From: a virus
Reading direction: 5' to 3' (one strand)
Length of the DNA stretch: 64,000 bases
Virus record (IMG/VR): IMGVR_UViG_3300048694_000674
Coordinates: 77,394-141,393 of that record
Made by a program: the position numbers and the translations under genes
Notes under the pieces: model-generated
Told to the model about the DNA's origin: nothing
The model's input: the letters and a program-made list of their open reading frames with translations, nothing else
Databases searched by the model: none
Shown: piece by piece, positions 1 through 64,000 of the stretch
Layout: the number at the start of each line of letters is the position of its first letter
How positions within the stretch are numbered: position 1 is the stretch's first letter

Positions 1-483
1 ATTAATACTGGTTTAACAGCAACAATTAAGACTGGTGTTGTTTATGGTAATGGTATATATGTGGTTGGTGACAGATTAGGATCCGTGGCTACATCAACTA
101 ACGGTACATCTTGGTCAAATACCAAACCTACTTCAACTGCAATTATTCATATGGCGTATGGTAATGGGTTATTTGTTTATGGCGGTGTTGCTGGTATTCT
201 TGCTACTTCTGTTGATGGTGTTACATGGACAACTGTATCTTCAAATACAACATCAACAATACAGTGGATAACTTATGGAAATAATTTGTATGTTTATGTT
301 ACGCAATTGGGAGGAATTATAACATCAAAATCATTTACAGCAGAATATTCTACCTATTATGATGCAACAAGTCAATTTTATGCGCCAGCTTTTACATCTA
401 CTGATTTGTTGACAGTTCAAGCAACATCAACATTGTTATCTTCAGCTGTTTATACTACTACGTATGTGAGGGCAAAAAAATGA
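1..483 (+). CDS. C-terminal part of YGNG-repeat beta-propeller fibre/adhesin protein (5'-truncated by window)
   Basis: Frame open from base 1; YGNG..Y..G..G...TS.DG.TW repeats; C-terminus (YDATSQFY..P...TYVRAK) shared with next two ORFs. Confidence 0.7.
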   Translation: MNTGLTATIKTGVVYGNGIYVVGDRLGSVATSTNGTSWSNTKPTSTAIIHMAYGNGLFVYGGVAGILATSVDGVTWTTVSSNTTSTIQWITYGNNLYVYVTQLGGIITSKSFTAEYSTYYDATSQFYAPAFTSTDLLTVQATSTLLSSAVYTTTYVRAKK

Positions 484-1700
484 CATCGATTAAAAAACTA
501 AGCTCTCCTCAAGTAGAATTTGGCGAATACTTTACAGCTGTATCAGCAAATATTATTCATCAAGAAACACGTGGAGCAAATTCTGTTCAAAATGATGCTA
601 ACAATTCTGCTGTGTTTCTCAAAGATAATGCTGCATATAGTCAGGCGACATATCCAGATCTGTATAATAGACTTGGACTAATTGGAGCTGGTGTTACTAC
701 ACCAATAACTTCTGGTACTGCGGCTACAATTCAAAAGATTGTATATGGGAATGGAATTTATCTTTATGGAGCTTCTGATGGAACTGTGGGGACTTCTACT
801 GATGGTGTAACTTGGACAACTAGATCTGTCACAACTGTTACTGCTATAGTTGATTTAGATTATGGTAATGGTATTTTTGCTTTTGCTGCTAACCCACAAT
901 CAGTAAGATATGGAACTTCTACTGATGGCGTAACTTGGACAACACAAACTTCTGATTCGAATCCAGTCGTTGCATTGACTTATGGAAATGGTATATTCAT
1001 AGTAAGCAAAAGTTTAGGTGGTGGTACAGGCGCGTCTTTGCAAAAATCTACAGATGGACTCAACTACAGCACAACGGGTATTGCAACTCCATCTTCTTCA
1101 TCACCAATTAACAGTCTTTTTTATGCCTCTAGTGGATTATGGCTGTGTTGTAATCAAGACGCAACACAGTATGTAAAATCTTCAACAGATAATGGAGCAT
1201 CATGGTCATCTTCTGGTACATTAGGTTTTGGTGCATCGACAGCAAAAACATTTGGTTATGGTAATGGTTTATATGTTTTAGTTTCAACAAATGCAACTTT
1301 ATACACATCAACCAATGGAACAACATGGACATCCAGAACTTCTGGTACTGCATCAGCTATTAATACGGTAACATATGGTAATGGTTTATATGTTTATGGA
1401 GCTGCTAGCGGTACATACGTTACATCAACAGATGCAATTACATGGAATCAAGCTTTATCAGTTGTTGGTTCTATTACCTTTTCCTGTTCTTCATACATGA
1501 ATAGTAAATATTATTTTGGAGGCGGTTCTGGTTCGATAACAACATCAACAACTATGACAAATGTTGAATATTCTCCATATTATACTGCCGCTTCTCAATT
1601 CTATATACCACCACTAACAGAATCAAGTACTTTGACGTTGCAAGCAACAACCACTTTATTATCTTCAGCAATTTATTCAACTTATATAAGAGCAAAATAA
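480..1700 (+). CDS. Beta-propeller fibre protein with tail-collar-like segments
   Basis: AYSQATYPDLYNRLG collar-like motif, ~39-aa YGNG/STDG.TW repeats, SQFYIP C-terminal motif. Confidence 0.7.
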   Translation: MTSIKKLSSPQVEFGEYFTAVSANIIHQETRGANSVQNDANNSAVFLKDNAAYSQATYPDLYNRLGLIGAGVTTPITSGTAATIQKIVYGNGIYLYGASDGTVGTSTDGVTWTTRSVTTVTAIVDLDYGNGIFAFAANPQSVRYGTSTDGVTWTTQTSDSNPVVALTYGNGIFIVSKSLGGGTGASLQKSTDGLNYSTTGIATPSSSSPINSLFYASSGLWLCCNQDATQYVKSSTDNGASWSSSGTLGFGASTAKTFGYGNGLYVLVSTNATLYTSTNGTTWTSRTSGTASAINTVTYGNGLYVYGAASGTYVTSTDAITWNQALSVVGSITFSCSSYMNSKYYFGGGSGSITTSTTMTNVEYSPYYTAASQFYIPPLTESSTLTLQATTTLLSSAIYSTYIRAK

Positions 1701-1701
1701 A

Positions 1702-4527
1702 ATGAGCAATGCTAGTAATTTCAGACCAGATCCAGTATCTTTACCAATAGGTACAGTAAAGAAAGAAATATTCGTTGGTACTCCTAATACTGGAGTGACA
1801 ACTCCAACAACTCTTACTGAAAATGGTGTTTGGCTTTTATCTGGTTCTACTTATGCACAAGCAACGTATCCAGCGCTATATAACCAATTAGGATTGTTAC
1901 GTGGTACAAGCCCAATACCAAAAACAACTGGCAGTACAACAACAATTAATGCTGCAGTTTATGGTGCTGGTCTTTATGTTCTTTCTGCAACTGATGTTTA
2001 TTTAACTTCGACTGATACAAATGTTTGGACTACGAGATCTTCTGGTACATCATCGATAATATATTCAACAGCATATGGTAATGGAATTTATCTTTATGGC
2101 GGAGCTGGCGGCGCTCTAGCAACTTCTACAGATGCAATAACTTGGACTCAAAGAACATCTAACTCATCGACATTTTTATATACATTGGCGTATGGTAATG
2201 GCGTATATCTTTATGCAGGATCTGGTGGTGGTTTAGGATCTTCTACAGATGCAACAACATGGACAACAAGAACTTCAGGAACAAGTTCTGCAATACAAGA
2301 TCTTGCATATGGTAACAGTTTATACGTATATGTTGGGGCTGGTGGTGTAACAGGCACATCAACAGATGGTATAACTTGGACATCAAGAACATCTGGTGCT
2401 GCGAATGGCGGTTCTACTACTACTCAGGCTTTAAATGGTGTTATCTACGCTAACGGATTGTATGTTTCAGGAGGAGCTGCTGGTACAATTATAACAAATA
2501 CAAACCCAAATGGAACTAACTGGACAACCAGAACTTCTGGAACTGCATCAATTATATATTCTGTTGCTTATGGCGCTGGCGTTTATGTATACGCTGGGGC
2601 TGGTGGTGTATTAGCTTCATCAACTGATGGTACAACATGGACATCCAGAACTTCTGGTACAACATCTATTATTCTTGATATTGTTTATGGTAATGGCGCT
2701 TTTACGTATGTTGGCGTTGCTGGTGCCACTGGTTATTCAACTGATGGTATAACTTGGTTTTCAGGTATTTCGTTGACAACATCTTCATATGAATCTGTTA
2801 CTTATGGTAATGGTGTTTATGTTACTGGAGGTTATGGTGGATTATTAAAAATTTCAACTAATAATTTGACAAACTGGTCTCCATATTCAAACTTTATAAC
2901 ATATGGTAATGGTAAATTTGTTTCTGCTTCTCAGGCTTATGTAGAAACATCAACGGATGCTTATACTTGGACAGCAAGAACTGCATATACAAATAAAGCA
3001 ATATCGTTTGTAAATTATACCAATGGTATCTATGTATATACTGGATTACTTGGTAACTACGGATCATCAACAGACGGTATAACTTGGTCAGCAAGAAATG
3101 TTGATACAGGATCTGTTCTTAGAGCGACGGCGTATGGTAATGGTACTTATGCGATGGGTGGAACTGGTGGCGCTCTTTTATCAAATTCAGATTCAACGCT
3201 GAAATTATTCACATCTAGAACTTCTGGCACTGCTTCACAAATTTTAGCAATGGTATATGGTAACGGCGTTTTTGCTTATGGAGCAGTCAGTGGTGGTTTA
3301 GGATCTTCTACAGATGCCATTACGTGGACAGCAAGAACTGCAGTAAATACATCCACAGTAAATGCTATGGCATATGGCAATGGTACATATGCGCTTGGAG
3401 GAAACCTTGGTGTATTAGGATCTTCTACAGATGCCATTACGTGGACAGCAAGAACTGTTGTAAACACATCAACAGTATATGGAATGACTTATGGCAACAG
3501 CTTATTTGTTCTTGGCGGTCATTTAGGGTTAATTGCTTCATCACCCGACGCTATTACTTGGACATCAAGAACAGTTGTAAATACTTCAACAGTATTTGCT
3601 GTTACATATGGTAATGGTACATATGTTGTTGCTGGTCATCTTGGCGTTTTAGGAACAAGCACAGCTCCAGCAACTGTCGCTTTTTCTGCTAAAACATCTG
3701 GTACAACATCTTCTATTCGTAGTTTGACGTATGGTAATGGTATTTATGTATTTGGTACAGATGCTGGTGGTATTAGCTCTTCTACAGATGCAACAACATG
3801 GAATGCAAGAACTTCTGGAACGACAGTTACAATTTGGTCGCTTAGTTATGGTAGTGGTACTTTTTATTATGTTGATAACAATGGATCTGCTGGTACTTCT
3901 ACTGACGGCACTACTTGGTTACCATACAAAGCAGGTCCAACAACATCAACAATAAACAGTGTTGTTTATGGCAATAGTTTATATTTATTTTCTGGAACTG
4001 GTGGTTATTTAGTAACAACAACCAATTTCAATACATGGACAGTTCAAACATCTGGCACAACATCTAATATTATTGCAGTATCGTATGGTAATGGATTGTT
4101 CCATTATGGTGGTGTTGGTGGTGTGTTAGCCTCTTCTACTGACGCTGTTACTTGGACAGCTAGAACACCTGGAGTGGGAACAGCAACTATTGAATCTATA
4201 ACTTATGGTAATGGTAATTATACTTTAGTTGCTGATTCTGGCTGGATGAGTACATCAACAGATGGTATTACTTGGAATCTAAAACCAACAAATACCACCT
4301 CTACGCTGAATAATATAACATATGCTAGTGGAGCTAATACGCATCTGATAAGTGGTATTACTGGTTATTTCGCTGTGGCAAATAACACATCATTGATAAA
4401 TTATTCGCCTACATATGATGTTAGCACTAATTTCTATGTACCATCATTTACTGGTCAGGGAACATTTGGTACAGTTACTTTAGGTTCTCAGCCTGTAATA
4501 CAAACATATGTGAAAGGTAAAAACTGA
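1702..4527 (+). CDS. Large (941 aa) multi-propeller fibre/adhesin protein
   Basis: WLLSGSTYAQATYPALYNQLG collar-like motif followed by roughly 20 ~39-aa repeats; TNFYVP near the C-terminus. Confidence 0.75.
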   Translation: MSNASNFRPDPVSLPIGTVKKEIFVGTPNTGVTTPTTLTENGVWLLSGSTYAQATYPALYNQLGLLRGTSPIPKTTGSTTTINAAVYGAGLYVLSATDVYLTSTDTNVWTTRSSGTSSIIYSTAYGNGIYLYGGAGGALATSTDAITWTQRTSNSSTFLYTLAYGNGVYLYAGSGGGLGSSTDATTWTTRTSGTSSAIQDLAYGNSLYVYVGAGGVTGTSTDGITWTSRTSGAANGGSTTTQALNGVIYANGLYVSGGAAGTIITNTNPNGTNWTTRTSGTASIIYSVAYGAGVYVYAGAGGVLASSTDGTTWTSRTSGTTSIILDIVYGNGAFTYVGVAGATGYSTDGITWFSGISLTTSSYESVTYGNGVYVTGGYGGLLKISTNNLTNWSPYSNFITYGNGKFVSASQAYVETSTDAYTWTARTAYTNKAISFVNYTNGIYVYTGLLGNYGSSTDGITWSARNVDTGSVLRATAYGNGTYAMGGTGGALLSNSDSTLKLFTSRTSGTASQILAMVYGNGVFAYGAVSGGLGSSTDAITWTARTAVNTSTVNAMAYGNGTYALGGNLGVLGSSTDAITWTARTVVNTSTVYGMTYGNSLFVLGGHLGLIASSPDAITWTSRTVVNTSTVFAVTYGNGTYVVAGHLGVLGTSTAPATVAFSAKTSGTTSSIRSLTYGNGIYVFGTDAGGISSSTDATTWNARTSGTTVTIWSLSYGSGTFYYVDNNGSAGTSTDGTTWLPYKAGPTTSTINSVVYGNSLYLFSGTGGYLVTTTNFNTWTVQTSGTTSNIIAVSYGNGLFHYGGVGGVLASSTDAVTWTARTPGVGTATIESITYGNGNYTLVADSGWMSTSTDGITWNLKPTNTTSTLNNITYASGANTHLISGITGYFAVANNTSLINYSPTYDVSTNFYVPSFTGQGTFGTVTLGSQPVIQTYVKGKN
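3298..3457 (+). repeat. 43-bp exact direct repeat at 117-bp period within propeller gene
   Basis: ttaggatcttctacagatgccattacgtggacagcaagaactg at 3298-3340 and 3415-3457; recent blade duplication. Confidence 0.85.
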
Positions 4528-4528
4528 T

Positions 4529-4747
4529 ATGCTATTATACAGAATATTAGAAAATGGTTATTATGGTGGTTGTTATCAAGTCCCAGATGATCCAGATGAT
4601 GTAAATGGCATTCCTCTTGGCACAACAAAGAAAGCTGTTCCTGATGATATTCCAGAAGGATTGTATCCTTTTTGGGGTGGCTCTGGTTGGAATTTGACGA
4701 ATATACCTCCAACCCCACCTCCACCACCCGAAGAAATACCACAATAA
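4529..4747 (+). CDS. Small putative tail-fibre assembly-like protein
   Basis: GIPLGTT..VP...P.G.YP.W.G.GW pattern typical of fibre chaperones; follows fibre gene. Confidence 0.45.
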   Translation: MLLYRILENGYYGGCYQVPDDPDDVNGIPLGTTKKAVPDDIPEGLYPFWGGSGWNLTNIPPTPPPPPEEIPQ

Positions 4748-4778
4748 ATAGGTATACTATGTTATTTGGAGATATATT

Positions 4779-5492
4779 ATGAAAATAATGATTGCTACGC
4801 CTACGCAAAATAGTATGTGTACTATTAACTATACTGCTTCTATGATTAATCTGTTCAAAGAAGCAGCAAAATATGATGACTTTGAATTAGAATTTTTATA
4901 TGGTACGAATGAAGCTCTAGTAACTCATGCCAGAAATTTATGTGTAAATCTTTTTTTAAAATCAGATGCGACTCATTTGCTTTTTATAGATTCGGATATT
5001 CAATTTCACCCAAGTCAAATTATACAAATGATTAGAACTAAATCTGACTTTGTTTGTGGCATATATCCAAAAAAAAAGATTGATTGGGAAAAGGTAAGAG
5101 TTGCTGCATTACATGGCGTACAGGCTCAACTATTGCAATCACATTCAAACGAATATTTGGTTGTACCTTCTGCTAATACAGAACCACTAGAAAATGGGTT
5201 GGTAGAAATTGATAGAGCAGCTACTGGTATGATGTTGATCAGTAAAACTGTATTTGAAACATTGAAAGATAAGGTGAACGCATTCAATCTAGTTGCGCCA
5301 GTTCAATCCAATATTCAATACGGTCAGGATGAAAAATATTATGAGTTTTTCTATTCTCAAATTGAACCAGAAACTAATTTGTTTCTCAACGAAGATTTTA
5401 GTTTTTGTAAATTGTGGATAGATAATGGTGGTAAGATATACGGCGCACCATGGGTAAAATTGTTTCATGTCGGTAATCATGTTTATGGATGA
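4779..5492 (+). CDS. GT-A fold glycosyltransferase-like protein
   Basis: IMIATP...ARN...THLLFIDSDI (DxD)...ATGMMLI...EDFSFC. Confidence 0.75.
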   Translation: MKIMIATPTQNSMCTINYTASMINLFKEAAKYDDFELEFLYGTNEALVTHARNLCVNLFLKSDATHLLFIDSDIQFHPSQIIQMIRTKSDFVCGIYPKKKIDWEKVRVAALHGVQAQLLQSHSNEYLVVPSANTEPLENGLVEIDRAATGMMLISKTVFETLKDKVNAFNLVAPVQSNIQYGQDEKYYEFFYSQIEPETNLFLNEDFSFCKLWIDNGGKIYGAPWVKLFHVGNHVYG

Positions 5493-5501
5493 GGTATTAT
5501 T

Positions 5502-6032
5502 ATGAGAAAAGAATTATTGATTGGTTGTGGAGCTCAGAGAAAAAAGGTTTTGTTCTCAAAAGGAAACGAGAGCTGGAGTAATTTGGTAACATTGGATATT
5601 GAAGCTGTTCATAAGCCTGATGTTATTCATGATCTTTGTGTTTTACCATATCCTTTTGAGAGTGATGAATTTGATGAAATTCATGCCTACGATGTTTTAG
5701 AACATACTGGACAACAGGGAGATTATAAATTCTTTTTTGCTCAGTTTAGTGAATTTTGGAGAATACTAAAACCGAATGGTATGTTATTCGCAAAATGTCC
5801 TTCTTATAAATCGAGTTGGGCATGGGGTGATCCAGGTCATACTCGTATAATTCAGTCTAATACTTTGGTATTTTTAAAACAACCAGAATATACTAAGCAG
5901 ATCGGCAAATCGCAAATGACTGATTATCGTTCAATATACAAAGCAGATTTCCAAGAAGTATATGTAAAAGAAACAGATGAAGATCTATTTTTTGTTATGA
6001 AAGCTATAAAACCATCCAGAATAAGCATCTAA
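5502..6032 (+). CDS. Class I SAM-dependent methyltransferase
   Basis: LLIGCG motif I, LDI, PF..DEFDEIHAYDVLEH, RILKPNG. Confidence 0.8.
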   Translation: MRKELLIGCGAQRKKVLFSKGNESWSNLVTLDIEAVHKPDVIHDLCVLPYPFESDEFDEIHAYDVLEHTGQQGDYKFFFAQFSEFWRILKPNGMLFAKCPSYKSSWAWGDPGHTRIIQSNTLVFLKQPEYTKQIGKSQMTDYRSIYKADFQEVYVKETDEDLFFVMKAIKPSRISI

Positions 6033-6060
6033 TAAATATAACAAAAAAAGAGAAAAACCA

Positions 6061-6573
6061 ATGACAATCAGTTTAGAATTAGCAAAAGTCGCTCAGTATG
6101 TTTCAGTCAATACATCTTCGAATGTAGTGACTTCGAATGCAACATTGGCATTGTCTGGTTCGTCTTCTTCTCTTGGTACGTTATTATTAAATGCAGCCGA
6201 AACTACTAACGTTTCTGCAACAGCTGCCAATAGTACTATGACATATTATTTGTCTAGCCAATCTGTAATGTATTTGACGACAAATGCTGCAGCTAACTGG
6301 AATCCAAACGTAGCATTTTCTTCTGGAACTACTTTGAATACTGCTCTGACAACTAACCAAGCTATTACATTTGTTATGATGGTTACTCAAGGAACTACTG
6401 CTTATTATAGTAATACAATTTATGTTGATGGAACGCAAGTAACACCAAAATGGCAAGGTGGATCAGCCCCTACTGCAGGTAATGCTTCTGGCGTTGATAT
6501 ATATACATATACAATAATTAAAACTGCTAGTGCTACATTTACGGTATTCGCTTCGCAGACACAGTTTAAGTAA
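6061..6573 (+). CDS. Putative fibre structural/adaptor protein
   Basis: Late promoter upstream; KWQGGSAPTAGNASGVDIYTYTIIKT beta-sandwich C-terminus seen in phage fibre proteins. Confidence 0.5.
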   Translation: MTISLELAKVAQYVSVNTSSNVVTSNATLALSGSSSSLGTLLLNAAETTNVSATAANSTMTYYLSSQSVMYLTTNAAANWNPNVAFSSGTTLNTALTTNQAITFVMMVTQGTTAYYSNTIYVDGTQVTPKWQGGSAPTAGNASGVDIYTYTIIKTASATFTVFASQTQFK

Positions 6574-6582
6574 GAGGAAATT

Positions 6583-7986
6583 ATGCCTACAATTATTACT
6601 CGTGGTGCTGCTTCTCCGCGTGGATTTGGATTTGGATACAGTTCATCTTTAACAAATTATATTGCATATCAGTCTTTTACACAACCCCCTTATAGCACAG
6701 TTCATGCGTACGGATCTTGTACAGATAGTTCAGGTAATTTTTACTATGTTGGAAAGGGCGCATATACTACTAATTCAGGATTATATTTACAAAAACAAGA
6801 TTCAAAAGGTAATACAATATGGACTCAAGGATTCAATGATACTCATTTAAATGATATTTGTTTTGGATATCTATTCAATATTGGAACTTGTATAGATGTT
6901 GATTCGTCAGGAAATATTTATGTTGGTGGAAGTACTTATATAGTAAGTACAGGTTTTACTTATGCTTTTATTATAAAATTTGACTCTACTGGTTCGTTAC
7001 AATATGAAAAGAAAATTCTTTATAGTTCTGGTACAGGCACAGATCCTATTTGTGTGAGTGGATTGAAATGTGATCCATCATCAGGATATATTTATGTGGG
7101 TATTCAATTAGACAATTCAAGTTATGGATTAATAAAATATGATTCAACTTTGACATCACAATGGAAATACAGATTAGCTGGCGCTCGTACATTTTATCAA
7201 GACTATTCATATATATATGGTTCAACAAATAATATGGCTTTAGACAGTTCAGGAAACATTTATGTTAATATAGTAACAACTGTTACTTATTCTGGAGATA
7301 GAGCAGGTTTTATAAAATTTGATAGTTCAGGAAATGTATTACTTGAGCGCAGATTAGCTACAGGAGGTAATTCATATTATGGTGGATTTGGTATATGTTT
7401 AGATTCATCAAATAATATTTATATTACTTCTGGATATAACAATTCTTCATATGTTAATGGTTTTCTTTCAAAATTTGATTCAAGTGGAACATACCTTTGG
7501 AGTTATTATATAGCAACTGCTAGTCCATCCCATACTATTGCAAATTGTCTATCAGTCGATAGTAGTAATAATATTTATGTTGGAGGCGGAACTGGTATAT
7601 CTGGTGCTGGTAATGCCTTTATTATGAAATTTAATTCAAGTGGAACTATACAATATCAAAGAAATATAGGTGATGCAGGCACTATAGTTGTTAATAGATA
7701 TGTTACATCTTTAATAATGAACGGTAAAAATGCATTTTATATAACTGCATATGGAACAAATACTCCATTTATAGCAAGTTTACCATTAGATGGTTCTAAA
7801 ACAGGAACTTACACAGTAGGAGCTTATTCAGTTGTTTATACTGCTTCATCGTATACTATAAGTTCAATATCGCTTACTGATTCTGCAGGAACTAGATCAA
7901 CAAGTTCAGGAGCTGTTATGTCTGAAAGTACTGCAACACAAACACAAACTACTGCTACATCTACAAACAGTGTTAAAGTAATATGA
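6583..7986 (+). CDS. SBBP-like beta-propeller adhesin
   Basis: Repeated (V/L)DSSGNIYV.G and FI.KFDSSG motifs. Confidence 0.7.
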   Translation: MPTIITRGAASPRGFGFGYSSSLTNYIAYQSFTQPPYSTVHAYGSCTDSSGNFYYVGKGAYTTNSGLYLQKQDSKGNTIWTQGFNDTHLNDICFGYLFNIGTCIDVDSSGNIYVGGSTYIVSTGFTYAFIIKFDSTGSLQYEKKILYSSGTGTDPICVSGLKCDPSSGYIYVGIQLDNSSYGLIKYDSTLTSQWKYRLAGARTFYQDYSYIYGSTNNMALDSSGNIYVNIVTTVTYSGDRAGFIKFDSSGNVLLERRLATGGNSYYGGFGICLDSSNNIYITSGYNNSSYVNGFLSKFDSSGTYLWSYYIATASPSHTIANCLSVDSSNNIYVGGGTGISGAGNAFIMKFNSSGTIQYQRNIGDAGTIVVNRYVTSLIMNGKNAFYITAYGTNTPFIASLPLDGSKTGTYTVGAYSVVYTASSYTISSISLTDSAGTRSTSSGAVMSESTATQTQTTATSTNSVKVI

Positions 7987-8285
7987 GATACATTAAGCTA
8001 GAAACCTTAGAATACCCACGACACCAAGGGGATATTCGACTTGAATATCCAGAAATGGGAGAACAATTTGTTTGTCCAGATACATATGCTTTTGTTGATT
8101 TGGATTTAACACCTGAGTACGATCCAGATACACATACATTCGAATGGCAGTTTCCTTCTAATGAAAATGGAAAATGGATTCAAAAAGCAAAGGTAAGATT
8201 ATTAACTCAAGATGAAATTGATAATAAAAACAAATTTATAAATTTAAATCAAGTATATGGGACTGCACCAGATGTTATCGGTTAA
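7983..8285 (+). CDS. Putative fibre-associated chaperone
   Basis: PEYDPDTH...P...NGKWIQ pattern, position after adhesin. Confidence 0.45.
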   Translation: MRYIKLETLEYPRHQGDIRLEYPEMGEQFVCPDTYAFVDLDLTPEYDPDTHTFEWQFPSNENGKWIQKAKVRLLTQDEIDNKNKFINLNQVYGTAPDVIG

Positions 8286-8619
8286 ACCAATCGAAAATAT
8301 TGGCGATCTTCGTGGTGGTATATATGACTTCGAAAAATCAGGAGATATTTTACCGAAGCACGTTCACACTGAAGACAATGTTCACATAACTATTGTCGCT
8401 CGTGGACGTATCAAAGCTTATAGCCATGATTGGGAACAAGAAGGATCTGCAGGTCAAATACTCAACTTTCGACCCGATGAGCCTCATGAAATTATGGCCT
8501 TGGAAGACAATACTCGTATTATCAATATACAGAAAAAGATGGGCGGAGTTTATTCTTCAGATACAGACTTATTGAGTTTGGACAGGGAAACATCGACTGC
8601 AACCATCGACCAACTATAA
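8272..8619 (+). CDS. Cupin-fold protein
   Basis: LPKHVH....HITIVARG and PHEIMALED cupin motifs. Confidence 0.7.
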   Translation: MLSVKPIENIGDLRGGIYDFEKSGDILPKHVHTEDNVHITIVARGRIKAYSHDWEQEGSAGQILNFRPDEPHEIMALEDNTRIINIQKKMGGVYSSDTDLLSLDRETSTATIDQL

Positions 8620-8651
8620 ATAGAAATAAAAACACAAAGGGAATATAAGTT

Positions 8652-9062
8652 ATGGCTGGTTTATCATTTAATGTTCAATCTGGTGTAAATCTTCAGAGCA
8701 ATACGATTCAGAATTATACTGAATTTGCTACTGGATCTTCATTTACAGGAACTTCTGCTACAGTTCCATCTAACACCAACGTTGTCCGATATATTCTGAA
8801 TAACAATACAACAATCACTCTTCCATCAAGTCAGCCAGGAGTTTCAAACGCTCTCAAGACGATTGTTCTTATGTTCACACAGGATGCTACTGGTGGAAGA
8901 ACGATGACACTGGCAGCTCCTTCTGGAGAATCAATCAAATACAATAACGCATCTACACAACCAGCAGTTGTTAGTGGAGCTGGCAAAACAACAATCTATA
9001 CATGTATGAAATTTGACTCTGACACTGTTTGGCGTGTAGCTCTTTCTTATATCGACGCTTGA
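8652..9062 (+). CDS. Putative fibre structural/adaptor protein
   Basis: LMFTQDATGGRT motif, late promoter upstream. Confidence 0.5.
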   Translation: MAGLSFNVQSGVNLQSNTIQNYTEFATGSSFTGTSATVPSNTNVVRYILNNNTTITLPSSQPGVSNALKTIVLMFTQDATGGRTMTLAAPSGESIKYNNASTQPAVVSGAGKTTIYTCMKFDSDTVWRVALSYIDA

Positions 9063-9078
9063 TAAAGGAGTTAACGCG

Positions 9079-10854
9079 ATGCCAGGAATAGCATTTTCGC
9101 TTTTAATGAAGTCGATTGTACCAGCCAATACTCAGACGTTTACGGCTAATGGTACATATACTGTTCCTTATGGTGTAAGAAATATCACAGTATCAAACGT
9201 CGGTACAGCAGGTAATCCTGGCAATCCAGGGAATCCAGGAGCCTCTGGTAATGCTGGTGGTACAGGAAATCCAGGTAATGCTGGCAATCCAGGAAATAAC
9301 GGCGCTGCAGGAGCAGCAGGTAATGCTGGTAATCCAGGAAATAATGGCGCAGGTGGTGCTGCAGGTAATCCAGGAAATGCTGGATCTCCTGGTAATGCTG
9401 GTAATCCAGGAACTCCAGGATACGGTGGTAATGGCGGCGCAGGTGGTTATGCTGGTGGTGCTGGTAATCCAGGATATAACGGTTCTGCAGGTAACGGTGG
9501 CGCTGGCGGTCCAAATGGTGGTCCAGGAAATCCAGGAAATGCTGGCAGTATTGGTTATGATCCATCAAACGATACATACTACGGAATAAACGGTAATCCA
9601 GGTAATCCAGGAGCAAGTTATTCTGGTGGTTACTCTGGTGGCGCTGGCGGACCAGCTTCATATGTTTACGATTACAATTATAATGTTTCTTATTATAACG
9701 GTAGTGGTGGTACTGGTGGATCTGGTGGATCTGGTAGCCCAGGAAATCCAGGCTCTGCTGGTGGCGCTGGGTATTCAGGTTATCCTGCAACTGGCGGTTA
9801 TCCAGGAAATCCAGGATCATATGGTAGCGCAGGTTCTGCAGGAAATCCAGGATCTGCAGGTAATTCTGGTACAGGAACGCCAGCTGGTAACGCAGGTAAC
9901 AATGGAAATCCAGGAACGGGTACACCTGCAGGTGGAGCTGGAAGTGATGGTACAAATGGTACATCAGGAAATCCTGGAGCTGCAGGTAATGCTGGCGCAG
10001 ATGGTACAAATGGAACTGCTGGTAATCCAGGAAATGGCAACGCAACATTCTACAACAATTCTTATTTTACACTAACATTTACAGCTGGTAATGGTGGTAC
10101 TGCAGGTACTAAAGGAACTGGTGGTGCAGGAGGAAATGGTGGCGCTGGCGGTAATGGTGGCACTAAAGGAACTGCTGGTAATCCAGGAAATCCAGGAACA
10201 TACGGTAATGCTGGTACTAAAGGAAATCCAGGCAATGCTGGTACATATGGTAATGGTGGTAACGGTGGTGCTGGCGGTGCTGCAGGTAATGCTGGTGGAT
10301 TAGGAGCTCCAGGAAATCCAGGAAATGATGGTACTGCTGGTAATGGTGGTTCTGCAGGAAATCCAGGTAATCCTGGTAATGCAGGAAATCCAGGAGGTGG
10401 TGGTACAGGTGGTAACTCTGCTACAGGATTTGGTTCTCCAGGAGCTGGTGGACCAAGTAATCCAGGAACTGCTGGTAATGCTGGTACAGGCGCTACTGCT
10501 GGTAATCCAGGATATTCAGGAAATCCAGGAAATGCTGGTACGCCAAGTTATGCTGGTTCAGGTGGATCTGGTAGTCCAGGAAATCCAGGAAATCCAGGAG
10601 TAGCAGGAAACCCAGGAAATGGCGCAACAGCAGGAAATCCAGGATCTGCAGGTAATTCTGGTACAGGTGCTACTGCTGGTAATCCAGGAAATCCAGGATC
10701 TGCTGGTAACCCAGGATCTGCTGGCAATTCTGGAACTGCAGGTGGAGCTGGTAACGGTACAACAACACAATCTTCAAATACTGTATCTTTGGTAACATAC
10801 AACTTTACAGTAGCTCCAGGAGGATCAACTACAATATCATATGCTAGACAATAA
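9079..10854 (+). CDS. Glycine-rich Gly-X-Y (collagen-like or polyglycine-II) fibre protein
   Basis: Long GNP/GNA/GTA triplet runs; TFTANGTYTVPYGV N-terminus typical of Gly-rich adhesin domains. Confidence 0.75.
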   Translation: MPGIAFSLLMKSIVPANTQTFTANGTYTVPYGVRNITVSNVGTAGNPGNPGNPGASGNAGGTGNPGNAGNPGNNGAAGAAGNAGNPGNNGAGGAAGNPGNAGSPGNAGNPGTPGYGGNGGAGGYAGGAGNPGYNGSAGNGGAGGPNGGPGNPGNAGSIGYDPSNDTYYGINGNPGNPGASYSGGYSGGAGGPASYVYDYNYNVSYYNGSGGTGGSGGSGSPGNPGSAGGAGYSGYPATGGYPGNPGSYGSAGSAGNPGSAGNSGTGTPAGNAGNNGNPGTGTPAGGAGSDGTNGTSGNPGAAGNAGADGTNGTAGNPGNGNATFYNNSYFTLTFTAGNGGTAGTKGTGGAGGNGGAGGNGGTKGTAGNPGNPGTYGNAGTKGNPGNAGTYGNGGNGGAGGAAGNAGGLGAPGNPGNDGTAGNGGSAGNPGNPGNAGNPGGGGTGGNSATGFGSPGAGGPSNPGTAGNAGTGATAGNPGYSGNPGNAGTPSYAGSGGSGSPGNPGNPGVAGNPGNGATAGNPGSAGNSGTGATAGNPGNPGSAGNPGSAGNSGTAGGAGNGTTTQSSNTVSLVTYNFTVAPGGSTTISYARQ

Positions 10855-10873
10855 ATTGAAAGGATAACTTATT

Positions 10874-11569
10874 ATGTTTTTTGGTGATGATAAAATTAAA
10901 TTTATGTGCGATCCAAGAATGATAGAGGTAATACCAAAACCTTATCCAGCAAGAAAGTATATTCCAGATTGGTATAAAAAGCTTTCAAACCATTGGATGG
11001 ATAAAGATGGTTATGAAACGCCAACAATCAAAAGATGTCCACCATTCCTTGATGCAATGTCAGCTGGTTGGATTATACCTTTCCCAGCAGACACATACGT
11101 TCAAGTATTTGATGATGGTTCTGGAATAAAATGGAAAACAGATTTCTTTGCTGATACAATTTCAACACATAGTTTGAACCAGATAGAAACTCATCCAAAA
11201 GTTCCTACTGTGCCCGTAAAGGTTTTGAATTACTGGATGATTCAAACTCCTCCAGGATGGTCTTGTGCTTTTGTGCCACCTCTAAATAGACCAGACGATG
11301 TTTTCGATCTATTATCTGGTATTGTTGACACAGATAAAAACTTTTGGGAATATGTAAATTTCCCAGGATTTCTCAAAGCAAAGGAAGGCTCGTTCAAAAT
11401 ACCGAGCGGTCATCCTATGATGCAGGTAATACCATACAAAAGAAACTTCAACAAAGAAGCAGAAGTCAGAGCACTTACTCCAAGAGAAATGCAAAAAGTG
11501 CAGAAACATCGCGATAAACATTCAGCAAATTTTAGTAATTATAGAAACAACATGTGGGAAAAGAAATGA
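10874..11569 (+). CDS. Conserved phage protein (DUF6065-like, tentative)
   Basis: PKPYPARKYIPDWYK, TIKRCPPFLDAM..GW, W.IQTPPGWS, SGIVDTD motifs. Confidence 0.5.
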   Translation: MFFGDDKIKFMCDPRMIEVIPKPYPARKYIPDWYKKLSNHWMDKDGYETPTIKRCPPFLDAMSAGWIIPFPADTYVQVFDDGSGIKWKTDFFADTISTHSLNQIETHPKVPTVPVKVLNYWMIQTPPGWSCAFVPPLNRPDDVFDLLSGIVDTDKNFWEYVNFPGFLKAKEGSFKIPSGHPMMQVIPYKRNFNKEAEVRALTPREMQKVQKHRDKHSANFSNYRNNMWEKK

Positions 11570-12102
11570 TTACAAATCCTCTTTATTGGTCATGGAAAAA
11601 AGAAATACCAGATTCTGTTTGTGATGCTATTATCGAAGAAGGTAAAAAGTTAGAATTGAAAGATGGTCTTGTTGGAGATGAAAAAAAGCTAAACAAATCT
11701 ATCAGAAACTCTCAAATAGGTTGGTTCTCGAATATTACATGGGTTGCTGGTATTATGCGACATTATACTGAAGTTGCAAATAATCAGGCTTGGAATTTTA
11801 AACTAGGATACATACAAAATCCACAGTTTACGATCTATTCAAAAGGTGGATTCTATGGGTTTCATCAGGATTCTAGCGTTGTCAACGATGGTATGCGAAA
11901 ACTGAGCTGCGTAATAACAATAACCAAACCAGATGAGTATGAGGGCGGCGAATTTGAGTTTGAAGACGGTACAGTTCCAGATATTAAGGAAAGAGGGTCT
12001 ATTATTGTATTCCCATCATTCCTTCGTCATAGAGTAAGCCCAGTTACTTCAGGAACAAGGTATTCATTGGTCTCTTGGTATGAAGGTCCGAAGTTTATAT
12101 AA
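11566..12102 (+). CDS. 2OG-Fe(II) oxygenase (prolyl-hydroxylase/PKHD-like)
   Basis: HQD, RKLS, YEGGEF, FPSFLRHRVSPVTSGTRYSLVSW. Confidence 0.9.
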   Translation: MITNPLYWSWKKEIPDSVCDAIIEEGKKLELKDGLVGDEKKLNKSIRNSQIGWFSNITWVAGIMRHYTEVANNQAWNFKLGYIQNPQFTIYSKGGFYGFHQDSSVVNDGMRKLSCVITITKPDEYEGGEFEFEDGTVPDIKERGSIIVFPSFLRHRVSPVTSGTRYSLVSWYEGPKFI

Positions 12103-12133
12103 ATACAAATAAACACTAATAATAGGGTCCAAA

Positions 12134-12871
12134 ATGGCTGTTCCAAGAACCAGAGATGAATTCAAGACATATTGCCTTCGTAGATTAGGAGCTCCTGTTA
12201 TTGAAATTAACGTCGATGATGATCAGGTCGATGATCGTGTGGACGAAGCTATTCGCTATTATTGGGACTATCATTTTGATGGCGCAGAAAAGGTTTACTA
12301 CAAGTACAAAGTAAACGCTGTTGACATAACAAACAGATATATCACAATGCCAGACAACATCATCGGCGTTGTCAATCTATTCCCTATCGGTCAGGCTCTC
12401 AATACAAACAATCTGTTTAATATTCGTTATCAAATTGCATTGAACGATCTTTATACTTTGACATCAGTTTCGATGGTACCATACTATATGGCGCTTACTC
12501 ATGTTCAGTTTCTTGAACAGTTTCTTGTTGGCCAGCAGCCACTCCGCTATAACAGAATGATCAATAAGTTGTATATCGATATGGACTGGACAATCATCAA
12601 TGAAGGCGATTATCTAATCGTCGAAGCATATCAGGTTGTTGATCCAGCTGTTTATCCAAAAGCATTTGGCGAACGCCTACTACAGAACTATGCTTCTGCG
12701 TTGATCAAAGAACAGTGGGGAACGAATTTAAAGAAATTTGGTGGTATGCAACTTCCAGGTGGAATTACATTTAATGGCCAACAAATATATGATGAAGGTC
12801 ATAATGAAAGATTAGAAATTGAGAAACAAATCTATGATAGCAGCCTACCAATTACAGATATGATAGGCTAA
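12134..12871 (+). CDS. gp13: Neck protein gp13
   Basis: YCLRRLGAPVIEINVDDDQ, QWGTNLKKFGGMQLPGG. Confidence 0.95.
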   Translation: MAVPRTRDEFKTYCLRRLGAPVIEINVDDDQVDDRVDEAIRYYWDYHFDGAEKVYYKYKVNAVDITNRYITMPDNIIGVVNLFPIGQALNTNNLFNIRYQIALNDLYTLTSVSMVPYYMALTHVQFLEQFLVGQQPLRYNRMINKLYIDMDWTIINEGDYLIVEAYQVVDPAVYPKAFGERLLQNYASALIKEQWGTNLKKFGGMQLPGGITFNGQQIYDEGHNERLEIEKQIYDSSLPITDMIG

Positions 12872-12873
12872 TT

Positions 12874-13596
12874 ATGGCAACCAATTTCTACTTCAATAAT
12901 TTTAAGCAGTCACAAGAACAAAACCTGCTTGAAAATTTGATCATTGAAGCGATCCGTATATATGGTGAGGATATGTATTATATCCCACGTAATATTAATA
13001 ATCTAGATCAGCTCTATACAGCCGACGATCAATCATCATATACACAAACATTCATGCTTGAGTTCTATATCAAGTCCGTTGATGGTTTTTCTGGTGATGG
13101 TAACTTCATGTCTAAGTTTGGTCTTGAGATTCGCGATCAGGTTGTATTCTCTGTCGCACAAAAAGTATTCAATCAGGAGATTGGTTCCTATACTACATTG
13201 ACAAGACCACGTGAAGGTGATCTAATATTCTTTCCACTGAACAACAAATGTTTTCAGATCAAGTATGTAAATAAGTTTGAGATGTTTTATCAGTTAGGCG
13301 CATTACAGACATGGGAAATGACTTGTGAATTGTTCGAGTATTCTAACGAAGTATTCAATACAGGTATACCAGAGATCGACGCTATTCAGACTAATTTCAG
13401 TACCAACATAATTGATTATAGCGTAAAAGACGAACAAGGTCAAGCACTTTTAGACGAAGAAGGAAATTATATTGTTATGGAGCAATATGATTTAGCAACA
13501 ATTATTGGTACTGGCGAGAATGATATTATTCAACAAGAATCAGATCAATTTGTTGACTTTACGGTTCAGGATCCATTTAGCGAGGGTCATGTGTAA
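12874..13596 (+). CDS. gp14: Neck protein gp14
   Basis: EQNLLENLIIEAI..YG.D.YYIPR, RPREGDLIFFP, CELFEYS. Confidence 0.95.
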   Translation: MATNFYFNNFKQSQEQNLLENLIIEAIRIYGEDMYYIPRNINNLDQLYTADDQSSYTQTFMLEFYIKSVDGFSGDGNFMSKFGLEIRDQVVFSVAQKVFNQEIGSYTTLTRPREGDLIFFPLNNKCFQIKYVNKFEMFYQLGALQTWEMTCELFEYSNEVFNTGIPEIDAIQTNFSTNIIDYSVKDEQGQALLDEEGNYIVMEQYDLATIIGTGENDIIQQESDQFVDFTVQDPFSEGHV

Positions 13597-14174
13597 TGTA
13601 CACATATTTAATTGGATGGAGCGATAAAAATATATTTTATTATGGTGTTCGTTATGCAAAAAAATCTGATCCAAACGAATTGTGGAAAACATATTTTACT
13701 TCTTCAAAATATGTAAAATCATTTAGAGAAAAAAATGGCGATCCAGACATAATTCAAATAAGAAAAACATTCAATGATAAAAAAGCAGCTATATTGTGGG
13801 AACATAAAGTTCTCAAAAGATTAAATGTGGTAAAGGATGAAAAATGGTTAAATAAAACAGATAATTTCGCAATCGATTACACATCATCAAAAAGAAATAC
13901 AATTCCTGGTATGTTAGCTTCGAAGAAAAAAATTAAAGGTAAAACTTACGAAGAACTTTATGGTCTTGAAAAGGCTGCATTTTTAAAAGAAAGATCAAAA
14001 GGAATTATGGAAGAGAATTGGAATAACCAAGAAACAAGATTAAAAATGTCAAAAAAACCTTCTGATACTTCGAAATATAAAGAAGCTGCATTGAAAAGAT
14101 GGGCTAACAAAGAACAACGCGAAAAGCTTTGTGCTAGTATGCGTGGTGTTTCTAAAAAGTCCAAGGAGGTGTAA
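13596..14174 (+). mobile_element. Free-standing GIY-YIG-like (Seg-type) homing endonuclease
   Basis: YTYLIGW....YYGVR...YFTSS...WEHKVL..LN; KGKTYEELYG DNA-binding motif; sits between gp14 and gp15. Confidence 0.8.
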
Positions 14175-14175
14175 C

Positions 14176-15015
14176 ATTTTCGGGCATAATTTTTACTACC
14201 AAACGATTCGTAAATACGTTGCGCTATTTGGCACATTATTCAACGATATTCATATCTCAAGAACAGATAAGAATGGGAATCTTGTTGCATATATGAAGGT
14301 TCCAATTACCTACTCAGCAAAAGATAAAATGCTGGCGCGTATTCAACAGGATCCTAATATTGACCGACCAACAGCAACGATACCACTTCCTCTTATGACA
14401 TTTGAGCTTACATCAACAACATATGATGGCGATCGTAAGTTACCAACTATCAATAGATCAGCTACCAAGAATGCAAACAACAGCAATATTGTAAATTATC
14501 AATACAATCCTGTGCCATATAATTTTGGATTCCGACTGAATATTCTTGTTAAAAATGCAGAAGATGGTACAAAAATTGTTGAACAGATCCTCCCATTCTT
14601 TACACCAGACTTCACTGTCACGGTTCAACTAATACCTCAGATGAACGAATTGAAAGATATTCCTGTTATCCTCAACAGTATTTCACATGAAGATACGTAC
14701 AGCGGCGACCTAAAAGAAAGACAGACTCTAACATGGACTCTTGACTTTACATTGAAGGGTTATCTGTATGGTCCAATCAAAACATCGAAGATTATCAAGT
14801 ATGCAAACGTATATTTCTATACACCATCTGTTCCAGATGGTCAGTTAGTAGCAGCTGTTGGGAATACAGCAAATGTTTCATATATACATATACAGCCAGG
14901 ATTAACAGCAAATGGTATGCCAACATCAAATGCTGCTTTATCAATACCTGTAGCTGACATTAATATAACTGATGATTTTGGATATGTAATAGAGAAGGTA
15001 GATGCCCCAGAATAA
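14176..15015 (+). CDS. gp15: Tail sheath stabiliser/completion protein gp15 (probable ATT start)
   Basis: FGHNFYYQTIRKYVALFGTLFNDI, VPYNFGF.L.I, EQILPFFTP; AAGGAGGT 5 nt upstream of ATT. Confidence 0.9.
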   Translation: MFGHNFYYQTIRKYVALFGTLFNDIHISRTDKNGNLVAYMKVPITYSAKDKMLARIQQDPNIDRPTATIPLPLMTFELTSTTYDGDRKLPTINRSATKNANNSNIVNYQYNPVPYNFGFRLNILVKNAEDGTKIVEQILPFFTPDFTVTVQLIPQMNELKDIPVILNSISHEDTYSGDLKERQTLTWTLDFTLKGYLYGPIKTSKIIKYANVYFYTPSVPDGQLVAAVGNTANVSYIHIQPGLTANGMPTSNAALSIPVADINITDDFGYVIEKVDAPE

Positions 15016-15424
15016 TAATGATCCTATTGGTAAGGCGCTTAATCTCGCACCAATAACAACTGAGAATGCTGTCAAGTCTATAGTCGCCAAAGCGCATGAC
15101 GATTCAGCTAAAAATGATTTCGAAATGGCTCGTTCAAATATACATGAGGTCATTCAGAATGGCGTCAATGCAATGGAAAAACTATCACAGATTGCTGACA
15201 GCAGCCAACATCCAAGAGCATTCGAAGTTCTAGCAAAGCTTATGGAAACAATGCTTCAGGCGAATAAAGATTTACTTGCGCTTCAAAAAGATATTCGTGA
15301 GATAGATGCTAAAGACACACCAACAAACGAACAAGCAAAGTCAGTTACCAATAACCTTTTCGTAGGATCAACAGCAGATCTCCAAAAAGCAATAGAAAAT
15401 ATGAAAAATGGAAATAGATCTTAG
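15002..15424 (+). CDS. gp16: Terminase small subunit gp16
   Basis: HPRAFEV, NNLFVGSTADL. Confidence 0.9.
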   Translation: MPQNNNDPIGKALNLAPITTENAVKSIVAKAHDDSAKNDFEMARSNIHEVIQNGVNAMEKLSQIADSSQHPRAFEVLAKLMETMLQANKDLLALQKDIREIDAKDTPTNEQAKSVTNNLFVGSTADLQKAIENMKNGNRS

Positions 15425-17057
15425 TAGTCTAAAAGGTTATAATGGTAATCTTCTATTAAAAAGATCCAATCAGAATATTGAATGGACTCCTGAATTAGTT
15501 GAAGAATATGTCAAATGTTCCAACGATGTAATATACTTCACAGAAAAGTATATGAAAATCATCAACATTGACAAAGGTCTAGTTAGCTTTACACTCTACG
15601 AATATCAAAAAGAAATGCTCCAGTCGATGCAGGAGAATCGTTTTACGATTATTGCTACTGCTCGTCAGGCTGGTAAGTCGACTGTAACCTGCGCATTTAT
15701 ATTGTGGTATATCATTTTCCATGCTGAAAAAACTGTTGCGTTGCTGGCTAACAAAGGCGAAACAGCGAGAGAAATTCTTGGTCGTGTTCAGCTAGCATAT
15801 CAACACCTACCTAAATGGCTGCAACAGGGCGTTAAAGAATGGAACAAGGGTTCTATGGAACTCGAAAACAACAGCCGTGTTCTTGCTGCAGCTACATCAT
15901 CAGATGCCATTCGTGGTTATTCTATTAATCTTCTGTTTATCGACGAAGCTGCATTTATTGAGAACTGGGATACGTTTTTTACATCAGTTTATCCTACAAT
16001 TTCTTCTGGTAAAGAATCTAAGATTGTTCTTGTTTCCACACCAAACGGATTGAACCATTTTTATTCATTGTGGATCAATGCCAAAGAAGGAAGAAACGGA
16101 TACAACCCAATACAAGTAACATTCGATAAAGTTCCTGGACGCGATGAAAAGTGGAAACAAGAAACACTAGCTTCAATGAATTTCGATATTCCTAAGTTCG
16201 AACAGGAATACTGCGTCGAATTTATGGGTAGCTCTGGTACTCTTATTGCTGGCTGGAAACTAAAGGAGCTCGTTCATCAAACACCAATAACGCATAAAGA
16301 AGGGCTGTCACAATATTTCCAGCCAAAGGAAAGACATGTCTATGTTACTGTTTGTGACGTTTCCAGAGGTAAGGGACTAGACTATTCAGCATTTCACGTA
16401 ATAGATGTTACCTCTATGCCATACGTTCAGGTTTGTTCATATAGAAGCAATACAATAACACCAGTAGATTATGCGGCTGTTATTTTCAGAGTTTCAAAGG
16501 CATATAACAATGCTTCTGTTCTTGTTGAAATTAACGATATCGGCGAGCAGGTAAGCAGCTCTCTTCATTATGATTTCGAGTATGAGTATGTTCTGTTTAC
16601 TGAAAATGCAGGTAGAGCTGGTAAACGTGTCTCCGCTGGTTTCGGTGGCGGTAGCGTAGATAAAGGTATCCGTACAACAAAACAGGTCAAAGCAACAGGC
16701 TGTGCTATTCTAAAACTGCTGATCGAACAGAATCAGCTGGTAATAAACGACTTCCATACTATAGAAGAACTGGCTACGTTTTCTCGAAAGAAAAATAGCT
16801 ATGAAGCGGAGGAAGGTAAACATGATGATATGGTTATGCCTTTGGTATTGTTTGCTTGGTTATCAGACCAGCAATACTTCAAAGACTACACCGATATAAA
16901 TACCTTATTAAAGCTCCGAGAAAAAACTGAGGAAGACGTCCTCAATGACCTTTCTCCTTTTGGATTTGTTGATGATGGTCGAGGCGATTTTATAGATGAT
17001 CTCGACTTGCCCCCATCAGGTAATTGGATGTTTGGAGTAGAAAATGAAAAATTATAA
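15408..17057 (+). CDS. gp17: Terminase large subunit gp17
   Basis: RQAGKST Walker A, LLFIDEAAF Walker B, DVSRG.G.DYS, HDDMVM. Confidence 0.97.
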   Translation: MEIDLSSLKGYNGNLLLKRSNQNIEWTPELVEEYVKCSNDVIYFTEKYMKIINIDKGLVSFTLYEYQKEMLQSMQENRFTIIATARQAGKSTVTCAFILWYIIFHAEKTVALLANKGETAREILGRVQLAYQHLPKWLQQGVKEWNKGSMELENNSRVLAAATSSDAIRGYSINLLFIDEAAFIENWDTFFTSVYPTISSGKESKIVLVSTPNGLNHFYSLWINAKEGRNGYNPIQVTFDKVPGRDEKWKQETLASMNFDIPKFEQEYCVEFMGSSGTLIAGWKLKELVHQTPITHKEGLSQYFQPKERHVYVTVCDVSRGKGLDYSAFHVIDVTSMPYVQVCSYRSNTITPVDYAAVIFRVSKAYNNASVLVEINDIGEQVSSSLHYDFEYEYVLFTENAGRAGKRVSAGFGGGSVDKGIRTTKQVKATGCAILKLLIEQNQLVINDFHTIEELATFSRKKNSYEAEEGKHDDMVMPLVLFAWLSDQQYFKDYTDINTLLKLREKTEEDVLNDLSPFGFVDDGRGDFIDDLDLPPSGNWMFGVENEKL

Positions 17058-17104
17058 ATAATTTGTAGAATTACAAATACCTTTTCTATGGAAGGAGAGT
17101 CCAA

Positions 17105-19489
17105 ATGCCATTTCAACTTAGTCCAGGCGTAAACATCACTGAAATCGACCTGACAACAATTGTTCCTGCAGTTGCCACATCAACTGGCGCTATTGCAGGT
17201 GTTTTCAATTGGGGTCCGATCGGTGAACGTGTTCTGATTGATTCAGAAACTGCGCTATTAAATACTTTCGGTAAGCCAAATGCTAACAACGCAGAAACAT
17301 GGTTCACTGCAGCTAACTTCTTGGGCTATACAAATAGCCTTTATGTAGTTCGTGCTGCTAACACAACTGCAACAGAAGCTAATACCGTTTCTGCAAAGAA
17401 CTCATATGCTAACGTAGGTTCGGTTTCAAACGGCGCTATCGTTCTCAATAACAACGACTTTGCTGCAAAAGACGGTACATTCGATACAGACATTCTATTC
17501 GCTTCTCGTTATCCAGGCGATATTGGTAACTCACTAGAAATTTCTGTTTGCGATACAGCAAATGCATATTCTTCAAATATTGAGTTAATCTCCTCAACAG
17601 CTGCTGTATTCAACCTACAGGCTAATGCTACTGGTGTTGATACTACATCAAATACTATCCTTCTTGTAAATGCTAACACAAAGGTAGAAGTTGGCTCAAG
17701 ACTCGTTTATACAGTTCCAGCTGGTAACACCGCAATCGGCGGTCTAAACGGTGGTTCGGTTTATTACGTTTCATTCGTTAACAGCTCTGCTTTTGCCCTT
17801 ACAACAAGTCCAGGTGGTCCAAACGTAAATATCACAGAATCAAGAACTGGTGTTGCTGAAACTCACACTGTTTCTAACTTCCAGGACACAAAGGCTACTT
17901 TCTCAATTACTATTGGTTCTCGTTTCGCAACAGTAGCTGCTACATCAACTAGCGGTAACGTAACTGCCGCAAACGCATTGCTTACTTCTGTATTGGGCGG
18001 TCTAACTGTTGGCGATAATGTTACACTCGGTAACAGCTCAATTGGTATTCAGTACAATACTATTAGATCCATAACAAATAGCTCAAACGCTACTGTATCA
18101 ACTGGCACAGTAGTATTCGATAACATCTATAGCCTAAGCAAAGACTTTGTTGCTAATACATCAGAGAACGGTACAGCAACATCTGTTCTAATCAATCGTA
18201 AATGGGCATATTTCAATGTAATCGAAAGTGCTCCAACAACATCAGAATATGTTTCTGGATTTGGAAACTCATCTGCTGTTGATACAATGAGCATCGTTGT
18301 TGTTGACCAGGACGGTCGTTTCACTGGCACTCCAGGCGCTCTTCTTGAAACATACGTAAATGTTTCACGTGCGAAAGATGCTAAGACAGTTGGCGGTCAA
18401 ACAAACTACTACAGAAACTTGATCAATAACAGTTCAAGATACATCTGGGCTATCAATGATCGCTCAAATGCTGCTTCAAACACTGCAATGAATATTGCTT
18501 CTTCAACTAACTATACACCTCTAACACTTTCGTTCGTTGGTGGTGCTGATGGTTATACAGAATCAACTGTTCCTCTATCAGTAATTACAAGCGGCTATCA
18601 GTTGTTTGCTTCTCCTGAAGATGTTGATGTTTCTCTCATCCTTCAAGGTAAGCCAATCAGCGGTTCTACTTCATCTGGTGGATTCACAGTTGGCAACTTC
18701 CAGCTAGCAAATTATCTAATCGATAACATTGCTGACGTAAGAAAAGACTGCGTTGTATTCCTTACTCCAGATGACGCTATTACAACAGGTAATGTCGGTA
18801 ACGAATCTTCAGCAATTGTTGCTTGGAGAAACGTAATTCACGATAGCTCATATGCTGTAATGGACTCTGGCTACAAGTATATGTACGATCGTTACAACGA
18901 CCTATATCGCTATGTACCAACAAACGGCGACGTAGCTGGTCTTTGCGCTCGTACTGACTCACAGCGCGACCCATGGTGGTCACCAGCTGGTCTAAATCGT
19001 GGTCAGATCAGAAACGTAGTAAAAATGCGTTACAATCCAGGCAAGTCAGCAAGAGACAACCTTTACAAGAATGGTGTCAACCCAGTTGTATCATTCCCAG
19101 GAGAAGGAACTGTTCTTTATGGCGATAAGACTCTTCAGTCTAAGCCATCAGCATTCGATCGTATCAATGTTCGTCGTCTGTTTATTGTTCTGGAGAAAGC
19201 AATTGCAACTGCTTCTAAGTTCACTCTATTCGAGTTCAACGATGAGTTTACAAGAGCGCAGTTCAAGAACTTGATCACTCCTTATCTTCGTGACATTCAG
19301 GGTCGTCGTGGTATCACTGACTTCTTGGTTGTTTGCGATAACACAAACAATACGCCTCAGGTGATCGATTCGAATCAGTTCGTCGGTGATATCTATATTA
19401 AGCCAGCTCGTTCAATCAACTTCATTCAGCTTAACTTTGTTGCTGTCGCTACAGGTGTTCAGTTCTCTGAAGTTGTTGGCAAGTTCTAA
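17105..19489 (+). CDS. gp18: Tail sheath protein gp18 (with extra inserted domain)
   Basis: LSPGVNITEID, PWWSPAG.NRG, FDRINVRRLF, KPARSINFI.LNF. Confidence 0.97.
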   Translation: MPFQLSPGVNITEIDLTTIVPAVATSTGAIAGVFNWGPIGERVLIDSETALLNTFGKPNANNAETWFTAANFLGYTNSLYVVRAANTTATEANTVSAKNSYANVGSVSNGAIVLNNNDFAAKDGTFDTDILFASRYPGDIGNSLEISVCDTANAYSSNIELISSTAAVFNLQANATGVDTTSNTILLVNANTKVEVGSRLVYTVPAGNTAIGGLNGGSVYYVSFVNSSAFALTTSPGGPNVNITESRTGVAETHTVSNFQDTKATFSITIGSRFATVAATSTSGNVTAANALLTSVLGGLTVGDNVTLGNSSIGIQYNTIRSITNSSNATVSTGTVVFDNIYSLSKDFVANTSENGTATSVLINRKWAYFNVIESAPTTSEYVSGFGNSSAVDTMSIVVVDQDGRFTGTPGALLETYVNVSRAKDAKTVGGQTNYYRNLINNSSRYIWAINDRSNAASNTAMNIASSTNYTPLTLSFVGGADGYTESTVPLSVITSGYQLFASPEDVDVSLILQGKPISGSTSSGGFTVGNFQLANYLIDNIADVRKDCVVFLTPDDAITTGNVGNESSAIVAWRNVIHDSSYAVMDSGYKYMYDRYNDLYRYVPTNGDVAGLCARTDSQRDPWWSPAGLNRGQIRNVVKMRYNPGKSARDNLYKNGVNPVVSFPGEGTVLYGDKTLQSKPSAFDRINVRRLFIVLEKAIATASKFTLFEFNDEFTRAQFKNLITPYLRDIQGRRGITDFLVVCDNTNNTPQVIDSNQFVGDIYIKPARSINFIQLNFVAVATGVQFSEVVGKF

Positions 19490-19522
19490 TAAATAGATAA
19501 AACTCGAAAGGGAGTATAATAA

Positions 19523-20119
19523 ATGGCTTCAGGTTTCAATATTAGCACTTTTAAGTCAAGAGGTCTAACTCTTGGCGGTGCTCGTCCTTCGCTGTTCGAA
19601 GTGTACTTGTCAATTCCACCATTCGTTGCGGCAGATACTGGATCGGATACCAAATTCCGATTCACCTGCCGTGCGGCACAACTACCAGCTGCTACAGTTA
19701 GCGCGATCGATGTAAATTACTTCGGTCGTCCTATTAAATTTGCTGGCGATAGAACATTTGCTGATTGGACAGTAACAGTAATGAACGACGAAGATTTCCT
19801 CGTTCGCTCAATGTTCGAAAAGTGGTCAAATGCTCTAAACAAGCTACAGGCTAACGTTCGTCAGGCTTATGGTTCAGAAAACGACTATAAGGCAACATTG
19901 AATGTTCTCCAATATTCAAAGTCTGGTAATCTAATCCGTGGTTACGATATTATTGGTGCTTTCCCAACAACAGTTGATTCTATCGACCTAAATTGGGATG
20001 CAACAAACCAGATCGAAACATTCGGTGTTACATTCTCTTATGATTATTGGTTGCCAACTGATGGTACAGAGCTAAGAAATGCTTATCTTGGTTCTGCAAC
20101 ATCGCCTGTTTCAACTTAA
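19523..20119 (+). CDS. gp19: Tail tube protein gp19
   Basis: GGARPSLFEV, AGDRTFADWTVTVMNDEDF. Confidence 0.95.
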   Translation: MASGFNISTFKSRGLTLGGARPSLFEVYLSIPPFVAADTGSDTKFRFTCRAAQLPAATVSAIDVNYFGRPIKFAGDRTFADWTVTVMNDEDFLVRSMFEKWSNALNKLQANVRQAYGSENDYKATLNVLQYSKSGNLIRGYDIIGAFPTTVDSIDLNWDATNQIETFGVTFSYDYWLPTDGTELRNAYLGSATSPVST

Positions 20120-20201
20120 TATATATGATGATAGCCTCTTTTAGATTAATGTAATTTTAGAGAGGGGCTACCCAGCCCCTCATCTATTTGAAGGAACAAA
20201 A

Positions 20202-21929
20202 ATGGCAGAATTATTTGGATTCGAATTCAAAAGAAAAGTAACAGTAGATAAACAACAGCCTTCTTTTACACCAAAAGATACTGATGATGGTGCAGTTGTT
20301 GTTGCTGCTGGTGGTTCTTTTGGAACGTATGTTGATCTTGATGGTACAGTAAGAACAGAAGCAGAGTTAGTAACAAAGTATCGTGAAATGGCATTGCAGC
20401 CTGAATGCGATTCAGCTGTTGATGAAATTATCAATGAATCAATGTCTATTGATGAAGAAGAGATTGTAAAGATTAATCTCGATCAATTAGAAGTTACCGA
20501 AACAATCAAAAAAGCTATTCGCGATGAGTTCAATAATGTACTAAACATTCTTGATTTCAATCGTCATGCATATGAAATATATCGCCGTTGGTATGTTGAT
20601 GGTCGTCTTTATTACCATGTTGTTATTGATGACAAAGATCCAAAGGCAGGTATCAAAGAAGTCAGATATATTGACCCACGCAAAATTCGTAAAATTCGTG
20701 AAGTCTCTAAGAAAAGAGCAATTGGTGGCGAAACTAATGAAGCTGTCATCACTAAGGTTCAGAACGAATATTACATTTACAATGACAAAGGTTTCAACTA
20801 TGGCAACAAATCAGTAGGTCCAACTACCACTGGTTTACGTATTGCCAAAGATTCTATTCTTCATATTACATCTGGTTTGACAGACACAAATGGTACGATG
20901 GTTCTGTCATATCTTCACAAATCAATCAAAGCATTAAATCAGCTGCGCACTCTTGAGGATGCATTAGTTATTTATCGTCTTGCTCGTGCGCCAGAACGTC
21001 GTATTTGGTATATTGATGTTGGCAATCTCCCAAAGATCAAAGCTGAACAGTATGTTCGTGATATTATGGTCAAACACAAAAATCGTTTGATCTATGATGC
21101 TGAAAGTGGAAATATCAGAGACGATCGCAAATTTATGACTATGCTCGAAGACTACTGGCTACCAAGACGTGATGGTGGTAAGGGTACAGAAGTTACAACA
21201 CTTCCTGGCGGTCAAACACTCGGACAGATGGACGATGTTCTTTATTTCCAGAAAAAGTTTTTCCAAACACTCAATGTGCCTGTTAACAGACTTAATTCAG
21301 ATGCATTGTTTTCATTAGGTCGTGCAACAGAAGTTACTCGTGATGAATTGAAGTTTTCTAAGTTTATCTCGAGACTCCGTGGTAAGTTTGCTTATCTGTT
21401 TGTCAAAATGCTTGAGAAGCAATTGGTATTGAAGCAGGTAATGACAATCGAAGACTTCGAGAACATTTCACCTGATCTCAAGTTTGACTTCTCTAAGGAT
21501 AATTACTTCACTGAATTAAAAGACGGTGAAATTATCGAGAACAGAATTAATCTTGCTCGTAATCTACAGGATATGGTTGGTAAGTATTATTCGAATGAGT
21601 GGCTCCGTAAAAACATTCTTCAACAATCAGAAGATGATATCGAAGAGATGGATGAACAAATCGAAGAAGAAGCAAACTCTGGCGATCCTCGTTGGTTGAA
21701 TCCTCAGTTGCAACAAAACGAAATGATGCAACAACAAATGGGTGAAACAGAACAACAGGCATTAGCTTCTGATGAAGATACTGATGCTACCCCAGCCACT
21801 GATGAGAAAAACAAAAAGATTCAGAATGCAAAAGCTCAGTATGATCTGCTTTCTCAAAAGAAAAACAGAACACTAGCTGATGAAGCTAAATTAAAATCAG
21901 CTACTCAAATATTAGCTCGAAATAAATAA
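20202..21929 (+). CDS. gp20: Portal protein gp20
   Basis: RRWYVDGR, IYRLARAPERR, EDYWLPRR.GG.GTEVTTLPGG. Confidence 0.97.
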   Translation: MAELFGFEFKRKVTVDKQQPSFTPKDTDDGAVVVAAGGSFGTYVDLDGTVRTEAELVTKYREMALQPECDSAVDEIINESMSIDEEEIVKINLDQLEVTETIKKAIRDEFNNVLNILDFNRHAYEIYRRWYVDGRLYYHVVIDDKDPKAGIKEVRYIDPRKIRKIREVSKKRAIGGETNEAVITKVQNEYYIYNDKGFNYGNKSVGPTTTGLRIAKDSILHITSGLTDTNGTMVLSYLHKSIKALNQLRTLEDALVIYRLARAPERRIWYIDVGNLPKIKAEQYVRDIMVKHKNRLIYDAESGNIRDDRKFMTMLEDYWLPRRDGGKGTEVTTLPGGQTLGQMDDVLYFQKKFFQTLNVPVNRLNSDALFSLGRATEVTRDELKFSKFISRLRGKFAYLFVKMLEKQLVLKQVMTIEDFENISPDLKFDFSKDNYFTELKDGEIIENRINLARNLQDMVGKYYSNEWLRKNILQQSEDDIEEMDEQIEEEANSGDPRWLNPQLQQNEMMQQQMGETEQQALASDEDTDATPATDEKNKKIQNAKAQYDLLSQKKNRTLADEAKLKSATQILARNK

Positions 21930-21942
21930 TTGGAGATGAAAA

Positions 21943-22197
21943 ATGGATGATAATGTAACTGTACAGGATTTGATTTACCATTCTTATGAACAAAAGCCTA
22001 TTGAGTTTCAAAACACATTTAATACATTAATGTCTGACAAAATTACTGCTGCTATTAATGATAGAAAAATGGAAGTAGCTCAGACAATGTTTAGAGACCA
22101 ACAGGAATATGAAGAAGAAGATCAAGAGGAACAACCTGATACGGAAATAGAATCAGAAACGGATCAAGAGGAAACATCAGATGGCGAAACTACTTAA
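21943..22197 (+). CDS. Acidic prohead core protein (gp67-like)
   Basis: Small, E/D-rich C-terminus, directly after portal gene. Confidence 0.6.
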   Translation: MDDNVTVQDLIYHSYEQKPIEFQNTFNTLMSDKITAAINDRKMEVAQTMFRDQQEYEEEDQEEQPDTEIESETDQEETSDGETT

Positions 22198-23605
22198 AGA
22201 TATTTTAAAACAAGCGCACGACACTATCAAGGGAGTTCGTCCATCCACTACTGTTGATGGCTCCATTGGTAAAGATCCTGGCGTTGATTACGATCCAAAA
22301 GCTGGTGACGAACAAGACTTTGTTGCCAAGCATTCCGTACAGAAATGGGATGACCCGAACGGTAATAGCACTGGCGTATTTACTTCTCAAAAGGGTGAAG
22401 CTCCTTACCAGAAGCAATCCAAAGGTGTTTACGAATCAAAAAAAGATGAGGACACCAAGTGTAATATGTCAGAAGCTGGCTCTTGGTGTCCAATGCACGA
22501 AATGGCTGACTGCTCAAAAATGACCAAGATTAATGAGATTTCAAAATCGACTCTTGGTTCATACATCAAAAAGTCTTCGCAGGATTTGAAAAATATTGAA
22601 GCTGGTCGCGAAAAGAATGCAGGTTATGCAGCGCATGTAAAAACAAATCGCATGCAAACTAATAGAACCAAAGGTATTAATAGAGCTGTAAATAAACTCG
22701 CAAAAGAAGAAGTTGAGCAGATTGATGAGCTTTCTTCTGCTACGTATAAATCTGCAATGCATAAAGCTTCCAACAGAGCTATGTGGGATCCCCAGGGACC
22801 AAAAGGACCAATGTATAAAAAATACAAAACAATGGCACAAAAGTTCCGTGATAAAGGAATGGACCAGGAAAAGAAAGAAAAGGCTTCTATGAAAGAAGAA
22901 GTCGAGCTCGATGAAGTATCAAAGGCAACACTTGGTTCTTATGTAAATAAAGCTGATGATTCTGTGAGAGCATTATCAAGAAAAACTGTTGTTGGTAATG
23001 CTTCACCAGAACAAAAAAAGAAATTCTATGACAATAATGATAGAAAAATCGATAAAAGATTTGATTCGATGGATTTAGCTATCAAAAAGTTATCAGGTAA
23101 AGCCAAAGTAAATGCAAAAGAAGAAGTCGAGCTCGATGAAGTAATTACAAAGAAAACATCAGCTGGCGAAGTTATTTCTGACTTCATTCATTCAAAGAAT
23201 CCTAAGTTTGCTGGTAAGTCAAAAGAAGAACGTAAGCGTATGGCTCTTGGTGCTTATTATTCAAAGCATCCAGAAAAGTCAAAGAGCGTTAAAGAAGATC
23301 TTGCTGTTCCTTTACTCGGTGGTGAACCACCACGTGGTCATTCAGATGAAGCTGCAGAGATGGTAAAGTCAGAGTTGAAAGCTCTTGCTAATAAAGCAAT
23401 GCATCTTATTTCTCAAATGCCAGACTCAATGCATGTCGAGCCATGGATTCAAGCTAAAATTGCACAAGCAAAAGAACATGTCTCAGCTGTTCACGATTAT
23501 ATGATCTATGGCGATCATGATAAGCAAGATGAAAAAGAGCAGATGGACACACCAATGACATTTCCAAATATGTCAGTAGATGTTAATACAGGAAGAAACG
23601 TATGA
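22181..23605 (+). CDS. Modular prohead core/internal head protein with repeated EEVELDE(V/I)S linkers
   Basis: Between gp20 and gp21; repeats INEISKSTLGSY, EEVEQIDELS, EEVELDEVSKATLGSY, EEVELDEVIT. Confidence 0.6.
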   Translation: MAKLLKDILKQAHDTIKGVRPSTTVDGSIGKDPGVDYDPKAGDEQDFVAKHSVQKWDDPNGNSTGVFTSQKGEAPYQKQSKGVYESKKDEDTKCNMSEAGSWCPMHEMADCSKMTKINEISKSTLGSYIKKSSQDLKNIEAGREKNAGYAAHVKTNRMQTNRTKGINRAVNKLAKEEVEQIDELSSATYKSAMHKASNRAMWDPQGPKGPMYKKYKTMAQKFRDKGMDQEKKEKASMKEEVELDEVSKATLGSYVNKADDSVRALSRKTVVGNASPEQKKKFYDNNDRKIDKRFDSMDLAIKKLSGKAKVNAKEEVELDEVITKKTSAGEVISDFIHSKNPKFAGKSKEERKRMALGAYYSKHPEKSKSVKEDLAVPLLGGEPPRGHSDEAAEMVKSELKALANKAMHLISQMPDSMHVEPWIQAKIAQAKEHVSAVHDYMIYGDHDKQDEKEQMDTPMTFPNMSVDVNTGRNV

Positions 23606-23850
23606 TTTACAAACTATTAGGCGATGAAGTCAATATTAATAGTACAGCTAATAATGTTGGTTCGAATAGACTGGTCCGTGTTGTAAATGCAGGAACTGGT
23701 AACACTGTTTTGCTTGTAAGATATGCAAATGGCACTCAATATGCTTCAACAACTGTTCTTGCTAATAGCGAAATAGTAATTCTTAAAGATTCAACAGATC
23801 TTATTATTGGCAGCAATATGTTTGCAACTGCCGTAGCTTATAAGGCATAA
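23602..23850 (+). CDS. Small conserved head-region protein
   Basis: 82-aa ORF between head genes. Confidence 0.55.
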   Translation: MIYKLLGDEVNINSTANNVGSNRLVRVVNAGTGNTVLLVRYANGTQYASTTVLANSEIVILKDSTDLIIGSNMFATAVAYKA

Positions 23851-23852
23851 AA

Positions 23853-24521
23853 ATGAAACTTATTACCGAACTTTTTGAAGACGTTCAATATATCGCCGAA
23901 GCAAAAGAAAACGGTGATAAGGAACACTTCATTGAAGGTGTATTCCTTCAGGCTAACCGTAAAAACCGTAACGGACGTGTGTATCCATTGAACATAATGG
24001 AAGGCGAAGTTAATCGTTATATGGATGAGGTTGTTAAACACAATCGCGGATATGGCGAACTTGGTCATCCACAAGGACCACAAATTAACCTCGACAGAGT
24101 ATCACATATTATTACAGAGCTTCGTCGTGATGGCGACAACTTCATTGGCAAGGCAAGACTTACCGATACTCCTATGGGCAATATCGCAAAGGGTCTTCTA
24201 AAGTCTGGTGCTAATCTTGGTGTTTCTTCTCGTGGTATGGGAACACTTACACCAAGCAAAGACGGATCAATGGTTGTTGGACCTGATTTTCGTCTTGCTA
24301 CTGCAGCAGATATCGTTGCTGATCCTTCCGCTCCAGATGCCTTTGTTAAGGGTATTATGGAAGGCGTAGAGTGGATTTATGATCCTGTCAAGGATTCATG
24401 GCATGAAGAAAAATTAGATAATATGAAAAAAGCTATGCATAAAATGACAATGGACCAGATTGAAGAAAGCAAATTTGCTATTTTCGAATCATATCTAACA
24501 TCTTTAATGACTAAAAAATAA
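23853..24521 (+). CDS. gp21: Prohead protease gp21
   Basis: MKLITE, NRNGRVYP, GELGHP, GVSSRGMG, DIVADPSAPDAFV. Confidence 0.97.
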   Translation: MKLITELFEDVQYIAEAKENGDKEHFIEGVFLQANRKNRNGRVYPLNIMEGEVNRYMDEVVKHNRGYGELGHPQGPQINLDRVSHIITELRRDGDNFIGKARLTDTPMGNIAKGLLKSGANLGVSSRGMGTLTPSKDGSMVVGPDFRLATAADIVADPSAPDAFVKGIMEGVEWIYDPVKDSWHEEKLDNMKKAMHKMTMDQIEESKFAIFESYLTSLMTKK

Positions 24522-24567
24522 TTTTTATAAATAATTGTAAATTATTCTAGGTATAGGAGACCTTTAA

Positions 24568-25608
24568 ATGACAGACCAAGTAGAAAACGTTGAAGCTATC
24601 GAAGAAGGCACACTAGCTGCTAGCTCTCTTCAACCAGCTTCCAAGCCAGTTGGATCAGATCCAAAATCACGTATCGAAATGATGCTTTCCGTTATCCGTG
24701 GTATTGACTCAATGCCAAAGAAAGATTTCGTAAAGTGGTTCGATCAACAGCAAGCTGTATTCGGTCCTGGTAAGGATTACGGCGTTGGCGATAAGTCAGC
24801 TGCAAATCAAGCTACTATCGACATGACAACTGGTAAGGGTCCAAAGACACGCGACGCAATGCCGAAGCTCAATGTTAAGGAAGACGTCGAAGAAATGTTC
24901 TCTGGTTCAGATCTTTCTGAAGAGTTCAAAGACAAGGCAGCAACACTTTTCGAAGCAGCCATATCTGCTCGCATTATTGCTGAACAGGCTCGTCTCGATG
25001 AAGAAATGGAAGTAAAGCTACAGGAAGCCATTTCTGAAATCAATGAAGAATTAACAACAAAAGTTGATTCATATCTCGACTATGTTGTCGAGCAATGGTT
25101 AGAAGATAATGCCGTTGCTATTGAATCAACACTACGTAACGAAATTATGGAAGAATTCATGGATGGTCTAAAGGGACTATTCGCAGAGCATTACATCGAC
25201 GTTCCACAGGAAAAGGTTGATGTTATTGAATCACTTGCTTCTAAGATCGAAGAGCTCGAAGGAAAGCTCGACGAACAGATCACAGAAAACACTGAAATCA
25301 AGCGTTCTCTTGTTGATTCTGAAAAGAAGGAAGTATTCGAGTCATTCCTTGATGATCTTGCACTAACACAGCAAGAAAAGTTCAAAGCATTGGCAGAAGG
25401 CGTTGACTTTGATGGCGACATTGAAGTTTATGCAAAGAAGCTAGCTATCATTAAGGAAAACTATTTTGCTACAGAGAAGAAGGCTCCAGGGTCAACTAAT
25501 ATTGTTGAAGAAACCTTTGAAGCTGAGACAGATACAAAAAATGTATCCGTTAAAGACCCTGCAGTAAATCGCTACGTAGAAGCTATTTCAAGATCATTGA
25601 AAAAGTAA
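24568..25608 (+). CDS. gp22: Prohead core scaffold gp22
   Basis: LSEEFK.KAATLFEAA, VDSYLDYVVEQW, LF.EHYIDVP. Confidence 0.93.
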   Translation: MTDQVENVEAIEEGTLAASSLQPASKPVGSDPKSRIEMMLSVIRGIDSMPKKDFVKWFDQQQAVFGPGKDYGVGDKSAANQATIDMTTGKGPKTRDAMPKLNVKEDVEEMFSGSDLSEEFKDKAATLFEAAISARIIAEQARLDEEMEVKLQEAISEINEELTTKVDSYLDYVVEQWLEDNAVAIESTLRNEIMEEFMDGLKGLFAEHYIDVPQEKVDVIESLASKIEELEGKLDEQITENTEIKRSLVDSEKKEVFESFLDDLALTQQEKFKALAEGVDFDGDIEVYAKKLAIIKENYFATEKKAPGSTNIVEETFEAETDTKNVSVKDPAVNRYVEAISRSLKK

Positions 25609-25653
25609 CAATTATAAATATTTAACTAACCCAGTATAGAAAGGGAGACAAAA

Positions 25654-27057
25654 ATGTATCTAGCTGAGGAAATTCAAAACAAGTGGGCGCCAGTCCTTGA
25701 CCATGAAGGTCTTGGTGCTATTAAGGATCAAACTCGCCGTTCAGTAACTGCAGTTGTCCTAGAAAACACAGAGCGCGCACTTCGCGAAGCTGGTGCTCAT
25801 GGTTCATACCAGACTCTTACAGAATCACCAACAGCTGCTTCTGTAATTCCAGCTAACTTCATGGGCGGTTCAAGCTCAACAGCTGGTTCTGGTGGTATCG
25901 ATACATTCGATCCAGTATTGATTTCACTCGTTCGTCGTGCAATGCCAAACCTTATTGCCTATGACATCTGCGGCGTTCAGCCAATGACAGGTCCAACTGG
26001 TTTGATTTTCGCAATGCGTTCGAAGTATAACAACCAAGGTAACGGTACTTCTGCTTCATCTTACGGTGGATCACAGGACAACGAAACCTTCTACAACGAA
26101 GTTAATACTGCGTTCTCAACTGTCGTTGCTAACAAGACTGGTCTTGGTAACAACTTCACTGGTACAATTCCAGGCAATTCAAACACAACACCATTGACAT
26201 CTCTTTCGAACTATAATACTGGTTCTGCTATGGCAACAGCTCAGGCTGAAGCTCTTGGTACATACCAGAATTCAGACTTCGCTCAGATGGCATTCAGCAT
26301 TGAGAAGGTAACTGTAACTGCTCAGTCACGTGCTCTCAAGGCAGAATACTCAATGGAACTCGCTCAGGATCTTAAGGCTATCCATGGTCTTGATGCTGAA
26401 ACAGAACTTGCTAACATTCTTTCAGCTGAAATTCTTGCTGAAATTAATCGTGAAGTAGTTCGTACTATCAACATCACTGCTGTTCCAGGCGCTCAGGACA
26501 ATACAACTACTGCTGGTGTATTCGATCTTGACACTGACTCAAACGGTCGTTGGTCAGTTGAAAAGTTCAAGGGACTTATGTTCCAGCTAGAGCGTGAAGC
26601 TAACCAGATTGCTAAGCAAACCCGTAGAGGAAAGGGTAACATCGTTATCTGTTCTTCAGACGTTGCTTCTGCTCTTCAGATGGCTGGTGTTCTCGACTAC
26701 GCTCCTGCTCTCAACTCAAACAACCTACAAGTAGACGATACAGGTAACACTTTCGCTGGTGTTCTCAATGGTCGCCTTCGTGTTTACATCGACCCATACG
26801 CAATCGGTGGTAACTATCTAACTGTTGGCTATAAGGGTTCTTCAGCATTCGATGCTGGTCTCTTCTATTGCCCATATGTTCCACTCCAAATGGTTCGTGC
26901 AGTTGATCAGTCAAGCTTCCAACCAAAGATCGGCTTTAAGACTCGTTACGGAATGGTCGCAAACCCATTCGCTGAAGGTCTTAACAAGGGATCTGGTGAG
27001 CTTGTTCTTTCAACAAACAAGTACTATCGTCGCGTTATCGTCAATAATTTGATGTGA
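25654..27057 (+). CDS. gp23: Major capsid protein gp23
   Basis: KWAPVLDH, LISLVRRAMPNLIAYDICGVQPMTGPTGLIFAMRS, FQPKIGFKTRYG. Confidence 0.98.
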   Translation: MYLAEEIQNKWAPVLDHEGLGAIKDQTRRSVTAVVLENTERALREAGAHGSYQTLTESPTAASVIPANFMGGSSSTAGSGGIDTFDPVLISLVRRAMPNLIAYDICGVQPMTGPTGLIFAMRSKYNNQGNGTSASSYGGSQDNETFYNEVNTAFSTVVANKTGLGNNFTGTIPGNSNTTPLTSLSNYNTGSAMATAQAEALGTYQNSDFAQMAFSIEKVTVTAQSRALKAEYSMELAQDLKAIHGLDAETELANILSAEILAEINREVVRTINITAVPGAQDNTTTAGVFDLDTDSNGRWSVEKFKGLMFQLEREANQIAKQTRRGKGNIVICSSDVASALQMAGVLDYAPALNSNNLQVDDTGNTFAGVLNGRLRVYIDPYAIGGNYLTVGYKGSSAFDAGLFYCPYVPLQMVRAVDQSSFQPKIGFKTRYGMVANPFAEGLNKGSGELVLSTNKYYRRVIVNNLM

Positions 27058-27092
27058 CGGGCTACTTTTCGCCTTATTTGGTGAATAAATAT

Positions 27093-27119
27093 ACCAGGGG
27101 CTTCGGTCCCTGGTTTTTT
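27093..27119 (+). terminator. Intrinsic terminator after gp23
   Basis: ACCAGGG-gcttcggt-CCCTGGT followed by T run. Confidence 0.75.
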
Positions 27120-27177
27120 ATTGTCCGTCGCGGAGTACCATTCCCACGGACTCTATATCTTATAAGGAGATACAGCG

Positions 27178-27876
27178 ATGTCAAAAGAAAAATACGGTTT
27201 CGTTTATTTATGGTATGATCGCAAACATAAACGATATTATGTTGGTTGTCATTGGGGAACTATTAATGATGGTTACATTTGTTCTTCTGATTGGATGAGA
27301 AAATCTTATAAAAGAAGACCAGAAGATTTTAAACGTAAAATTTTAAAAACAAATTTATCTCGAATTGATATGTATGAAGAAGAACAACGATATTTAAATA
27401 TGATAAAACCTGAAGAAAGAAAAATACGATATTATAATCTTCACATAAAAAATGGCAACCTTTGGCACAAATACCCAGAATCAGTAAAAACTGTTGGTCA
27501 AAAAATATCATATTCAAAAACTGGCAAAAGTGTGGCTGTTCCTGCGGATAGAGGCGCTAAAATATCTGCATCAAAAAAGGGTAAACCACTCACAGAAAAA
27601 CATAAAATAGCTCTGCGAGGAATAAAAAAGAAACCACACACAGATGAATGGAAACAACAAAATTCTATTAGAATGAAGGAACAATGGTCTGATGGTTCAA
27701 GAAAAAGAGCAGAACCAAAGAAAACTATGAGCCGAGAAGATCAAGATAAATTGTGTTCAGAACAACTGAAAAATAGATGGTCTGATCCAGAATGGGCTAT
27801 GAAACAAAAAGAGGCTTTGAAAACTGCTTGGGCTAAAAGGAAAGAAAAACTAAATAGTTATGAATTGGCTCATTGA
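27178..27876 (+). mobile_element. GIY-YIG homing endonuclease with NUMOD-like repeats
   Basis: GFVYLW......YYVGCH.G...DGYICSS, YYNL; KIS.SK.GK repeats. Confidence 0.85.
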
Positions 27877-27915
27877 AGGCTAAGATGAACAAGACGGTTT
27901 CAAGCCGCAAACTAG

Positions 27916-27943
27916 AGGGGAGCCGAAGCTCCCCTTTCTTTTT
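27916..27943 (+). terminator. Intrinsic terminator
   Basis: AGGGGAGC-cgaa-GCTCCCCT-TTCTTTTT. Confidence 0.75.
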
Positions 27944-28023
27944 GCTTGACAAATTTGTAAATTACCAGTATAATCATATTGTGGGCATGATAATAAATAG
28001 ATAAAGGTAATTGGAGAATATAA

Positions 28024-28548
28024 ATGACTGCTATTGACAATACGCCTGAGAATAAGAATTTTCTTAGCCCACTTAATTTCAGATTCTCTATCAAGAGAGC
28101 ACCACATGTTAACTTTTTCTTACAGAAGGTTAACATCCCCGAAATATCATTACCAGAAATTGAGATACCTACTCAGTTTGTTCCTATTCCAACTCAGTAC
28201 ACTCACTTACAGTATGGTAAGTTTGCAATAACATTCAAAGTTGATGAAGACTTTCAGAATTATCTCGAGCTGCATAATTGGATTAGAGCTCTTGGTTTCC
28301 CAACAGACTATAATGAATACAAGTCTATTGCTGATATTCCAGAGTATACAGGCGAAGGTATTAGATCAGATATCTCTCTGATTGCTCTAAACTCAGCCAA
28401 GAATCCAAACTATGAATTTACATTCATCGATGCATTCCCAATATCTCTTGGTGATATTGTTTTTGATACAACTGACACAGACGTTCAGTATATAACAACG
28501 ACAGCTGAATTTATCTATACATACTACAATATCACTAAAATTACTTGA
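28024..28548 (+). CDS. gp3: Tail tube terminator/completion protein gp3
   Basis: NFLSP.NF.F, F.VDEDFQNYLELHNW, DAFPISL. Confidence 0.9.
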   Translation: MTAIDNTPENKNFLSPLNFRFSIKRAPHVNFFLQKVNIPEISLPEIEIPTQFVPIPTQYTHLQYGKFAITFKVDEDFQNYLELHNWIRALGFPTDYNEYKSIADIPEYTGEGIRSDISLIALNSAKNPNYEFTFIDAFPISLGDIVFDTTDTDVQYITTTAEFIYTYYNITKIT

Positions 28549-28603
28549 CTTTTTCTGAAAAGTATAGTATTATATAATATGATTGGTTTGAGGATACTAT
28601 ATT

Positions 28604-29038
28604 ATGTTGTTAGAAGCCATTTATGATGAATGGAAAAAAGATTCAGAAATAGACAAGACAGAACTTGGGGATGAGTCGATTGCCATACCTAAGTTACATC
28701 ACAAGTATTATCAGATATTCACAGCTGAAAGATTACAGCTTCGTAAGCTTGAAGCACAGATGAAAACATTGAAGCTGCAGAAGTATGAGTTCTATACACA
28801 GGGTCCGTCAAAAGAAACACAGGATAAAGGTTGGGAGCTTCCAGGTAAAGGTATGATTCTAAAACAAGAAATGCCTATGTATCTGGAAGGCGATAAAGAT
28901 ATTATCGAGTTATCATTAAAGATTGGATATCAACAAGAGAAGTGTGAATTACTTGAATCAATTATCAAGAGTCTTACCAACAGAGGCTTCCAGATAAAAG
29001 CAGCAATTGATTTCATGAGATTTACGATGGGAGCATAA
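28604..29038 (+). CDS. uvsY: Recombination mediator UvsY
   Basis: W.KDS.ID...L..ES..IPKLHHKY, RGFQIKAAI. Confidence 0.9.
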   Translation: MLLEAIYDEWKKDSEIDKTELGDESIAIPKLHHKYYQIFTAERLQLRKLEAQMKTLKLQKYEFYTQGPSKETQDKGWELPGKGMILKQEMPMYLEGDKDIIELSLKIGYQQEKCELLESIIKSLTNRGFQIKAAIDFMRFTMGA

Positions 29039-30489
29039 TGGATATAATTGAGATAATCAAAGTAGATGAAACATACAATAAGATAAAATGTGATCCTGGT
29101 ATTGCTTTTGAATTGAATGATCATTTTACATTCGAAGTTCCTGGCGCTAAATTTATGCCTGCAGTTAGGAACAAATTTTGGGATGGAAAAATTAGATTGT
29201 TCAATGCATTGACATGTCACATCTATGCTGGTCTCAATAAGTATATCGAAGAGTTTGCTCAAAAAAGAAATTACAAAGTTGAATACAATTACGATATCTC
29301 AGCTGAAGAGTTTTCCGTCAAAGAAGCCAATGACTTTGTTGACTCGCTGAATATTCCATCGAAGTTTGAACGTCGAGATTATCAAATTGATGCCTTTGTT
29401 TATGCTATCCGCAACAGACGAGCAATGATGCTTTCTCCAACAGCATCTGGTAAGTCGTTCATCATCTATCTAATTACGAGGTATTACAATGCCCGCACTC
29501 TTATTATCGTTCCAACTACTTCTTTGGTTAGTCAGCTTGCTTCTGATTTTGCCGATTACGGTTTTGCTTCTGATAAGTTCGTCCATAGAATCTTCTCAGG
29601 ACAGGATAAACAAACGTCTAAACCAATTACAATCTCAACATGGCAGTCGATTTACAAACTGGATAAAAAATACTTCGAACAATTTGATGTGGTCATAGGA
29701 GATGAAGCACACTTATTCAAAGCTAAATCTCTTACGAGTATTATGTCTAAGCTGGGCAGCTGTCCACATCGGTTTGGTTTCACTGGTACTCTTGATGGAA
29801 CTCAAACACATAAGCTCGTCCTCGAAGGTTTGTTCGGTTTGGTGCGAAAGGTTACAACAACATCTGAATTAATTGAACAAAAGCATCTTGCCAACTTTAT
29901 GATCAAGGCTATTGTTCTCAAGTATTCAGATGAAATAAAGAAACAGATATCTAAATACGATTATCAGGCAGAACTAGACTTCCTGGTAAGGAATACAGCA
30001 AGAAACAATTTCATAAAGAATCTTGCTCTGTCGCTAAAAGGTAATACGCTTATACTATTTCAATTTGTCGAAAAACACGGCGATGTTTTACATGACATGA
30101 TAAAGAATGCTACTGATCAGCCTGTTTATTATGTCTATGGTGGAGTTGATGGAGAGGAACGTGAACAAATTCGTAAGATTGTGGAGGAGCAACAAAACGC
30201 TATTATCGTCGCTAGCTCAGGAACTTTCTCCACAGGTGTTAACATTCGCAACCTGCATAACGTTATATTTGCTAGTCCTTCAAAATCCAAAATACGAAAT
30301 CTTCAGTCAATTGGTCGCGGACTACGTAAATCAGACAGTAAAGACAGCGCTACTCTATATGACATCGCTGACGATATGACATGGAAAAATAGAAAGAATT
30401 ATACTATACTACATTTTATGGAACGTATGAGAATATATAATGAAGAGAAATTTGACTACAAAATTTACCCAGTAAATCTAAAGGCATAA
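29038..30489 (+). CDS. uvsW: SF2 helicase UvsW
   Basis: WDGKIRLF, SPTASGKS, DEAH, QSIGRGLR. Confidence 0.96.
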   Translation: MDIIEIIKVDETYNKIKCDPGIAFELNDHFTFEVPGAKFMPAVRNKFWDGKIRLFNALTCHIYAGLNKYIEEFAQKRNYKVEYNYDISAEEFSVKEANDFVDSLNIPSKFERRDYQIDAFVYAIRNRRAMMLSPTASGKSFIIYLITRYYNARTLIIVPTTSLVSQLASDFADYGFASDKFVHRIFSGQDKQTSKPITISTWQSIYKLDKKYFEQFDVVIGDEAHLFKAKSLTSIMSKLGSCPHRFGFTGTLDGTQTHKLVLEGLFGLVRKVTTTSELIEQKHLANFMIKAIVLKYSDEIKKQISKYDYQAELDFLVRNTARNNFIKNLALSLKGNTLILFQFVEKHGDVLHDMIKNATDQPVYYVYGGVDGEEREQIRKIVEEQQNAIIVASSGTFSTGVNIRNLHNVIFASPSKSKIRNLQSIGRGLRKSDSKDSATLYDIADDMTWKNRKNYTILHFMERMRIYNEEKFDYKIYPVNLKA

Positions 30490-30491
30490 TA

Positions 30492-31046
30492 ATGGCATCG
30501 AAAAAGCATTACGTAAATAATAAAGATCTTTATCTAGCGATGGTGAAATTTAAAGAAGCTGTTGACAAAGCGCAAAAAGAAAACAAGCCACTCCCAATAG
30601 TTCCTGACTATGTTGGTACTTGTTTTATGTTGATATGCAATAAGCTTTCAACCAAACCAAACTTTATGAATTATTCATATAGAGAAGATATGGTTGCTGA
30701 TGGTATAGAGAACTGTGTTGCTGCAGCTCACTCTTTTGATCCATCGAAGTCAAACAATCCATTCGCTTACTTTACGCAAATTGCTTGGAATGCTTTTATT
30801 AGAAGAATCGCCAAGGAAAAGAAACAGTCATATATCAAACATAAAAACTTTGAACACAGCAATTTACTTGACGAATTACTAGAAGAGAGTTATAATACAG
30901 GTAAGTCGACTTATAATGAATATTCAGACGATATTATCAGAAATTTTGAAGATAAATTGGTCAAGAACTCGAAGAAAACAAAGGTAAAACTTGAAAAATT
31001 TATAGAGGAAGACGACAGTGAACAAACTACATCTGGTTCCAGCTAA
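30492..31046 (+). CDS. gp55: Late-transcription sigma factor gp55
   Basis: HYVNNK, PNFMNYSYREDMVADGIENC, NPFAYFTQI..NAFIRRI.KEKKQ. Confidence 0.95.
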   Translation: MASKKHYVNNKDLYLAMVKFKEAVDKAQKENKPLPIVPDYVGTCFMLICNKLSTKPNFMNYSYREDMVADGIENCVAAAHSFDPSKSNNPFAYFTQIAWNAFIRRIAKEKKQSYIKHKNFEHSNLLDELLEESYNTGKSTYNEYSDDIIRNFEDKLVKNSKKTKVKLEKFIEEDDSEQTTSGSS

Positions 31047-31209
31047 TATTATTGATCTTGTTGAAAAGATCAAGGACAAAAATATTAGAGATAGCGAACG
31101 AAACAATTATATTGTTAGACTAGAAACTACTGCTTCATATATTAATGAATCATTGTCTAAGAATAAAATGAATCAACAACAACTTATGAGAAAGAATCAG
31201 AATCGCTAA
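31018..31209 (+). CDS. Hypothetical protein
   Basis: 63-aa ORF coupled to gp55 and gp47. Confidence 0.55.
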   Translation: MNKLHLVPANIIDLVEKIKDKNIRDSERNNYIVRLETTASYINESLSKNKMNQQQLMRKNQNR

Positions 31210-32264
31210 TGAAGATTGCTTTGATTACGGACACTCATTGGGGTGTCAGAAATGATAATGTTGCGTTCTTAGATGACTCGAAGAAATTTCTAGATACAAT
31301 CTTTTTTCCATATCTGGAGAAGAATGGTATTACTACAGTCGTTCATCTTGGTGATCTGGTCGATCGTCGCAAGTATATCAACATTAATACTGCTACTCGT
31401 CTCAGGAAAGATTTTCTTGAGCCATTGAGTAAGTATGATGTTCATATCATTGCTGGAAATCACGATACATATTTCAAAAACACAAATGAGATCAACTCTC
31501 TCAGAGAGCTACTGCCTTCATATCCTTATAAGATATATGACAAGTTCCCACAAGAAGTTGAATTTGATAACTCAGTAATTCTAATGACTCCATGGATCTG
31601 CGATGAAAACAGAAAACTATCTTTTGAAAAAATCAGATCAACTCCATCGCAGATCCTCATGGGACATCTGGAAATCGCTGGGTTTGAAATGTATCGAGGG
31701 TCTATGGTCTCTCATGGCGAAGATCGCACGAGCTTTGACAGATTTGATATGGTACTGTCTGGCCATTATCATCATCGTTCTAGTGATGGCTGCATTTACT
31801 ATCTTGGTAATCATTGTGAGTTTACCTGGAGCGATTATGATGATCCTAAAGGATTTCACATCCTCGATACAGAAACGAGGGACTTGACTTTTATACGAAA
31901 CCCATATAGAATGTTTGATAAGGTTTGGTATGATGATGCACAAGAAAGTTTAGATCCAGCTAATATGGAAATATCGCATCTAAAAGGTAAGATCATCAAA
32001 GTCATTGTACAAAACAAAACCAATCCTTACAAGTTCGATTTGTTCATAAACAGTTTAGAAAAGATTGGTGTTCTGGATATGCAGATTGTTGAAGATCATT
32101 TGAATCTCGCCTTTGAAGATGATACATCTATTGTGAATGAAGCAGAATCTACAATAGACATATTCCGTCATCATATTGAGCAGATCAATATTCAAAATCT
32201 TGACAAGAAAAAACTCGAAGCTACGATCGTCGATCTCTATCAAGAGGCATTGACTATAGAATGA
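31209..32264 (+). CDS. gp47: Recombination nuclease gp47 (Mre11/SbcD-like)
   Basis: ITDTHWG, GDLVDRRK, GNHD, GHLE, SGHYH. Confidence 0.95.
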   Translation: MKIALITDTHWGVRNDNVAFLDDSKKFLDTIFFPYLEKNGITTVVHLGDLVDRRKYININTATRLRKDFLEPLSKYDVHIIAGNHDTYFKNTNEINSLRELLPSYPYKIYDKFPQEVEFDNSVILMTPWICDENRKLSFEKIRSTPSQILMGHLEIAGFEMYRGSMVSHGEDRTSFDRFDMVLSGHYHHRSSDGCIYYLGNHCEFTWSDYDDPKGFHILDTETRDLTFIRNPYRMFDKVWYDDAQESLDPANMEISHLKGKIIKVIVQNKTNPYKFDLFINSLEKIGVLDMQIVEDHLNLAFEDDTSIVNEAESTIDIFRHHIEQINIQNLDKKKLEATIVDLYQEALTIE

Positions 32265-33967
32265 TTTTATTTAAAACATTGCGTTGGAAGAACTTCCTTT
32301 CAACTGGTAATATATTCACAGAAATTTCTCTCAATAAATCATCATCGACATTGATTGTTGGTGAGAATGGTGCAGGCAAATCAACCATTCTCGACGCATT
32401 GACATTCTCATTGTTCGGTAAACCATTCAGAAAGATCAACAAACCACAGCTACTTAACAGCATAACTCAGAAGGGTCTTGTTGTTGAGATTGAGTTTGAT
32501 ATTGGATCGAACAAATATAAGATAATTCGTGGGCTGCGACCAAATATCTTTGAAGTGTATATGAATGATAATCTGCTTAACCAAACAGCAGAGATGAAAG
32601 ATTATCAGGAAATACTTGAGCGTCAGATACTCAAGTTGAATTATAAGTCATTCTGTCAGGTTGTTGTTCTTGGATCAGCTTCCTTTGTTCCATTCATGCA
32701 GTTAGCTGGTGGTCAGCGTAGAGAGATTATTGAGGATCTGCTTGATCTACAAATCTTTACGATTATGAATAGTTTGCTGAAAGATAAGATATCTGTCAAC
32801 AATGAAAACTTGGCAGAAATATCTTCAGATCAAAAAGTTGTTACTGAAAAGTTGAAGATCATTCAGCAACATCTGCTCGAGAAACAAAACAGTAATGATA
32901 AGATCATTAGAGAGAAACAAGATCTTCTGATCGAAACAATAGTAAAGATTGAGGATCTGCAGAACAAATACTTCAAAATAAAAGTTTCTATTGAGAATGA
33001 GAAGGAAAAGGTAGCTGACTCTGAATCAATAACAAGTAAGATAACAAAACTTGAACAGCTGAAGCATAAGATTGAAGCAAAGAAAGCTCTGATCTGTAAT
33101 GACATTGAGTTTTTCAAGAAGCATGAAAATTGTCCAACATGCACTCAATCTATCAGTGCTGAGTTTCGCGAAACAACTATTGAGTCTAAGAATCGCGAAA
33201 TAGAAACGATTGATGTTGGCTTGGTTGATCTTGCCAAGAAATATGATGAAACGAGCGCTCGTCTTAGTGAAATTATGAGCACAAATACTTTAATCAATGA
33301 TATGCAGATTGAAGGTGTTAGAATGAGTTCTAACATTGATAGTTTGATTCGATATAAAGATCATCTTAATAAAGAAATCAACACAATCAACAAAGATCTT
33401 GAGGATGATGAGGAGAGTAAGATGACTGCTCTTCAACAGGAACTAGAAGATATTGCGACGAGATATAATGATGCAATGGATGAAAAGCAACTATTAACTG
33501 CTGCGTCTTATCTTCTGAAAGATGGTGGTATCAAAGCCAAGATTATCAAACAGTATGTTCCTGTTATCAATAAGCTTATCAATAAGTATCTTAGCGCTAT
33601 GGACTTTTTCGTTCAGTTCGAACTTGATGAAGAGTTCAATGAAACTATCAAGTCAAGATTCCGTGATGAGTTCAGTTACAGCTCTTTCTCAGAAGGCGAG
33701 AAGATGCGTATCAATCTTGCTATTCTTTTCACTTGGCGTGCTGTCGCTAAACTGCGTAATTCTGTCAGTACAAATCTACTCATTATGGATGAAGTTATGG
33801 ATTCATCGATGGACTCAAATGGAACAGATGAGTTTCTGAAGATATTAAACAACTTGACTTCTGACACAAATACGTTTATAATATCTCATAAAGGTGATCA
33901 GCTATATGATAAGTTTCCAAACATCATTAGATTTGAAAAGAAACAAAACTTCAGCAAGGTAATATAA
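32261..33967 (+). CDS. gp46: Recombination ATPase gp46 (Rad50/SbcC-like)
   Basis: GENGAGKST, CPTC zinc hook, SFSEGEK, MDEV. Confidence 0.96.
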   Translation: MILFKTLRWKNFLSTGNIFTEISLNKSSSTLIVGENGAGKSTILDALTFSLFGKPFRKINKPQLLNSITQKGLVVEIEFDIGSNKYKIIRGLRPNIFEVYMNDNLLNQTAEMKDYQEILERQILKLNYKSFCQVVVLGSASFVPFMQLAGGQRREIIEDLLDLQIFTIMNSLLKDKISVNNENLAEISSDQKVVTEKLKIIQQHLLEKQNSNDKIIREKQDLLIETIVKIEDLQNKYFKIKVSIENEKEKVADSESITSKITKLEQLKHKIEAKKALICNDIEFFKKHENCPTCTQSISAEFRETTIESKNREIETIDVGLVDLAKKYDETSARLSEIMSTNTLINDMQIEGVRMSSNIDSLIRYKDHLNKEINTINKDLEDDEESKMTALQQELEDIATRYNDAMDEKQLLTAASYLLKDGGIKAKIIKQYVPVINKLINKYLSAMDFFVQFELDEEFNETIKSRFRDEFSYSSFSEGEKMRINLAILFTWRAVAKLRNSVSTNLLIMDEVMDSSMDSNGTDEFLKILNNLTSDTNTFIISHKGDQLYDKFPNIIRFEKKQNFSKVI

Positions 33968-34512
33968 TGAATCTGGTAGAGAGCAATGATCCAATCCTTA
34001 CGACCGAATGTGAACCATTCGACTTTCGCAATCCACAATTTGATCCTGTAGATTTTGCGCATCAAATTGTTAAATTTATGTATGATAACAATGGTATTGG
34101 TATTTCTGCCAATCAGGTTGGAATACGTAGCCGTGTTTTTGCTATGCGTTCTTCTCCCCAAAATTTTGTATGTTTCAATCCAAAGGTTGTCCAGCCTAGT
34201 GAACAGATGGTTGTTCTAGAAGAATCATCATTGACGCATCCTGGACTTATTGTTAAAGTAAAACGACCGCAGCATGTTCGAGTCAGATTCACTACACCAA
34301 ATGGAGAAACTAAGACAGAAACATTTACTGGAATGACTGCCAGAGTATTTCAACAAATGGTAGATAATTTAGATGGAGTCCTTTACTTTAATCGTGCTTC
34401 GAGGTATCATAGAGATATAGCGTTGGAAAAGTGGAGGAAAGGTAATCACTCTACGATTCAAGTTAAACCTAAAGATGGATTGAATAAATATGAATATCTT
34501 CTACATCGATAA
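33967..34512 (+). CDS. Peptide deformylase homologue with degenerate catalytic motifs
   Basis: GIGISANQVG, FNP, KVKRP..V.V retained; EGCLS reads EESSLT and QHEXDHL reads QQMVDNL. Confidence 0.8.
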   Translation: MNLVESNDPILTTECEPFDFRNPQFDPVDFAHQIVKFMYDNNGIGISANQVGIRSRVFAMRSSPQNFVCFNPKVVQPSEQMVVLEESSLTHPGLIVKVKRPQHVRVRFTTPNGETKTETFTGMTARVFQQMVDNLDGVLYFNRASRYHRDIALEKWRKGNHSTIQVKPKDGLNKYEYLLHR

Positions 34513-35029
34513 AGATCCTGTACAGGCTGCGCAGTGGATGGTTGACAAACATGTTGTCAAGATGATCCTCGAATCAGCACAACTTCTTTCTACTGCACAT
34601 CGTTTACTTGATGGTCGCGAGGTCGAAGGTAAAACTAAGACTGGTCGCAAAGCTCGTCGCTGGGTTCTTGATGATTCTCGCGATCCTGTTATCTATCAGG
34701 CTACGCATATCAATCATCCTTCTGCTGTTTGGTGTCGTCAGTCTGTTGAAAACTATATCTGGTTAGCAGATCATTTACATGCGCTTATGCAGGAGTATAC
34801 ATATCGTTATGGTAAGAAGCATGCAGTTGATGGTAATCTATCATACATGCTTATGTCGCCACCAAAAAACTTACAAGAATATGATATGACTACTATGCCA
34901 TCAGCTATGGATGAACAATACAAAATCAGTGACGATCCAATCGTCAACTATCGCAACTACTATAAAGTCGGTAAAGCCAGAATGCATAACTGGAAAAACC
35001 GCCAACCACCAGAATGGATTACACAATGA
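34490..35029 (+). CDS. Pyrimidine-dimer DNA glycosylase/DenV-family-like protein
   Basis: MNIFY.D.DP..AAQ...DKHVVKMILESAQLLSTAH, THINHPSAVW. Confidence 0.75.
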   Translation: MNIFYIDKDPVQAAQWMVDKHVVKMILESAQLLSTAHRLLDGREVEGKTKTGRKARRWVLDDSRDPVIYQATHINHPSAVWCRQSVENYIWLADHLHALMQEYTYRYGKKHAVDGNLSYMLMSPPKNLQEYDMTTMPSAMDEQYKISDDPIVNYRNYYKVGKARMHNWKNRQPPEWITQ

Positions 35030-35442
35030 GTTTTTATACAGACGTAAAAGATTTTCATATTGCTTTCGGTCAGCGAGTAGGCGAGAAGCCAGAACTTCCA
35101 GTTGATTCAAATGAACGTAAGCTTCGTATAAGACTTCTAAAAGAAGAATTTGAAGAATATATGGCAGCAGAAATTGATGAAGATATTGTCGAGGTTGCTG
35201 ATGCTCTTGCTGATCTTATCTACATTGCCTGTGGTACTGCTGTATCTTATGGCATCCCACTTGACAAAGTGTTTGAAGAAGTACATCGTTCAAACATGGC
35301 CAAACTTGTGGATGGTAAGCCACTATATCGTGAAGATGGAAAGGTAATGAAGCCAGAAGGATGGACTGCTCCAGATATTGAAGGCGTATTAAAAAAGTCA
35401 CAGGAAGAAATTATTATTCGTAATGCTCAAATTACACTATGA
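35026..35442 (+). CDS. MazG-like/PRA-PH nucleotide pyrophosphohydrolase
   Basis: L.EEF.E, EVADALADLIY, EVHRSNMAK, REDGKVMKPEGW. Confidence 0.85.
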   Translation: MSFYTDVKDFHIAFGQRVGEKPELPVDSNERKLRIRLLKEEFEEYMAAEIDEDIVEVADALADLIYIACGTAVSYGIPLDKVFEEVHRSNMAKLVDGKPLYREDGKVMKPEGWTAPDIEGVLKKSQEEIIIRNAQITL

Positions 35443-35485
35443 TGTTCGTATATATACGATATACGAACTTTGAAAGGAGGCTACA

Positions 35486-36790
35486 TTGGTCAATCAACTT
35501 ATCATAAAGAAACTTGATGCTGAAGAAACACTTGGTACATTCATCACCTGTAAAGATTATGCCAATCTGATCATTACTGAAGATTGTGATCTTTATGCAG
35601 AGGATCCTATGGATCCAACTAAAGCAGATGAAGAGAATGTTATCTTCAGATATCGCAAGGGCGTATTTTCTCATGAAGAACGTCGTCGTTGTTATCATGG
35701 TCTAAGAGCAGCTGCTACTGAATCTCAAAATCGTGGTATGGCTGCTGGTCCTCGTGGCGATCAGCTTGGACAGGAAGGACGTGGTAATCGCGATTGGGTT
35801 ACTGCTGAACAACTTGACATTCTTTCATTTCTTGCTCGTCCTCTCAATACAATTGATGATGGTGTCGCGCTTGAAGATATTCGCGCAAGTCATCAACAGT
35901 TCAAAGAAAAAGATGAGACACGTGGACAGGTTTGGCTTCGTTCAGAAGTAACGAAGAAGTATCCAGAATACCATGGTTGGTTTGAAAAGTGGGTATCTGG
36001 TATTCATAATATGTCTCGCGAAGAGCAGAAAGAAGAAGCACAGTTTATCATTGATAACTATATCTCAGACACCAACTACGCGCAGTCAGTAATGTCTGGT
36101 ATCGCTGGTTTCTATGATCGTTATCCTCGCATTCCTTATGGTCGTGCTACTTCTTATACTGAAAAACATCCAGAAGATTTTGCTGAATCCTTTCCGTTTC
36201 TCAACAAGTTGAATGATCAGTTTAGAAAACTATTGCCTGTTCGTTGGGCTAATCAACGTGCTTGTGCTGATAAACTTGATCCAAAATTTTTGATTGATGG
36301 AACAGTATTTACTACGCTAACAGTCAATCATAACTGGCGTACAGCATGTCATCGAGATGCTGGCGATCTTCATGAAGGATTCTCTAACATCTGCGCTCTA
36401 GGTAAGGGTTGGCAGGGAGCTGAATTTATTCTTCCTGAGTTTCGTATTGCTGTGAAACTTGAATCAGGCGATATGTTGCTTGTCAATAATCATGGCGGTA
36501 TCCATGGCAATGATGCGCTTGTTGGTGATGATAATGATCGTATGACAATCGTTGCTTACTTCCGCGAAAAGATGATGGATCTTAAGTCCTGGGATTATGA
36601 ACAGCTGCGTAAGAAGTATATTGACGAACGTCGCATGAACAAGGAACACAAACACTGGCGCCATCTTTGGAATGGTGTTAGCCCAGATATGTGGCATGAA
36701 CAGGAATGGTATGATTATATGGCTGCGCATAATATGGAAGATCCATATAAAGAAACAAAAGCAGCAAGTCTAGAGGATTTCTTCGTATGA
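35486..36790 (+). CDS. TET/JBP-family 5-methylpyrimidine dioxygenase
   Basis: FTTLTVNHNWRTACHRDAGD (HxD), GDMLL..NH..IHGN (distal His), RMTIVAYFRE; AAGGAGG RBS before TTG. Confidence 0.85.
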   Translation: MVNQLIIKKLDAEETLGTFITCKDYANLIITEDCDLYAEDPMDPTKADEENVIFRYRKGVFSHEERRRCYHGLRAAATESQNRGMAAGPRGDQLGQEGRGNRDWVTAEQLDILSFLARPLNTIDDGVALEDIRASHQQFKEKDETRGQVWLRSEVTKKYPEYHGWFEKWVSGIHNMSREEQKEEAQFIIDNYISDTNYAQSVMSGIAGFYDRYPRIPYGRATSYTEKHPEDFAESFPFLNKLNDQFRKLLPVRWANQRACADKLDPKFLIDGTVFTTLTVNHNWRTACHRDAGDLHEGFSNICALGKGWQGAEFILPEFRIAVKLESGDMLLVNNHGGIHGNDALVGDDNDRMTIVAYFREKMMDLKSWDYEQLRKKYIDERRMNKEHKHWRHLWNGVSPDMWHEQEWYDYMAAHNMEDPYKETKAASLEDFFV

Positions 36791-37770
36791 GTTTACATGC
36801 TTTTCTTGATGAAGAACGTGAGCTACAATGGTTCTACGATAACAATAAACTTAACCAAGGACCGACTATCGGTTATCGTAGAGTATCTGGTAAGATTGGT
36901 TTAACTAAGAATGAAGCTGGTATTCGTGGCGCATGGGTAGATAAGAGAGTTGCTCTTTTCAAAACTCTTGGTTATGATAAGTATCGCATCAAACTTCTTT
37001 CTGAAGTAACAGAAGAAACTAAAGGAGATGGTGTTACTGTTGAAGATGATAACACTGTTTGTGATATTCTCTACCTCGAGTTTGGTGGAACCAATCTACA
37101 GTTTTATGGTAAGAACTGGGACAAGACGATTGAAATTGTCAAACTTCACAGAGGTAAGAAAAAGGTTTTCGTTTGTGATGATCCAGATCTAACATTCCTC
37201 TGGGAACTTCTACCCGACGAAGATTGGTCGTTATGGTCAATCGCTGCGAATGCGGTAAACACAGATGAGGTGTTGAAAGTATTAAAAGCGCCAGAAGGTG
37301 TTACCTGCTTTCATCTACCGATGGATAAAGGTATGACTGCTGAAATGTTCAGCGATGGAACTATTCAGAAGATTGTTTACATTGGTCGCAATCAGGGACG
37401 TTCTTCTTATTTCAAAACTTTCGGTAGTTCGCCTTATCTTCAGATAGCTGGTAAGACGAGTGAATGGGAAGATTATCCAAACCTTACTCTTGTTGATATT
37501 CCACAACAGAAAGATCGTCGTTCGTTTTATCGCAAGTACTATGGTTGTTTGGCTGTATATGATAAAAAGCACGCAGTAACTGGATGGCATACTGGTCGCG
37601 CATATCATGCTCTTTATGCTGGTGTACCTGTACTTGCTCCTCCTGGAAATGATGGACTTGATTGGACATATCCAATAAACAATGCCAGCGACATTGAAAC
37701 TTTTGTCAATATGCCAGTTGAAGAAAGACAAAATATTTGGCACAAACAACTTGACAAAATTCTAAAATGA
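36787..37770 (+). CDS. GT-B glycosyltransferase resembling T4 beta-glucosyltransferase
   Basis: Segments collinear with recalled T4 BGT motifs: NLQFYG~INFFGG, VCDDPDLTF~FTDIRLPF, IVYIGR~VIYGGS, LAVYDK...HTGRAY~LIIGDK...ITLRVW; overlaps TET stop. Confidence 0.65.
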   Translation: MSLHAFLDEERELQWFYDNNKLNQGPTIGYRRVSGKIGLTKNEAGIRGAWVDKRVALFKTLGYDKYRIKLLSEVTEETKGDGVTVEDDNTVCDILYLEFGGTNLQFYGKNWDKTIEIVKLHRGKKKVFVCDDPDLTFLWELLPDEDWSLWSIAANAVNTDEVLKVLKAPEGVTCFHLPMDKGMTAEMFSDGTIQKIVYIGRNQGRSSYFKTFGSSPYLQIAGKTSEWEDYPNLTLVDIPQQKDRRSFYRKYYGCLAVYDKKHAVTGWHTGRAYHALYAGVPVLAPPGNDGLDWTYPINNASDIETFVNMPVEERQNIWHKQLDKILK

Positions 37771-38210
37771 TAGTATCATATGATATTGATGGTGTTCTCG
37801 CCGAAGGACCACCTCCTTCTGCAAAGAAGTGGGGAAAAATGAATGGAGCTGAGAGATCAGAACGTAAGCGATTCCTTGTAGATTGGTACAGGAATGCTGT
37901 TCCTCTTTTAGTTCCAGAAGAACCCTACTTCTTTGCAATTTCGGCAAGAAAATTTGAACCAGATGTTTATTCTGCTACTCAAATATGGTTGGATACATAT
38001 TATCCAAAGAGAGTAGTAGAAACTTTTCTATTGAGTGGATCGCGTTCAGTTATAAATGCTGCGACCTTCAAAGCAGATATTATTTCTAGAAATAACGTCC
38101 AGAGACATTATGAGGATAACAAAAAAGTTTTGAAGATTATGAAGAATATCAATCCAGAAGTTGAATATTATTTTTGGGAAAAAGGAATGGTGACTCCAGA
38201 AAGGTTTTGA
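37767..38210 (+). CDS. HAD-superfamily phosphatase
   Basis: YDIDGVL motif I, ISAR motif II, K, YEDN motif IV. Confidence 0.8.
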   Translation: MIVSYDIDGVLAEGPPPSAKKWGKMNGAERSERKRFLVDWYRNAVPLLVPEEPYFFAISARKFEPDVYSATQIWLDTYYPKRVVETFLLSGSRSVINAATFKADIISRNNVQRHYEDNKKVLKIMKNINPEVEYYFWEKGMVTPERF

Positions 38211-38494
38211 TGATGAAAAAAATTCCTTATAAATATGCTGAGGACAAAATAATTGCTGACTTCCATGCCTATATAGATAAGACATACGGTCAGCACTATC
38301 AGACAGAAAACAATGTTCAATGCTTCGATGCTTGGATTGCTCTGGATGATGCTACTCCTACTTTCCGTAATACTGCCATCAAATATCTCTGGCGATATGG
38401 TAAGAAGAATGGCAATAACAAAGATGACTTGATGAAGGTCTTGCATTACACAATTATGTGTTTGTATAATGATCATTATAAGGATGGTAAATAA
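38210..38494 (+). CDS. DUF3310-like (nucleotide kinase/SaV-like) protein
   Basis: YIDKTYGQHY, AIKYLWRYGKK, DL.K.LHY. Confidence 0.7.
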   Translation: MMKKIPYKYAEDKIIADFHAYIDKTYGQHYQTENNVQCFDAWIALDDATPTFRNTAIKYLWRYGKKNGNNKDDLMKVLHYTIMCLYNDHYKDGK

Positions 38495-39342
38495 TGGAAA
38501 TTAAAATTGATATCGAAAAGCTAAAAGAGCGTGGATTATTTGTAGCCACACCAATGTATGGTGGTATGTGTGCGGGTATGTTTTCTAAGTCATGCGCCGA
38601 TCTCTCTGCTATCTGTACACAGTACGGAATTCCTCTACAGTTCTACTTTCTGTTTAATGAGTCGCTAATTACTCGTGCAAGAAATTATTGCTGCGATGAG
38701 TTTATGCGTTCAAACTCACAACATCTGATGTTCATTGACTCTGATATTGGTTTTAATCCACAGGATGTTATTGCTATGATGGCTCTACAAGCACAAGAGC
38801 CAGAGAAATATAATATCATCGGCGGTCCTTACCCTAAGAAGTGTATCTCATGGGAAAAGATCAAGGCAGCTGTTGATAAAGGTATTGCTGACGATGATGC
38901 AAATATTCTTGAAAGATTTGTCGGCGATTATGTTTTCAATCCAAAAGGCGGTCAACAATCAATTCCGATCTCAGAGCCAGTCGAGGTTCTTGAAATTGGT
39001 ACTGGTTTCATGATGATTGAAAAAGCTTCTATGAAGAAGTTTGTTGATACATATCCTCAATATATGTACAAGCCTGATCATGTTCGTACAGAGCACTTTG
39101 ATGGTTCGCGCGAAATTATGATGTTTTTCCAAGCAGAAGTTGATCCAGTATCGAAGCGTTATCTGTCAGAAGATTATTGGTTCTGTCAGAAAGCTCAACA
39201 GGCTGACATTCGTACATGGTTCTGTCCTTGGATGAAGCTACAACATGTTGGTAGCTATATCTTTGGTGGGTCATTAGCCGACCTAGCATCTATCGGTGCG
39301 TCTGCAACAGCAGATCCAGGGCAATTGAAGAAGCGTAAGTAA
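38494..39342 (+). CDS. GT-A fold glycosyltransferase-like protein
   Basis: VATPMYGG, NESLITRARN, FIDSDI, IGTGFMMI, YLSEDYWFC. Confidence 0.75.
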   Translation: MEIKIDIEKLKERGLFVATPMYGGMCAGMFSKSCADLSAICTQYGIPLQFYFLFNESLITRARNYCCDEFMRSNSQHLMFIDSDIGFNPQDVIAMMALQAQEPEKYNIIGGPYPKKCISWEKIKAAVDKGIADDDANILERFVGDYVFNPKGGQQSIPISEPVEVLEIGTGFMMIEKASMKKFVDTYPQYMYKPDHVRTEHFDGSREIMMFFQAEVDPVSKRYLSEDYWFCQKAQQADIRTWFCPWMKLQHVGSYIFGGSLADLASIGASATADPGQLKKRK

Positions 39343-39362
39343 TCTAAAATTGGGAGTATATT

Positions 39363-40025
39363 ATGAAACTTGATGCAAAAACTGTGGGTGTTTTGAAGAA
39401 CTATTCAACAATCAATCCTTCTCTCCTGTTCCGAGAAGGTAATGTCCTTTCAACTATCTCACCATCTAAAACAATTATCGCAAAGGCGACTGTACCAAAT
39501 ACATTCAATCGTCGTTGCGCTATCTATGAATTGACAAAGTTGCTTGGTGGTATTTCTCTTTCAGATGATCCAGAAGTTTCTTTTAATGAGACTTCTGTTA
39601 CTATCAAGGATGAGAAGACTCAGGCTGCTAGTAGCATTACCTATGCTTCAGAAGCAACTATCAAGGTGCCACCAGAAAAGAATCTTGTATTGCCTTCTGT
39701 TGATGTTTCAGTTGATATTACTGATAATGATTTGAAGTCAATCATTCGTGCTGCTGGAATTTATGGTTTGCCAGCTGTTGCTCTTGTTGGTGATGGTTCT
39801 AAGGTTTCATTTGTTGCAATGAATCCAAAAGATCCTAACAGCAATACCTATAGCATTCCGATTGGTAACACAGAAAAGACATTCAAAGTCGTGTTCAATG
39901 TGGATAATCTTCTCAAGTTGATGAGTGGCAATTATCATCTTGATGTTTCATCTAAGTTACTCGCCCACTTTGTTGGGGCTGATATTGAATACTGGGTTGC
40001 AGTAGAAACTAGCTCAACTTTTTAA
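39363..40025 (+). CDS. gp45: Sliding clamp gp45
   Basis: LKNYSTINPSL...GN.L.T, AIYEL, YWVAVE. Confidence 0.92.
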   Translation: MKLDAKTVGVLKNYSTINPSLLFREGNVLSTISPSKTIIAKATVPNTFNRRCAIYELTKLLGGISLSDDPEVSFNETSVTIKDEKTQAASSITYASEATIKVPPEKNLVLPSVDVSVDITDNDLKSIIRAAGIYGLPAVALVGDGSKVSFVAMNPKDPNSNTYSIPIGNTEKTFKVVFNVDNLLKLMSGNYHLDVSSKLLAHFVGADIEYWVAVETSSTF

Positions 40026-40091
40026 GTTGACATTTGAGTGGGGAGAGGTTATAATATACTTCTCCCCAATTTTATATTATGGAGTTATATC

Positions 40092-40427
40092 ATGGAACTG
40101 TTGAAGAGAGAAGATGTAGTTGGTATAGTTTCCAGACACATGGCTACACCATACGCAAATAGTGTATTTGGAACGATGGCGCCTAAATTGAAATGGTGCG
40201 ATCATCATAAAAAACTAGAACCCATTAACAACTTTTATGTAAAGAAAGAACGTCAGCATATTGCCAAAGAAAATTTGACAGTAGATGACTTCAGACATGT
40301 TTGTATTGAGATTTGGGATGAGATGAATGAAAATCTCCGTAACGGATTTGGTTGGGCGACTGATCAAGAAGTTATTGACCAAAACAATGCAAGCAATCTT
40401 ACAAAATTTTTAGTTGATGGAGATTAA
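40092..40427 (+). CDS. Hypothetical protein
   Basis: GGAG RBS, own sigma70-like promoter. Confidence 0.55.
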   Translation: MELLKREDVVGIVSRHMATPYANSVFGTMAPKLKWCDHHKKLEPINNFYVKKERQHIAKENLTVDDFRHVCIEIWDEMNENLRNGFGWATDQEVIDQNNASNLTKFLVDGD

Positions 40428-40428
40428 G

Positions 40429-41364
40429 ATGGATCAAGAATTTCTCTGGGTCGAAAAGTATCGCCCAAAAACTATTGAAGATACAATCCTTCCTGCTGAT
40501 CTAAAGGCGACGTTTCAGCAGTTTGTTGATCAAAAGAATATTCCCAATTTAATTCTATCTGGCTCAGCTGGTGTTGGTAAAACGACAGTGGCAAGAGCTA
40601 TGCTTGAACAATTAGAATGTGATTACATTATCATTAACGGATCTATGAATGGAAATATTGACACTCTCAGGAATGAAATCCTGTCCTTCGCTTCCACGGT
40701 ATCTTTCACTGGCGGCAGGAAGTACGTTATCCTCGATGAGGCTGATTATCTCAACGCGAATTCCACACAGCCAGCTTTACGAAATTTCATGGAAGAATTC
40801 AGCCGAAACTGTGGCTTTATACTCACATGTAATTTCAAAAACAGAATCATCGAACCCCTCCACTCCAGATGTTCTGTCATCGATTTTAGGATACCCAAAT
40901 CAGCTAGTGCTAAACTTGCTTCCCAATTCTTCAAACGAGTGCAAAAGATACTCAGTGGAGAACTTGTGGACTACGATCCCGCAGTCGTAGCAGAAGTTGT
41001 ACAAAAGTATTTCCCAGATTGGCGTCGTGTTCTTAATGAGCTGCAGCGTTATTCAGCAACTGGTAAAATTGATTCTGGCATTCTTGCTAACCTTCAGGAA
41101 ATTTCTCTCAAGGAACTGATCAATCTTATTAAGGACAAGAACTTCACAGAAGTCCGTAAGTGGGTTGCCGAGAACGGTTCTGATAACAACACAATCTATC
41201 GTAAGCTCTATGATACCTGTGCTGACTATTTCACACCGAGATATATTCCTCAGTTGATTCTTACCATTTCGCAGTACCAATATCAGTCTGCATTTTCCGC
41301 AGATCAGGAGATCAATCTCTCAGCCTGTCTAGCTGATATTATGACAAACTGCGAGTTCAAGTAA
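40429..41364 (+). CDS. gp44: Clamp loader large subunit gp44
   Basis: LWVEKYRP, GSAGVGKTT, ILDEAD, PLHSRC, PDWRR. Confidence 0.96.
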   Translation: MDQEFLWVEKYRPKTIEDTILPADLKATFQQFVDQKNIPNLILSGSAGVGKTTVARAMLEQLECDYIIINGSMNGNIDTLRNEILSFASTVSFTGGRKYVILDEADYLNANSTQPALRNFMEEFSRNCGFILTCNFKNRIIEPLHSRCSVIDFRIPKSASAKLASQFFKRVQKILSGELVDYDPAVVAEVVQKYFPDWRRVLNELQRYSATGKIDSGILANLQEISLKELINLIKDKNFTEVRKWVAENGSDNNTIYRKLYDTCADYFTPRYIPQLILTISQYQYQSAFSADQEINLSACLADIMTNCEFK

Positions 41365-41735
41365 TGAACCCGTTTGATTTTGTTAATGCAATCAATTCAA
41401 ACAAAAAGGATCTGATCGTCGATGAAGCCACAGAAAAGGCATATGTTCCGTTTGTTGTAAACAGAGCTTTATCCTATTTCACAGAAACTTTAACAGACGC
41501 CCAGATCATGACTATGTCAAGCCATCTGGACAAAAAACTTCAATTTCATTATCTTCTAAATAGTGTACGTCGCGCAAAGAGATACTCTAAGTGGGGCAAA
41601 AAGAAAGAAGATAAAGATCTAGAATTGGTCCAAGAGTATTATCAATGTAATCATCAGCGAGCCAAAGAAGCCCTTTCTATTCTTTCTAAAAAGCAGTTGA
41701 ATATTATAAAAGAAAAATTAGAAAAAGGTGGATGA
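41364..41735 (+). CDS. gp62: Clamp loader small subunit gp62
   Basis: PFDFVNAIN, YVPFVVNRALS. Confidence 0.9.
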   Translation: MNPFDFVNAINSNKKDLIVDEATEKAYVPFVVNRALSYFTETLTDAQIMTMSSHLDKKLQFHYLLNSVRRAKRYSKWGKKKEDKDLELVQEYYQCNHQRAKEALSILSKKQLNIIKEKLEKGG

Positions 41736-41736
41736 T

Positions 41737-42135
41737 ATGGTGTCTATAGACTCGCTTATTGAAGTGAAAATTGCAGAGGAAGAAGACTTTCTAAAGATCA
41801 AAGAAACACTGACTCGTATTGGTGTAGCATCTCGTAAAGACAACAAACTTTATCAATCATGTCATATTCTCCATAAGCAGGGGAAATATTACATTGTTCA
41901 TTTCAAGGAATTATTTGCTCTTGATGGTAAGCCATCTGACTTTACCGAAGAAGATAAAGGTCGCCGTAACACGATCGTTCAGCTTCTTCAAGAATGGGGT
42001 CTGATAAAGGTTGTTGAAGCTGATTCAATCAAGGAACCAAAAGCTCCAATGAGTCAGGTAAAGATTATTCCTCATAAAGATAAAGCAAACTGGACACTCG
42101 AAGCAAAATATAATATTGGTCGTAAAAAGAAATAA
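41737..42135 (+). CDS. regA: Translational repressor RegA
   Basis: DFLKIKETLTRIG, LYQSCHILHKQG.YYIVHFKELF.LDG. Confidence 0.96.
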   Translation: MVSIDSLIEVKIAEEEDFLKIKETLTRIGVASRKDNKLYQSCHILHKQGKYYIVHFKELFALDGKPSDFTEEDKGRRNTIVQLLQEWGLIKVVEADSIKEPKAPMSQVKIIPHKDKANWTLEAKYNIGRKKK

Positions 42136-42150
42136 CAGCGGAGTTATTTT

Positions 42151-42510
42151 ATGTTATTTGGTATGTTTAAAGTGAAAAAAGAAGCGAAAACAGATTCGGA
42201 GAAAAAGCTAGAGAAGCTATCAAATATTCTGTTTCCTCCATTTGAAAAACAAACGCTGAAGAATGGCGACAAGATTCTAATTGATTATTCGATAGACTCG
42301 AATCTAGATGCTGCTCTGTCAGATCTAGAAGATGGTAATAATGACCCAGCTTCCAGAAAAACAATCAAACTGTGCGTCGATAGATTGATCGAAGCAAGAA
42401 AAATTCTTGAAACTTATGGTGAGTTTGATAAAGATGTCAAGTATATTGTAGTTGATGACTTGAGCAGAAAAGAGGATTCGATCGATGAAAAAGTACAGGC
42501 AAAAGATTGA
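42151..42510 (+). CDS. Hypothetical protein
   Basis: ORF with GGAG RBS. Confidence 0.6.
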   Translation: MLFGMFKVKKEAKTDSEKKLEKLSNILFPPFEKQTLKNGDKILIDYSIDSNLDAALSDLEDGNNDPASRKTIKLCVDRLIEARKILETYGEFDKDVKYIVVDDLSRKEDSIDEKVQAKD

Positions 42511-42700
42511 GAACATAGACAAGTTCATCGAATCTCTTGAAGAGATGATTGATGCTCGTGATGATATGTGGGAAGAGGAAAAGTACTCAAACCATAGGCA
42601 AATGTGGAAGATCAAAGAAGAGCGATACCTTCCTGCCAAGGCAAAGCTTCGGGAAGCGCTCCATGACTTTATTGCTGAGGTAATCGAAGAAGATGTCTAA
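42485..42700 (+). CDS. Hypothetical protein
   Basis: Coupled helical ORF. Confidence 0.55.
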   Translation: MKKYRQKIENIDKFIESLEEMIDARDDMWEEEKYSNHRQMWKIKEERYLPAKAKLREALHDFIAEVIEEDV

Positions 42701-42759
42701 GTTATTGATTTTATTATAGAAAAAAAGTGCTTTACTTATTTCCAAATTTGGCGTATACT
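42698..42759 (+). promoter_or_regulatory. Early promoter with upstream IHF-consensus site
   Basis: TAAGTTATTGATT (rc AATCAA-TAAC-TTA), A-tract, TTTACT-N17-TATACT. Confidence 0.7.
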
Positions 42760-42785
42760 GAGAAAGTCAATAAAGGAGACGGATT

Positions 42786-42959
42786 ATGGTTTTAAGGGAA
42801 ATTTACGCTGACTTTCAAAAAATTACCAATATTCAAGAAAAAATTGACTTTCTCAAGGTTTTACAGTCGCTTAACCTCAGTTATGATATAAATTATAATA
42901 ATCTTATAGAAGCTTGGACTGAACGATTGCCCAAAAGTGACGACCAAGCCTCAGAATAA
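42786..42959 (+). CDS. Small early protein (57 aa, not in ORF track)
   Basis: AAGGAG RBS, ATG..TAA open frame after promoter. Confidence 0.55.
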   Translation: MVLREIYADFQKITNIQEKIDFLKVLQSLNLSYDINYNNLIEAWTERLPKSDDQASE

Positions 42960-42968
42960 GCTTAACCA

Positions 42969-43078
42969 TTAGCCCCAGATCTCGTATTTGGGGCTAAGTT
43001 ATTGATTTTATTATAGAAAAAAAAAGTTGAAAAAAAGCGAAAAAAGTGCTTTACTTATATCCAAATCGGCGGTAGAAT
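42969..43078 (+). promoter_or_regulatory. Stem-loop plus IHF site plus early promoter cassette
   Basis: TTAGCCCCAGAT/ATTTGGGGCTAA hairpin, TAAGTTATTGATT, A-tracts, TTTACT-N17-TAGAAT. Confidence 0.7.
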
Positions 43079-43106
43079 GTATTATAGGTTGATGAAGGAG
43101 TTCTAA

Positions 43107-43214
43107 ATGTCTACCTCTGATATGCTTTATGTGTTCGGTCCTATGATTGGTTTGGTGATTGGAATGATCGTTACTTTCGGTGTCGTTCACTATAATGACG
43201 TTCGTGGTCGTTGA
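43107..43214 (+). CDS. Small membrane peptide (35 aa)
   Basis: AAGGAG RBS; single hydrophobic segment. Confidence 0.5.
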   Translation: MSTSDMLYVFGPMIGLVIGMIVTFGVVHYNDVRGR

Positions 43215-43225
43215 GGAGTTCTAAT

Positions 43226-43579
43226 ATGAGCAATGGTATCGAGCTGTTACTTTCTGATAATCGTGGCATTTATATCCCGCAGCATTGGGCAATGTATTGC
43301 CAAGATATGGATGGTGTTTCTGCTGAGGATATGGAAATCCTCAAAGCTGGTCCCGATCATGAGTGGTACTGGGAAGCTTGGGATGCTGTTCTCTCCAATG
43401 CTTCCGCTACGCATAACGGCAAAGTCTGGCGCTTGTGGCAGGATGGCGATTTGTTTGCTTACTGCGAAGAGCTGATGACCGATGAGGAATACAAAGGATT
43501 CTTCGGCGAAAATCGGGATGGCGCTTTTCAGCCCGAAGCTGATATCTACGGTGATAATGTTCTAGAAGAGGAGATCTGA
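43226..43579 (+). CDS. Hypothetical early protein
   Basis: GAGGAG RBS; GPDHEWYWEAW. Confidence 0.6.
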   Translation: MSNGIELLLSDNRGIYIPQHWAMYCQDMDGVSAEDMEILKAGPDHEWYWEAWDAVLSNASATHNGKVWRLWQDGDLFAYCEELMTDEEYKGFFGENRDGAFQPEADIYGDNVLEEEI

Positions 43580-43580
43580 T

Positions 43581-43742
43581 ATGATGTTTAAGAAATTCGC
43601 TCTTGTTGCTTTGGTTGGTGGTATCGTCGGCGGAACACTGTCCGTAATCCTGCCAGCATCACCGATATCGGCTTTAGCTATCTTCGGTATTTGTTTCGCG
43701 ATTGGTTGGTTCTTCAACGATTTTCTAGATAAAATCGCTTGA
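43581..43742 (+). CDS. Small two-TM membrane protein (53 aa)
   Basis: GAGGAG RBS, hydrophobic open frame. Confidence 0.5.
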   Translation: MMFKKFALVALVGGIVGGTLSVILPASPISALAIFGICFAIGWFFNDFLDKIA

Positions 43743-43767
43743 CTAATATCCAAAACTGCGGTATACT
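43739..43767 (+). promoter_or_regulatory. Early promoter
   Basis: TTGACT-N17-TATACT with GCGG before -10; near-identical downstream sequence to the 52513 copy. Confidence 0.7.
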
Positions 43768-43792
43768 TAGTATATGATGAGGAGATGGTGGT

Positions 43793-44080
43793 ATGAGATT
43801 CGACGATTACGCTTTTGAGCAATGCGCTCGTGCTGTTTATATCATGAACGATTCTGCACGGGAACTCTATGATTCATGGGAAGAACTACGTTCGTTCATG
43901 GAATCTATGGCTTATCAATATGGCGGAAACGCTGGGTGCACTCATTTCGAAACTGGTGGTTTCTGTCTTTCGTTCTCGCGTTCATCGGTTGATCGCGAAG
44001 ATTGGTTTGTAACTGCATCTATTGAGCCATATACAGCTTTGCGATATATTAAATCAATGCAGATTATGCAGCGCATGTAA
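43793..44080 (+). CDS. Early protein whose 3' end is interrupted by the 448-bp insertion
   Basis: Removing 44056-44503 restores ...YIKSVTNVSLEYA* ending in TAATG overlap with next gene. Confidence 0.65.
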   Translation: MRFDDYAFEQCARAVYIMNDSARELYDSWEELRSFMESMAYQYGGNAGCTHFETGGFCLSFSRSSVDREDWFVTASIEPYTALRYIKSMQIMQRM

Positions 44081-44503
44081 AAACAAATCGCATGCAAACT
44101 AATAGAACCAACTGTTGATGGCTCCATTGGTAAAGATCCTGGCGTTGATTACGATCCAAAAGCTGGCGACGAACAAGACTTTGTTGCCAAACATTCCGTA
44201 CAGAAATGGGATGACCCAAATGGTAATGGACCAGATGTGTTTCAAGGCACAAATATAAAGTACTCGTTGGATAAAGAAGCTCATCATGGCTATAAGAAGC
44301 CAGAAGATAAGAGAGTCAACGAATCAAAAAAAGATGAGGAGACCAAGTGTAATATGTCAGAAGCTGGTTCTTGGTGTCCAATGCACGAAATGGCTGACTG
44401 CTCAAAGATGACCAAGATTAACGAGATTTCAAAATCAACTCTTGGTTCATACATCAAAAAGTCTTCGCAGGATTTGAAAAATATTGAAGCTGGTCGCGAA
44501 AAG
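44056..44503 (+). repeat. Circularly permuted, diverged copy of head-gene segment 22250-22671
   Basis: 44056-44111 matches 22616-22671; 44111-44503 matches 22250-22615 apart from a replaced internal block. Confidence 0.9.
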
Positions 44504-44533
44504 GGTGACAAATGTGAGCTTGGAGTATGCCTA

Positions 44534-44746
44534 ATGACTAGCGAATTCTTTTCCAAGGAAAACACATTGGTCGAGTTGAAGGAAGAACTGTATACTCGTT
44601 TGAGTGATGTGCGTCGAGTTATGGCTTTGAAGTCGGGCGACCAAGAAGATTTCTTGGATGGCTTTTACGAAGGTATCAACTGTCGTGCTGCCAATGAAGA
44701 CTTCTGGCTGTCGATGCTACTGGATAAATTGGAGAAATCAGTATGA
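44534..44746 (+). CDS. Hypothetical protein (true start MTSEFF)
   Basis: GGAG RBS and TAATG overlap; the longer ORF 44237 is a by-product of the insertion. Confidence 0.55.
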   Translation: MTSEFFSKENTLVELKEELYTRLSDVRRVMALKSGDQEDFLDGFYEGINCRAANEDFWLSMLLDKLEKSV

Positions 44747-45108
44747 CTATGCAACTTTGCCCAGCATTTGTCACAACTACAAATTTGCGTAAGCGTAAGT
44801 CAACCATGACTGGCAAACAGAAGCTACAACTTCTTGCCCATCAACAGTGGGTTGACTCCATGAAAAAAGGTATGACAAAAGATAAAAAAGTGCTTGACAA
44901 ATTATGGAAAACCGAGTATACTAATAATATGGTTGTCGATCGATCTGCTATGCAGAAGTCAGGTTTGGTTTCTGGAGCTTGCGCAAAGCCAGAGGAAAAA
45001 GTATATACTGGCACCAAGCTTCTTGGTATCGCTACTATGCATAAGAGTAATATGGTTCCTGTCTTCAAAGCTGAAGATGCTGCCGATATTGCTAGTATGA
45101 GGAGATAA
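44743..45108 (+). CDS. Conserved T4-like hypothetical protein
   Basis: YTG.KLLGIATMHKSN.VPVF motif. Confidence 0.6.
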   Translation: MTMQLCPAFVTTTNLRKRKSTMTGKQKLQLLAHQQWVDSMKKGMTKDKKVLDKLWKTEYTNNMVVDRSAMQKSGLVSGACAKPEEKVYTGTKLLGIATMHKSNMVPVFKAEDAADIASMRR

Positions 45109-45111
45109 GCT

Positions 45112-45291
45112 ATGGGTAATTATTATATTCAAGCACAGGATAAGTCGGGTGTTTGGCGTACATATCATGTAACACCAGCAAGTCCAAATATGCAAAGAGT
45201 TTTGTCAGAAATGCAATCGTTGAAGCGATCATTTCCTGATTATCGAGTTCGTACCATTGATGATAATGGACGAGTGGTAGATATTCTATAA
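45112..45291 (+). CDS. Small hypothetical protein (59 aa)
   Basis: GAGGAG RBS, open frame. Confidence 0.5.
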   Translation: MGNYYIQAQDKSGVWRTYHVTPASPNMQRVLSEMQSLKRSFPDYRVRTIDDNGRVVDIL

Positions 45292-45357
45292 AAGAATATC
45301 AAATTGTGAAATATATCTCATCAAGATGTATAAATAATGTTTAACATGGAGAAACTA

Positions 45358-45618
45358 ATGTCTAAGACTAATCAGGTATTGCAAGCATTTTTGAATGGTG
45401 AAGCTCTTACTGCTTCTCAAATTACAGCTCGTTATGGTATTGCGAATCCTCATGACACTGTTTATAATCTTCGTAACTCTGGATACGCTGTGTATCTGAA
45501 TACTAAGAAGAATTCGAAAGGTGTCAGTGTTTCCAAGTATCGTCTCGGCGCGCCAACTCGTAAGGTTGTAGCAGCTGGGATCGCCGCTCTAGGTGTTCGG
45601 GAAGCTGGTCTCGTCTAA
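45358..45618 (+). CDS. Winged helix-turn-helix protein
   Basis: LTASQITARYGIANP..TVYNLR..GY.VY...YRLG. Confidence 0.65.
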   Translation: MSKTNQVLQAFLNGEALTASQITARYGIANPHDTVYNLRNSGYAVYLNTKKNSKGVSVSKYRLGAPTRKVVAAGIAALGVREAGLV

Positions 45619-45639
45619 AAGATAAGAAATAACTTATCG

Positions 45640-45672
45640 AAGGGGCGGGACTGAAAAGTACCCGCCTTTTTT
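45640..45672 (+). terminator. Intrinsic terminator
   Basis: GGCGGG-ACT..AGT-CCCGCC followed by T run. Confidence 0.65.
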
Positions 45673-45677
45673 AGTGC

Positions 45678-45730
45678 TTTACTTTTTTAGTGAAGTATGG
45701 TAATATAAAGAATATGCTGTTTGACATTGT
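45678..45730 (+). promoter_or_regulatory. tRNA operon promoter followed by boxA-like element
   Basis: TTTACT-N17-TAATAT then TGCTGTTTGACATTGT. Confidence 0.55.
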
Positions 45731-45741
45731 TAGAAACCTTT

Positions 45742-45880
45742 GAGACAACTTCGGTTGTCTCTTCATGGGTGTATCAGAGCGTGGTCTGGCGCAAAGACTG
45801 CTAGGCTTCTCAGTCCGTCTTATTCGCGATACAACGACGGTGGTGACAGAAGTTAGATAGCTGGTACATCCTTGAAGAGA
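45742..45880 (+). ncRNA. Candidate structured ncRNA at head of tRNA operon
   Basis: C(UUCG)G hairpin; ~19-bp closing stem 45758-45777/45861-45880 enclosing two branches. Confidence 0.55.
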
Positions 45881-45886
45881 TAATGA

Positions 45887-45963
45887 TGGCGCATAGCTCA
45901 GTTGATTAGAGCACGCGATTGATAATCGTGAGGTCGATGGTTTGAGTCCATCTGTGCCAACCA
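45887..45963 (+). tRNA. tRNA-Ile(GAT)
   Basis: Cloverleaf, loop TTGATAA, CCA. Confidence 0.9.
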
Positions 45964-45967
45964 ATAC

Positions 45968-46041
45968 TGGGAAATCGTCTAATGGTAGGACTACGGTTTT
46001 TGGGTCCGTCTATCGGGGTTCGAGTCCCTGTTTCCCATCCA
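45968..46041 (+). tRNA. tRNA-Gln(TTG)
   Basis: TGGGAAA/TTTCCCA acceptor, TTCGAGT, CCA. Confidence 0.85.
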
Positions 46042-46049
46042 ATAAGTTT

Positions 46050-46124
46050 CTGCGTGTCGCCTAGCCTGGTGTGGCACTTCGTTTGGGACGAAGAATAACG
46101 GGAGTTCAAATCTCTCCACGCAGA
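46050..46124 (+). tRNA. tRNA-Pro(TGG), CCA not encoded
   Basis: CTTCG-TTTGGGA-CGAAG; followed directly by endonuclease cassette. Confidence 0.88.
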
Positions 46125-46831
46125 CATAAGCGACTCCGATGTATAAATAGTAATGTCAATAAAACTGTTATACATCGGAGTGCAGCTTGTTTTATACGAT
46201 CTATAAAATTACTAACAAAATAAACAATAAATTCTATATTGGGATGCATAAAACCAATAATTTAGATGATGGTTACATGGGTTCTGGTAAGCTTATTAGA
46301 AGAGCCATCTCTAAACATGGAATAGAAAATTTCACTAAAGAAATTCTTCATGTGTTTGATAACGAACAAGATATGAAAAATAAAGAGAAACAGCTTGTTA
46401 TTCTTTCTGAAAACACCTACAATCTTTGTGATGGTGGTAAAGGCGGATTTGGTTACATCAATTCGAATCCAGAAAAGTTTTTAACAGAAAAGAGATTAAA
46501 ATCTCTTTGGACATCAGAAAAAAGAATAAATCGTTGGCGGGAAAAATATAAAAATGATGTAAAATTTAGAAATGATTGTTTAGAAAGATCTAGGCATGCA
46601 TTGAAAAAATATAAAGAAAAATATCCAAAAAGTGCATTTTTTGGGCGAACCCATTCTGAGGAAACAAAAAATAAGATGCGTAAGTCGAAAAATGCTGGTG
46701 AAAAAAATTCACAGTACGGAACTTGTTGGATAACCAATGGTCAAGAAAATAAAAAGATCAAAAAAGAAGAACTTGACAAATTTATCGAATTAGGTTATTA
46801 TAAAGGTAGAATAATTAAATTACAAGAATGA
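46125..46831 (+). mobile_element. SegB-like GIY-YIG endonuclease cassette 1 (CDS 46187-46831, TTG start)
   Basis: YTIYKITN..N.KFYIG.H.T...DGYMGSG; RBS-sequestering hairpin containing TATAAATA. Confidence 0.88.
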
Positions 46832-47000
46832 ACCGTAGGAATGACAGTCTGACTGTCTGATAGTCGGGTAATACAAGCAGAGTGGTTTCTGTGAGTACCG
46901 AGTCGCCTATGCCTCTTGTCGTTGCACTAACCAGCAACGATCGTGTGAGAGAGGGCGCTGTCGCCGAGCAGCAGGAGAGCGTAGGATATACGCATCGGCA
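46830..47000 (+). ncRNA. Candidate structured ncRNA
   Basis: GC-richer non-coding stretch with nested stems (TCGTTGC/GCAACGA in CCTCT/AGAGG; GCGTA/TACGC in GCCGA/TCGGC). Confidence 0.45.
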
Positions 47001-47007
47001 ATAATTT

Positions 47008-47091
47008 GGAGGTATGCGAGCAAGGTGCTCAAACGGTCTTGAAAACCGTGCCACCGCAAGGTTGATGGTTCGATTCCTTGTACCTCCGCCA
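47008..47091 (+). tRNA. tRNA-Ser(TGA)
   Basis: ACGGT-CTTGAAA-ACCGT, long variable arm, GCCA. Confidence 0.88.
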
Positions 47092-47094
47092 AAT

Positions 47095-47168
47095 ATCAGT
47101 GTCGTATAATGGTAGTACAACTGTCTCCAAAACCGTTAGTGTGGGTTCGATTCCTACCACTGGTGCCA
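47095..47168 (+). tRNA. tRNA-Trp(CCA)
   Basis: Loop CTCCAAA, TTCGATT, GCCA. Confidence 0.85.
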
Positions 47169-47209
47169 TCAATAAATATTACAAATACAACTCTATCGGA
47201 GTAAATCAA

Positions 47210-47572
47210 ATGAAAGCATTGGTAGTAGCAAGTATCGTAGCACTTTCATTAGCTGGTTGCGCAAGTACATCTGGTCCAAACCAAACAATTGGAACTGGTG
47301 TTGGTGCAGTTGGTGGATATGGTGTTGCAAGAGCATTAGGAGCAGGACCAGCTGGATCTGCATTAGGAGCTGTTGCTGGTGCTTTGATTGGTAATGAAGT
47401 TGGTAGAAGTATTGATGCTCCGAGACCACAGGTCATCGTTCAAGAGCCGAGATATATTGTACAACAACCAAGATATATTGCTCCTCCACCGCCTCGTCGT
47501 ATCAGCTGTTATAGCGTATGGGACAATTACCATGGTCGTTATGTAGAGCGCAGAGTTTGTAATAGATATTAA
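47210..47572 (+). CDS. Glycine-zipper lipoprotein (17-kDa surface antigen-like)
   Basis: Lipobox LAGC; GTGVGAVGG..GAVAGALIG zipper; AATAAATA upstream. Confidence 0.8.
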   Translation: MKALVVASIVALSLAGCASTSGPNQTIGTGVGAVGGYGVARALGAGPAGSALGAVAGALIGNEVGRSIDAPRPQVIVQEPRYIVQQPRYIAPPPPRRISCYSVWDNYHGRYVERRVCNRY

Positions 47573-47580
47573 AAGATTAT

Positions 47581-47659
47581 TCCCAGGAATCCGAGCATGG
47601 TGCATGGACTTGCCTGTTAAGCAATGATTAGGTGGGATCGTTACCCACACTGGGAGCCA
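47581..47659 (+). tRNA. tRNA-Asn(GTT)
   Basis: Loop CTGTTAA, GCCA; atypical T-loop. Confidence 0.8.
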
Positions 47660-47756
47660 AGCTCATAGGGCATAAAGACGTTATGTCGAGTAATCGCAAT
47701 TTGCGGCTAAATGATAACCAAATTGTCACCTTGTGTGGCTCCCTATCGAAATCAAT

Positions 47757-47832
47757 GCGAGATTAGCTCAGCTGGGAGAGCGTCTGTTTTACACGCAGAA
47801 TGTCGGCAGTTCGATCCTGTCATCTCGCACCA
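47757..47832 (+). tRNA. tRNA-Val(TAC)
   Basis: Loop TTTACAC, ACCA. Confidence 0.9.
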
Positions 47833-47889
47833 TTTGTTTTTAAACGACTAACATTAGATCCTATTCTTATCCGTTTTATATCATTCTTT

Positions 47890-47966
47890 GGTCTGTTAGT
47901 TCAGTTGGTCAGAACACTCGCCTGTCACGCGAGAGGTCATGGATTCGAGTTCCATACAGATCGCCA
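47890..47966 (+). tRNA. tRNA-Asp(GTC)
   Basis: CTCGC-CTGTCAC-GCGAG, GCCA. Confidence 0.9.
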
Positions 47967-47985
47967 CTTTATGATGGAGTATATA

Positions 47986-48306
47986 ATGAATTCGCACGTG
48001 AGTTATGAATACAATATGATGACACTTGTAGCCAATGCTTGGATCAATGGTGGTAATCTTAATGATCCTATCGTTGTCAATAATATGTGTGGTATGGTAT
48101 TATATACAACAGCAAGTAAGATCATTTTATATTTGTATGCAAATGAAGGTTTAGTGATTCCAGATGATATTCTAGAAATCTTAAATAAGGTTGTGCTTCA
48201 GATTACAACTCTTGTTCCAGAACTTCGTACAGAAGTCCAAGAAGAAAAGTTACAACCAAAAGATTTTTTGAAGTTACAAAAATTTATCGATGATAATATA
48301 AGTTAA
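47986..48306 (+). CDS. Hypothetical protein (true start MNSHV)
   Basis: GGAG RBS; longer predicted ORF runs through tRNAs. Confidence 0.55.
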   Translation: MNSHVSYEYNMMTLVANAWINGGNLNDPIVVNNMCGMVLYTTASKIILYLYANEGLVIPDDILEILNKVVLQITTLVPELRTEVQEEKLQPKDFLKLQKFIDDNIS

Positions 48307-48307
48307 T

Positions 48308-48379
48308 GTTGCTTGGGTGGGACGGTAACGCGCAGGTCTGCAAAACCTTGAGAATCCAGTTCAACTCTGGAAAGCAACT
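48308..48379 (+). tRNA. tRNA-Cys(GCA), CCA not encoded
   Basis: Loop CTGCAAA, U73; followed directly by endonuclease cassette. Confidence 0.8.
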
Positions 48380-49079
48380 CATAAGCGACTCTGATGTATA
48401 AATAGCTATATGTAAGTCTCTTTATACATCGGAGTGCAGCTTGTTTTATACAATCTATAAAATTACTAATAATCTTAATGATAAGTTTTATGTTGGTAAA
48501 CATAAAACTATCGATCTTAACGATGGTTATATGGGTTCTGGTAAACTTATCAAACACGCCATAGAAAAATATGGCTTAGAAAACTTTACTAAAGAGATTT
48601 TGCATGTTTTTGATAATGAAGAAGACATGAATAATAAAGAGAAAGCACTTGTTGTATTATCAGAAGAGTCATATAATCTATGTCTAGGCGGTCATGGTGG
48701 ATTCGGTTATATCAATAGTAATGAATCGCTGAGAATAGAAAAGAATAAAAAAGCCATGAGAACTGTTATCACCAAATACAAAGAAAAAATGAGTGAATGG
48801 GGTTCTAAGGGCGGTAAAAAGAAATATGAAAAATATGGTGTTAATGAAAAATGGCTTCAAGCTGGACGAACTTCATTTTTGGGAAAACAACATTCGAAAG
48901 AAACTAAAGAATCGATAGGTTTGAAGAATTCTATACACCAGACTGGATCTAAGAATTCTCAATATGGAACCTGTTGGATTACCAACGGTAAAGAAAATAA
49001 AAAGATCAAGAAAGAAGAACTTGACATTTGGATAGAAAAGGGCTATTATAGAGGTAGAATAATTGCGGGTCTGGTATAG
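48380..49079 (+). mobile_element. SegB-like GIY-YIG endonuclease cassette 2 (CDS 48441-49079, TTG start)
   Basis: Paralog of cassette 1 with same leader; stop codon lies inside tRNA-Gly. Confidence 0.88.
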
Positions 49080-49140
49080 AAAGATGTGCCCTAGCCTTCC
49101 AAGCTAGAGAGGACCAGAGCGTTACTGGCGACCCGCTCCA
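49065..49140 (+). tRNA. tRNA-Gly(TCC)
   Basis: GCGGGTC/GACCCGC, CTAGC-CTTCCAA-GCTAG, TCCA. Confidence 0.85.
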
Positions 49141-49144
49141 TTCT

Positions 49145-49215
49145 TGTCGCTGTCAGTACTGATGGGAAGTACAGATGGACAACACTAGGACACCGTTCGA
49201 ATCGGAGCAGCGACA
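49145..49215 (+). ncRNA. tRNA-like element without a clear anticodon arm
   Basis: TGTCGCTG/CAGCGACA stem, GTACT/AGTAC D-like arm, CCG-TTCGAAT-CGG T-arm, no CCA. Confidence 0.5.
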
Positions 49216-49225
49216 CTCAAATAAT

Positions 49226-49302
49226 GCGCATGTAGTCCAATGGCAGGAGACGACAGTCTTAGAAGCTGTACAGTGTAAGTTCGAGTCTTACCATGCGCAC
49301 CA
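49226..49302 (+). tRNA. tRNA-Leu(TAG), short variable loop
   Basis: ACAGT-CTTAGAA-GCTGT, ACCA. Confidence 0.85.
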
Positions 49303-49306
49303 ATAT

Positions 49307-49380
49307 GCCATCTTAGTGTAATGGTAGCACAAGAGTTTGTGGCACTCTTAGCACTGGATCGTAACCAGTAGATGGTACCA
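49307..49380 (+). tRNA. tRNA-His(GTG), no G-1, A73
   Basis: AAGAG-TTTGTGGCA-CTCTT anticodon arm; T at -1; ACCA end. Confidence 0.88.
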
Positions 49381-49389
49381 TAAGAATAT

Positions 49390-49473
49390 GCTGAGGACGC
49401 CTGAGTGGACGGGCACCCGACTGTAAATCGGACGCTTATAGCATGGTAGGTTCGAACCCTACTCTCAGCACCA
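49390..49473 (+). tRNA. tRNA-Tyr(GTA)
   Basis: CCGA-CTGTAAA-TCGG, variable arm, ACCA. Confidence 0.88.
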
Positions 49474-49477
49474 AATT

Positions 49478-49550
49478 GCCGATGTAGCTCAGTTGGGAGA
49501 GCAATCGCTTCATACGCGACAGGTCGCTGGTTCAAGTCCAGCTTTCGGCA
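49478..49550 (+). tRNA. tRNA-Met(CAT) (elongator Met or Ile2), CCA not encoded
   Basis: Loop TTCATAC. Confidence 0.8.
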
Positions 49551-49552
49551 CT

Positions 49553-49628
49553 GGGGGATTAGCTCAGTTGGGAGAGCGACTGCCTTGCACGCAGTAGGTC
49601 AACGGTTCGATTCCGTTATCCTCCACCA
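49553..49628 (+). tRNA. tRNA-Ala(TGC)
   Basis: G3:U70, loop CTTGCAC, ACCA. Confidence 0.92.
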
Positions 49629-49635
49629 TTTTTTT

Positions 49636-49711
<76 letters not shown>

Positions 49712-49826
49712 GAGATCGAAATGTGGGGACACCGCACAATAGATAGGCGCCATCTGCGCTGCGCAGGTATAATGCAAGGGTGTTAGGTTTTGATAGTTTG
49801 TACCTTAAACAACTATCAGAGTTTAT

Positions 49827-49902
49827 TGCGGGGTAGAGAAGCGGCATCTCGTCAGCCTCATAAGCTGAAGATCGTGGGTTCGAGTCCCACCCTACGCAAC
49901 CA
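49827..49902 (+). tRNA. tRNA-Met(CAT), initiator-like
   Basis: TGCGGGGTAGAG..TCGTCAGC-CTCATAA-GCTGA..AACCA. Confidence 0.85.
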
Positions 49903-49960
49903 AATTAGCTATTTACTTTTATTCCGTTATCAGGTATACTATGTGTATATGATGGAGTTC

Positions 49961-50200
49961 ATGACTATGAGTAATGTAGTTTATCTATATAACAGGATAA
50001 ATAGGAAGCTTGGCGAAATAAATGGAGTAGTTGTTGAGCATCCTCAAACATGCTACGAATATCTACTCCTTTGTAAAAGGTTTCTAACAGACAACGACTA
50101 TAGAGAAGTTCTCTGTGCTATTATGGATCTCGATTACTATAACAAAGCCGAAAAACAGATACAAAAGGTTGTTGACGCTTATCGAGAATTTCGAGTCTGA
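49961..50200 (+). CDS. Hypothetical protein
   Basis: Early-type promoter TTTACT-N17-TATACT and GGAG RBS upstream. Confidence 0.55.
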   Translation: MTMSNVVYLYNRINRKLGEINGVVVEHPQTCYEYLLLCKRFLTDNDYREVLCAIMDLDYYNKAEKQIQKVVDAYREFRV

Positions 50201-50227
50201 ATAAATATATTACTAGTATGGTTTTTT

Positions 50228-50302
50228 GGACCCATAGCTCAATGGTAGAGTAGCGGTCTTTTAAACCGTTGGTTTCGGGTTCGAGTCCCGATGGGTTCAC
50301 CA
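50228..50302 (+). tRNA. tRNA-Lys(TTT)
   Basis: GCGGT-CTTTTAA-ACCGT, ACCA. Confidence 0.9.
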
Positions 50303-50448
50303 TTTCTTTTTAAAGTTTTTTATTATGAATATTCGTGAAATATTATGTGTTTTTATTATGTGTAATTGGATGGCAATATCAGTTGGTATTATGCTGTTTG
50401 CCATTCTAATCTTGAAGTGACTATCTTAAACAACTATGGAGTAAACAA

Positions 50449-50994
50449 ATGCAAAAGACTATCGTAACGGCGCTTGCTATTCTTGCGTCAACAGCTGTAG
50501 CTTCCGCTACTGATCTGCCAAGCAAGAAGGCACCTGCTGTTCCTGTATTTGCGCAGAGCCAGTATTATGTCGGTGGCAATGTCGGGGCAACAACAGGAGC
50601 AGATCGCGTCTATTCTGGTGGAGCTGTTGCTGGTTGGAACGTCCTTCCGTTCCTCGCAGTAGAAGGTACATATGATCTTTCTCGCCCAGATGAAAAGATT
50701 GCAGGAAAATTCAACTACCAAAACACAGGTGCAGTAAATGTTGTGCCAAAGGTTGTTGTTCCTGGAACTGACATCAGCGTATATGCAATTGCTGGTCTCG
50801 GCTATCGTATGAACAGTGTTTCTTCCGTAAAGGATTACTCTGTTTATAACATCGGTGGTGGTGTTCGCTACGAACTATCAAAGTCAATCGATGTTGATGG
50901 ACGTTACCGCAGAGTTGAAGCTCTTGAGGACAAGAATCGTACAGCTAAGTCGGCTGAGGATCGCGTAACTCTTGGCGTAAACTATAAGTTCTAA
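50449..50994 (+). CDS. Outer-membrane beta-barrel protein (Omp25/RopB-like)
   Basis: Signal peptide, A.DLPSKKAP, YVGGNVG, C-terminal LGVNYKF. Confidence 0.85.
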   Translation: MQKTIVTALAILASTAVASATDLPSKKAPAVPVFAQSQYYVGGNVGATTGADRVYSGGAVAGWNVLPFLAVEGTYDLSRPDEKIAGKFNYQNTGAVNVVPKVVVPGTDISVYAIAGLGYRMNSVSSVKDYSVYNIGGGVRYELSKSIDVDGRYRRVEALEDKNRTAKSAEDRVTLGVNYKF

Positions 50995-51422
50995 TGATTC
51001 GAAAGGCGATTCTTGAGGATCTTGAGTCGATCTTAGAAATCGAAAAAACTTTTGGCGCAGAGGCTTTTACAAGAAGGTCTCTGCGTCATCACATTGTGAA
51101 CCAAAAAACATTAGTAATAGATGATAATGGTGTTCGTGGTTATAGCATAGTTCTAGCTCGGAAAGGTTCAGCTAAAGCTCGGCTATATTCCATAGCTATA
51201 GCTGAGCCATATCGGGGCTATGGTTACGGTCAAGCTTTGCTAAAGGCAAGCGAAAGCTTCGCTATAAGCTCATTCGGGGCGATTGGAATGACGTTGGAAG
51301 TCGCTGAATCTAATAGAGTTGCTCGTCGCTTTTATAGCGATTTTGGGTACTTTGAGGTAAAACAGATAGAAAACTACTATCAAAACGGTGATCGCGCCTA
51401 TAGGCTCTGGAGGGCTTTCTAG
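50994..51422 (+). CDS. RimI-like GNAT acetyltransferase
   Basis: LYSIAI..PYRGYGYGQALL, LEVAESN..A..FY..FGY, YY.NGD.A. Confidence 0.85.
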   Translation: MIRKAILEDLESILEIEKTFGAEAFTRRSLRHHIVNQKTLVIDDNGVRGYSIVLARKGSAKARLYSIAIAEPYRGYGYGQALLKASESFAISSFGAIGMTLEVAESNRVARRFYSDFGYFEVKQIENYYQNGDRAYRLWRAF

Positions 51423-51431
51423 CCCTATTCG

Positions 51432-51560
51432 TAAGTAATTGTTTTTATTAGGGTTTATAATATATTGCTAAGTCATTGATTTTATTAGCCTAAAAAAAGT
51501 TGAAAGAAAAGCAAAAAAACCAAAAAAATGCTTTACTTATTTCCAAATCGGCGGTAGAAT
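51432..51560 (+). promoter_or_regulatory. Early promoter with two IHF-like sites and A-tracts
   Basis: TAAGTAATTGTTT, TAAGTCATTGATT, TTTACT-N17-TAGAAT. Confidence 0.7.
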
Positions 51561-51590
51561 GTATTATAAGTTGAGGAAAGGAAGGTAAAA

Positions 51591-51791
51591 ATGACTAGAA
51601 TGGAAAAGACGGTTCGCGCTCTCGCGAAGAAACTAAAGTTCGTTCCCGTGGCCAAAACTCCCTATTTTAACGGTCCCGAGTTCAAAATGGTCGCCTTCAA
51701 TGATGAATTCGTTCTTTTTTCTAATGGTTCGGTGATTGAATGGGTTTCAATGAACGGTCATTACGACGGTCGGTTTGAAATGGGGGTCTAA
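51591..51791 (+). CDS. Hypothetical early protein
   Basis: ORF after promoter. Confidence 0.6.
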   Translation: MTRMEKTVRALAKKLKFVPVAKTPYFNGPEFKMVAFNDEFVLFSNGSVIEWVSMNGHYDGRFEMGV

Positions 51792-51835
51792 TCCCCCATT
51801 TTTCTCTTTACTTTTATCCGAATACGCGGTAGAAT
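51778..51835 (+). promoter_or_regulatory. Stem-loop plus early promoter
   Basis: AAATGGGGG/CCCCCATTT then TTTACT-N17-TAGAAT. Confidence 0.7.
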
Positions 51836-51863
51836 GTATTATAAGTTGATGAAAGGAAATCAA

Positions 51864-52058
51864 ATGTACGCTTTATTCGCAGGTGATAATTATTATCCAG
51901 GTGGTGGTTGGGCTGACTTTGTTAAGTCTTTTGACACTTTAGACATGGCAAAAGACTATGTCCAACACAATGACGCAGTTTGGGATTGGTATCAGATCGT
52001 TGACCTAGCCAATCAAAAGGTGGTCGATGCTTCGGCTGACTATGATATGGATGCTTGA
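51864..52058 (+). CDS. Hypothetical early protein
   Basis: YALFAG.NYYP.GGW.DF, W.WYQIVDL. Confidence 0.6.
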   Translation: MYALFAGDNYYPGGGWADFVKSFDTLDMAKDYVQHNDAVWDWYQIVDLANQKVVDASADYDMDA

Positions 52059-52084
52059 TTTATACAATACTGAGGAGAGGTGTT

Positions 52085-52516
52085 ATGGCTACTCGTTCTA
52101 TGATTGGTTTGAGTGATGGAAAAGCAATAGTTGCAATTTACTGTCATTATGATGGTTATCCGCAACATGTCGGTAGAATTCTATTTGAAAATTATGATTC
52201 CGTCGATAAAGTCCAAGAGCTTCTAAAGCTTGGTAATCTTTCAAGTCTTGGGAAAGAAATCGGCGAAAAACAGGATTTCAATAATCCAACCGATCGTGAT
52301 TGGTGTTTGGCTTATGGTCGCGATCGTGGCGAACGAAATCAGGAAGCAAAGTCGTTTCATTCTCTTTTCTATGCAGCGAATCATTTCGACCATTGTGATT
52401 ACTTCTATGTCTTCGAAGACAATCGTTGGCAGTTTATGCGTAACGGTAACAAAAATCTTATTCCGCTTGAGGAAGAACATATCTGGAGTTTCTTATACAA
52501 CTGGATTAACTATTGA
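52085..52516 (+). CDS. Conserved phage early protein
   Basis: MATRS.IG...IYCHYDGYP..VG..L, AYGRDRGE. Confidence 0.7.
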   Translation: MATRSMIGLSDGKAIVAIYCHYDGYPQHVGRILFENYDSVDKVQELLKLGNLSSLGKEIGEKQDFNNPTDRDWCLAYGRDRGERNQEAKSFHSLFYAANHFDHCDYFYVFEDNRWQFMRNGNKNLIPLEEEHIWSFLYNWINY

Positions 52517-52541
52517 CTTTTATCCGAATACGCGGTATACT
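52513..52541 (+). promoter_or_regulatory. Early promoter
   Basis: TTGACT-N17-TATACT. Confidence 0.7.
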
Positions 52542-52565
52542 TAGTATATGATGAGGAGATGTGAT

Positions 52566-52778
52566 ATGACTGTGAATGAATTATACACGATTTCTGAACG
52601 AATCGATCAGCTCGCATCTGATGCATATGGTTTCAATTGGTCGCCTCTTCAGATTATCGAAGAGATCCGTCAATTGGCTGACTTTATCCGTGATGATGCC
52701 GATACTCTCGCTGAGCAGATTGCTTCATCTATTAGCGAAACAGATATGTGGTACGATACTTCCAAAGAACTTGCATAA
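52566..52778 (+). CDS. Hypothetical protein
   Basis: GAGGAG RBS. Confidence 0.55.
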   Translation: MTVNELYTISERIDQLASDAYGFNWSPLQIIEEIRQLADFIRDDADTLAEQIASSISETDMWYDTSKELA

Positions 52779-52846
52779 AATATGCCTTGCCTTTTTTCTA
52801 AAGATAGGGTATAATTATATTATAAGTTGGAAGAAAGGATTTCGTT

Positions 52847-53704
52847 ATGCCTCGTGGTGTACCTAAGAATGGTTTTCGTAAGACTCGTCAAACCTATGGT
52901 GAGCGTATCGCTAATATCAAGATAGCTTATGAAGCCTCTAGTAAAGAGACCGAAGAACAAATCGATGCTCGTATCACTGAGCGATTCGAGATTCTTGATG
53001 TTCTGACCGAAGCTTGTATCGTTGGCAATTCTCGCGCTCTTATCGTTTCTGGTCCTGCTGGTTTGGGTAAGTCCTATACTGTCGAGAAACGATTATTGGA
53101 ATGGGATCCAAGCCAAGACAATCATGTTATTGTCAAAGGTTACGTTCGTGCGACTGGTTTGGTGAAGCTATTGTATCAATACAGTCAAGAAGGTCAAGTC
53201 ATTGTATTTGACGATGCCGATGCTATCTTCTTCGATGATGTATCATTGGCTTTGCTAAAGGCAGTTTGTGATACGACAGAACATCGAGTTGTTTCATGGT
53301 TGTCCGAAGGTAAGTTGTTTGATGATGAGACTGCCAGAATCATTCCTCGTTCTTTTGAATTCAAAGGTACGATTATCTTCATCAGCAACTATGACTTCGA
53401 TGCAATGATCGATAAGAATCATAAACTCGCTCCGCATCTTCAAGCTATGGTTTCTCGCTCGCATTATATTGATCTTGCGATGAAGTCAAAGCTTGATTAC
53501 ATTGTTCGCATTCGTCAGGTTATTCGTCAGGGTTTGTTGGATCATTTGACCGAAGAACAACGTATAGCGGTAACGAACTTTATTGAGAAGCATTCTAACA
53601 ATCTTCGCGAGCTTTCGCTTCGTATGGCTATCAAGCTTGGCAATCTTGTAAAGCAGGGCGAAGATTGGGAACGTATCGCCAAGATTACTTGTTGTAAGAA
53701 CTGA
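52847..53704 (+). CDS. AAA+/P-loop ATPase
   Basis: GPAGLGKS Walker A, IVFDDAD Walker B, IFISN, SRS. Confidence 0.85.
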   Translation: MPRGVPKNGFRKTRQTYGERIANIKIAYEASSKETEEQIDARITERFEILDVLTEACIVGNSRALIVSGPAGLGKSYTVEKRLLEWDPSQDNHVIVKGYVRATGLVKLLYQYSQEGQVIVFDDADAIFFDDVSLALLKAVCDTTEHRVVSWLSEGKLFDDETARIIPRSFEFKGTIIFISNYDFDAMIDKNHKLAPHLQAMVSRSHYIDLAMKSKLDYIVRIRQVIRQGLLDHLTEEQRIAVTNFIEKHSNNLRELSLRMAIKLGNLVKQGEDWERIAKITCCKN

Positions 53705-53716
53705 AGGAGAGAACTG

Positions 53717-56645
53717 ATGACTCCCGCATTCAAAGTTACATATAACGTGAAACACATCAATAAGAAATCAGCTCTTTATGGGCTGGTCTCTTTTGATCAG
53801 TACTGTACGTTTGGCACTCTACAATCAGCAATCAAGTTTGCCAAAGATATGAAGAACAAACGTACATCTAAGATTCAGGTTGTTGGTATTCCAACTATTG
53901 AGCGGATCTAATCATGATTGTAACGACCAAGTACCACATCGGGCACACTTATTGGGTTCCCCGTTCATTTTTGATAAAGGAAAAAGAAGAGTTACAGTTC
54001 GAAGGTGAGACTTGGTTTCGTGATATTGAGAAGTATGAAGCTTCTGTCAAACAGAAAAAGATCATCAAGATAAACATCGATGTTCATTGTACTGGTAAGA
54101 TCTTTGTCAAGTATTATGTCGTCAACAATGATGGCAAAGAACAGATGAGTCAGGTCCATATGGAAGATTCGATCAATGACTATACTCGAGATGAAGCACT
54201 GGCAATTGCACAAGAGTATGCCGAGAATCAACAAATCTATTATGGGAATTGAGTGATGGAAGAAGTCTATATCTTATACCACTTTTCTCATTTCCATTCA
54301 GTCTGGGACAGCAAAGAGAAAGCTGTTGCTTTTGCAAGAGATTACACTAGTCGCTTCAAGCATTTGAAACACGCTGGTGCTATCAACTTCTATATCACCA
54401 AAGCAACTATGAACAATACCAAACACGATATGCGAGATCATATGATCTGGTCGAGTTGGTGGAATGGCAGAGAAGAGATTGCCAAATTTGGAGGTGAGTG
54501 ATGAAATTCCAGTGGCAAACCATGACTGACTTTGCAAAAAATGTGCTGAATAAACTCGGCGCTGTTCCAAAGAGCGAGTATGATAAAGTAGTCGTATACA
54601 ATCATAGGCTTCATGCTGAATTACGTATTCTGGCAAAGAACTCAGCTAAAAGCTTTCCATTTGCGATTGAACCAGATGTAGCGGTCAGCTATGATAGAGC
54701 CTATCAAGGATATAGAGTGACACTTCAAACTAAACAGAGAACGTTCATTATTCCAGATTATGAATTACATACTGTAAAGAATACTGAAGTGTATAGGAAG
54801 CATTTTATTGATCAGCTCTCAAATGATTGGGCTGCCCAAACTGAAAAAGTTCTTGATGAAATGGTAGGGAAGATGTGATGACTGAGAAACTTGAAATGCC
54901 GCTTGAACAGTTTGCTAAAGCTGTTGCAAAAGAGAATGCTAGGCTAACGGAAGAAATCGAACGATTGAATAAAGATCTTCGATTGTCAATTATGTCAGAT
55001 ACAGAATATTGTGCTCTTTTAGAGAAAGAAAACGAACAGCTTCGACAAACATTGCAAATGGGTACAGCAACCCAAGAGTCTGAAAAAATTTATAAGCTTA
55101 TTGTCGATAATGAAAGATTGATTTCTGGTCCAGGTGGCATCATGGAAATGAAGCAGACCATTGCTGATAAAGAAACTCGTATCGATAAGTTGGAAACAAC
55201 GATGCGGGAAATCATATGGCAAGCAAGGCAATATGAAATACCGCCTACTGTTATAACATTAATGATTGTTCGAATGGCTGAGGAGGCGTTGAAATGACTG
55301 ATGTAACTGAAAGTATCAATGCTCTCCTTGAAATTCAAGGACTAGATCTGTCTAAAGTTATTGATCACAATGCTCTAGGTAATCTTTTGATTGAATGCCG
55401 CGATGAGATCGAACGTCTCAGAAGCGATTTACATGTTGTAACAAAAGCAAATCAACATGGCGGAGATCGAATAATTAAATTGCAAGAGACGTGTCACAGA
55501 CAAGCAGCAATTATTCGTAAATTGCTTCCAGAAAGCTTTCCTGATACATTGTTCATCTCTAGTGTTGCTGGTAAACGCGACATGAACAACATGCCAGAAA
55601 AGATTTTGGTTTGCCCAGCATATGGTGTTGACTTTTCTTACATTTACGAGTATACTGGTAAAACAACTGGACCTGAATGGTGAAGTGATGAATCAGGAAA
55701 TTGCAAATGCTATAGTTAAATGGGGTGATCATGAAGATTTAGACAACTTCCTTGTCATCACAGATGAAACAATAACCAAATTAACTAGATGGCACGCTCA
55801 TGTTTTTCAAATACATCAAGACAAACGCGACGGTAAGTATTGGCGTATTGAATGGATGCGTGGTGCGACTGAAATGCAGGATGAAGGACCAGAAAATATT
55901 ATCTTCTATGAAGTTGTGCCAAAAGAAGTTACAGTCGTAAAATTTATGAGGGTAGAGTGATGTCAACACAAATCAATAATAATACAAATGAAGGTGGTAT
56001 CGGTTTCATTGGTTTACTGACGATCGCTTTCATCGTTTTGAAACTTACCAATTATATTGATTGGTCATGGTGGTGGGTTCTTTCGCCAATTTGGATTGGT
56101 TTGTTATTCATCATTGCTGTTTTTGGATTGTTAATCGCACTTGATCGATAGAGGTAAACATGAGCAACTATAAGAACCACGCGATGACAGAGTTTCGTGC
56201 AGCTGGTTTTGTCGATGAAAATGGTAAGTACTCTGATGAGATGCAGCAAGCAATTTGTGAGCACGTATTGAAGCTACTTGAAGTGTTTGATGAAGAAGGA
56301 CACTCTGGTTCTTCAGCACCATATGCTATCAATATGTTTGAAAAGCTTGCCAAGTTCGAACCTCTCGTTCCATTGACTGGTGAAGATTGGGAATGGGTTG
56401 ACGTTTCAGATTACAGTGCTGACCACATGTGGTATCAAAACAAACGTTGTGGTCATGTATTCAAAGGTGCCGATGGTCGCGCTTATGACTGCGATGGTAA
56501 AATCTTTTGGGAATGGTGGACTGATCCAGAAACTGGCGAGAAGCATAAGTCACATTACATAAACAGAGACAGTCGAGTTTATATTGAGTTCCCATACGCA
56601 CCAACTAGCGAATATGTCTATCGCGAATCAGGAGCTGAAGGATGA
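53717..56645 (+). CDS. Run of nine small coupled hypothetical genes (53717, 53914, 54253, 54498, 54875, 55294, 55688, 55957 membrane protein, 56160)
   Basis: Tightly packed co-oriented ORFs; no recognisable enzyme motifs. Confidence 0.6.
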
Positions 56646-56716
56646 GCGATCACGCAGTTGAAATGATATGCTGGACGACAGTAGTTATTTTCTTTTTATG
56701 GATGACGTTCAGATAA

Positions 56717-57013
56717 TTACTTCTTCTCTGGCTCTTTGCCTTCAGCTTTCTTCTTAGCTTCAGCAAGAGTCTTATAGATCGCATTCATGTTCTTCTGACA
56801 TTCAGTGTTCTTACCATGCAGTTCGGTCAATAGCTTTGCTACCTGACCATCTGTCAATGTTTCTGGATTTGGAAACCGACGAACATTCTGACAATAAAAC
56901 ATCGTACGCTCAGGAACATAGACCTGAATCTCTGTCTTTGTGAGTACCTGTTCTGGCTTAGAAGCGCAGCCGACTAGCCCAAGAGCAACGATTGGAACAA
57001 TAAACAATTTCAT
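56717..57013 (-). CDS. o-spanin-like lipoprotein
   Basis: Lipobox LVGC, two further Cys; overlaps upstream TM protein. Confidence 0.7.
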   Translation of the reverse strand: MKLFIVPIVALGLVGCASKPEQVLTKTEIQVYVPERTMFYCQNVRRFPNPETLTDGQVAKLLTELHGKNTECQKNMNAIYKTLAEAKKKAEGKEPEKK

Positions 57014-57357
57014 TTTGGTGCATCCTTTAGTTTCGCGACAGTCTTCTTTAGAATATCAGAAGCTGGTTTGTTACCATCTTTGTTGTTGTCGATATCAGTA
57101 TTGATGTTATCAAGCTTGTCTTTGAATTGCTTCTTATCGGCAGCATTATGGGCAGTTATCTCTTCTTGAATTTTGTCCATATCAGCTATCTTCTGCTTGA
57201 GGATTTGCTGATCTTTGATGTTCTGTTCTAATTGTTTTTGATTGTATTCGAGAAGAGCTTCTCTTTCGATACCAGATCGCCATGAGTAATAAATACCAGT
57301 GAGCGCTCCCATTAGAATAATGACACCGTATATGATAAGTGGAATACGACCGAACAT
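57010..57357 (-). CDS. i-spanin-like protein
   Basis: N-terminal TM helix then coiled coil; GGAGGA RBS and minus-strand TATAAATA at 57384-57391. Confidence 0.7.
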   Translation of the reverse strand: MFGRIPLIIYGVIILMGALTGIYYSWRSGIEREALLEYNQKQLEQNIKDQQILKQKIADMDKIQEEITAHNAADKKQFKDKLDNINTDIDNNKDGNKPASDILKKTVAKLKDAPK

Positions 57358-57400
57358 ACTATGATCCTCCATAACTCTAATGTTATTTATATAAAGGAAC

Positions 57401-58021
57401 TTGACCATGCGTGTAAAAATTGGACCATATCGCGACTGGATCGGTCCATATCAGATAGCGGATGCCATCTTTTTCTGGATTAAAAAGAATCCTGATCTGA
57501 TTGGTGACGAAAAACTTATAGGTCGATGGGACTACAGCGCTGCTTTTAAGCTAGGACATTGGCTGAATAAGACATGGGTTTATCGCTTCTGTGATTGGAT
57601 TGATAAGAAGAAAAAGCGTAAGATCAAAGTAAGAATCGATCCATACGATACATGGGCTATGGATCATACTCTTGCATATATTATCGCTCCTATGCTTCGT
57701 CAGCTAAAGGATACTATGCATGGAAGTCACTCTGTCAATGATGAAGATGTTCCTGAGGAGATCAGATCAACTAGTGCTCCACCTCTGACACAAGATCAAA
57801 AAGATAATGGTTATACAGATGATTTTTTTGAACAACGTTGGATATGGGTTCTTGATGAAATGATCTGGACTTTCGAATGCCTTCAGGATGAATATGATAT
57901 GTGGGACCAATTGATCGACGAAGATGGTACATATGATTTAGCGAAACGTGAAGAGCTAGAAAAACGTATCGCCAACGGACTTCGTTTATTTGGCAAGTAC
58001 TACCGTTGTCTGTGGGATTAG
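57401..58021 (+). CDS. Conserved phage hypothetical protein
   Basis: DTWAMDHTLA.II.PML.QLK, W.WVLDEMIW.F, GLRLFGKYY..LWD. Confidence 0.7.
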   Translation: MTMRVKIGPYRDWIGPYQIADAIFFWIKKNPDLIGDEKLIGRWDYSAAFKLGHWLNKTWVYRFCDWIDKKKKRKIKVRIDPYDTWAMDHTLAYIIAPMLRQLKDTMHGSHSVNDEDVPEEIRSTSAPPLTQDQKDNGYTDDFFEQRWIWVLDEMIWTFECLQDEYDMWDQLIDEDGTYDLAKREELEKRIANGLRLFGKYYRCLWD

Positions 58022-58022
58022 A

Positions 58023-58274
58023 ATGAAACAGCTGCCGCCGAAAATTGAAAATATGCAGATAGTTTCAGAAGAGATTGTCAGATGGTGCGCAGAACAAATG
58101 ACCCAGCTATCTGAAAATTCAGATCTAGAAATTGAGGAAAATAGTTTCATAAAGTGCCTCGAAGTTGCTGATGAGTTACGAGAAGCTGGGCTTACACCAA
58201 TCTTTCTTTGCACTCATTCATTTAGACATCTTACCGTAACATCAAAAGAGAAGTTACAAAAAAAGTTTCACTGA
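58023..58274 (+). CDS. Hypothetical protein
   Basis: Coupled ORF. Confidence 0.55.
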   Translation: MKQLPPKIENMQIVSEEIVRWCAEQMTQLSENSDLEIEENSFIKCLEVADELREAGLTPIFLCTHSFRHLTVTSKEKLQKKFH

Positions 58275-58277
58275 CCC

Positions 58278-58367
58278 CTTTAAAAACTGAAAAAGACACC
58301 TATATAATAATGTGAGTTGCCATTCGGGACTCATGATTATAAACTCTCGCTTAACAGGAGAACTAAA
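58278..58367 (+). promoter_or_regulatory. RpoH-like promoter and ROSE-like RNA thermometer
   Basis: CTTT-N17-CCTATAT; CTC-G-CT-taac-AGGAG hairpin with UCGCU opposite the SD. Confidence 0.55.
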
Positions 58368-58874
58368 ATGACACCATATAAATTCGATCACACATTTTCT
58401 GACCTTGCCAAATTTGATAAATTTTTCGTAGGAGCTGATAAGTTCCTAGCAAGAGTCCAAGAAACAGCTGATCTAGTAGCAAACAGTGCAGCTAGTGCGG
58501 GATATCCGCCATTCAATCTCAAGAAAACAGATGACAATGTTTATGTAATCGAAATGGCAGTTGCTGGTTTCGGTAAACAAGACATCGAACTAACTCTTGA
58601 AGATAACAAGCTAAAGATTGCTGGTCATACAACTGTTGATGCATTAACAGAAGATGGAATATCACAAACATTCCTACACAAAGGAATTTCTGATCGTCCA
58701 TTCCAACGTACATTCTCACTAGCTGATAATGTTGTTGTCAACAATGCTCAAATGGTTAATGGACTTTTGAAAATATGGCTGGAACACATCATTCCAGAAG
58801 ACAAGAAGCCAAAGCGTATTGATATTGATGAAATAACTGAACCTGCTCCTTCTAAAAAGAAGCTAGATAAGTGA
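58368..58874 (+). CDS. Small heat-shock protein Hsp20/IbpA-like
   Basis: GYPPFN, IEMAVAGF, FLHKGI..R.F.RTF.LA, NGLL.I.LE..IPE.KKP. Confidence 0.92.
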   Translation: MTPYKFDHTFSDLAKFDKFFVGADKFLARVQETADLVANSAASAGYPPFNLKKTDDNVYVIEMAVAGFGKQDIELTLEDNKLKIAGHTTVDALTEDGISQTFLHKGISDRPFQRTFSLADNVVVNNAQMVNGLLKIWLEHIIPEDKKPKRIDIDEITEPAPSKKKLDK

Positions 58875-59026
58875 TGGTGAAATATATTACAAACTGGTTT
58901 CGTTACTATGAGACGATTAGAGAACTGAGTAAACTAACTGATAGAGAATTGGCAGATATTGGTATGACACGTGGTGAAATTATTCATGAAGCATATACTC
59001 AGTGGGTAAGATCCTCTCTAGGCTAA
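58874..59026 (+). CDS. DUF1127 (YjiS-like) small protein, 50 aa, not in ORF track
   Basis: W.RY..TIRELSKLTDRELADIGMTRGEI. Confidence 0.85.
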   Translation: MVKYITNWFRYYETIRELSKLTDRELADIGMTRGEIIHEAYTQWVRSSLG

Positions 59027-59031
59027 TAAAT

Positions 59032-59062
59032 AACGGGGAAGCAATTTCCCCGTTTCTTTTTT
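59032..59062 (+). terminator. Intrinsic terminator
   Basis: AACGGGGAA-gcaat-TTCCCCGTT followed by T-rich run. Confidence 0.7.
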
Positions 59063-59076
59063 ATTAGGAGCTTACT

Positions 59077-59694
59077 ATGGTAATATCATTTGACCAGTTA
59101 AACGATTTCTTTGAAGATACTGACGAAGATATTCTTCAAAGATATATTGACCCATTGAATGAAGTTATGGAATTTTATGAGATCAATACACCAAAAAGAA
59201 TTGCTATGTTCTTAGCACAATGTGGTCATGAATCTGGTGGTCTAAAGGTAACTAAAGAAAATCTAAACTATTCAGCTGCTGGTTTACGCAAAACATTTGC
59301 CAAGTATTTCCCAAACGATGCTATTGCAAATGAATATGCAAAGAAACCAGAGAAGATTGCCAATCGTGTTTATGCAAACAGAATGGGCAATGGCGATGAA
59401 GCATCTGGTGATGGTTATCGTTACTGTGGTCGCGGTTTCATTCAGCTGACTGGTCATGATAACTACAAAGCATTTGCTGCCGATATGGAAATGGATTTTG
59501 ATGAGGCAACTGAATGGTTGAGTACAGATGAAGGAGCTGTTTGGTCAGCTGGTTGGTTCTGGGACTCAAGAGAATTAAATCAGTGGGCTGACAAAGGCGA
59601 TGTTCTTACAGTAACAAAAAAGATCAATGGTGGCACTATTGGTTTAGAAGATCGTAAGCATCATTACGAAGCAGCACTAGAAGTATTTGCTTGA
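59077..59694 (+). CDS. GH19-family endolysin
   Basis: FLAQCGHESGG...ENLNYS, Y.GRGFIQLTG.DNY, INGG.IGLEDR. Confidence 0.92.
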   Translation: MVISFDQLNDFFEDTDEDILQRYIDPLNEVMEFYEINTPKRIAMFLAQCGHESGGLKVTKENLNYSAAGLRKTFAKYFPNDAIANEYAKKPEKIANRVYANRMGNGDEASGDGYRYCGRGFIQLTGHDNYKAFAADMEMDFDEATEWLSTDEGAVWSAGWFWDSRELNQWADKGDVLTVTKKINGGTIGLEDRKHHYEAALEVFA

Positions 59695-59757
59695 CAAATT
59701 TCAATAGGTAGGGTATTATAATAAGAGTAGTACCCTACACGCACATTTGGAGATATA

Positions 59758-61032
59758 ATGAAGTTTTACACGAGCGTCTATCAGCGAGGAGATAAGATTT
59801 ATGTATGTGGTTATGAGAATGGGCAACGTGTAGAATTTGTTGAGAAGTACAAGCCATATCTCTTCATGCCGAAGGAGAATGGTTTCTATCGTACATTAAA
59901 CGGCGTAGCTGTTGATAAGATTAAATTTGATAGCATACGAGAAGCCAGAGAATTTGTTGACAACTACAAGGATGTCAGCAACTTCAACTACTATGGCTTG
60001 ACGAACTATCAATATGTCTTCATGTATGATTGCTATCCTGGCGAAATTCAATATGATCCTTCAGCCGTCTCAGTTGTTACAATGGATATTGAATGTGCTG
60101 CTGACGAAGGTTTCCCCGACATTCAGAAAGCTGACAAAGAAGTTACAGCCATTTGTTTACGTAAGAATAACAAGAGCGTAGTATTTGGTTGTGGTGATTT
60201 TGAAACAACTGATGAGAACGTTGTTTATGTCAAGTGCAAAGATGAGATGCATCTACTCGATAAGTTCATCAAAGTATGGAATCATCCCACTTGGAAGCCA
60301 GATGTTGTTACTGGTTGGAACATTGAGTTCTTTGACATCCCCTATCTGATCAACAGAATAAGAAACCTACTTGGTGAAGATGAAGCAAAGAAGCTTTCGC
60401 CATGGAAGATGCTCGAAGAAAAAGAAGTTGAGTTCAAAGGTAAGAAGAATCAGACATATACGCCGATTGGTGTTTCTGTTCTCGATTACTATCAACTCTA
60501 TCGTAAGTTTACCTTTGGTAATCAGGAAAGCTATAAACTAGATTATATCGCACAGGTCGAACTTGGCGAACGAAAGGTTGATTACTCAGAGTATGGTTCG
60601 CTTCTTGAATTATACAAGAACAACTTCCAGAAGTTTATCGAGTATAACATCTATGACTGTGCGCTTGTTGATAAGCTAGATGCAAAGCTGAAGTTCATTG
60701 AACAGGTTATGGCTCTCGCGTATGATGCGAAAGTCAACTATCATGATACAATGACAACTGTACGTCCATGGGATGTCATAATTCATAACTATCTACTTGA
60801 CCGTCGTATTGTCATTCCCCAGTTCGAAGTTGATCATAGTGCATTCGAACTCGTTGGCGGTTATGTCAAAGAGCCACGTCTTGGTATGAACAAGTGGGTT
60901 GTATCATTCGATCTTACGTCTCTATATCCAAGCTTAATACAACAATATAACATTAGCCCAGAAAAAATTATTAGTAAAAATAAAATGAAAAAAATGATCC
61001 TCGAAGAGAAAAAAAGAAGAGGTCTGACCTAA
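59758..61032 (+). CDS. gp43: DNA polymerase gp43, N-terminal part (exonuclease and motif A)
   Basis: DIE ExoI, GWN.EFFDIPY ExoII, YN..D ExoIII, SFDLTSLYPS motif A, then stop. Confidence 0.93.
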   Translation: MKFYTSVYQRGDKIYVCGYENGQRVEFVEKYKPYLFMPKENGFYRTLNGVAVDKIKFDSIREAREFVDNYKDVSNFNYYGLTNYQYVFMYDCYPGEIQYDPSAVSVVTMDIECAADEGFPDIQKADKEVTAICLRKNNKSVVFGCGDFETTDENVVYVKCKDEMHLLDKFIKVWNHPTWKPDVVTGWNIEFFDIPYLINRIRNLLGEDEAKKLSPWKMLEEKEVEFKGKKNQTYTPIGVSVLDYYQLYRKFTFGNQESYKLDYIAQVELGERKVDYSEYGSLLELYKNNFQKFIEYNIYDCALVDKLDAKLKFIEQVMALAYDAKVNYHDTMTTVRPWDVIIHNYLLDRRIVIPQFEVDHSAFELVGGYVKEPRLGMNKWVVSFDLTSLYPSLIQQYNISPEKIISKNKMKKMILEEKKRRGLT

Positions 61033-61052
61033 ATACTCTGTAAAAGGAGTAA

Positions 61053-61712
61053 TTGATGAATTATCTAAAACATTATATCTTATTGATGAAAACAAGAAAA
61101 ATGCGTATAATATGCGAACGTTCTGATTACGAGAGTCACCATATTTTCCCGAAATCGATATATGGAAATAATAACAAAGTAATTTATCTGACAATAAGAG
61201 AACATTATATTGCACACAAGCTCCTTTGGAAATTGTTTAGAAAAAGATATGGCGTAAAGGATAACAGAACCAGAAAAATGGCAATGGCTTTTCATTTTAT
61301 GATATATGGTAAAGGAGATACGTATCGTCTCCAAAAATATGATAATTCTTATCTTTATGAATCAGCAAGAAAGGCTGCTCAAGAAGCAAAAAAAGAGAAA
61401 CAGAGATCTGATATGATTGGCAAATCATATTTTGGTGCGAGCGAAGAAGTTATACGTAATGGTATAGAAAAAATGCGCCAAAAGAAAATTGGAATGAAGA
61501 TAACCTACCCAAAAAATAGAAAATCTGTTCCTTGCCCAAATGATAAAGCACAGAAAATATCAGAATCTAGAAAAAACACTAAATTAAAATTTATTTGTAT
61601 GAGTGAAAAAGAATTCAACCTTTGGCTTTCGAAACAGAATTACCATACAAAAAATGGGAGAATCAATTCAAATGTTTCAAGAGCTATTAAATGGAGAAGT
61701 GAAAATGCTTGA
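61053..61712 (+). mobile_element. HNH (MobE-like) homing endonuclease splitting gp43
   Basis: ESHHIFPKS..G.N...LT.REHYIAH.LL; AAGGAG RBS; TAAATA upstream. Confidence 0.82.
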
Positions 61713-63000
61713 TAAATTGTCAAACGAAGAATTGATTATGTTAGAAAAATTAGTCAACGGTTGCTCTCCTGAAATAATTATTGAAAATATGTATTATCTA
61801 CCAAAAATTGAAGGTTATTCTCTAACGGCAAATGGGTGTTTGTATAAAAACGATAGTCATGGGTTTTTGACTTCTCTTATGGAAAAAATATTCGAAGATA
61901 GAGTCAAGTATAAAAAACTTATGTTACAGGCTCAGAAAAATTTTGAATTATCAAAATCTCATGAAGATGAATTTATGATCTCAAAATATAAAAATTTTCA
62001 AATGGCAAAAAAAATTCAACTCAATAGTTTGTATGGAGCTTTGTCGAATCGATATTTTCGATGGTTCAATTTCGATAACGCAGAATCAATAACTACATCT
62101 GGTCAAATGACAATCATTTTTATTGCTAAGAAGATGAATGAGTTTATGAACAAAAAACTCAAGACCAACAAAGTAGACTATGTGATTGCATCTGATACTG
62201 ACTCGATCTATGTCACAATGGATGCTATGGTTCCTGATAGTGCTGATGAATTGAAGATTGTTGAAGCAATCGATCAGTTCTGCGAAAAGTCAATCCAACC
62301 ATATCTTGATAAATGTTATCAGGAACTGGCAGATATGATGAATGCATATCAGCAGAAGATGCAGATGAAGCGTGAGACTATCGCAAACAAGGGCATCTGG
62401 AAAGCAAAGAAAATGTATATCCTCAATGCTTGGAACGTTGAAGGTGTTCAGTATTCAGAACCAAAGCTAAAGATTCAGGGCATCGAAGCTGTTCGATCAT
62501 CAACTCCGCATGCATGTCGTGAGAAGTTGAAAGAAGCATTCAAGATCATTATGAACAAAGACGAATCAACTCTTCAGAAGTTTATTGCTGACTTCCGTGA
62601 AGAGTTTGTTAGATTGCCATTCGAAGATGTTGCATTTCCACGTGGTGTGAAGAATCTTGCTGACTATCGGTCAAAGAGTAGCATATATAAGTCAGGCACA
62701 CCGATCCATGTCAAAGGTTCTCTGATATTCAACAATCTGTTGAAAGAGCACAACATAAAAAACATTCCACCTATCATGGACGGTGATAAGATCAAGTTTG
62801 CATATCTCAAAGTACCAAATCCTCTTGGAGAAACTGTTATCGCAACAGCTGATTATCTTCCTGAGCAGTTTGGTCTTGATGAATTGATAGATAGAGAAAA
62901 GCAGTTCGAGAAAAGTTTTCTTGAACCGATGAAATCAATTACTGAAGTGATTGGATGGCGTTCCGAACAAATTGCTACACTGGAGGATTTCTTCCAATGA
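61705..63000 (+). CDS. gp43: DNA polymerase gp43, C-terminal part (motifs B, C, thumb, clamp peptide)
   Basis: KIQLNSLYG, DTDSIY, KKMY, LEDFF; GGAG RBS before ATG 61705. Confidence 0.93.
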   Translation: MLDKLSNEELIMLEKLVNGCSPEIIIENMYYLPKIEGYSLTANGCLYKNDSHGFLTSLMEKIFEDRVKYKKLMLQAQKNFELSKSHEDEFMISKYKNFQMAKKIQLNSLYGALSNRYFRWFNFDNAESITTSGQMTIIFIAKKMNEFMNKKLKTNKVDYVIASDTDSIYVTMDAMVPDSADELKIVEAIDQFCEKSIQPYLDKCYQELADMMNAYQQKMQMKRETIANKGIWKAKKMYILNAWNVEGVQYSEPKLKIQGIEAVRSSTPHACREKLKEAFKIIMNKDESTLQKFIADFREEFVRLPFEDVAFPRGVKNLADYRSKSSIYKSGTPIHVKGSLIFNNLLKEHNIKNIPPIMDGDKIKFAYLKVPNPLGETVIATADYLPEQFGLDELIDREKQFEKSFLEPMKSITEVIGWRSEQIATLEDFFQ

Positions 63001-63236
63001 AGAAAAATAAACAAAAGAAGAAAAATAAAAAAATAACTCGCAACAAATTAGATAAAATGTCTTTTGAGAAACGTGAAAAGATTCGTAAGAAGTTACGAGA
63101 AGAAGCTGTATATACTAGAAGATTTAGAACACCACAATCATTTGGCGCTGCGAGTAATTGTTATAATTTGACCATTGAAGAATATTTGTCTAGTGGTGGT
63201 GATTTAAATCTGATAGGAGTAAAAAATGAACGATGA
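62997..63236 (+). CDS. Basic hypothetical protein
   Basis: K/R-rich ORF coupled to gp43. Confidence 0.5.
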   Translation: MKKNKQKKKNKKITRNKLDKMSFEKREKIRKKLREEAVYTRRFRTPQSFGAASNCYNLTIEEYLSSGGDLNLIGVKNER

Positions 63237-63447
63237 AGAAGATATTAATGACTTTGGTTTCACATTCAGTGACTCTGAAGAAATCAAGATTCAAACTAAG
63301 GACAAGGTTCAGGGATTGCGTAATATGATTATGCCACTGCTGAACAACCTAGCAAAGAATCCAGAAAAGGATACGATTGTTTGGCCAAATAGAGACAAGA
63401 AGATTAAAGAATTTATCAAGAAGATGGATGATTATATCAAGAGTTGA
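63226..63447 (+). CDS. Conserved T4-like hypothetical protein
   Basis: DFGFTF, PLLNNL.KNPEKD.I.WPNR. Confidence 0.65.
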   Translation: MNDEEDINDFGFTFSDSEEIKIQTKDKVQGLRNMIMPLLNNLAKNPEKDTIVWPNRDKKIKEFIKKMDDYIKS

Positions 63448-63449
63448 TT

Positions 63450-63980
63450 ATGTTAAAAAGACATTATGAATTTTGGGATATGACTCATTATATTGACTTC
63501 TTTACACAGGAAGAGTATAATGAGATGCATCAGGAGTTGCTTGGTCTTTGTGGAAGTGGTATGATGCTAGATGCAGAAGCTGCTGGCGGTGCATTGGATG
63601 ACTCTGGCAATATGTTGAGAAAAAACAAAGGACTTCCAATTGAATCATTCATGGAAGATTCATCTATTGTAAAAGTATTTGATAGCAAGATTCCATTTCC
63701 ATATGATCAATATGATAACGTATCACATCTTATCAACTACTATGAAGATGGGAACTATTATGGATACCACAAAGACAAATCAGAGTATACTGCAATAACA
63801 ATTTTCCACAAAGAACCAAAAAATTATTTTGGCGGGGACTTGACTTTTAGAGACAAATATAGTATTATAATATCTGAAGTTTCGCCAAGAGATCTAATCA
63901 TTTTTCCAGGTCATCTAGAACATTCTGTATCGCCAGTGGTTGGTGGTAATAGAATTTCTGTCAGTCGTTTTATGAAGTAG
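63450..63980 (+). CDS. 2OG-Fe(II) oxygenase
   Basis: YGYHKD, F.GGDL, IFPG.LEHSVSPV..GNRIS. Confidence 0.85.
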   Translation: MLKRHYEFWDMTHYIDFFTQEEYNEMHQELLGLCGSGMMLDAEAAGGALDDSGNMLRKNKGLPIESFMEDSSIVKVFDSKIPFPYDQYDNVSHLINYYEDGNYYGYHKDKSEYTAITIFHKEPKNYFGGDLTFRDKYSIIISEVSPRDLIIFPGHLEHSVSPVVGGNRISVSRFMK

Positions 63981-64000
63981 GAGAAGACATGTCGTCATTG

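What the first reader, a model, noticed from the sequence alone, without database searches (positions are those of the whole stretch)
35026..39342. TET/JBP dioxygenase coupled to a BGT-like glycosyltransferase with no C5 methyltransferase nearby: candidate base-J-like DNA hypermodification
Seen: a TET/JBP ORF with intact HRD, distal His and Arg motifs overlaps a GT-B ORF whose motifs are collinear with T4 beta-glucosyltransferase, followed by HAD, DUF3310-like and GT-A genes and preceded by a MazG-like gene, all between gp46 and gp45. Established: characterised phage TETs oxidise 5mC made by a partner C5-MTase, and kinetoplastid JBP plus a glucosyltransferase makes base J from thymine. No C5-MTase motif (PCQ/ENV) and no dCMP/dUMP hydroxymethylase is recognisable in these 64 kb. 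Inference: the enzyme may oxidise T to 5hmU in DNA, with one or two sugars then added, which would be a post-replicative route unlike T4's nucleotide-pool route.
Basis: partly seen in the sequence, partly recalled or inferred. Interest (0 to 1): 0.82.

Follow-up and report, generated by a model that had tools for sequence, protein, structure and literature searches.

The report
Phage thymine-oxidising, sugar-adding DNA modification cassette
An uncultured T4-like freshwater phage carries one operon with a TET/JBP-type DNA dioxygenase, a glycosyltransferase folded like T4 beta-glucosyltransferase and a small phosphatase. It most likely turns thymine in the phage's own DNA into a sugar-bearing base resembling base J; recent papers already predict this kind of pathway, but the sugar product has not been shown in a phage.

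Summary
The five genes from 35486 to 39342 overlap by 1-4 nt. They are: a TET/JBP dioxygenase (PF12851, intact H289-x-D291, H340, R352); a GT-B protein whose model matches T4 beta-glucosyltransferase best (Z 20.5); a HAD-like 147-aa protein; DUF3310; and a GT-A enzyme with a DxD motif.

No C5-methyltransferase or ThyA-type hydroxymethylase was found in the 141-kb contig, in four complete cultured relatives carrying the same long TET (only Cr30 has a ThyA-family gene), or in two 100%-complete metagenomic genomes carrying the TET-GT-B-HAD trio.

The strongest new evidence is comparative. In sibling phages the same TET (64-81% identical) sits at the same site. The genes after it are swapped for 5hmU-specific machinery (P-loop kinase with amino-acid:DNA transferase) or for a JGT-type TAGT. 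The GT-B family is almost always in an operon with a TET, including ParB-plus-short-TET pairs of the kind shown experimentally to oxidise thymine.

So T to 5hmU to glycosyl-5hmU is the best reading (about 0.7). The GT-A and DUF3310 genes are lineage core genes and not TET-specific.

The concept is already published (Lee 2021, Pyle 2023, O'Toole 2026). This is a new variant, not a new kind.

The parts
35486..36790 (+). Long-form (434 aa) TET/JBP-family 5-methylpyrimidine dioxygenase; probable thymine dioxygenase. TTG start 5 nt after AGGAGG.
   Evidence: PF12851 5.6e-18 and phrog_24024 4.9e-130. H289/D291/H340/R352 invariant. Profile hit to TET2, E 6e-5. More than 2,500 homolog clusters. Start context.
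36787..37770 (+). TET-associated GT-B glycosyltransferase with a T4 BGT-like fold; probable DNA 5hmU glycosyltransferase (sugar unknown).
   Evidence: AF2 pLDDT 94.3. T4 BGT is the top hit: Foldseek TM 0.68 and VIA Z 20.5. Invariant D132/R201/R205/R271/H274 align with BGT D100/R191/R195/R269/E272. A long TET lies directly upstream in 57 of 68 related loci.
37767..38210 (+). 147-aa HAD-like phosphatase candidate, travelling with the GT-B gene.
   Evidence: D-x-D-G-V motif at residues 6-10. Atlas leads to HAD_PNKP/NT5C clusters. No Pfam or PDB hit. Directly downstream of GT-B in 66 of 72 loci.
38210..38494 (+). DUF3310 protein (the mechanical ORF starts at TTG 38174; ATG 38210 overlaps the upstream stop). 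Conserved frame gene of unknown role.
   Evidence: PF11753 6.2e-5 and phrog_480 2.6e-22. Junction read. Present beside GT-A whatever cassette precedes it.
38494..39342 (+). GT-A glycosyltransferase (phrog_1574) with a DxD motif. It is a lineage core gene at the gp46-gp45 junction; its acceptor is unknown and it is not TET-specific.
   Evidence: AF2 pLDDT 93.8. Foldseek hits are all GT-A enzymes (STIV A197, Mnn9, mimivirus R699, COLGALT1). D82/D84 invariant. 81-89% identical where gp45 is 46-55%. Same position in phiM12 and Ochrobactrum phage OC, which gave no TET hit.
35014..35442 (+). MazG-like nucleotide pyrophosphohydrolase; conserved upstream neighbour, context only.
   Evidence: PF01503 8.2e-21 and phrog_671. 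Syntenic in all related loci.
32261..33967 (+). gp46 (SbcC-like), left anchor of the island.
   Evidence: phrog_77 7.2e-168.
39363..40025 (+). gp45 sliding clamp, right anchor of the island.
   Evidence: tblastn matches to annotated sliding-clamp genes of DLP6 and Cr30.

Best explanation
This is a post-replicative thymidine hypermodification operon in a T4-like aquatic phage. The 434-aa TET/JBP-family dioxygenase uses Fe(II) and 2-oxoglutarate to hydroxylate the methyl group of thymine in phage DNA, giving 5-hydroxymethyluracil. The downstream BGT-like GT-B enzyme then flips out that base and transfers a sugar from a nucleotide-sugar donor onto the new hydroxyl, giving a base-J-like glycosyl-5hmU. 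The co-travelling HAD-like phosphatase probably serves donor-sugar supply or clean-up. Shown here: the folds, the catalytic residues, the gene linkage and the absence of alternative routes. Inferred: the substrate base, the sugar, the extent of modification and the role of the HAD protein. The site between TET and DUF3310/GT-A is a swap site: near-identical phages carry other 5hmU-derivatising cassettes there. The likely purpose is evasion of host nucleases. GT-A and DUF3310 are co-translated neighbours, but they are conserved lineage genes and may serve another acceptor.
For: 1) TET is intact and a family member. 2) GT-B: T4 BGT is the best structural match, 4.6 Z units above the next hit, which is T4 AGT, the other T4 DNA glucosyltransferase. 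BGT catalytic and UDP-binding positions fall on family-invariant residues. 3) The genes are coupled by 4-nt and 1-nt overlaps. 4) In 29 sibling loci the frame gp47-gp46-PDF-phrog624-MazG-TET-[variable]-DUF3310-GT-A-gp45 is fixed. The variable slot holds AADT PF18724 (3.6e-24) with P-loop kinase PF18751 (6.4e-14), with or without GATase and GNAT; or TAGT PF20691 (3.9e-17) alone; or GT-B with HAD. TETs of 78-81% identity to this one carry four different cassettes. The kinase and AADT act on 5hmdU in DNA (PMC8989533). 5) Cultured Cr30 has the long TET with AADT (1.3e-52); S-CBWM1 has the long TET with TAGT, a HAD-like gene, glucose-1-phosphate thymidylyltransferase and an APH-like kinase. 6) 57 of 68 GT-B loci have the long TET directly upstream. 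Ten of the other eleven carry ParB_N plus a short TET in the same operon; that architecture was shown to convert T to 5hmU (PMC13229309). 7) No PF00145 in the contig, in DLP6, Cr30, C48C1 or S-CBWM1, or in two 100%-complete genomes with the trio. PF00303 occurs only in Cr30. 8) Asp294 sits at the position of TET2 N1387, as in JBP1 and NgTET1 (PMC11804724); this is weak support. 9) T4 beta-GT itself can glucosylate 5hmU to make base J (PMC4111573).
Against: There is no biochemical or virion-DNA evidence for this phage or any close relative. Clade C1 phage TETs lacking ParB were reported inactive on both 5mC and T in E. coli (PMC8256090; PMC13229309, section read), and this enzyme may belong there. 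BGT-like GT-B enzymes characterised so far in phage TET clusters acted on 5hmC (bioRxiv 10.1101/2023.12.21.572611). T4 beta-GT glucosylates 5hmU in duplex DNA only when it is mispaired with G (PMC4111573). A host-encoded C5-methyltransferase, or one outside PF00145, cannot be excluded. The window's contig is estimated to be only 85% complete. The Asp at the N1387 position also occurs in NgTET1, which is mainly a 5mC enzyme.
Confidence: 0.7

Rival explanations
1. The TET oxidises 5-methylcytosine laid down by a host or an unrecognised phage C5-methyltransferase, and the GT-B glycosylates 5hmC, as in the characterised phage MT-5mYOX-GT clusters.
For: The first characterised phage TETs are 5mC dioxygenases (PMC8256090). 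BGT-like GT-B enzymes from such clusters modify 5hmC (bioRxiv 10.1101/2023.12.21.572611). T4 BGT is a 5hmC enzyme. The contig is 85% complete.
Against: No PF00145 in the contig, in four complete cultured relatives or in two 100%-complete genomes with the trio. Orthologous TETs at the same site are coupled to the 5hmU-specific kinase and AADT. GT-B relatives pair with ParB-type T-dioxygenases.
Confidence: 0.1
2. The TET makes 5hmU in DNA, but both sugars are added in sequence: GT-B adds the first and the downstream GT-A extends it to a disaccharide, with DUF3310 as an accessory protein.
For: All five genes are translationally coupled. Phage clusters with sequential GTs making di- and trisaccharides on DNA are known (abstract). 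GT-A sits near the long TET in DLP6 and Cr30 too.
Against: GT-A and DUF3310 stay in place whichever cassette is present, including AADT/kinase cassettes that leave no sugar to extend. GT-A occupies the same gp46-gp45 position in phiM12 and phage OC, which gave no TET hit. GT-A has at least 8,000 homolog clusters against about 110 for GT-B.
Confidence: 0.15
3. The enzymes do not modify phage DNA in bulk. The TET marks a few sites for regulation, or acts on RNA, and the GT-B and GT-A act on non-nucleic-acid acceptors such as virion proteins or host envelope sugars.
For: Phage T-dioxygenases show sequence preference and partial modification, and an epigenetic-like role has been suggested (PMC13229309). 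Glycosyltransferases of related pelagimyophages were read as LPS-modifying (PMC7029224).
Against: The two best structural matches of GT-B are the two T4 DNA glucosyltransferases. GT-B is in an operon with a TET in nearly every locus. The alternative cassettes at this site are DNA-base transferases.
Confidence: 0.05

Closest known systems
Phage thymine dioxygenases (5mYOX clades C1/C2; O'Toole et al. 2026, PMC13229309; TET89 in Burke et al. 2021, PMC8256090)
   Same: TET/JBP fold with the HxD...H...R residues; no adjacent C5-MTase; neighbours are GTs, AADTs, P-loop kinases and GATases. The closest cultured short form (HTVC112P gp18, 37.7% identity over residues 190-394) sits beside a ParB-like gene.
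   Different: 434 aa instead of about 290-300. No ParB_N gene in the contig. About 95 extra residues (roughly 97-190) lie where HTVC112P gp18 has a gap, and there is a roughly 70-residue conserved C-terminal tail. The N-terminus is not ParB-like. It sits in the replication module of a T4-like phage. Its activity is untested.
T4 beta-glucosyltransferase (PDB 1c3j, 1j39) and phage 5mYOX-associated GT-B enzymes GT53/66/94 (Pyle et al. 2023 preprint)
   Same: Compact GT-B fold (Z 20.5). An invariant Asp at the position of the catalytic D100 and Arg residues at the UDP-phosphate positions. Encoded next to the enzyme that makes the hydroxymethyl acceptor. One published cluster also has a HAD-like partner.
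   Different: 14% identity, with no significant profile match. The partner is a TET without a methyltransferase, so the acceptor is probably 5hmU and not 5hmC. The sugar is unknown. I could not compare it with the GT53/66/94 sequences.
Kinetoplastid base J pathway (JBP1/2 plus JGT)
   Same: The same two-step logic: a TET/JBP enzyme hydroxylates T in DNA, then a glycosyltransferase adds a sugar. Asp is at the TET2-N1387 position, as in JBP1.
   Different: JGT belongs to the GT-A TAGT family (PF20691), whereas this GT is GT-B. There is no SNF2 domain, and no J-binding domain was detected by Pfam. Sibling phages, not this one, carry TAGT at the same site.
Thymidine hypermodification by 5-HMUDK plus AADT (Lee et al. 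2018 and 2021; PMC5889632, PMC8989533)
   Same: It derivatises 5hmU in DNA after replication. Contigs pairing TET_JBP with these genes were already noted there. Sibling phages and Cr30 carry these genes next to the orthologous TET.
   Different: This window has neither the kinase nor AADT; it uses direct glycosyl transfer. The classical systems make 5hmdU before replication with a dUMP hydroxymethylase.

Membership tests
TET/JBP 2OG-Fe(II) dioxygenases (PF12851) | Profile match above the curated cut-off | tested here: met
   65.2 bits against a cut-off of 34.9; profile hit to TET2, E 6e-5.
TET/JBP 2OG-Fe(II) dioxygenases (PF12851) | HxD plus distal His iron triad, and the 2OG-binding Arg | tested here: met
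   H289, D291, H340 and R352 are invariant in 9 homologs and align with the TET2 HRD, distal His and Arg.
Phage T-dioxygenases, ParB-dependent subclass | Adjacent ParB-like activator gene | tested here: not met
   No PF02195 match at E<=1 in the 141-kb contig. The TET N-terminus is not ParB-like.
Phage T-dioxygenases, ParB-independent subclass (clade C2) | Stand-alone enzyme of about 290-300 aa grouping with 5mYOX89/97 | tested here: inconclusive
Phage T-dioxygenases (any subclass) | Oxidises T to 5hmU in DNA | not testable with these tools
   Supported only by context: no C5-MTase found, and 5hmU-specific cassettes in orthologous loci.
T4 BGT-like DNA glucosyltransferases (GT-B) | GT-B two-Rossmann fold closest to BGT | tested here: met
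   Z 20.5, rmsd 3.2, 277 of 333 residues; Foldseek TM 0.68.
T4 BGT-like DNA glucosyltransferases (GT-B) | Detectable sequence homology to BGT | tested here: not met
   hhalign probability 6%. A profile search of PDB sequences finds no GT.
T4 BGT-like DNA glucosyltransferases (GT-B) | Catalytic Asp (D100) and UDP-phosphate Arg residues (R191, R195, R269) | tested here: inconclusive
   A plain global alignment places invariant D132, R201, R205 and R271 on them. No residue-level structural superposition was available. The roles of the BGT residues are from my own knowledge, apart from D100, which the Pyle et al. preprint names as catalytic.
TAGT / base-J glucosyltransferase family (PF20691) | Profile match | tested here: not met
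   Neither GT of the window matches PF20691. Sibling loci such as L008, and S-CBWM1 gp9, do match.
GT-A glycosyltransferases | GT-A Rossmann-like fold with a DxD motif | tested here: met
   Model pLDDT 93.8; all top hits are GT-A enzymes. D82/D84 invariant. Family members hit Anp1, GT21 and GT2 profiles.
HAD phosphatases | Motif I DxDx(T/V) and a profile match | tested here: inconclusive
   Motif I is present. There is no Pfam, NCBIfam or PDB hit. The Atlas gives leads only.

The most novel reading that the evidence does not exclude
An abundant lineage of freshwater T4-like phages replaces part of its thymine with a base-J-like glycosyl-5hmU, made after replication. The enzyme would be a ParB-independent long-form thymine dioxygenase whose enlarged insertion domain does the job that ParB does for its short relatives. 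The fixed site between this enzyme and DUF3310/GT-A would be a hot-swap slot through which near-identical phages exchange whole thymidine-hypermodification chemistries (sugar, amino acid, TAGT).
Probability: 0.45. Interest if true: 0.6.

Novelty: new variant of a known kind. Interest (0 to 1): 0.5.

Why it matters
If confirmed, this would be a natural example of glycosylated 5hmU (a base-J-like base) made after replication in a bacterial virus. It would also assign a function to a TET family with thousands of metagenomic members and to a previously unannotated GT-B family. The swap site would show how closely related phages diversify DNA chemistry, presumably under pressure from host nucleases. 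In practice, a ParB-independent thymine dioxygenase and a 5hmU-specific glycosyltransferase would be useful reagents for mapping 5hmU. The cultured relatives Cr30, DLP6 and S-CBWM1 allow an immediate test.

Tried and rejected
1) The idea that the extra N-terminal part of the long TET is a fused ParB. BLASTP against HTVC112P ParB gives E 4.3, and the part has no ParB_N hit. Rejected: the extra length is mainly an internal insertion of about 95 residues plus a C-terminal tail.
2) Sequence-level proof of BGT homology. hhalign and a PDB profile search were not significant, so only fold-level evidence stands.
3) GT-A as a specific TET partner. Rejected, because GT-A occupies the same position in phiM12 and Ochrobactrum phage OC, which gave no TET hit, and it persists with every cassette type.
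4) MazG as a pool-clearing enzyme for a pre-replicative route. There is no hydroxymethylase, and MazG is conserved synteny. Not evidence either way.
5) Evidence of modified DNA in DLP6. The RFLP sentence in the held text of PMC5349666 is truncated, so nothing could be taken from it.
6) megablast of the region against cultured phages found nothing.
Neighbourhoods came from the search for related loci instead.
8) Clade placement against 5mYOX89/97/176 and against GT53/66/94 was not possible, because no referenced sequences were available.
9) ThyX (PF02511) is also absent from the contig.

Full report
WHAT IS THERE. The window is the last 64 kb of a 141,393-bp IMG/VR contig of a T4-like phage (CheckV 85%). 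Between gp47/gp46 (31209-33967) and gp45/gp44 (39363 onwards) lie these genes, all on the + strand:
- peptide deformylase;
- a phrog_624 protein;
- MazG (35014-35442);
- a 434-aa TET/JBP protein (35486-36790);
- a 327-aa protein with no family hit (36787-37770);
- a 147-aa protein with no family hit (37767-38210);
- DUF3310;
- a 282-aa phrog_1574 protein (38494-39342).

The five genes from TET to phrog_1574 overlap by 4, 4, 1 and 1 nt, so they are one translationally coupled unit. TET starts at a TTG five bases after AGGAGG, just downstream of a 10-bp hairpin.

THE PROTEINS. TET matches PF12851 well above its cut-off. H289, D291, H340 and R352 are invariant in homologs down to 28% identity. 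They align with the iron and 2-oxoglutarate residues of human TET2.

The 327-aa protein has 110 homolog clusters, none annotated. With that alignment AlphaFold2 gives pLDDT 94.3. T4 beta-glucosyltransferase is the best match by Foldseek (TM 0.68). It is also the best in an exhaustive VIA-align search (Z 20.5, rmsd 3.2, 277 residues), and T4 alpha-glucosyltransferase is second at Z 15.9. Profile comparison finds no significant sequence homology. A plain alignment nevertheless puts family-invariant D132, R201, R205, R271 and H274 on BGT D100, R191, R195, R269 and E272.

The 147-aa protein has HAD motif I, and only language-model leads point to PNKP-type and NT5C-type HAD phosphatases.

The 282-aa protein folds with pLDDT 93.8 as a GT-A enzyme with an invariant DxD motif.

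WHICH BASE? Four lines of evidence point to thymine.

(1) No alternative route was found. PF00145 and PF00303 are absent from the contig. PF00145 is absent from the complete genomes of DLP6, Cr30, C48C1 and S-CBWM1, which carry orthologs of this long TET; only Cr30 has a ThyA-family gene. Both families are absent from two 100%-complete, terminally repeated metagenomic genomes that carry the TET-GT-B-HAD trio.

(2) The locus is a swap site. In 29 IMG/VR loci the frame gp47-gp46-PDF-phrog624-MazG-TET ... DUF3310-GT-A-gp45-gp44 is constant, while 0.8-5.3 kb between TET and DUF3310 varies. The slot holds one of:
- amino-acid:DNA transferase (PF18724) with a P-loop kinase (PF18751), with or without GATase and GNAT genes;
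- a methyltransferase-like gene with an AADT-family gene and the kinase;
- a TET-associated glycosyltransferase (PF20691, the family of the base-J glucosyltransferase) alone;
- the GT-B/HAD pair, as in this window.

TETs 78-81% identical to this one carry four different cassettes. The kinase and AADT are proven to work on 5hmdU in DNA, and Lee et al. already read TET_JBP next to them as the source of 5hmU (PMC8989533).

(3) Cultured phages show the same link. Cr30 has the long TET with AADT (1.3e-52). S-CBWM1 has TET, then TAGT, a HAD-like gene, glucose-1-phosphate thymidylyltransferase and an APH-like kinase. C48C1 has TET, an unknown 344-aa protein and UDP-galactopyranose mutase.

(4) The GT-B family is tied to TETs. 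Of 68 loci with enough upstream DNA, 57 have the long TET immediately upstream. Of 72 with enough downstream DNA, 66 have the HAD-like gene immediately downstream. Ten of the remaining eleven carry a ParB_N gene and a short (about 290-300 aa) TET in the same operon, in the order ParB-TET-GT-B-HAD or ParB-GT-B-HAD-TET. ParB plus a short 5mYOX is the architecture shown by O'Toole et al. to convert T to 5hmU in vivo and in vitro (PMC13229309).

A weak fifth point: Asp294 occupies the position of TET2 N1387, as in JBP1 and NgTET1 (PMC11804724). T4 beta-GT itself can make base J from 5hmU (PMC4111573).

WHAT KIND OF TET? It has no ParB partner and its N-terminus is not ParB-like. Its closest cultured short relative, HTVC112P gp18, sits beside a ParB-like gene. 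Compared with gp18, the long form has about 95 extra residues (roughly 97-190) after the conserved N-terminal motif, and a conserved C-terminal tail. O'Toole et al. found that a variable insertion near this place decides ParB dependence. I infer, without a test, that the enlarged insertion makes the enzyme self-sufficient.

A caution applies. Clade C1 enzymes without ParB were inactive on both substrates in E. coli.

GT-A AND DUF3310. These are not specific partners. GT-A is 81-89% identical across loci where gp45 is about 50%. It has at least 8,000 homolog clusters. It sits between gp46 and gp45 in Sinorhizobium phiM12 and Ochrobactrum phage OC, which gave no TET hit. It stays in place with AADT cassettes. 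Its acceptor is unknown.

COMPARISON AND NOVELTY. The idea of TET-made 5hmU as a handle for glycosyl or amino-acid transfer in phages is published as prediction or partial demonstration (PMC8989533; bioRxiv 10.1101/2023.12.21.572611; PMC13229309). Pyle et al. described BGT-like GT-B enzymes in 5mYOX clusters (shown acting on 5hmC). They also noted GT pathways next to gp45/clamp and ParB genes. A 2OGFeDO gene was noted in passing in freshwater pelagimyophages (PMC7029224).

The following were not found in the papers read here:
- the long, ParB-less enzyme form in the replication module of T4-like phages;
- an unannotated GT-B/HAD pair that is nearly always in an operon with a TET;
- the fixed swap site.

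A glycosyl-5hmU product has not, in the papers I could read, been demonstrated for a phage. I therefore rate this a new variant of a known kind, of moderate interest.

LIMITS. There is no biochemistry. The sugar donor is unknown. The HAD assignment rests on a motif and a lead.

Noticed in passing
window 38494-39342 and homologs P0351, P0352, P0354, P0356, P0374: Many homologs of the GT-A protein are 640-1180 aa long because they carry one or two LAGLIDADG inteins (Intein_splicing plus LAGLIDADG_2). That is unusual for a glycosyltransferase and fits its very strong conservation.
   Followed up: partly
window 35443-35485: A 10-bp perfect hairpin (GTTCGTATAT / ATATACGAAC) lies between MazG and TET, followed by AGGAGG and a TTG start. 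It may be a processing or attenuation element.
   Followed up: no
window 34490-35029: A conserved 179-aa phrog_624 protein upstream of MazG-TET has a sub-threshold match to the pyrimidine-dimer DNA glycosylase family (PF03013, E 3e-4). It may be a DNA glycosylase-like protein kept next to the modification genes.
   Followed up: no
L006:11544-12995, L022, L026-L028: The larger cassettes contain a 430-486-aa protein with a weak (sub-threshold) GIY-YIG nuclease domain match. It may be a homing endonuclease that drives cassette exchange at this site.
   Followed up: no
L002 (Caulobacter phage Cr30), L033 (Synechococcus phage S-CBWM1), L003 (phage C48C1): The long TET, annotated 'SNF2 DNA repair protein', is followed in Cr30 by AADT, a TAGT-like gene and inositol-1-phosphate synthase. 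In S-CBWM1 it is followed by TAGT, a HAD-like gene, glucose-1-phosphate thymidylyltransferase and an APH-like kinase. In C48C1 it is followed by UDP-galactopyranose mutase. These three probably have different modified thymidines.
   Followed up: partly
L098-L103 and L110-L116: Operons ParB_N - short TET - GT-B - HAD, or ParB_N - GT-B - HAD - short TET, occur in other phage lineages. L100 also has a DUF932 gene upstream and L102 an ERF recombinase.
   Followed up: partly
window 38174-38494: The mechanical TTG start of the DUF3310 ORF is probably wrong. An ATG at 38210 overlaps the upstream stop by one base, giving a 94-aa protein.
   Followed up: yes

Follow-up and report, generated by a model that had tools for sequence, protein, structure and literature searches.

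A circularly permuted head-cluster gene fragment inserted into a small early ORF of a T4-type phage

Introduction

Two questions about T4-like phages, the origin of their many small orphan genes and the passage of DNA between co-infecting phages, have so far been answered with a single proposed vehicle, the PeSL mini-circle, which needs homology between regulatory cassettes. The locus described here touches on both questions, since a piece of a core-module gene appears to have been captured into the hyperplastic region with the topology of a circle and no homology. How could an internal fragment of a head-cluster gene have had its two parts exchanged in order and then been placed, to the base, inside a small early ORF? 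The DNA that we analysed, hereafter the window, forms the final 64 kb of a linear IMG/VR viral contig of 141,393 bp, and the whole contig is rated 85% complete.

Results

A swapped head-cluster segment inside an early ORF

The target ORF belongs to a series of small ORFs that follows the clamp-loader and regA genes, in what is a typical T4-type hyperplastic early region. A 40-nt promoter family is present in four copies (at 42721, 43040, 43729 and 44884), and a 12-bp stem-loop at 42969-42997 stands ahead of one of them. A perfect 30-nt direct repeat (42697-42726 and 42994-43023, 297 nt apart) was also observed ahead of two early-promoter copies; one of its copies overlaps the stem-loop, and the two sites resemble PeSL-type cassettes. 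The features needed for what follows are these:

22181..23605, + strand: resident modular head-cluster gene, 474 aa
22250..22671, + strand: resident counterpart of the insert, in normal order, within the 474-aa gene
43739..43767, + strand: early promoter of sigma-70 type (TTGACT-17-TATACT) before the target ORF, one of the repeated promoter family
43793..44080, + strand: target early ORF as now read, 95 aa; homologues 89-108 aa, uninterrupted
44056..44110, + strand: insert segment B, counterpart of 22616-22670, codons N-A-D/G-Y-A-A-H-V-K-T-N-R-M-Q-T-N-R-T of the head-cluster gene
44111..44503, + strand: insert segment A, counterpart of 22250-22615, codons 24-145 of the head-cluster gene, intact in the source frame (frame 2)
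44504..44534, + strand: displaced 3' end of the target ORF, G GTG ACA AAT ... GCC TAA (VTNVSLEYA-stop), with a TAATG overlap onto the next gene
44534..44746, + strand: downstream early ORF, 70 aa, with its own GGAG 8 nt before the ATG

Direct reading, a repeat search and self-BLAST of the whole contig agree on an insert of 448 bp (3n+1) at 44056-44503, inside the small early ORF. The insert and its resident counterpart form the strongest dispersed repeat of the whole contig (441 bits, E 3e-123 in the self-BLAST of 141 kb), and their match is therefore far beyond chance. Two adjacent pieces of the source are swapped, the order in the insert being B (22616-22671) and then A (22250-22615); an earlier note, made by reading the DNA, had described this arrangement, and both the repeat search and the self-BLAST recover it when the 22-kb and 44-kb loci are compared. 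What the note called equal is in fact 92-98% identical: 44051/44056-44111 matches 22611/22616-22671 at 95-98% with a single mismatch within the insert, 44111-44242 matches 22250-22381 at 92%, and 44319-44503 matches 22431-22615 at 97%. One block is replaced in frame, as had also been claimed, with 31 codons in the insert (44228-44320, GPDVFQGTN...KRVN) versus 22 in the resident gene (22367-22432, STGVF...KGVY).

The B-A joint (44110/44111) contains the one ambiguous A, common to both pieces, that the first reading had reported, and the two integration joints have 0 nt in common, so that microhomology over the three joints amounts to 0-1 nt. The outer ends of the insert correspond to 22616 of the source on the left and 22615 on the right, which is to say to the single source point 22615/22616. 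In its source frame the insert has no stop and no frameshift. Segment B is read in frame 1 by the source gene and in frame 2 by the host ORF, as S-MQIMQRM-stop. Since the frame changes at the joint, from frame 1 in B to frame 2 in A, and A starts only with codon 24 of the gene, the swapped order was not derived from a working gene, which excludes an objection raised in the earlier note, namely that this order might belong to a functional gene.

The target and its empty site

Excision of the 448 bp in silico yields ...AAA TC/G GTG ACA AAT ... GCC TAA, in which the final TAATG again overlaps the next ORF and the target shows no duplication; the ORF is restored in frame, just as predicted. As the locus now stands, the insert swaps the last 9 residues of the target ORF for 7 foreign ones and brings in a new TAA at 44078-44080, giving the early protein the C-terminus SMQIMQRM versus SVTNVSLEYA without the insert.

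Relatives do possess the empty site that the earlier note had proposed to look for. All 18 of the 18 homologues found for the target ORF (51-84% identity, 89-108 aa) are uninterrupted and align with the restored protein without a gap, and the excised window aligns with relatives L019, L026 and L029 over the joint at the nucleotide level without a gap. The V-T-N codons after the joint are in register with those of the relatives (8/9 nt are the same as in L019) and, together with the gapless alignment, this shows that the target neither lost nor gained bases.

The genes that neighbour these homologues vary between contigs, and their order is shuffled relative to L019, L026 and L029; L019, for example, places a homologue of the downstream 70-aa gene upstream of the target (4788-4952). 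Resemblance to the family tail ends after V-T-N, where VSLEYA-stop follows, and marks a second mosaic joint some 10 nt downstream of the insertion (window 44513-44533); the 70-aa gene that follows departs from the family arrangement too. This second joint appears unrelated to the insertion; one so close by would also fit a single complex multi-junction repair event.

Support from other assemblies

The record is a metagenome-assembled viral contig and the insert implies a second head-cluster allele, and both points favour an artefact of assembly or library preparation, in which reads from two co-occurring strains were joined into a chimera. The earlier note had itself named chimeric assembly as a way in which its reading could fail. 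This is countered by a second contig of a different size, JGI 3300044297 Ga0466935_000003 (110,978 bp), which has the same structure and encodes exactly the same 95-aa truncated and 474-aa resident products. Around the head-cluster gene this contig and the window agree at every base over 4.4 kb, and over 6.3 kb around the insert only four clustered SNPs, in tRNA-Pro, separate them. The right junction is also present in an independent Logan assembly, where contig SRR35358207_929553 begins exactly 30 nt inside the insert and then crosses into the target. The 30-nt insert stretch with which it starts is found in the resident gene as well, and a start at such a shared stretch fits the break of a de Bruijn contig at a repeat. 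For 1.6 kb the Logan contig agrees fully with the window; past tRNA-Pro it runs into sequence absent from the window's genome, which points to another, distinguishable strain, and at least two distinguishable strains thus share the right junction. Evidence for the remaining two junctions comes from two near-identical contigs, possibly from one sample. A chimera is further opposed by the joints themselves, none of which falls at a shared k-mer (0-1 nt in common), and by an insertion that respects its target to the base. We consider it very unlikely, on these alignments, that the insertion is an assembly error, and the probability left to a chimeric join is minimal.

Two further searches concerned the immediate surroundings. 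The B-A joint gave no match in an exact-pattern scan of IMG/VR, from which the window's own record may have been withheld. An empty site in a near-identical strain was sought through the neighbouring products: the exact 70-aa downstream product has no database record, and the upstream 117-aa product is known only from the same two contigs.

The three assemblies differ only in the 3' half of tRNA-Pro (46050-46125; window 46099-46125 and beyond; L024, L041). After tRNA-Pro the SRR35358207 strain carries a different ORF (MNREQLKYQ...), absent from the window's genome, so the cassette downstream of tRNA-Pro is polymorphic between strains.

The resident gene and its family

The resident gene lies downstream of a portal gene (Portal_T4) and the gene of an 84-aa gp67-like prohead-type protein, and is followed by an 82-aa ORF, a prohead protease gene (Peptidase_S77) and a scaffold gene (T4_CASP). 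Neither the resident protein nor the target ORF and its neighbours had a match in Pfam, and in PHROGs these matched families of unknown function only, plus 'prohead' for the 84-aa neighbour. The term head gene used in the earlier note accordingly holds for its position in a head-morphogenesis cluster, but Pfam is silent on it and the PHROG match is to a function-unknown family.

Relatives of the resident protein range from 293 to ~760 aa, with conserved N- and C-termini and variable modules between them. Across the family (window 22181-23605; relatives L005-L018, P0021-P0083) the conserved N-terminus reads MAK.LKDILK...GKDPGVDYDPK and the conserved C-terminus ...DTPMTFPNMSVDVNTG.NV, and there is a Cys motif, CNMSEAG.WCPMHEMADC. 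The variable modules are set apart by repeated KEEVE(Q/L)(I/V)DE(L/V) linkers. The prohead protease of T4 cleaves according to the rule L/I-x-E. The I/L-D-E motifs of the linkers are compatible with this rule, and the head-cluster protein may for that reason be a polyprotein of internal head peptides.

A functional donor allele

Outside the replaced block the insert and the resident gene differ at 10 positions over 118 codons, and the claim that these differences are mostly synonymous is borne out, 8 being synonymous and 2 non-synonymous (pS 0.114, pN 0.007, pN/pS 0.06). An 8:2 split has P = 7e-5 if all change were neutral. The middle block of the insert is of the type typical of the family (P0021, L010), and the shorter type of the resident gene occurs in L009. 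The low pN/pS, the intact source frame and the family-typical block together suggest that the donor was a functional allele ~3% diverged, in agreement with the earlier proposal of a copy from a different allele, and that the insertion is young relative to the divergence of donor and resident.

The alternative that a fragment of the resident gene was duplicated in place long ago and then drifted, with no foreign or alternative allele involved, draws on the database searches. Searches of viral contigs, metagenome contigs and a 5.8-billion-protein set, in which both longer and similar-length proteins were considered, turned up nothing closer to the insert than the resident gene, which matches segment A (131 aa) at 80% amino-acid identity and the insert outside the block at 92-98% nucleotide identity. 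On the other hand, neutral drift of the insert after such a duplication, with the resident under selection, should have made about two thirds of the differences non-synonymous, whereas 2/10 are (P = 3e-3). The source frame of the insert has neither stop nor frameshift, and it is the insert, and not the resident, that retains the family-typical block. We therefore hold an in-place duplication to be quite improbable and prefer a distinct, functional donor allele, which could have belonged either to a co-infecting strain or to the lineage's own past, as an earlier allele later replaced by recombination.

A DNA search of GenBank phages gave no relative of either locus, and a protein search gave distant matches only, to Prochlorococcus phage P-TIM68 and Caulobacter phage Cr30. 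The proposal to look for a head gene with the GPDVFQGTN allele was answered in part, in that this type of block is the usual one in relatives (P0021, L010), but the donor allele itself was not among the sequences found.

A candidate route of insertion

The permuted insert has unit length and its ends abut in the source, as expected if a circle recombined once with a linear target. The joints share no homology and leave both partners intact, which argues that the exchange was conservative and illegitimate. The route that we propose would begin with a segment of ~450 bp (codons 24-164) taken from within a functional head-cluster allele ~3% diverged. This segment would then have been closed on itself through 1 shared nt, source-equivalent position 22671 being joined to 22250, to give a small circle or, equivalently, head-to-tail copies. 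A single exchange with the phage genome, reciprocal, conservative, homology-free and of Campbell-type topology, would finally have joined point 22615/22616 of the circle to point 44055/44504 of the target, inside the small early ORF. We think it likely that a ~450-bp circle or a unit-length head-to-tail copy was integrated by one conservative, homology-free crossover; the circle itself we infer from the permutation, the unit length and the intact partners. Its size is feasible, as circles of ~400 bp have been documented in T4-type phages (PMC2839356).

Unit length is also what weighs most against templated repair without a free circle. Here a broken or stalled 3' end at 44055 would have switched to the donor at 22616 and then to 22250, before returning to the target and possibly continuing into the downstream module, in the manner of replication-based, MMBIR/FoSTeS-like repair. 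The replication of T4-type phages depends on recombination, which favours such a process, as does the crowding of three novel joints and a fourth, mosaic joint ~10 nt further on, all within 460 bp. However, synthesis would have had to end precisely one base short of where it had first begun; a chain of template switches, or a random piece of a tandem array, would have exact unit length by chance in ~1 case in 450, unless the template were circular, and joints with 0-1 nt of microhomology are poor substrates for strand-annealing switches. Repair of this kind strikes us as unlikely, and we retain the integration of a circle or unit-length copy as the preferred account.

As to the enzymes, the 141-kb contig (85% complete) gave no match to an integrase, resolvase, reverse transcriptase (RVT_1), topoisomerase II A-subunit, ATP-dependent ligase or Ku. 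With no recombinase encoded on the contig, the work was probably done by host or general break-and-join activities, although a recombinase gene could lie in its missing part. The phage's own topoisomerase or ligase was rejected as the agent, neither having been matched in this 85%-complete contig; their absence from it is also a departure from the T4 core gene set.

Other candidate causes were considered and set aside. Of the four breakpoints, only the two that form the circle closure lie in small hairpin loops; 17.5% of random positions do as well, and the association is not significant. A transposable or site-specific integrating element was rejected, there being no inverted repeats in 20000-46000, no target duplication and no integrase or resolvase match in the contig. 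A diversity-generating retroelement was rejected likewise: the third-position changes are of every kind, transitions and transversions alike, and not confined to adenine, and no RVT_1 match accompanies them in the 85%-complete contig.

A search for further permuted self-duplications, suggested earlier for T4-like genomes at large, returned no second event in the whole contig (self-BLAST) or in five partial relatives. In the contigs of these five relatives, second matches were internal modules of the same head-cluster gene and not ectopic copies. The self-comparison of the contig also brought up a 106-108-nt tandem repeat with 98% identity, outside the window at G000:C1:14286-14499.

Consequences for the early region

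The insertion abolishes the TAATG translational coupling to the next gene, which retains its own ribosome-binding site. Segment A is in frame with the downstream 70-aa ORF, and gene callers extend the latter to a 169-aa ORF from the GTG at 44237. No in-frame ATG, GTG or TTG occurs in segment A before this GTG, which has only a weak GGA upstream, and the 169-aa open frame is thus without a convincing start.

The fragment might nonetheless have been kept because it is useful, either as a silent cassette that donates sequence to the variable block by gene conversion or as the N-terminal part of an early fusion protein, whether the 169-aa ORF (44237-44746) or a shorter form from the ATG of the CNMSEAG motif. 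In favour of this are the openness of segment A in frame with the downstream gene, the 117 and 185 nt of 97% homology that flank the alternative block, the persistence of the fragment in at least two strain variants and the highly modular and variable nature of the head-cluster gene family. Against it, segment A lacks a convincing start site, no relative has such a fusion or ectopic copy, a frame shared by segment A and the downstream gene would arise by chance in 1 case in 3, and a pair of direct repeats spaced 21.9 kb apart around essential genes invites hazardous recombination; the event is moreover too young for intactness to show selection. Retention for use therefore seems very improbable to us. 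The insertion is real, evolutionarily recent and of no evident function, adding ~450 bp of non-coding or accidentally open DNA, and it is probably a harmless or neutral one-off event.

Discussion

What distinguishes this locus is how well it is documented, with an empty site, a resident copy, a foreign-allele signature and several assemblies, although it is a locus and not a system. One could imagine a regular process in T4-like phages, in which sub-genic circles of 0.4-0.5 kb arise anywhere in co-infecting genomes and integrate conservatively and without homology into hyperplastic ORFs, there seeding ORFan sequence and fusion proteins or serving as silent block donors. If true, there would be a general circle route not limited to PeSL cassettes, represented here by the 169-aa open frame or by block swapping in the head-cluster gene through gene conversion. 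A general capture route of this sort rests on a single event, however, which makes the locus illustrative rather than general, and we regard a regular process as a doubtful extension with a low probability.

Searching the literature for permuted ectopic insertion in phages, we found only the PeSL work, on the mini-circles of T4-type phages (Arbiol et al. 2010, PMC2839356; Comeau et al. 2014, PMC4122927). PeSL circles carry whole ORFans, and it is homologous exchange between the promoter/stem-loop cassettes on either side that both forms and re-integrates them (PMC2839356; PMC4122927); the mini-circle assay took core genes without bordering PeSLs as its inverse-PCR negative control (PMC2839356). 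The present case resembles that system in its T4-type phage and in a hyperplastic region with small early ORFs, repeated sigma-70-type promoters and a stem-loop, and also in the idea of small circles as the vehicles between genomes, of ~400 bp there versus the ~450 bp inferred here. Unlike a PeSL circle, the source here is an internal, promoter-less piece of a conserved-module gene: its ends, 22249/22250 and 22670/22671, lie within the coding sequence of a gene of the head (late) module, with no promoter-family copy or terminator there. The joints differ as well, the closure here sharing a single A and the integration joints 0 nt, inside an ORF and ~290 nt downstream of the nearest promoter cassette. 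The features that define the PeSL system, flanking cassettes and homologous joints, are lacking here, and what is shared with it is the type of phage, the type of region and the size class of the circle.

The topology finds its counterpart in Campbell-type illegitimate integration. In bacteria such integration of circles occurs through exchange mediated by gyrase or topoisomerase, and in eukaryotes small circular DNA is known to re-integrate. Shared with it are a permuted insert of unit length, partners that are both intact at two joints and the lack of a target-site duplication. A typical Campbell-type circle is a plasmid or element, whereas here it would be a sub-genic fragment of a homologous allele, in a phage for which no topoisomerase II or ligase of its own was matched. 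Campbell-type illegitimate integration is a known kind of event, and the topology of the insert, as read from its joints, matches it.

Follow-up and report, generated by a model that had tools for sequence, protein, structure and literature searches.

Two SegB-like endonuclease cassettes located directly past tRNA genes in a freshwater T4-like phage

Two cassettes within the tRNA array

The analyzed stretch of 64,000 nt (hereafter, the window) originates from a metagenomic record (IMGVR_UViG_3300048694_000674) of an uncultured freshwater T4-like phage, which contains two cassettes within its tRNA array. These, like all other features of the window described below, are located on the plus strand. 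Cassette 1 (46125–46816) starts with the base past the discriminator (A46124) of tRNA-Pro(UGG) (46050–46124), while cassette 2 (48380–49064) is placed in the same way after the discriminator (T48379) of tRNA-Cys(GCA) (48308–48379), and occupies the entire gap between this gene and a tRNA-Gly-like structure. Both upstream tRNAs, recognized by ARAGORN and Rfam, are followed by CAT and lack an encoded CCA, and they are exactly the two among the 15 tRNAs called by ARAGORN in the window from which CCA is absent.

The cassettes were delimited by pairwise alignment and a word search. The 26-nt word CATAAGCGACTCYGATGTATAAATAG begins at 46125 and at 48380 (two matches in the window, compared with 0 expected), and the similarity extends from these positions to 46816 and 49064, respectively, where both copies end with GGTAGAATAATT. 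Thus, the borders given in the initial annotation, i.e., directly past the discriminators on the left side and at GGTAGAATAATT on the right side, were borne out. Its statement that cassette 1 has no stop codon of its own was wrong, as a TGA (46829–46831) is present 15 nt past the block common to both cassettes, where the sequence is unique and belongs to no tRNA. The stop codon of cassette 2 (TAG, 49077–49079) had been placed inside tRNA-Gly; it does lie within a tRNA-Gly(UCC)-like cloverleaf (49065–49140, found by folding), in which CCA is encoded and both the D and the T loop are atypical, but neither ARAGORN nor Rfam called a tRNA at these positions. Cassette 1 is separated from tRNA-Ser by a moderately structured spacer (46817–47007), expected to be the first RNA made from the candidate exit promoter of this cassette (see below). 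When the array's four unassigned spacers were compared by blastn with all 150 related loci, no match was obtained, and megablast of region 45600–49600 against GenBank phages likewise gave none.

ORF 1 (46187–46831, 214 aa) and ORF 2 (48441–49079, 212 aa), both with TTG as the start codon, are, by homology, free-standing homing endonuclease genes of the SegB family (GIY-YIG). A BLASTP alignment with T4 SegB covered the full length (42% identity, E 1e-47), and SegB was the top one among five T4 matches, scoring 137.8 bits over residues 1–211, with the next match being partial (81.4 bits). The best PHROG for both window proteins (E 9e-44 and 7e-40), as well as for SegB, was 314 ("homing endonuclease"), and T4 SegB branches within the relatives of the window proteins on the family tree. 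Residues Y6, Y17, G19, E67, and N79 of the GIY-YIG core are invariant in an alignment comprising the window proteins, T4 SegB, and six relatives, and the invariant columns H156, W181, and G203..G207-R208 (C-terminal G-W/Y-x-K-G-R tail) are found in both ORFs. In the Pfam search for GIY-YIG, the two ORFs scored 22.1 and 20.2 bits, slightly under the curated cut-off of 22.6 bits, and NUMOD3 was detected in ORF 1 only (21.8 bits, cut-off 20.4). A PDB sequence search with ORF 1 returned only a chance-level match to RNase R (E 0.098), and I-TevI was not found. As the identity of the window proteins to T4 SegB is only 42–48%, their target may differ from that of SegB; the T-arms of tRNA-Pro and tRNA-Cys (AGTTCAAATCT and AGTTCAACTCT, respectively) match the core motif of SegB except at two positions.

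tRNA junctions and the candidate exit promoter

The family survey comprised 77 unique full-length metagenomic relatives, in which tRNA ends were assigned with ARAGORN. The ORF starts 50–75 nt past a tRNA end in 55 of the 77 relatives, and in 35 it ends inside the next tRNA or at most 15 nt from it, which supported the docking at tRNA 3' ends that the initial annotation had proposed to check in homologues. All 78 strong relatives (78/78) are located in tRNA arrays, as opposed to 6/27 weak ones. Moreover, CCA is encoded by only 5/57 tRNAs preceding cassettes, compared with 547/575 other tRNAs (Fisher 1.5e-49), and the junction reads CA(T/C) in its place. Such a junction agrees with the biochemical data on T4 SegB, an enzyme that binds GGTTCRANTCC in the T-arm and preferably cuts just past CCAR (PMC2330249). 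By analogy with this enzyme, the window proteins are predicted to cleave tRNA-gene DNA, and here the junction is found in place of CCA. The CCA-adding enzyme family PF01743 was not found in the phage record (approximately 85% complete).

The sequence TTGACA-N17-TATTAT, indicated in the initial annotation as a possible exit promoter, is present at 46773–46801 (codons L196-D197 and Y204-Y205 of ORF 1) and at 49021–49049, where the end of the -10 box precedes the 5' end of the tRNA-Gly-like gene by 15 nt. These are the top two sigma-70-like sites (11/12) in region 45000–50500. A homologous site of at least 10/12 was identified in 20/77 relatives, and the 17-nt spacing is kept in two sub-lineages with differing motif length, although these counts are not independent, because the relatives are kin. 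An exit promoter that restarts transcription of the downstream tRNAs is plausible but unproven. Since homologous codons carry this candidate in cassettes from different phages and tRNA junctions, it seems to move along with the element rather than to have been captured from the host.

The motif may also have arisen as a by-product, the C-terminal peptide (E-L-D ... G-Y-Y-K-G-R) being conserved and the genome AT-rich, with the downstream tRNAs made solely by upstream read-through and from the late promoter of the cassette; we consider this a serious possibility, though one below even. In the resampling of synonymous codons, the amino-acid sequence alone averaged approximately 9/12 (mean best score of the resampled peptides 9.1–9.5/12), so that a score of 11/12 is only one or two codon choices away from chance; TAT and GAA are, in addition, common codons anyhow. 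The p values per cassette were only 0.03–0.09. Values of at most 0.05 were obtained for 9/77 tails compared with 0/77 for an interior control segment, which argues against a by-product. The codon choices within the -35 box point in the same direction: the Asp codon is GAC, the minor one (24% background), in 17/25 cases, 83% of pairs agree in the Leu codon CTT, compared with approximately 24% expected from usage, and the residue following Asp varies (K, I, N, M), yet its codon begins with A in 18/25 cases. The synonymous-site conservation of CTT-GAC is 0.83 and 0.72, compared with 0.18–0.5 in the neighbouring codons. While the by-product explanation accounts for the occurrence of the site in only 20/77 relatives and for its absence from T4 segB, the phage does use this promoter type, with 20 sites of at least 11/12 on the coding strand of the genome, 18 of them besides those of the two cassettes (and 4 on the other strand), compared with 3.4 expected from shuffles.

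Mobility of the cassettes and the leader hairpin

The claim that the element has moved to a second tRNA holds for the family as a whole, with at least 29 changes of the upstream tRNA type on the tree, but cassette 2 is no recent copy of cassette 1. The proteins of the two cassettes are 60% identical and are not sisters on the tree, and cassette 1 is closer (73% vs 60%) to the cassettes L004/L005, located after tRNA-Pro in other contigs; a recent intragenomic duplication was therefore rejected. We infer the mobility of the cassettes from phylogeny and not from direct observation, because no empty-site allele was recovered: the exact 21-nt 3' end of the window tRNA-Cys, used to search IMG/VR for a cassette-free allele, had no match. 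Metagenome contigs of other samples cease matching the window at 48380 and at 49058–49060. In one (X3) of the four freshwater DNA runs, bins 48676–48923 were uncovered and their flanks covered; reading this gap as an empty site was unsupported, as no contig joins 48380 to 49065.

The two cassettes could serve as direct repeats flanking a 2.25-kb tRNA segment, and it may be asked whether they are kept mainly for the benefit of the phage, i.e., for amplification or reshuffling of tRNA genes against tRNA-targeting host defences, and not through selfishness. Such a role has a precedent in phage T6, where SegB drives both Septu evasion and the tandem amplification of a tRNA-Tyr/segB unit (PMC13096335), and at least two cassettes are present in 17/116 related loci. 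Cassettes 1 and 2 are also more alike at their ends (82–85%, compared with 32–48% in the middle) than phylogeny predicts, given 75–80% for the closer relative. Metagenome contigs also contain chimeric junctions linking one cassette to the other (48659 to 46702 and 46812 to 49064), but these come from related strains, with 7–9 differences per 100 nt, and are not simple deletions or duplications of the analyzed genome. A phage benefit is compatible with homing; we regard it as rather unlikely to be the main reason for which the cassettes are kept.

Each cassette opens with an entry hairpin. Hairpin 1 (46126–46190; approximately 25 pairs, -27.1 kcal/mol) includes in its 3' arm GGAG (46177–46180) and the TTG start codon (46187–46189), and the corresponding elements of hairpin 2 (48381–48444; -25.5 kcal/mol) are GGAG at 48431–48434 and TTG at 48441–48443. 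Their z-scores were -6.9 and -5.5, respectively, and 0/200 shuffles were equally stable. The perfect 14-bp core of hairpin 1 (46133–46146/46168–46181) was found as originally claimed, and the minimum-energy fold exceeds this core, so that the start codon is covered too. TATAAATA, a T4-type late promoter box, had been claimed for both 5' arms and was likewise found, at 46142–46149 (upper 5' arm) and at 48397–48404. In the family, 50/58 distinct leaders carry this box, and its position within the 5' arm is fixed. The 13-pair helix common to the family is 91.5% paired, compared with 66.8% in shuffles and 35–49% when slid, and shows compensatory changes at 11 pairs (covariation score 0.65 vs 0.19 in shuffles), while the 3' arm always contains a purine-rich, Shine-Dalgarno-like run and often the start codon.

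Furthermore, the phage encodes a homologue (30501–30920, corresponding to G000:107894-108313; 38% identity, E 6e-24) of gp55, the T4 late sigma factor that reads TATAAATA. There are 18 copies of this box on the plus strand of the genome and 4 on the minus strand, and 11 copies are located 0–44 nt before ATG ORFs (ten of these 22–44 nt). The covariation, the conserved box in the leaders, the presence of gp55, and the boxes preceding ORFs support the I-TevI-type control suggested at the outset. A late start a few bases past TATAAATA would give a transcript without the 5' arm, and at the sequence level the T4-type late promoter does seem placed to drop this arm in a phage that has gp55. The hairpin of T4 segB hides its Shine-Dalgarno sequence and AUG (PMC2330249), and the arrangement of a late promoter and a hairpin has been listed for segB (PMC2988022); as a counterpoint, the T4 paper of 2008 states that no promoter is located near the segB start in T4. 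As in the I-TevI-type control (T4 td intron; I-TevII, I-TevIII, and Aeh1 mobE; PMC2988022), the ribosome-binding site of the window ORFs would be buried on long early transcripts, with a putative late promoter positioned for transcripts devoid of the 5' arm and gp55 encoded. Unlike I-TevI, the window element is free-standing past a tRNA, outside a group I intron, and no target-like operator (T-arm motif, cf. I-TevI autorepression) was evident by eye in the leader alignment.

The leader hairpin could instead function mainly in transcription or RNA processing of the tRNA operon (as a 3' trailer, RNase III site, partial terminator, or tRNA/mRNA insulator) rather than as a translational gate. It adjoins the tRNA 3' end in nearly all relatives, a T-rich start region (TTGTTTTAT) follows it, the loop sequence is more conserved than a simple gate requires, and a perfect stem of at least 20 bp is long enough for RNase III. 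Nevertheless, we consider this improbable, since the Shine-Dalgarno-like run is always, and the start codon often, in the 3' arm, the position of TATAAATA is fixed in 50/58 leaders, which only the late-start model explains, and the same arrangement has been experimentally established for I-TevI (PMC2988022). The terminator-pattern scan made no call on either hairpin, and the idea that these are classical intrinsic terminators was therefore abandoned.

That the ORFs are decaying relics without active nuclease is very unlikely, as both are full length, with every family-invariant residue kept and an intact, covarying leader, and TTG also serves as the start codon in several other intact relatives. 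Decay might be suggested by the weak TTG starts buried in hairpins, the marginal Pfam scores, and the broken relatives (L035, L105, L085:4241, and L149; frameshifts or internal stops).

Proposed mechanism and its relation to known systems

On the basis of the anatomy, homology, family-wide conservation, hairpin covariation, CCA rule, and presence of gp55 established here, we are confident that the best overall explanation is that of compact SegB-lineage cassettes directly past tRNAs, with targeting, expression, exit, and RNA processing as follows. The enzyme would recognize the T-arm DNA of tRNA genes and, as deduced from T4 SegB, cut near the CCA end, and the cassette would be copied in through repair. 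In the cassette-bearing allele the encoded CCA would become CA(T/C), and we propose that the preferred cut site is thereby lost. Early in infection, the leader hairpin (approximately 20–25 bp) would make both the Shine-Dalgarno sequence and the weak start codon (TTG) inaccessible on long tRNA-operon transcripts, so that presumably no nuclease is made. Later, gp55-RNA polymerase would initiate at TATAAATA within the hairpin, giving a translatable transcript without the 5' arm. Less certainly, a host-type promoter in the last codons would fire 5–10 nt before the cassette end and feed the downstream tRNAs, which would render the insertion nearly harmless and the deletion of the cassette costly. 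Both borders of the cassette RNA would be trimmed by RNase P at the next tRNA and by RNase Z/BN-type cutting past the CCA-less discriminator, and RNase P would thereby cut the stop codon off the RNA of cassette 2.

A further-reaching interpretation, which we offer tentatively, as possible but doubtful, is that of a portable, self-insulating inter-tRNA module, combining a CCA-to-CA left end, a late-only gate, a host-type exit promoter, and excision by tRNA enzymes. The CA end would remove the preferred target of the encoded nuclease. With exonucleolytic trimming blocked by the abutting hairpin, it would also shift maturation of the tRNA to RNase Z/BN cleavage and CCA addition. The late-only translational gate would be complemented by the last-codon promoter re-driving the downstream tRNAs, the tRNA-processing enzymes would cut the endonuclease mRNA from the operon transcript (cf. 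mitochondrial "tRNA punctuation"), and the loss of the borrowed stop codon to RNase P may serve as a further brake.

T4 SegB is the closest T4 paralogue of the window proteins, with the same PHROG, and its gene resembles the window ORFs in being free-standing between two tRNA genes, of which the upstream one lacks CCA, in having a hairpin over the Shine-Dalgarno sequence and start codon, and in the stop codon located at or in the next tRNA. Namely, segB is flanked by tRNA-Ile (without CCA) and tRNA-Arg, which starts 5 nt past the segB stop codon, and processing of tRNA-Arg separates this codon (PMC2330249). In contrast to T4, the window phage has two diverged copies (42–48% identity to SegB) in one array, with TTG starts, leaders of approximately 62 nt containing the canonical TATAAATA (41 nt and CATAAATA in T4 segB), and candidate near-consensus sigma-70 promoters in the last codons, absent from T4 segB. 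Promoters for downstream genes are known from within segG, segA, segE, mobB, and mobC of T4; they drive the next gene, lower the insertion cost, and penalise deletion (PMC2988022). The candidate promoter is likewise placed in the 3' part of an ORF upstream of the next gene, as are the gene 32 promoters in segG, but unlike these it would belong to the conserved cassette, recurring at homologous codons. Homing-type nucleases in or beside tRNA arrays also include F-TflI/II/IV of T5 and the HNH genes adjoining the arrays of bacteria and mycobacteriophages, which are thought to spread tRNA arrays (PMC2330249, PMC8421152, PMC6409571); going by their descriptions, they are set apart as other nuclease families with no known common leader or junction rule.

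The hairpin with a late promoter, ORF-embedded promoters, and CCA-end cutting are all already published for T4, as is the association of SegB with tRNA genes of many isotypes (PMC13096335). Most of the cassette logic is thus known from segB and further homing endonuclease genes of T4 (PMC2330249, PMC2988022), and this is not a new kind of system. What the sequences appear to add are family-wide rules, i.e., the CCA-to-CA junction and the promoter travelling with the cassette. In the SegB literature we did not find stated the start one base past the discriminator, the change of CCA into CA, the covarying hairpin with the late promoter, the ORF end in the next tRNA, or the consensus promoter in the last codons of one clade. 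The family offers a clean, naturally much-replicated example of a selfish nuclease gene inside an essential-RNA operon at what would be near-zero cost. These rules may help in the annotation of such ORFs and their TTG starts, which have been overlooked, e.g., in Rhizobium phage RHph_TM30, and in the prediction of phage tRNAs reliant on CCA addition. They may also help in designing tests of the reshaping of tRNA arrays by SegB-type enzymes, recently tied to the escape from tRNA-targeting defence.

Two SegB-like endonuclease cassettes in the tRNA array

The source record (G000; 141 kb, IMG/VR, about 85% complete, derived from freshwater metagenomes; window offset 77393) carries a tRNA array at window positions 45887-50302, oriented entirely on the plus strand (ARAGORN, Rfam) and composed of 15 tRNAs found by ARAGORN, one added by Rfam, and at least two cloverleaves overlooked by both. 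Inside the array lie ORF 1 (46187-46831, plus strand, 214 aa) and ORF 2 (48441-49079, plus strand, 212 aa), both with a TTG start, whose products are 60% identical. The initial annotation had placed them in two paralogous cassettes, and all its coordinates were correct on re-checking: the shared block opens at 46125 and 48380, i.e., at the base following the discriminators A46124 of tRNA-Pro and T48379 of tRNA-Cys, and closes at 46816 and 49064; its 26-nt opening word occurs only twice, at 46125 and 48380. The claim that neither cassette has a stop codon of its own had to be revised for cassette 1, where such a codon is found 15 nt beyond the shared block. In cassette 2 the stop had been assigned to a tRNA-Gly, and a plus-strand Gly(UCC)-like cloverleaf with an encoded CCA is indeed present at 49065-49140, but its D loop and T-loop (AGCGTTA) are odd and it was called by neither ARAGORN nor Rfam.

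Both ORFs match the Pfam domains GIY-YIG and SegE_GIY-YIG, and ORF 1 also NUMOD3, at or near the cut-offs, and both proteins match PHROG 314 'homing endonuclease' (E 9e-44 and 7e-40). The BLASTP match to T4 SegB is full length (42% identity, E 1e-47), among five Seg-type matches from the six-frame translated T4 genome SegB clearly ranked first, and in a tree of 71 members T4 SegB is nested inside the family. The catalytic residues of GIY-YIG (the tyrosines, Glu and Asn) do not vary. Judged by sequence, the two proteins are relatives of T4 SegB, and the window elements agree with the known kind in each feature that sequence comparison could assess. A partial GIY-YIG match outside the window, at the beginning of the virus record (G000:C1:6-158, minus strand; 48% over residues 4-47, E 4e-4) is probably a third endonuclease gene, truncated at the contig end.

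Three tRNA-like genes of the array escaped one or both finders (49065-49140, about 47581-47659, and 49390-49470). Besides the Gly-like cloverleaf, an Asn(GUU)-like one (T-loop ATCGTTA, CCA at its end) was called by neither program, and a tRNA-Tyr(GTA) was detected by Rfam only (33.9 bits). The T-loop of tRNA-His is likewise odd (ATCGTAA), and we wondered whether altered T-arms might lower self-cleavage by a T-arm-reading nuclease. Between the cassettes there are two small ORFs (47210-47572 and 47987-48306), one of which bears a lipoprotein-type signal (MKALVVASIVALSLAGC...). The 191-nt spacer separating cassette 1 from tRNA-Ser (46817-47007) shows moderate structure (-61 kcal/mol, z -2.3) and had no match in Rfam or in the related loci. 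Contigs of other freshwater samples contain it at about 93% identity, and it may give rise to a stable RNA comparable to T4 species 1 and 2.

Family-wide placement and loss of the encoded CCA

Two IMG/VR scans with both proteins yielded 152 loci, from which 77 unique full-length relatives (at least 130 bits, duplicates removed) formed the family set. Location in tRNA arrays was found for 78/78 strong relatives vs. 6/27 weak ones. In the family set, 55 of the 77 begin 50-75 nt past the end of an ARAGORN tRNA (61-62 nt for the window ORFs), while the stop codon falls inside the next tRNA in 25/77 and no more than 15 nt from it in 10 more. The upstream tRNAs represent 15 isotypes, with at least 29 isotype changes on the tree, and very close relatives have the isotype in common (Pro-Pro, Asp-Asp-Asp, Ala three times, Gln three times). 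This is the pattern expected if the elements home at a given junction and occasionally jump to other tRNA junctions. Two or more cassettes are present in 17/116 loci. In the tree, cassette 1 falls with cassettes that follow tRNA-Pro in two other contigs (73% identity) and cassette 2 is not its sister, thus a recent duplication of the pair was ruled out.

Most of the 58 distinct leaders begin with C-A-T/C directly after the tRNA. Over all loci, CCA is encoded by only 5/57 tRNAs preceding cassettes, compared to 547/575 others (Fisher 1.5e-49), and the five exceptions have a different type of leader, without the hairpin. In the window, the only ARAGORN tRNAs lacking CCA are the two that precede the cassettes. 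Published work on SegB gives GGTTCRANTCC as the T-arm motif bound by the enzyme and the position immediately behind CCAR as its preferred cut; where CCAR is missing it cuts elsewhere and less efficiently (PMC2330249). Given these preferences, the cassette junction sits at the cut position of the enzyme family, and the cassette-bearing allele is devoid of the preferred cut sequence. Another reading, compatible with the first, concerns tRNA processing: a stable hairpin adjoining a tRNA would impede exonucleolytic 3' trimming, and once CCA is lost an RNase Z/BN-type enzyme would be able to cleave behind the discriminator, with CCA then being added.

The window cassettes are mosaic. The leader with the first 120 nt, and the final ~100 nt of the block, are 82-85% identical, slightly above the identity of either cassette to the phylogenetically closer related locus L004, whereas the central 240 nt are merely 32-48% identical. 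Some relatives show 85% identity to ORF 1 across residues 1-92 and complete divergence beyond. Contigs of other freshwater samples carry a near-identical cassette 1, and pieces of such contigs lose the match at 48380 and at 49058-49060. One contig joint connects the cassette 2 front to the cassette 1 back (48659 to 46702), and another connects a cassette-1-like tail end to a tRNA-Gly-like gene (46812 to 49064). Together, these observations indicate that cassette modules are exchanged between strains. No empty site was resolved in these contigs, which come from related, not identical, genomes.

Decayed members with frameshifts or internal stops were found at L035:2498-3076, L105:2501 and 3852, L085:4241, and L149:2495 (all related loci). 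They retain the leader, and L035 also a TTGACG-N17-TATTAT site; the regulatory ends can thus persist after the ORF has decayed. A SegB-like ORF absent from the RefSeq annotation was found in Rhizobium phage RHph_TM30 (L158; NC_070966.1, 1501-2096; 44% to ORF 1); its TAG stop falls within the annotated tRNA-Ala, it is preceded by an ORF instead of a tRNA, and its leader has neither the hairpin nor TATAAATA.

Entry hairpin and candidate exit promoter

The entry hairpins are strong, with folding energies of -27.1 and -25.5 kcal/mol (z -6.9 and -5.5). They are longer than the 14-15 bp initially described, so that they enclose the TTG start in addition to the GGAG. An alignment of 29 diverse leaders gave a 13-pair helix, paired in 91.5% of cells vs. 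66.8% in shuffles and 35-49% with the partners slid, with changes on both sides at 11 of the 13 pairs and a covariation score of 0.65 vs. 0.19. Its 3' arm always contains a purine-rich SD-like run and, in one sub-family, the ATG itself.

The T4-type late promoter box TATAAATA is located in the upper 5' arm of both window hairpins, as previously noticed, and its exact copy occupies the same fixed position in 50/58 leaders. The phage encodes a homologue of gp55, the T4 late sigma factor; the box shows a strong strand bias in the genome (18 vs. 4), and ATG ORFs follow 11 of its copies at a distance of 0-44 nt, ten of those at 22-44 nt. A late transcript initiating a few bases past TATAAATA would have its 5' end in the loop and therefore lack the 5' arm. 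The loop itself (columns 27-44 of alignment A2, window 46150-46167) has the consensus GCAATGTCAATAAGACT with invariant A37, A38, and C41, even among cassettes that encode proteins of only about 50% identity, a conservation which, on the aligned leaders, exceeds the needs of a simple gate. In a short-leader variant (L007:89-170 and L011, both related loci), a tRNA-like 3' end uncalled by ARAGORN is directly followed by CATAAATAACTAT and then ATG, and it looks as if the CAT junction and the late promoter box had become fused through deletion of the hairpin.

The TTGACA-N17-TATTAT sites in the last codons of the ORFs (46773-46801 and 49021-49049), proposed earlier as exit promoters, are the best two promoter-like sites within 5.5 kb. 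In G000, near-consensus TTGACA-N16-18-TATAAT sites (at least 11/12) number 20 on the coding strand vs. 4 on the other and 3.4 in shuffles; six of the 20 are perfect and two are the cassette exits. The early promoters of this T4-like phage appear to be of the textbook sigma-70 type and not to have the T4-style GTTTAC -35. Counts among relatives, which come from related and hence not independent sequences, are as follows: the homologous place scores at least 10/12 in 20/77, the Asp codon is GAC (minor, 24% usage) in 17/25, the codon before it has TT as its last two bases in 19/25, and the following one starts with A in 18/25 despite a varying amino acid. Two sub-lineages with peptide motifs one residue apart in length (..LD-5 residues-GYYKGR with TATTAT; ..VD-4 residues-GWYKGR with TATAAA) both maintain the 17-nt spacing, and synonymous-site identity in CTT-GAC reaches 0.83 and 0.72 vs. 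0.18-0.5 in neighbouring degenerate codons. In cassettes that adjoin the next tRNA, the -10 ends 12-18 nt ahead of that gene, which implies a leader of about 5-11 nt. Against a promoter, the peptide alone yields about 9/12, the synonymous tests run for each cassette are of marginal significance (p 0.03-0.09), and the site is missing from three quarters of the relatives and from T4 segB. On balance, we lean towards a genuine exit promoter.

Comparison with T4

In T4, segB has the same placement, between tRNA-Ile (discriminator end, without CCA) and tRNA-Arg, which begins 5 nt past the segB stop. The segB leader, 41 nt long, includes CATAAATA. The window cassettes show the same late-promoter/hairpin layout as the one established for I-TevI. 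A 2010 review lists this arrangement also for T4 segB (PMC2988022), although the 2008 SegB paper found none in the vicinity where segB begins (PMC2330249). For T4, the control of phage endonuclease genes by a late promoter and hairpin has already been published, as have the tRNA-cluster site, T-arm recognition and CCA-end cutting of SegB, the RBS-hiding hairpin, and tRNA processing interfering with the stop codon (PMC2330249, PMC2988022). In 2026, a broad statistical link was published between SegB homologues and tRNA genes of many isotypes lying within +/-1 kb (PMC13096335). Internal promoters serving downstream genes are known from T4 seg and mob ORFs (PMC2988022), whereas here the candidate promoter belongs to the conserved cassette and reappears with it at different junctions.

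In the open-access full-text literature, no account was found of the junction rule and CCA loss, the covarying late-promoter leader, the termination in the next tRNA, or the travelling candidate promoter. What is added here is a base-level, family-wide architecture: a junction rule coupled with CCA loss, a leader that covaries and carries a canonical late promoter, termination of the ORF in the next tRNA, and a candidate promoter travelling with the cassette.
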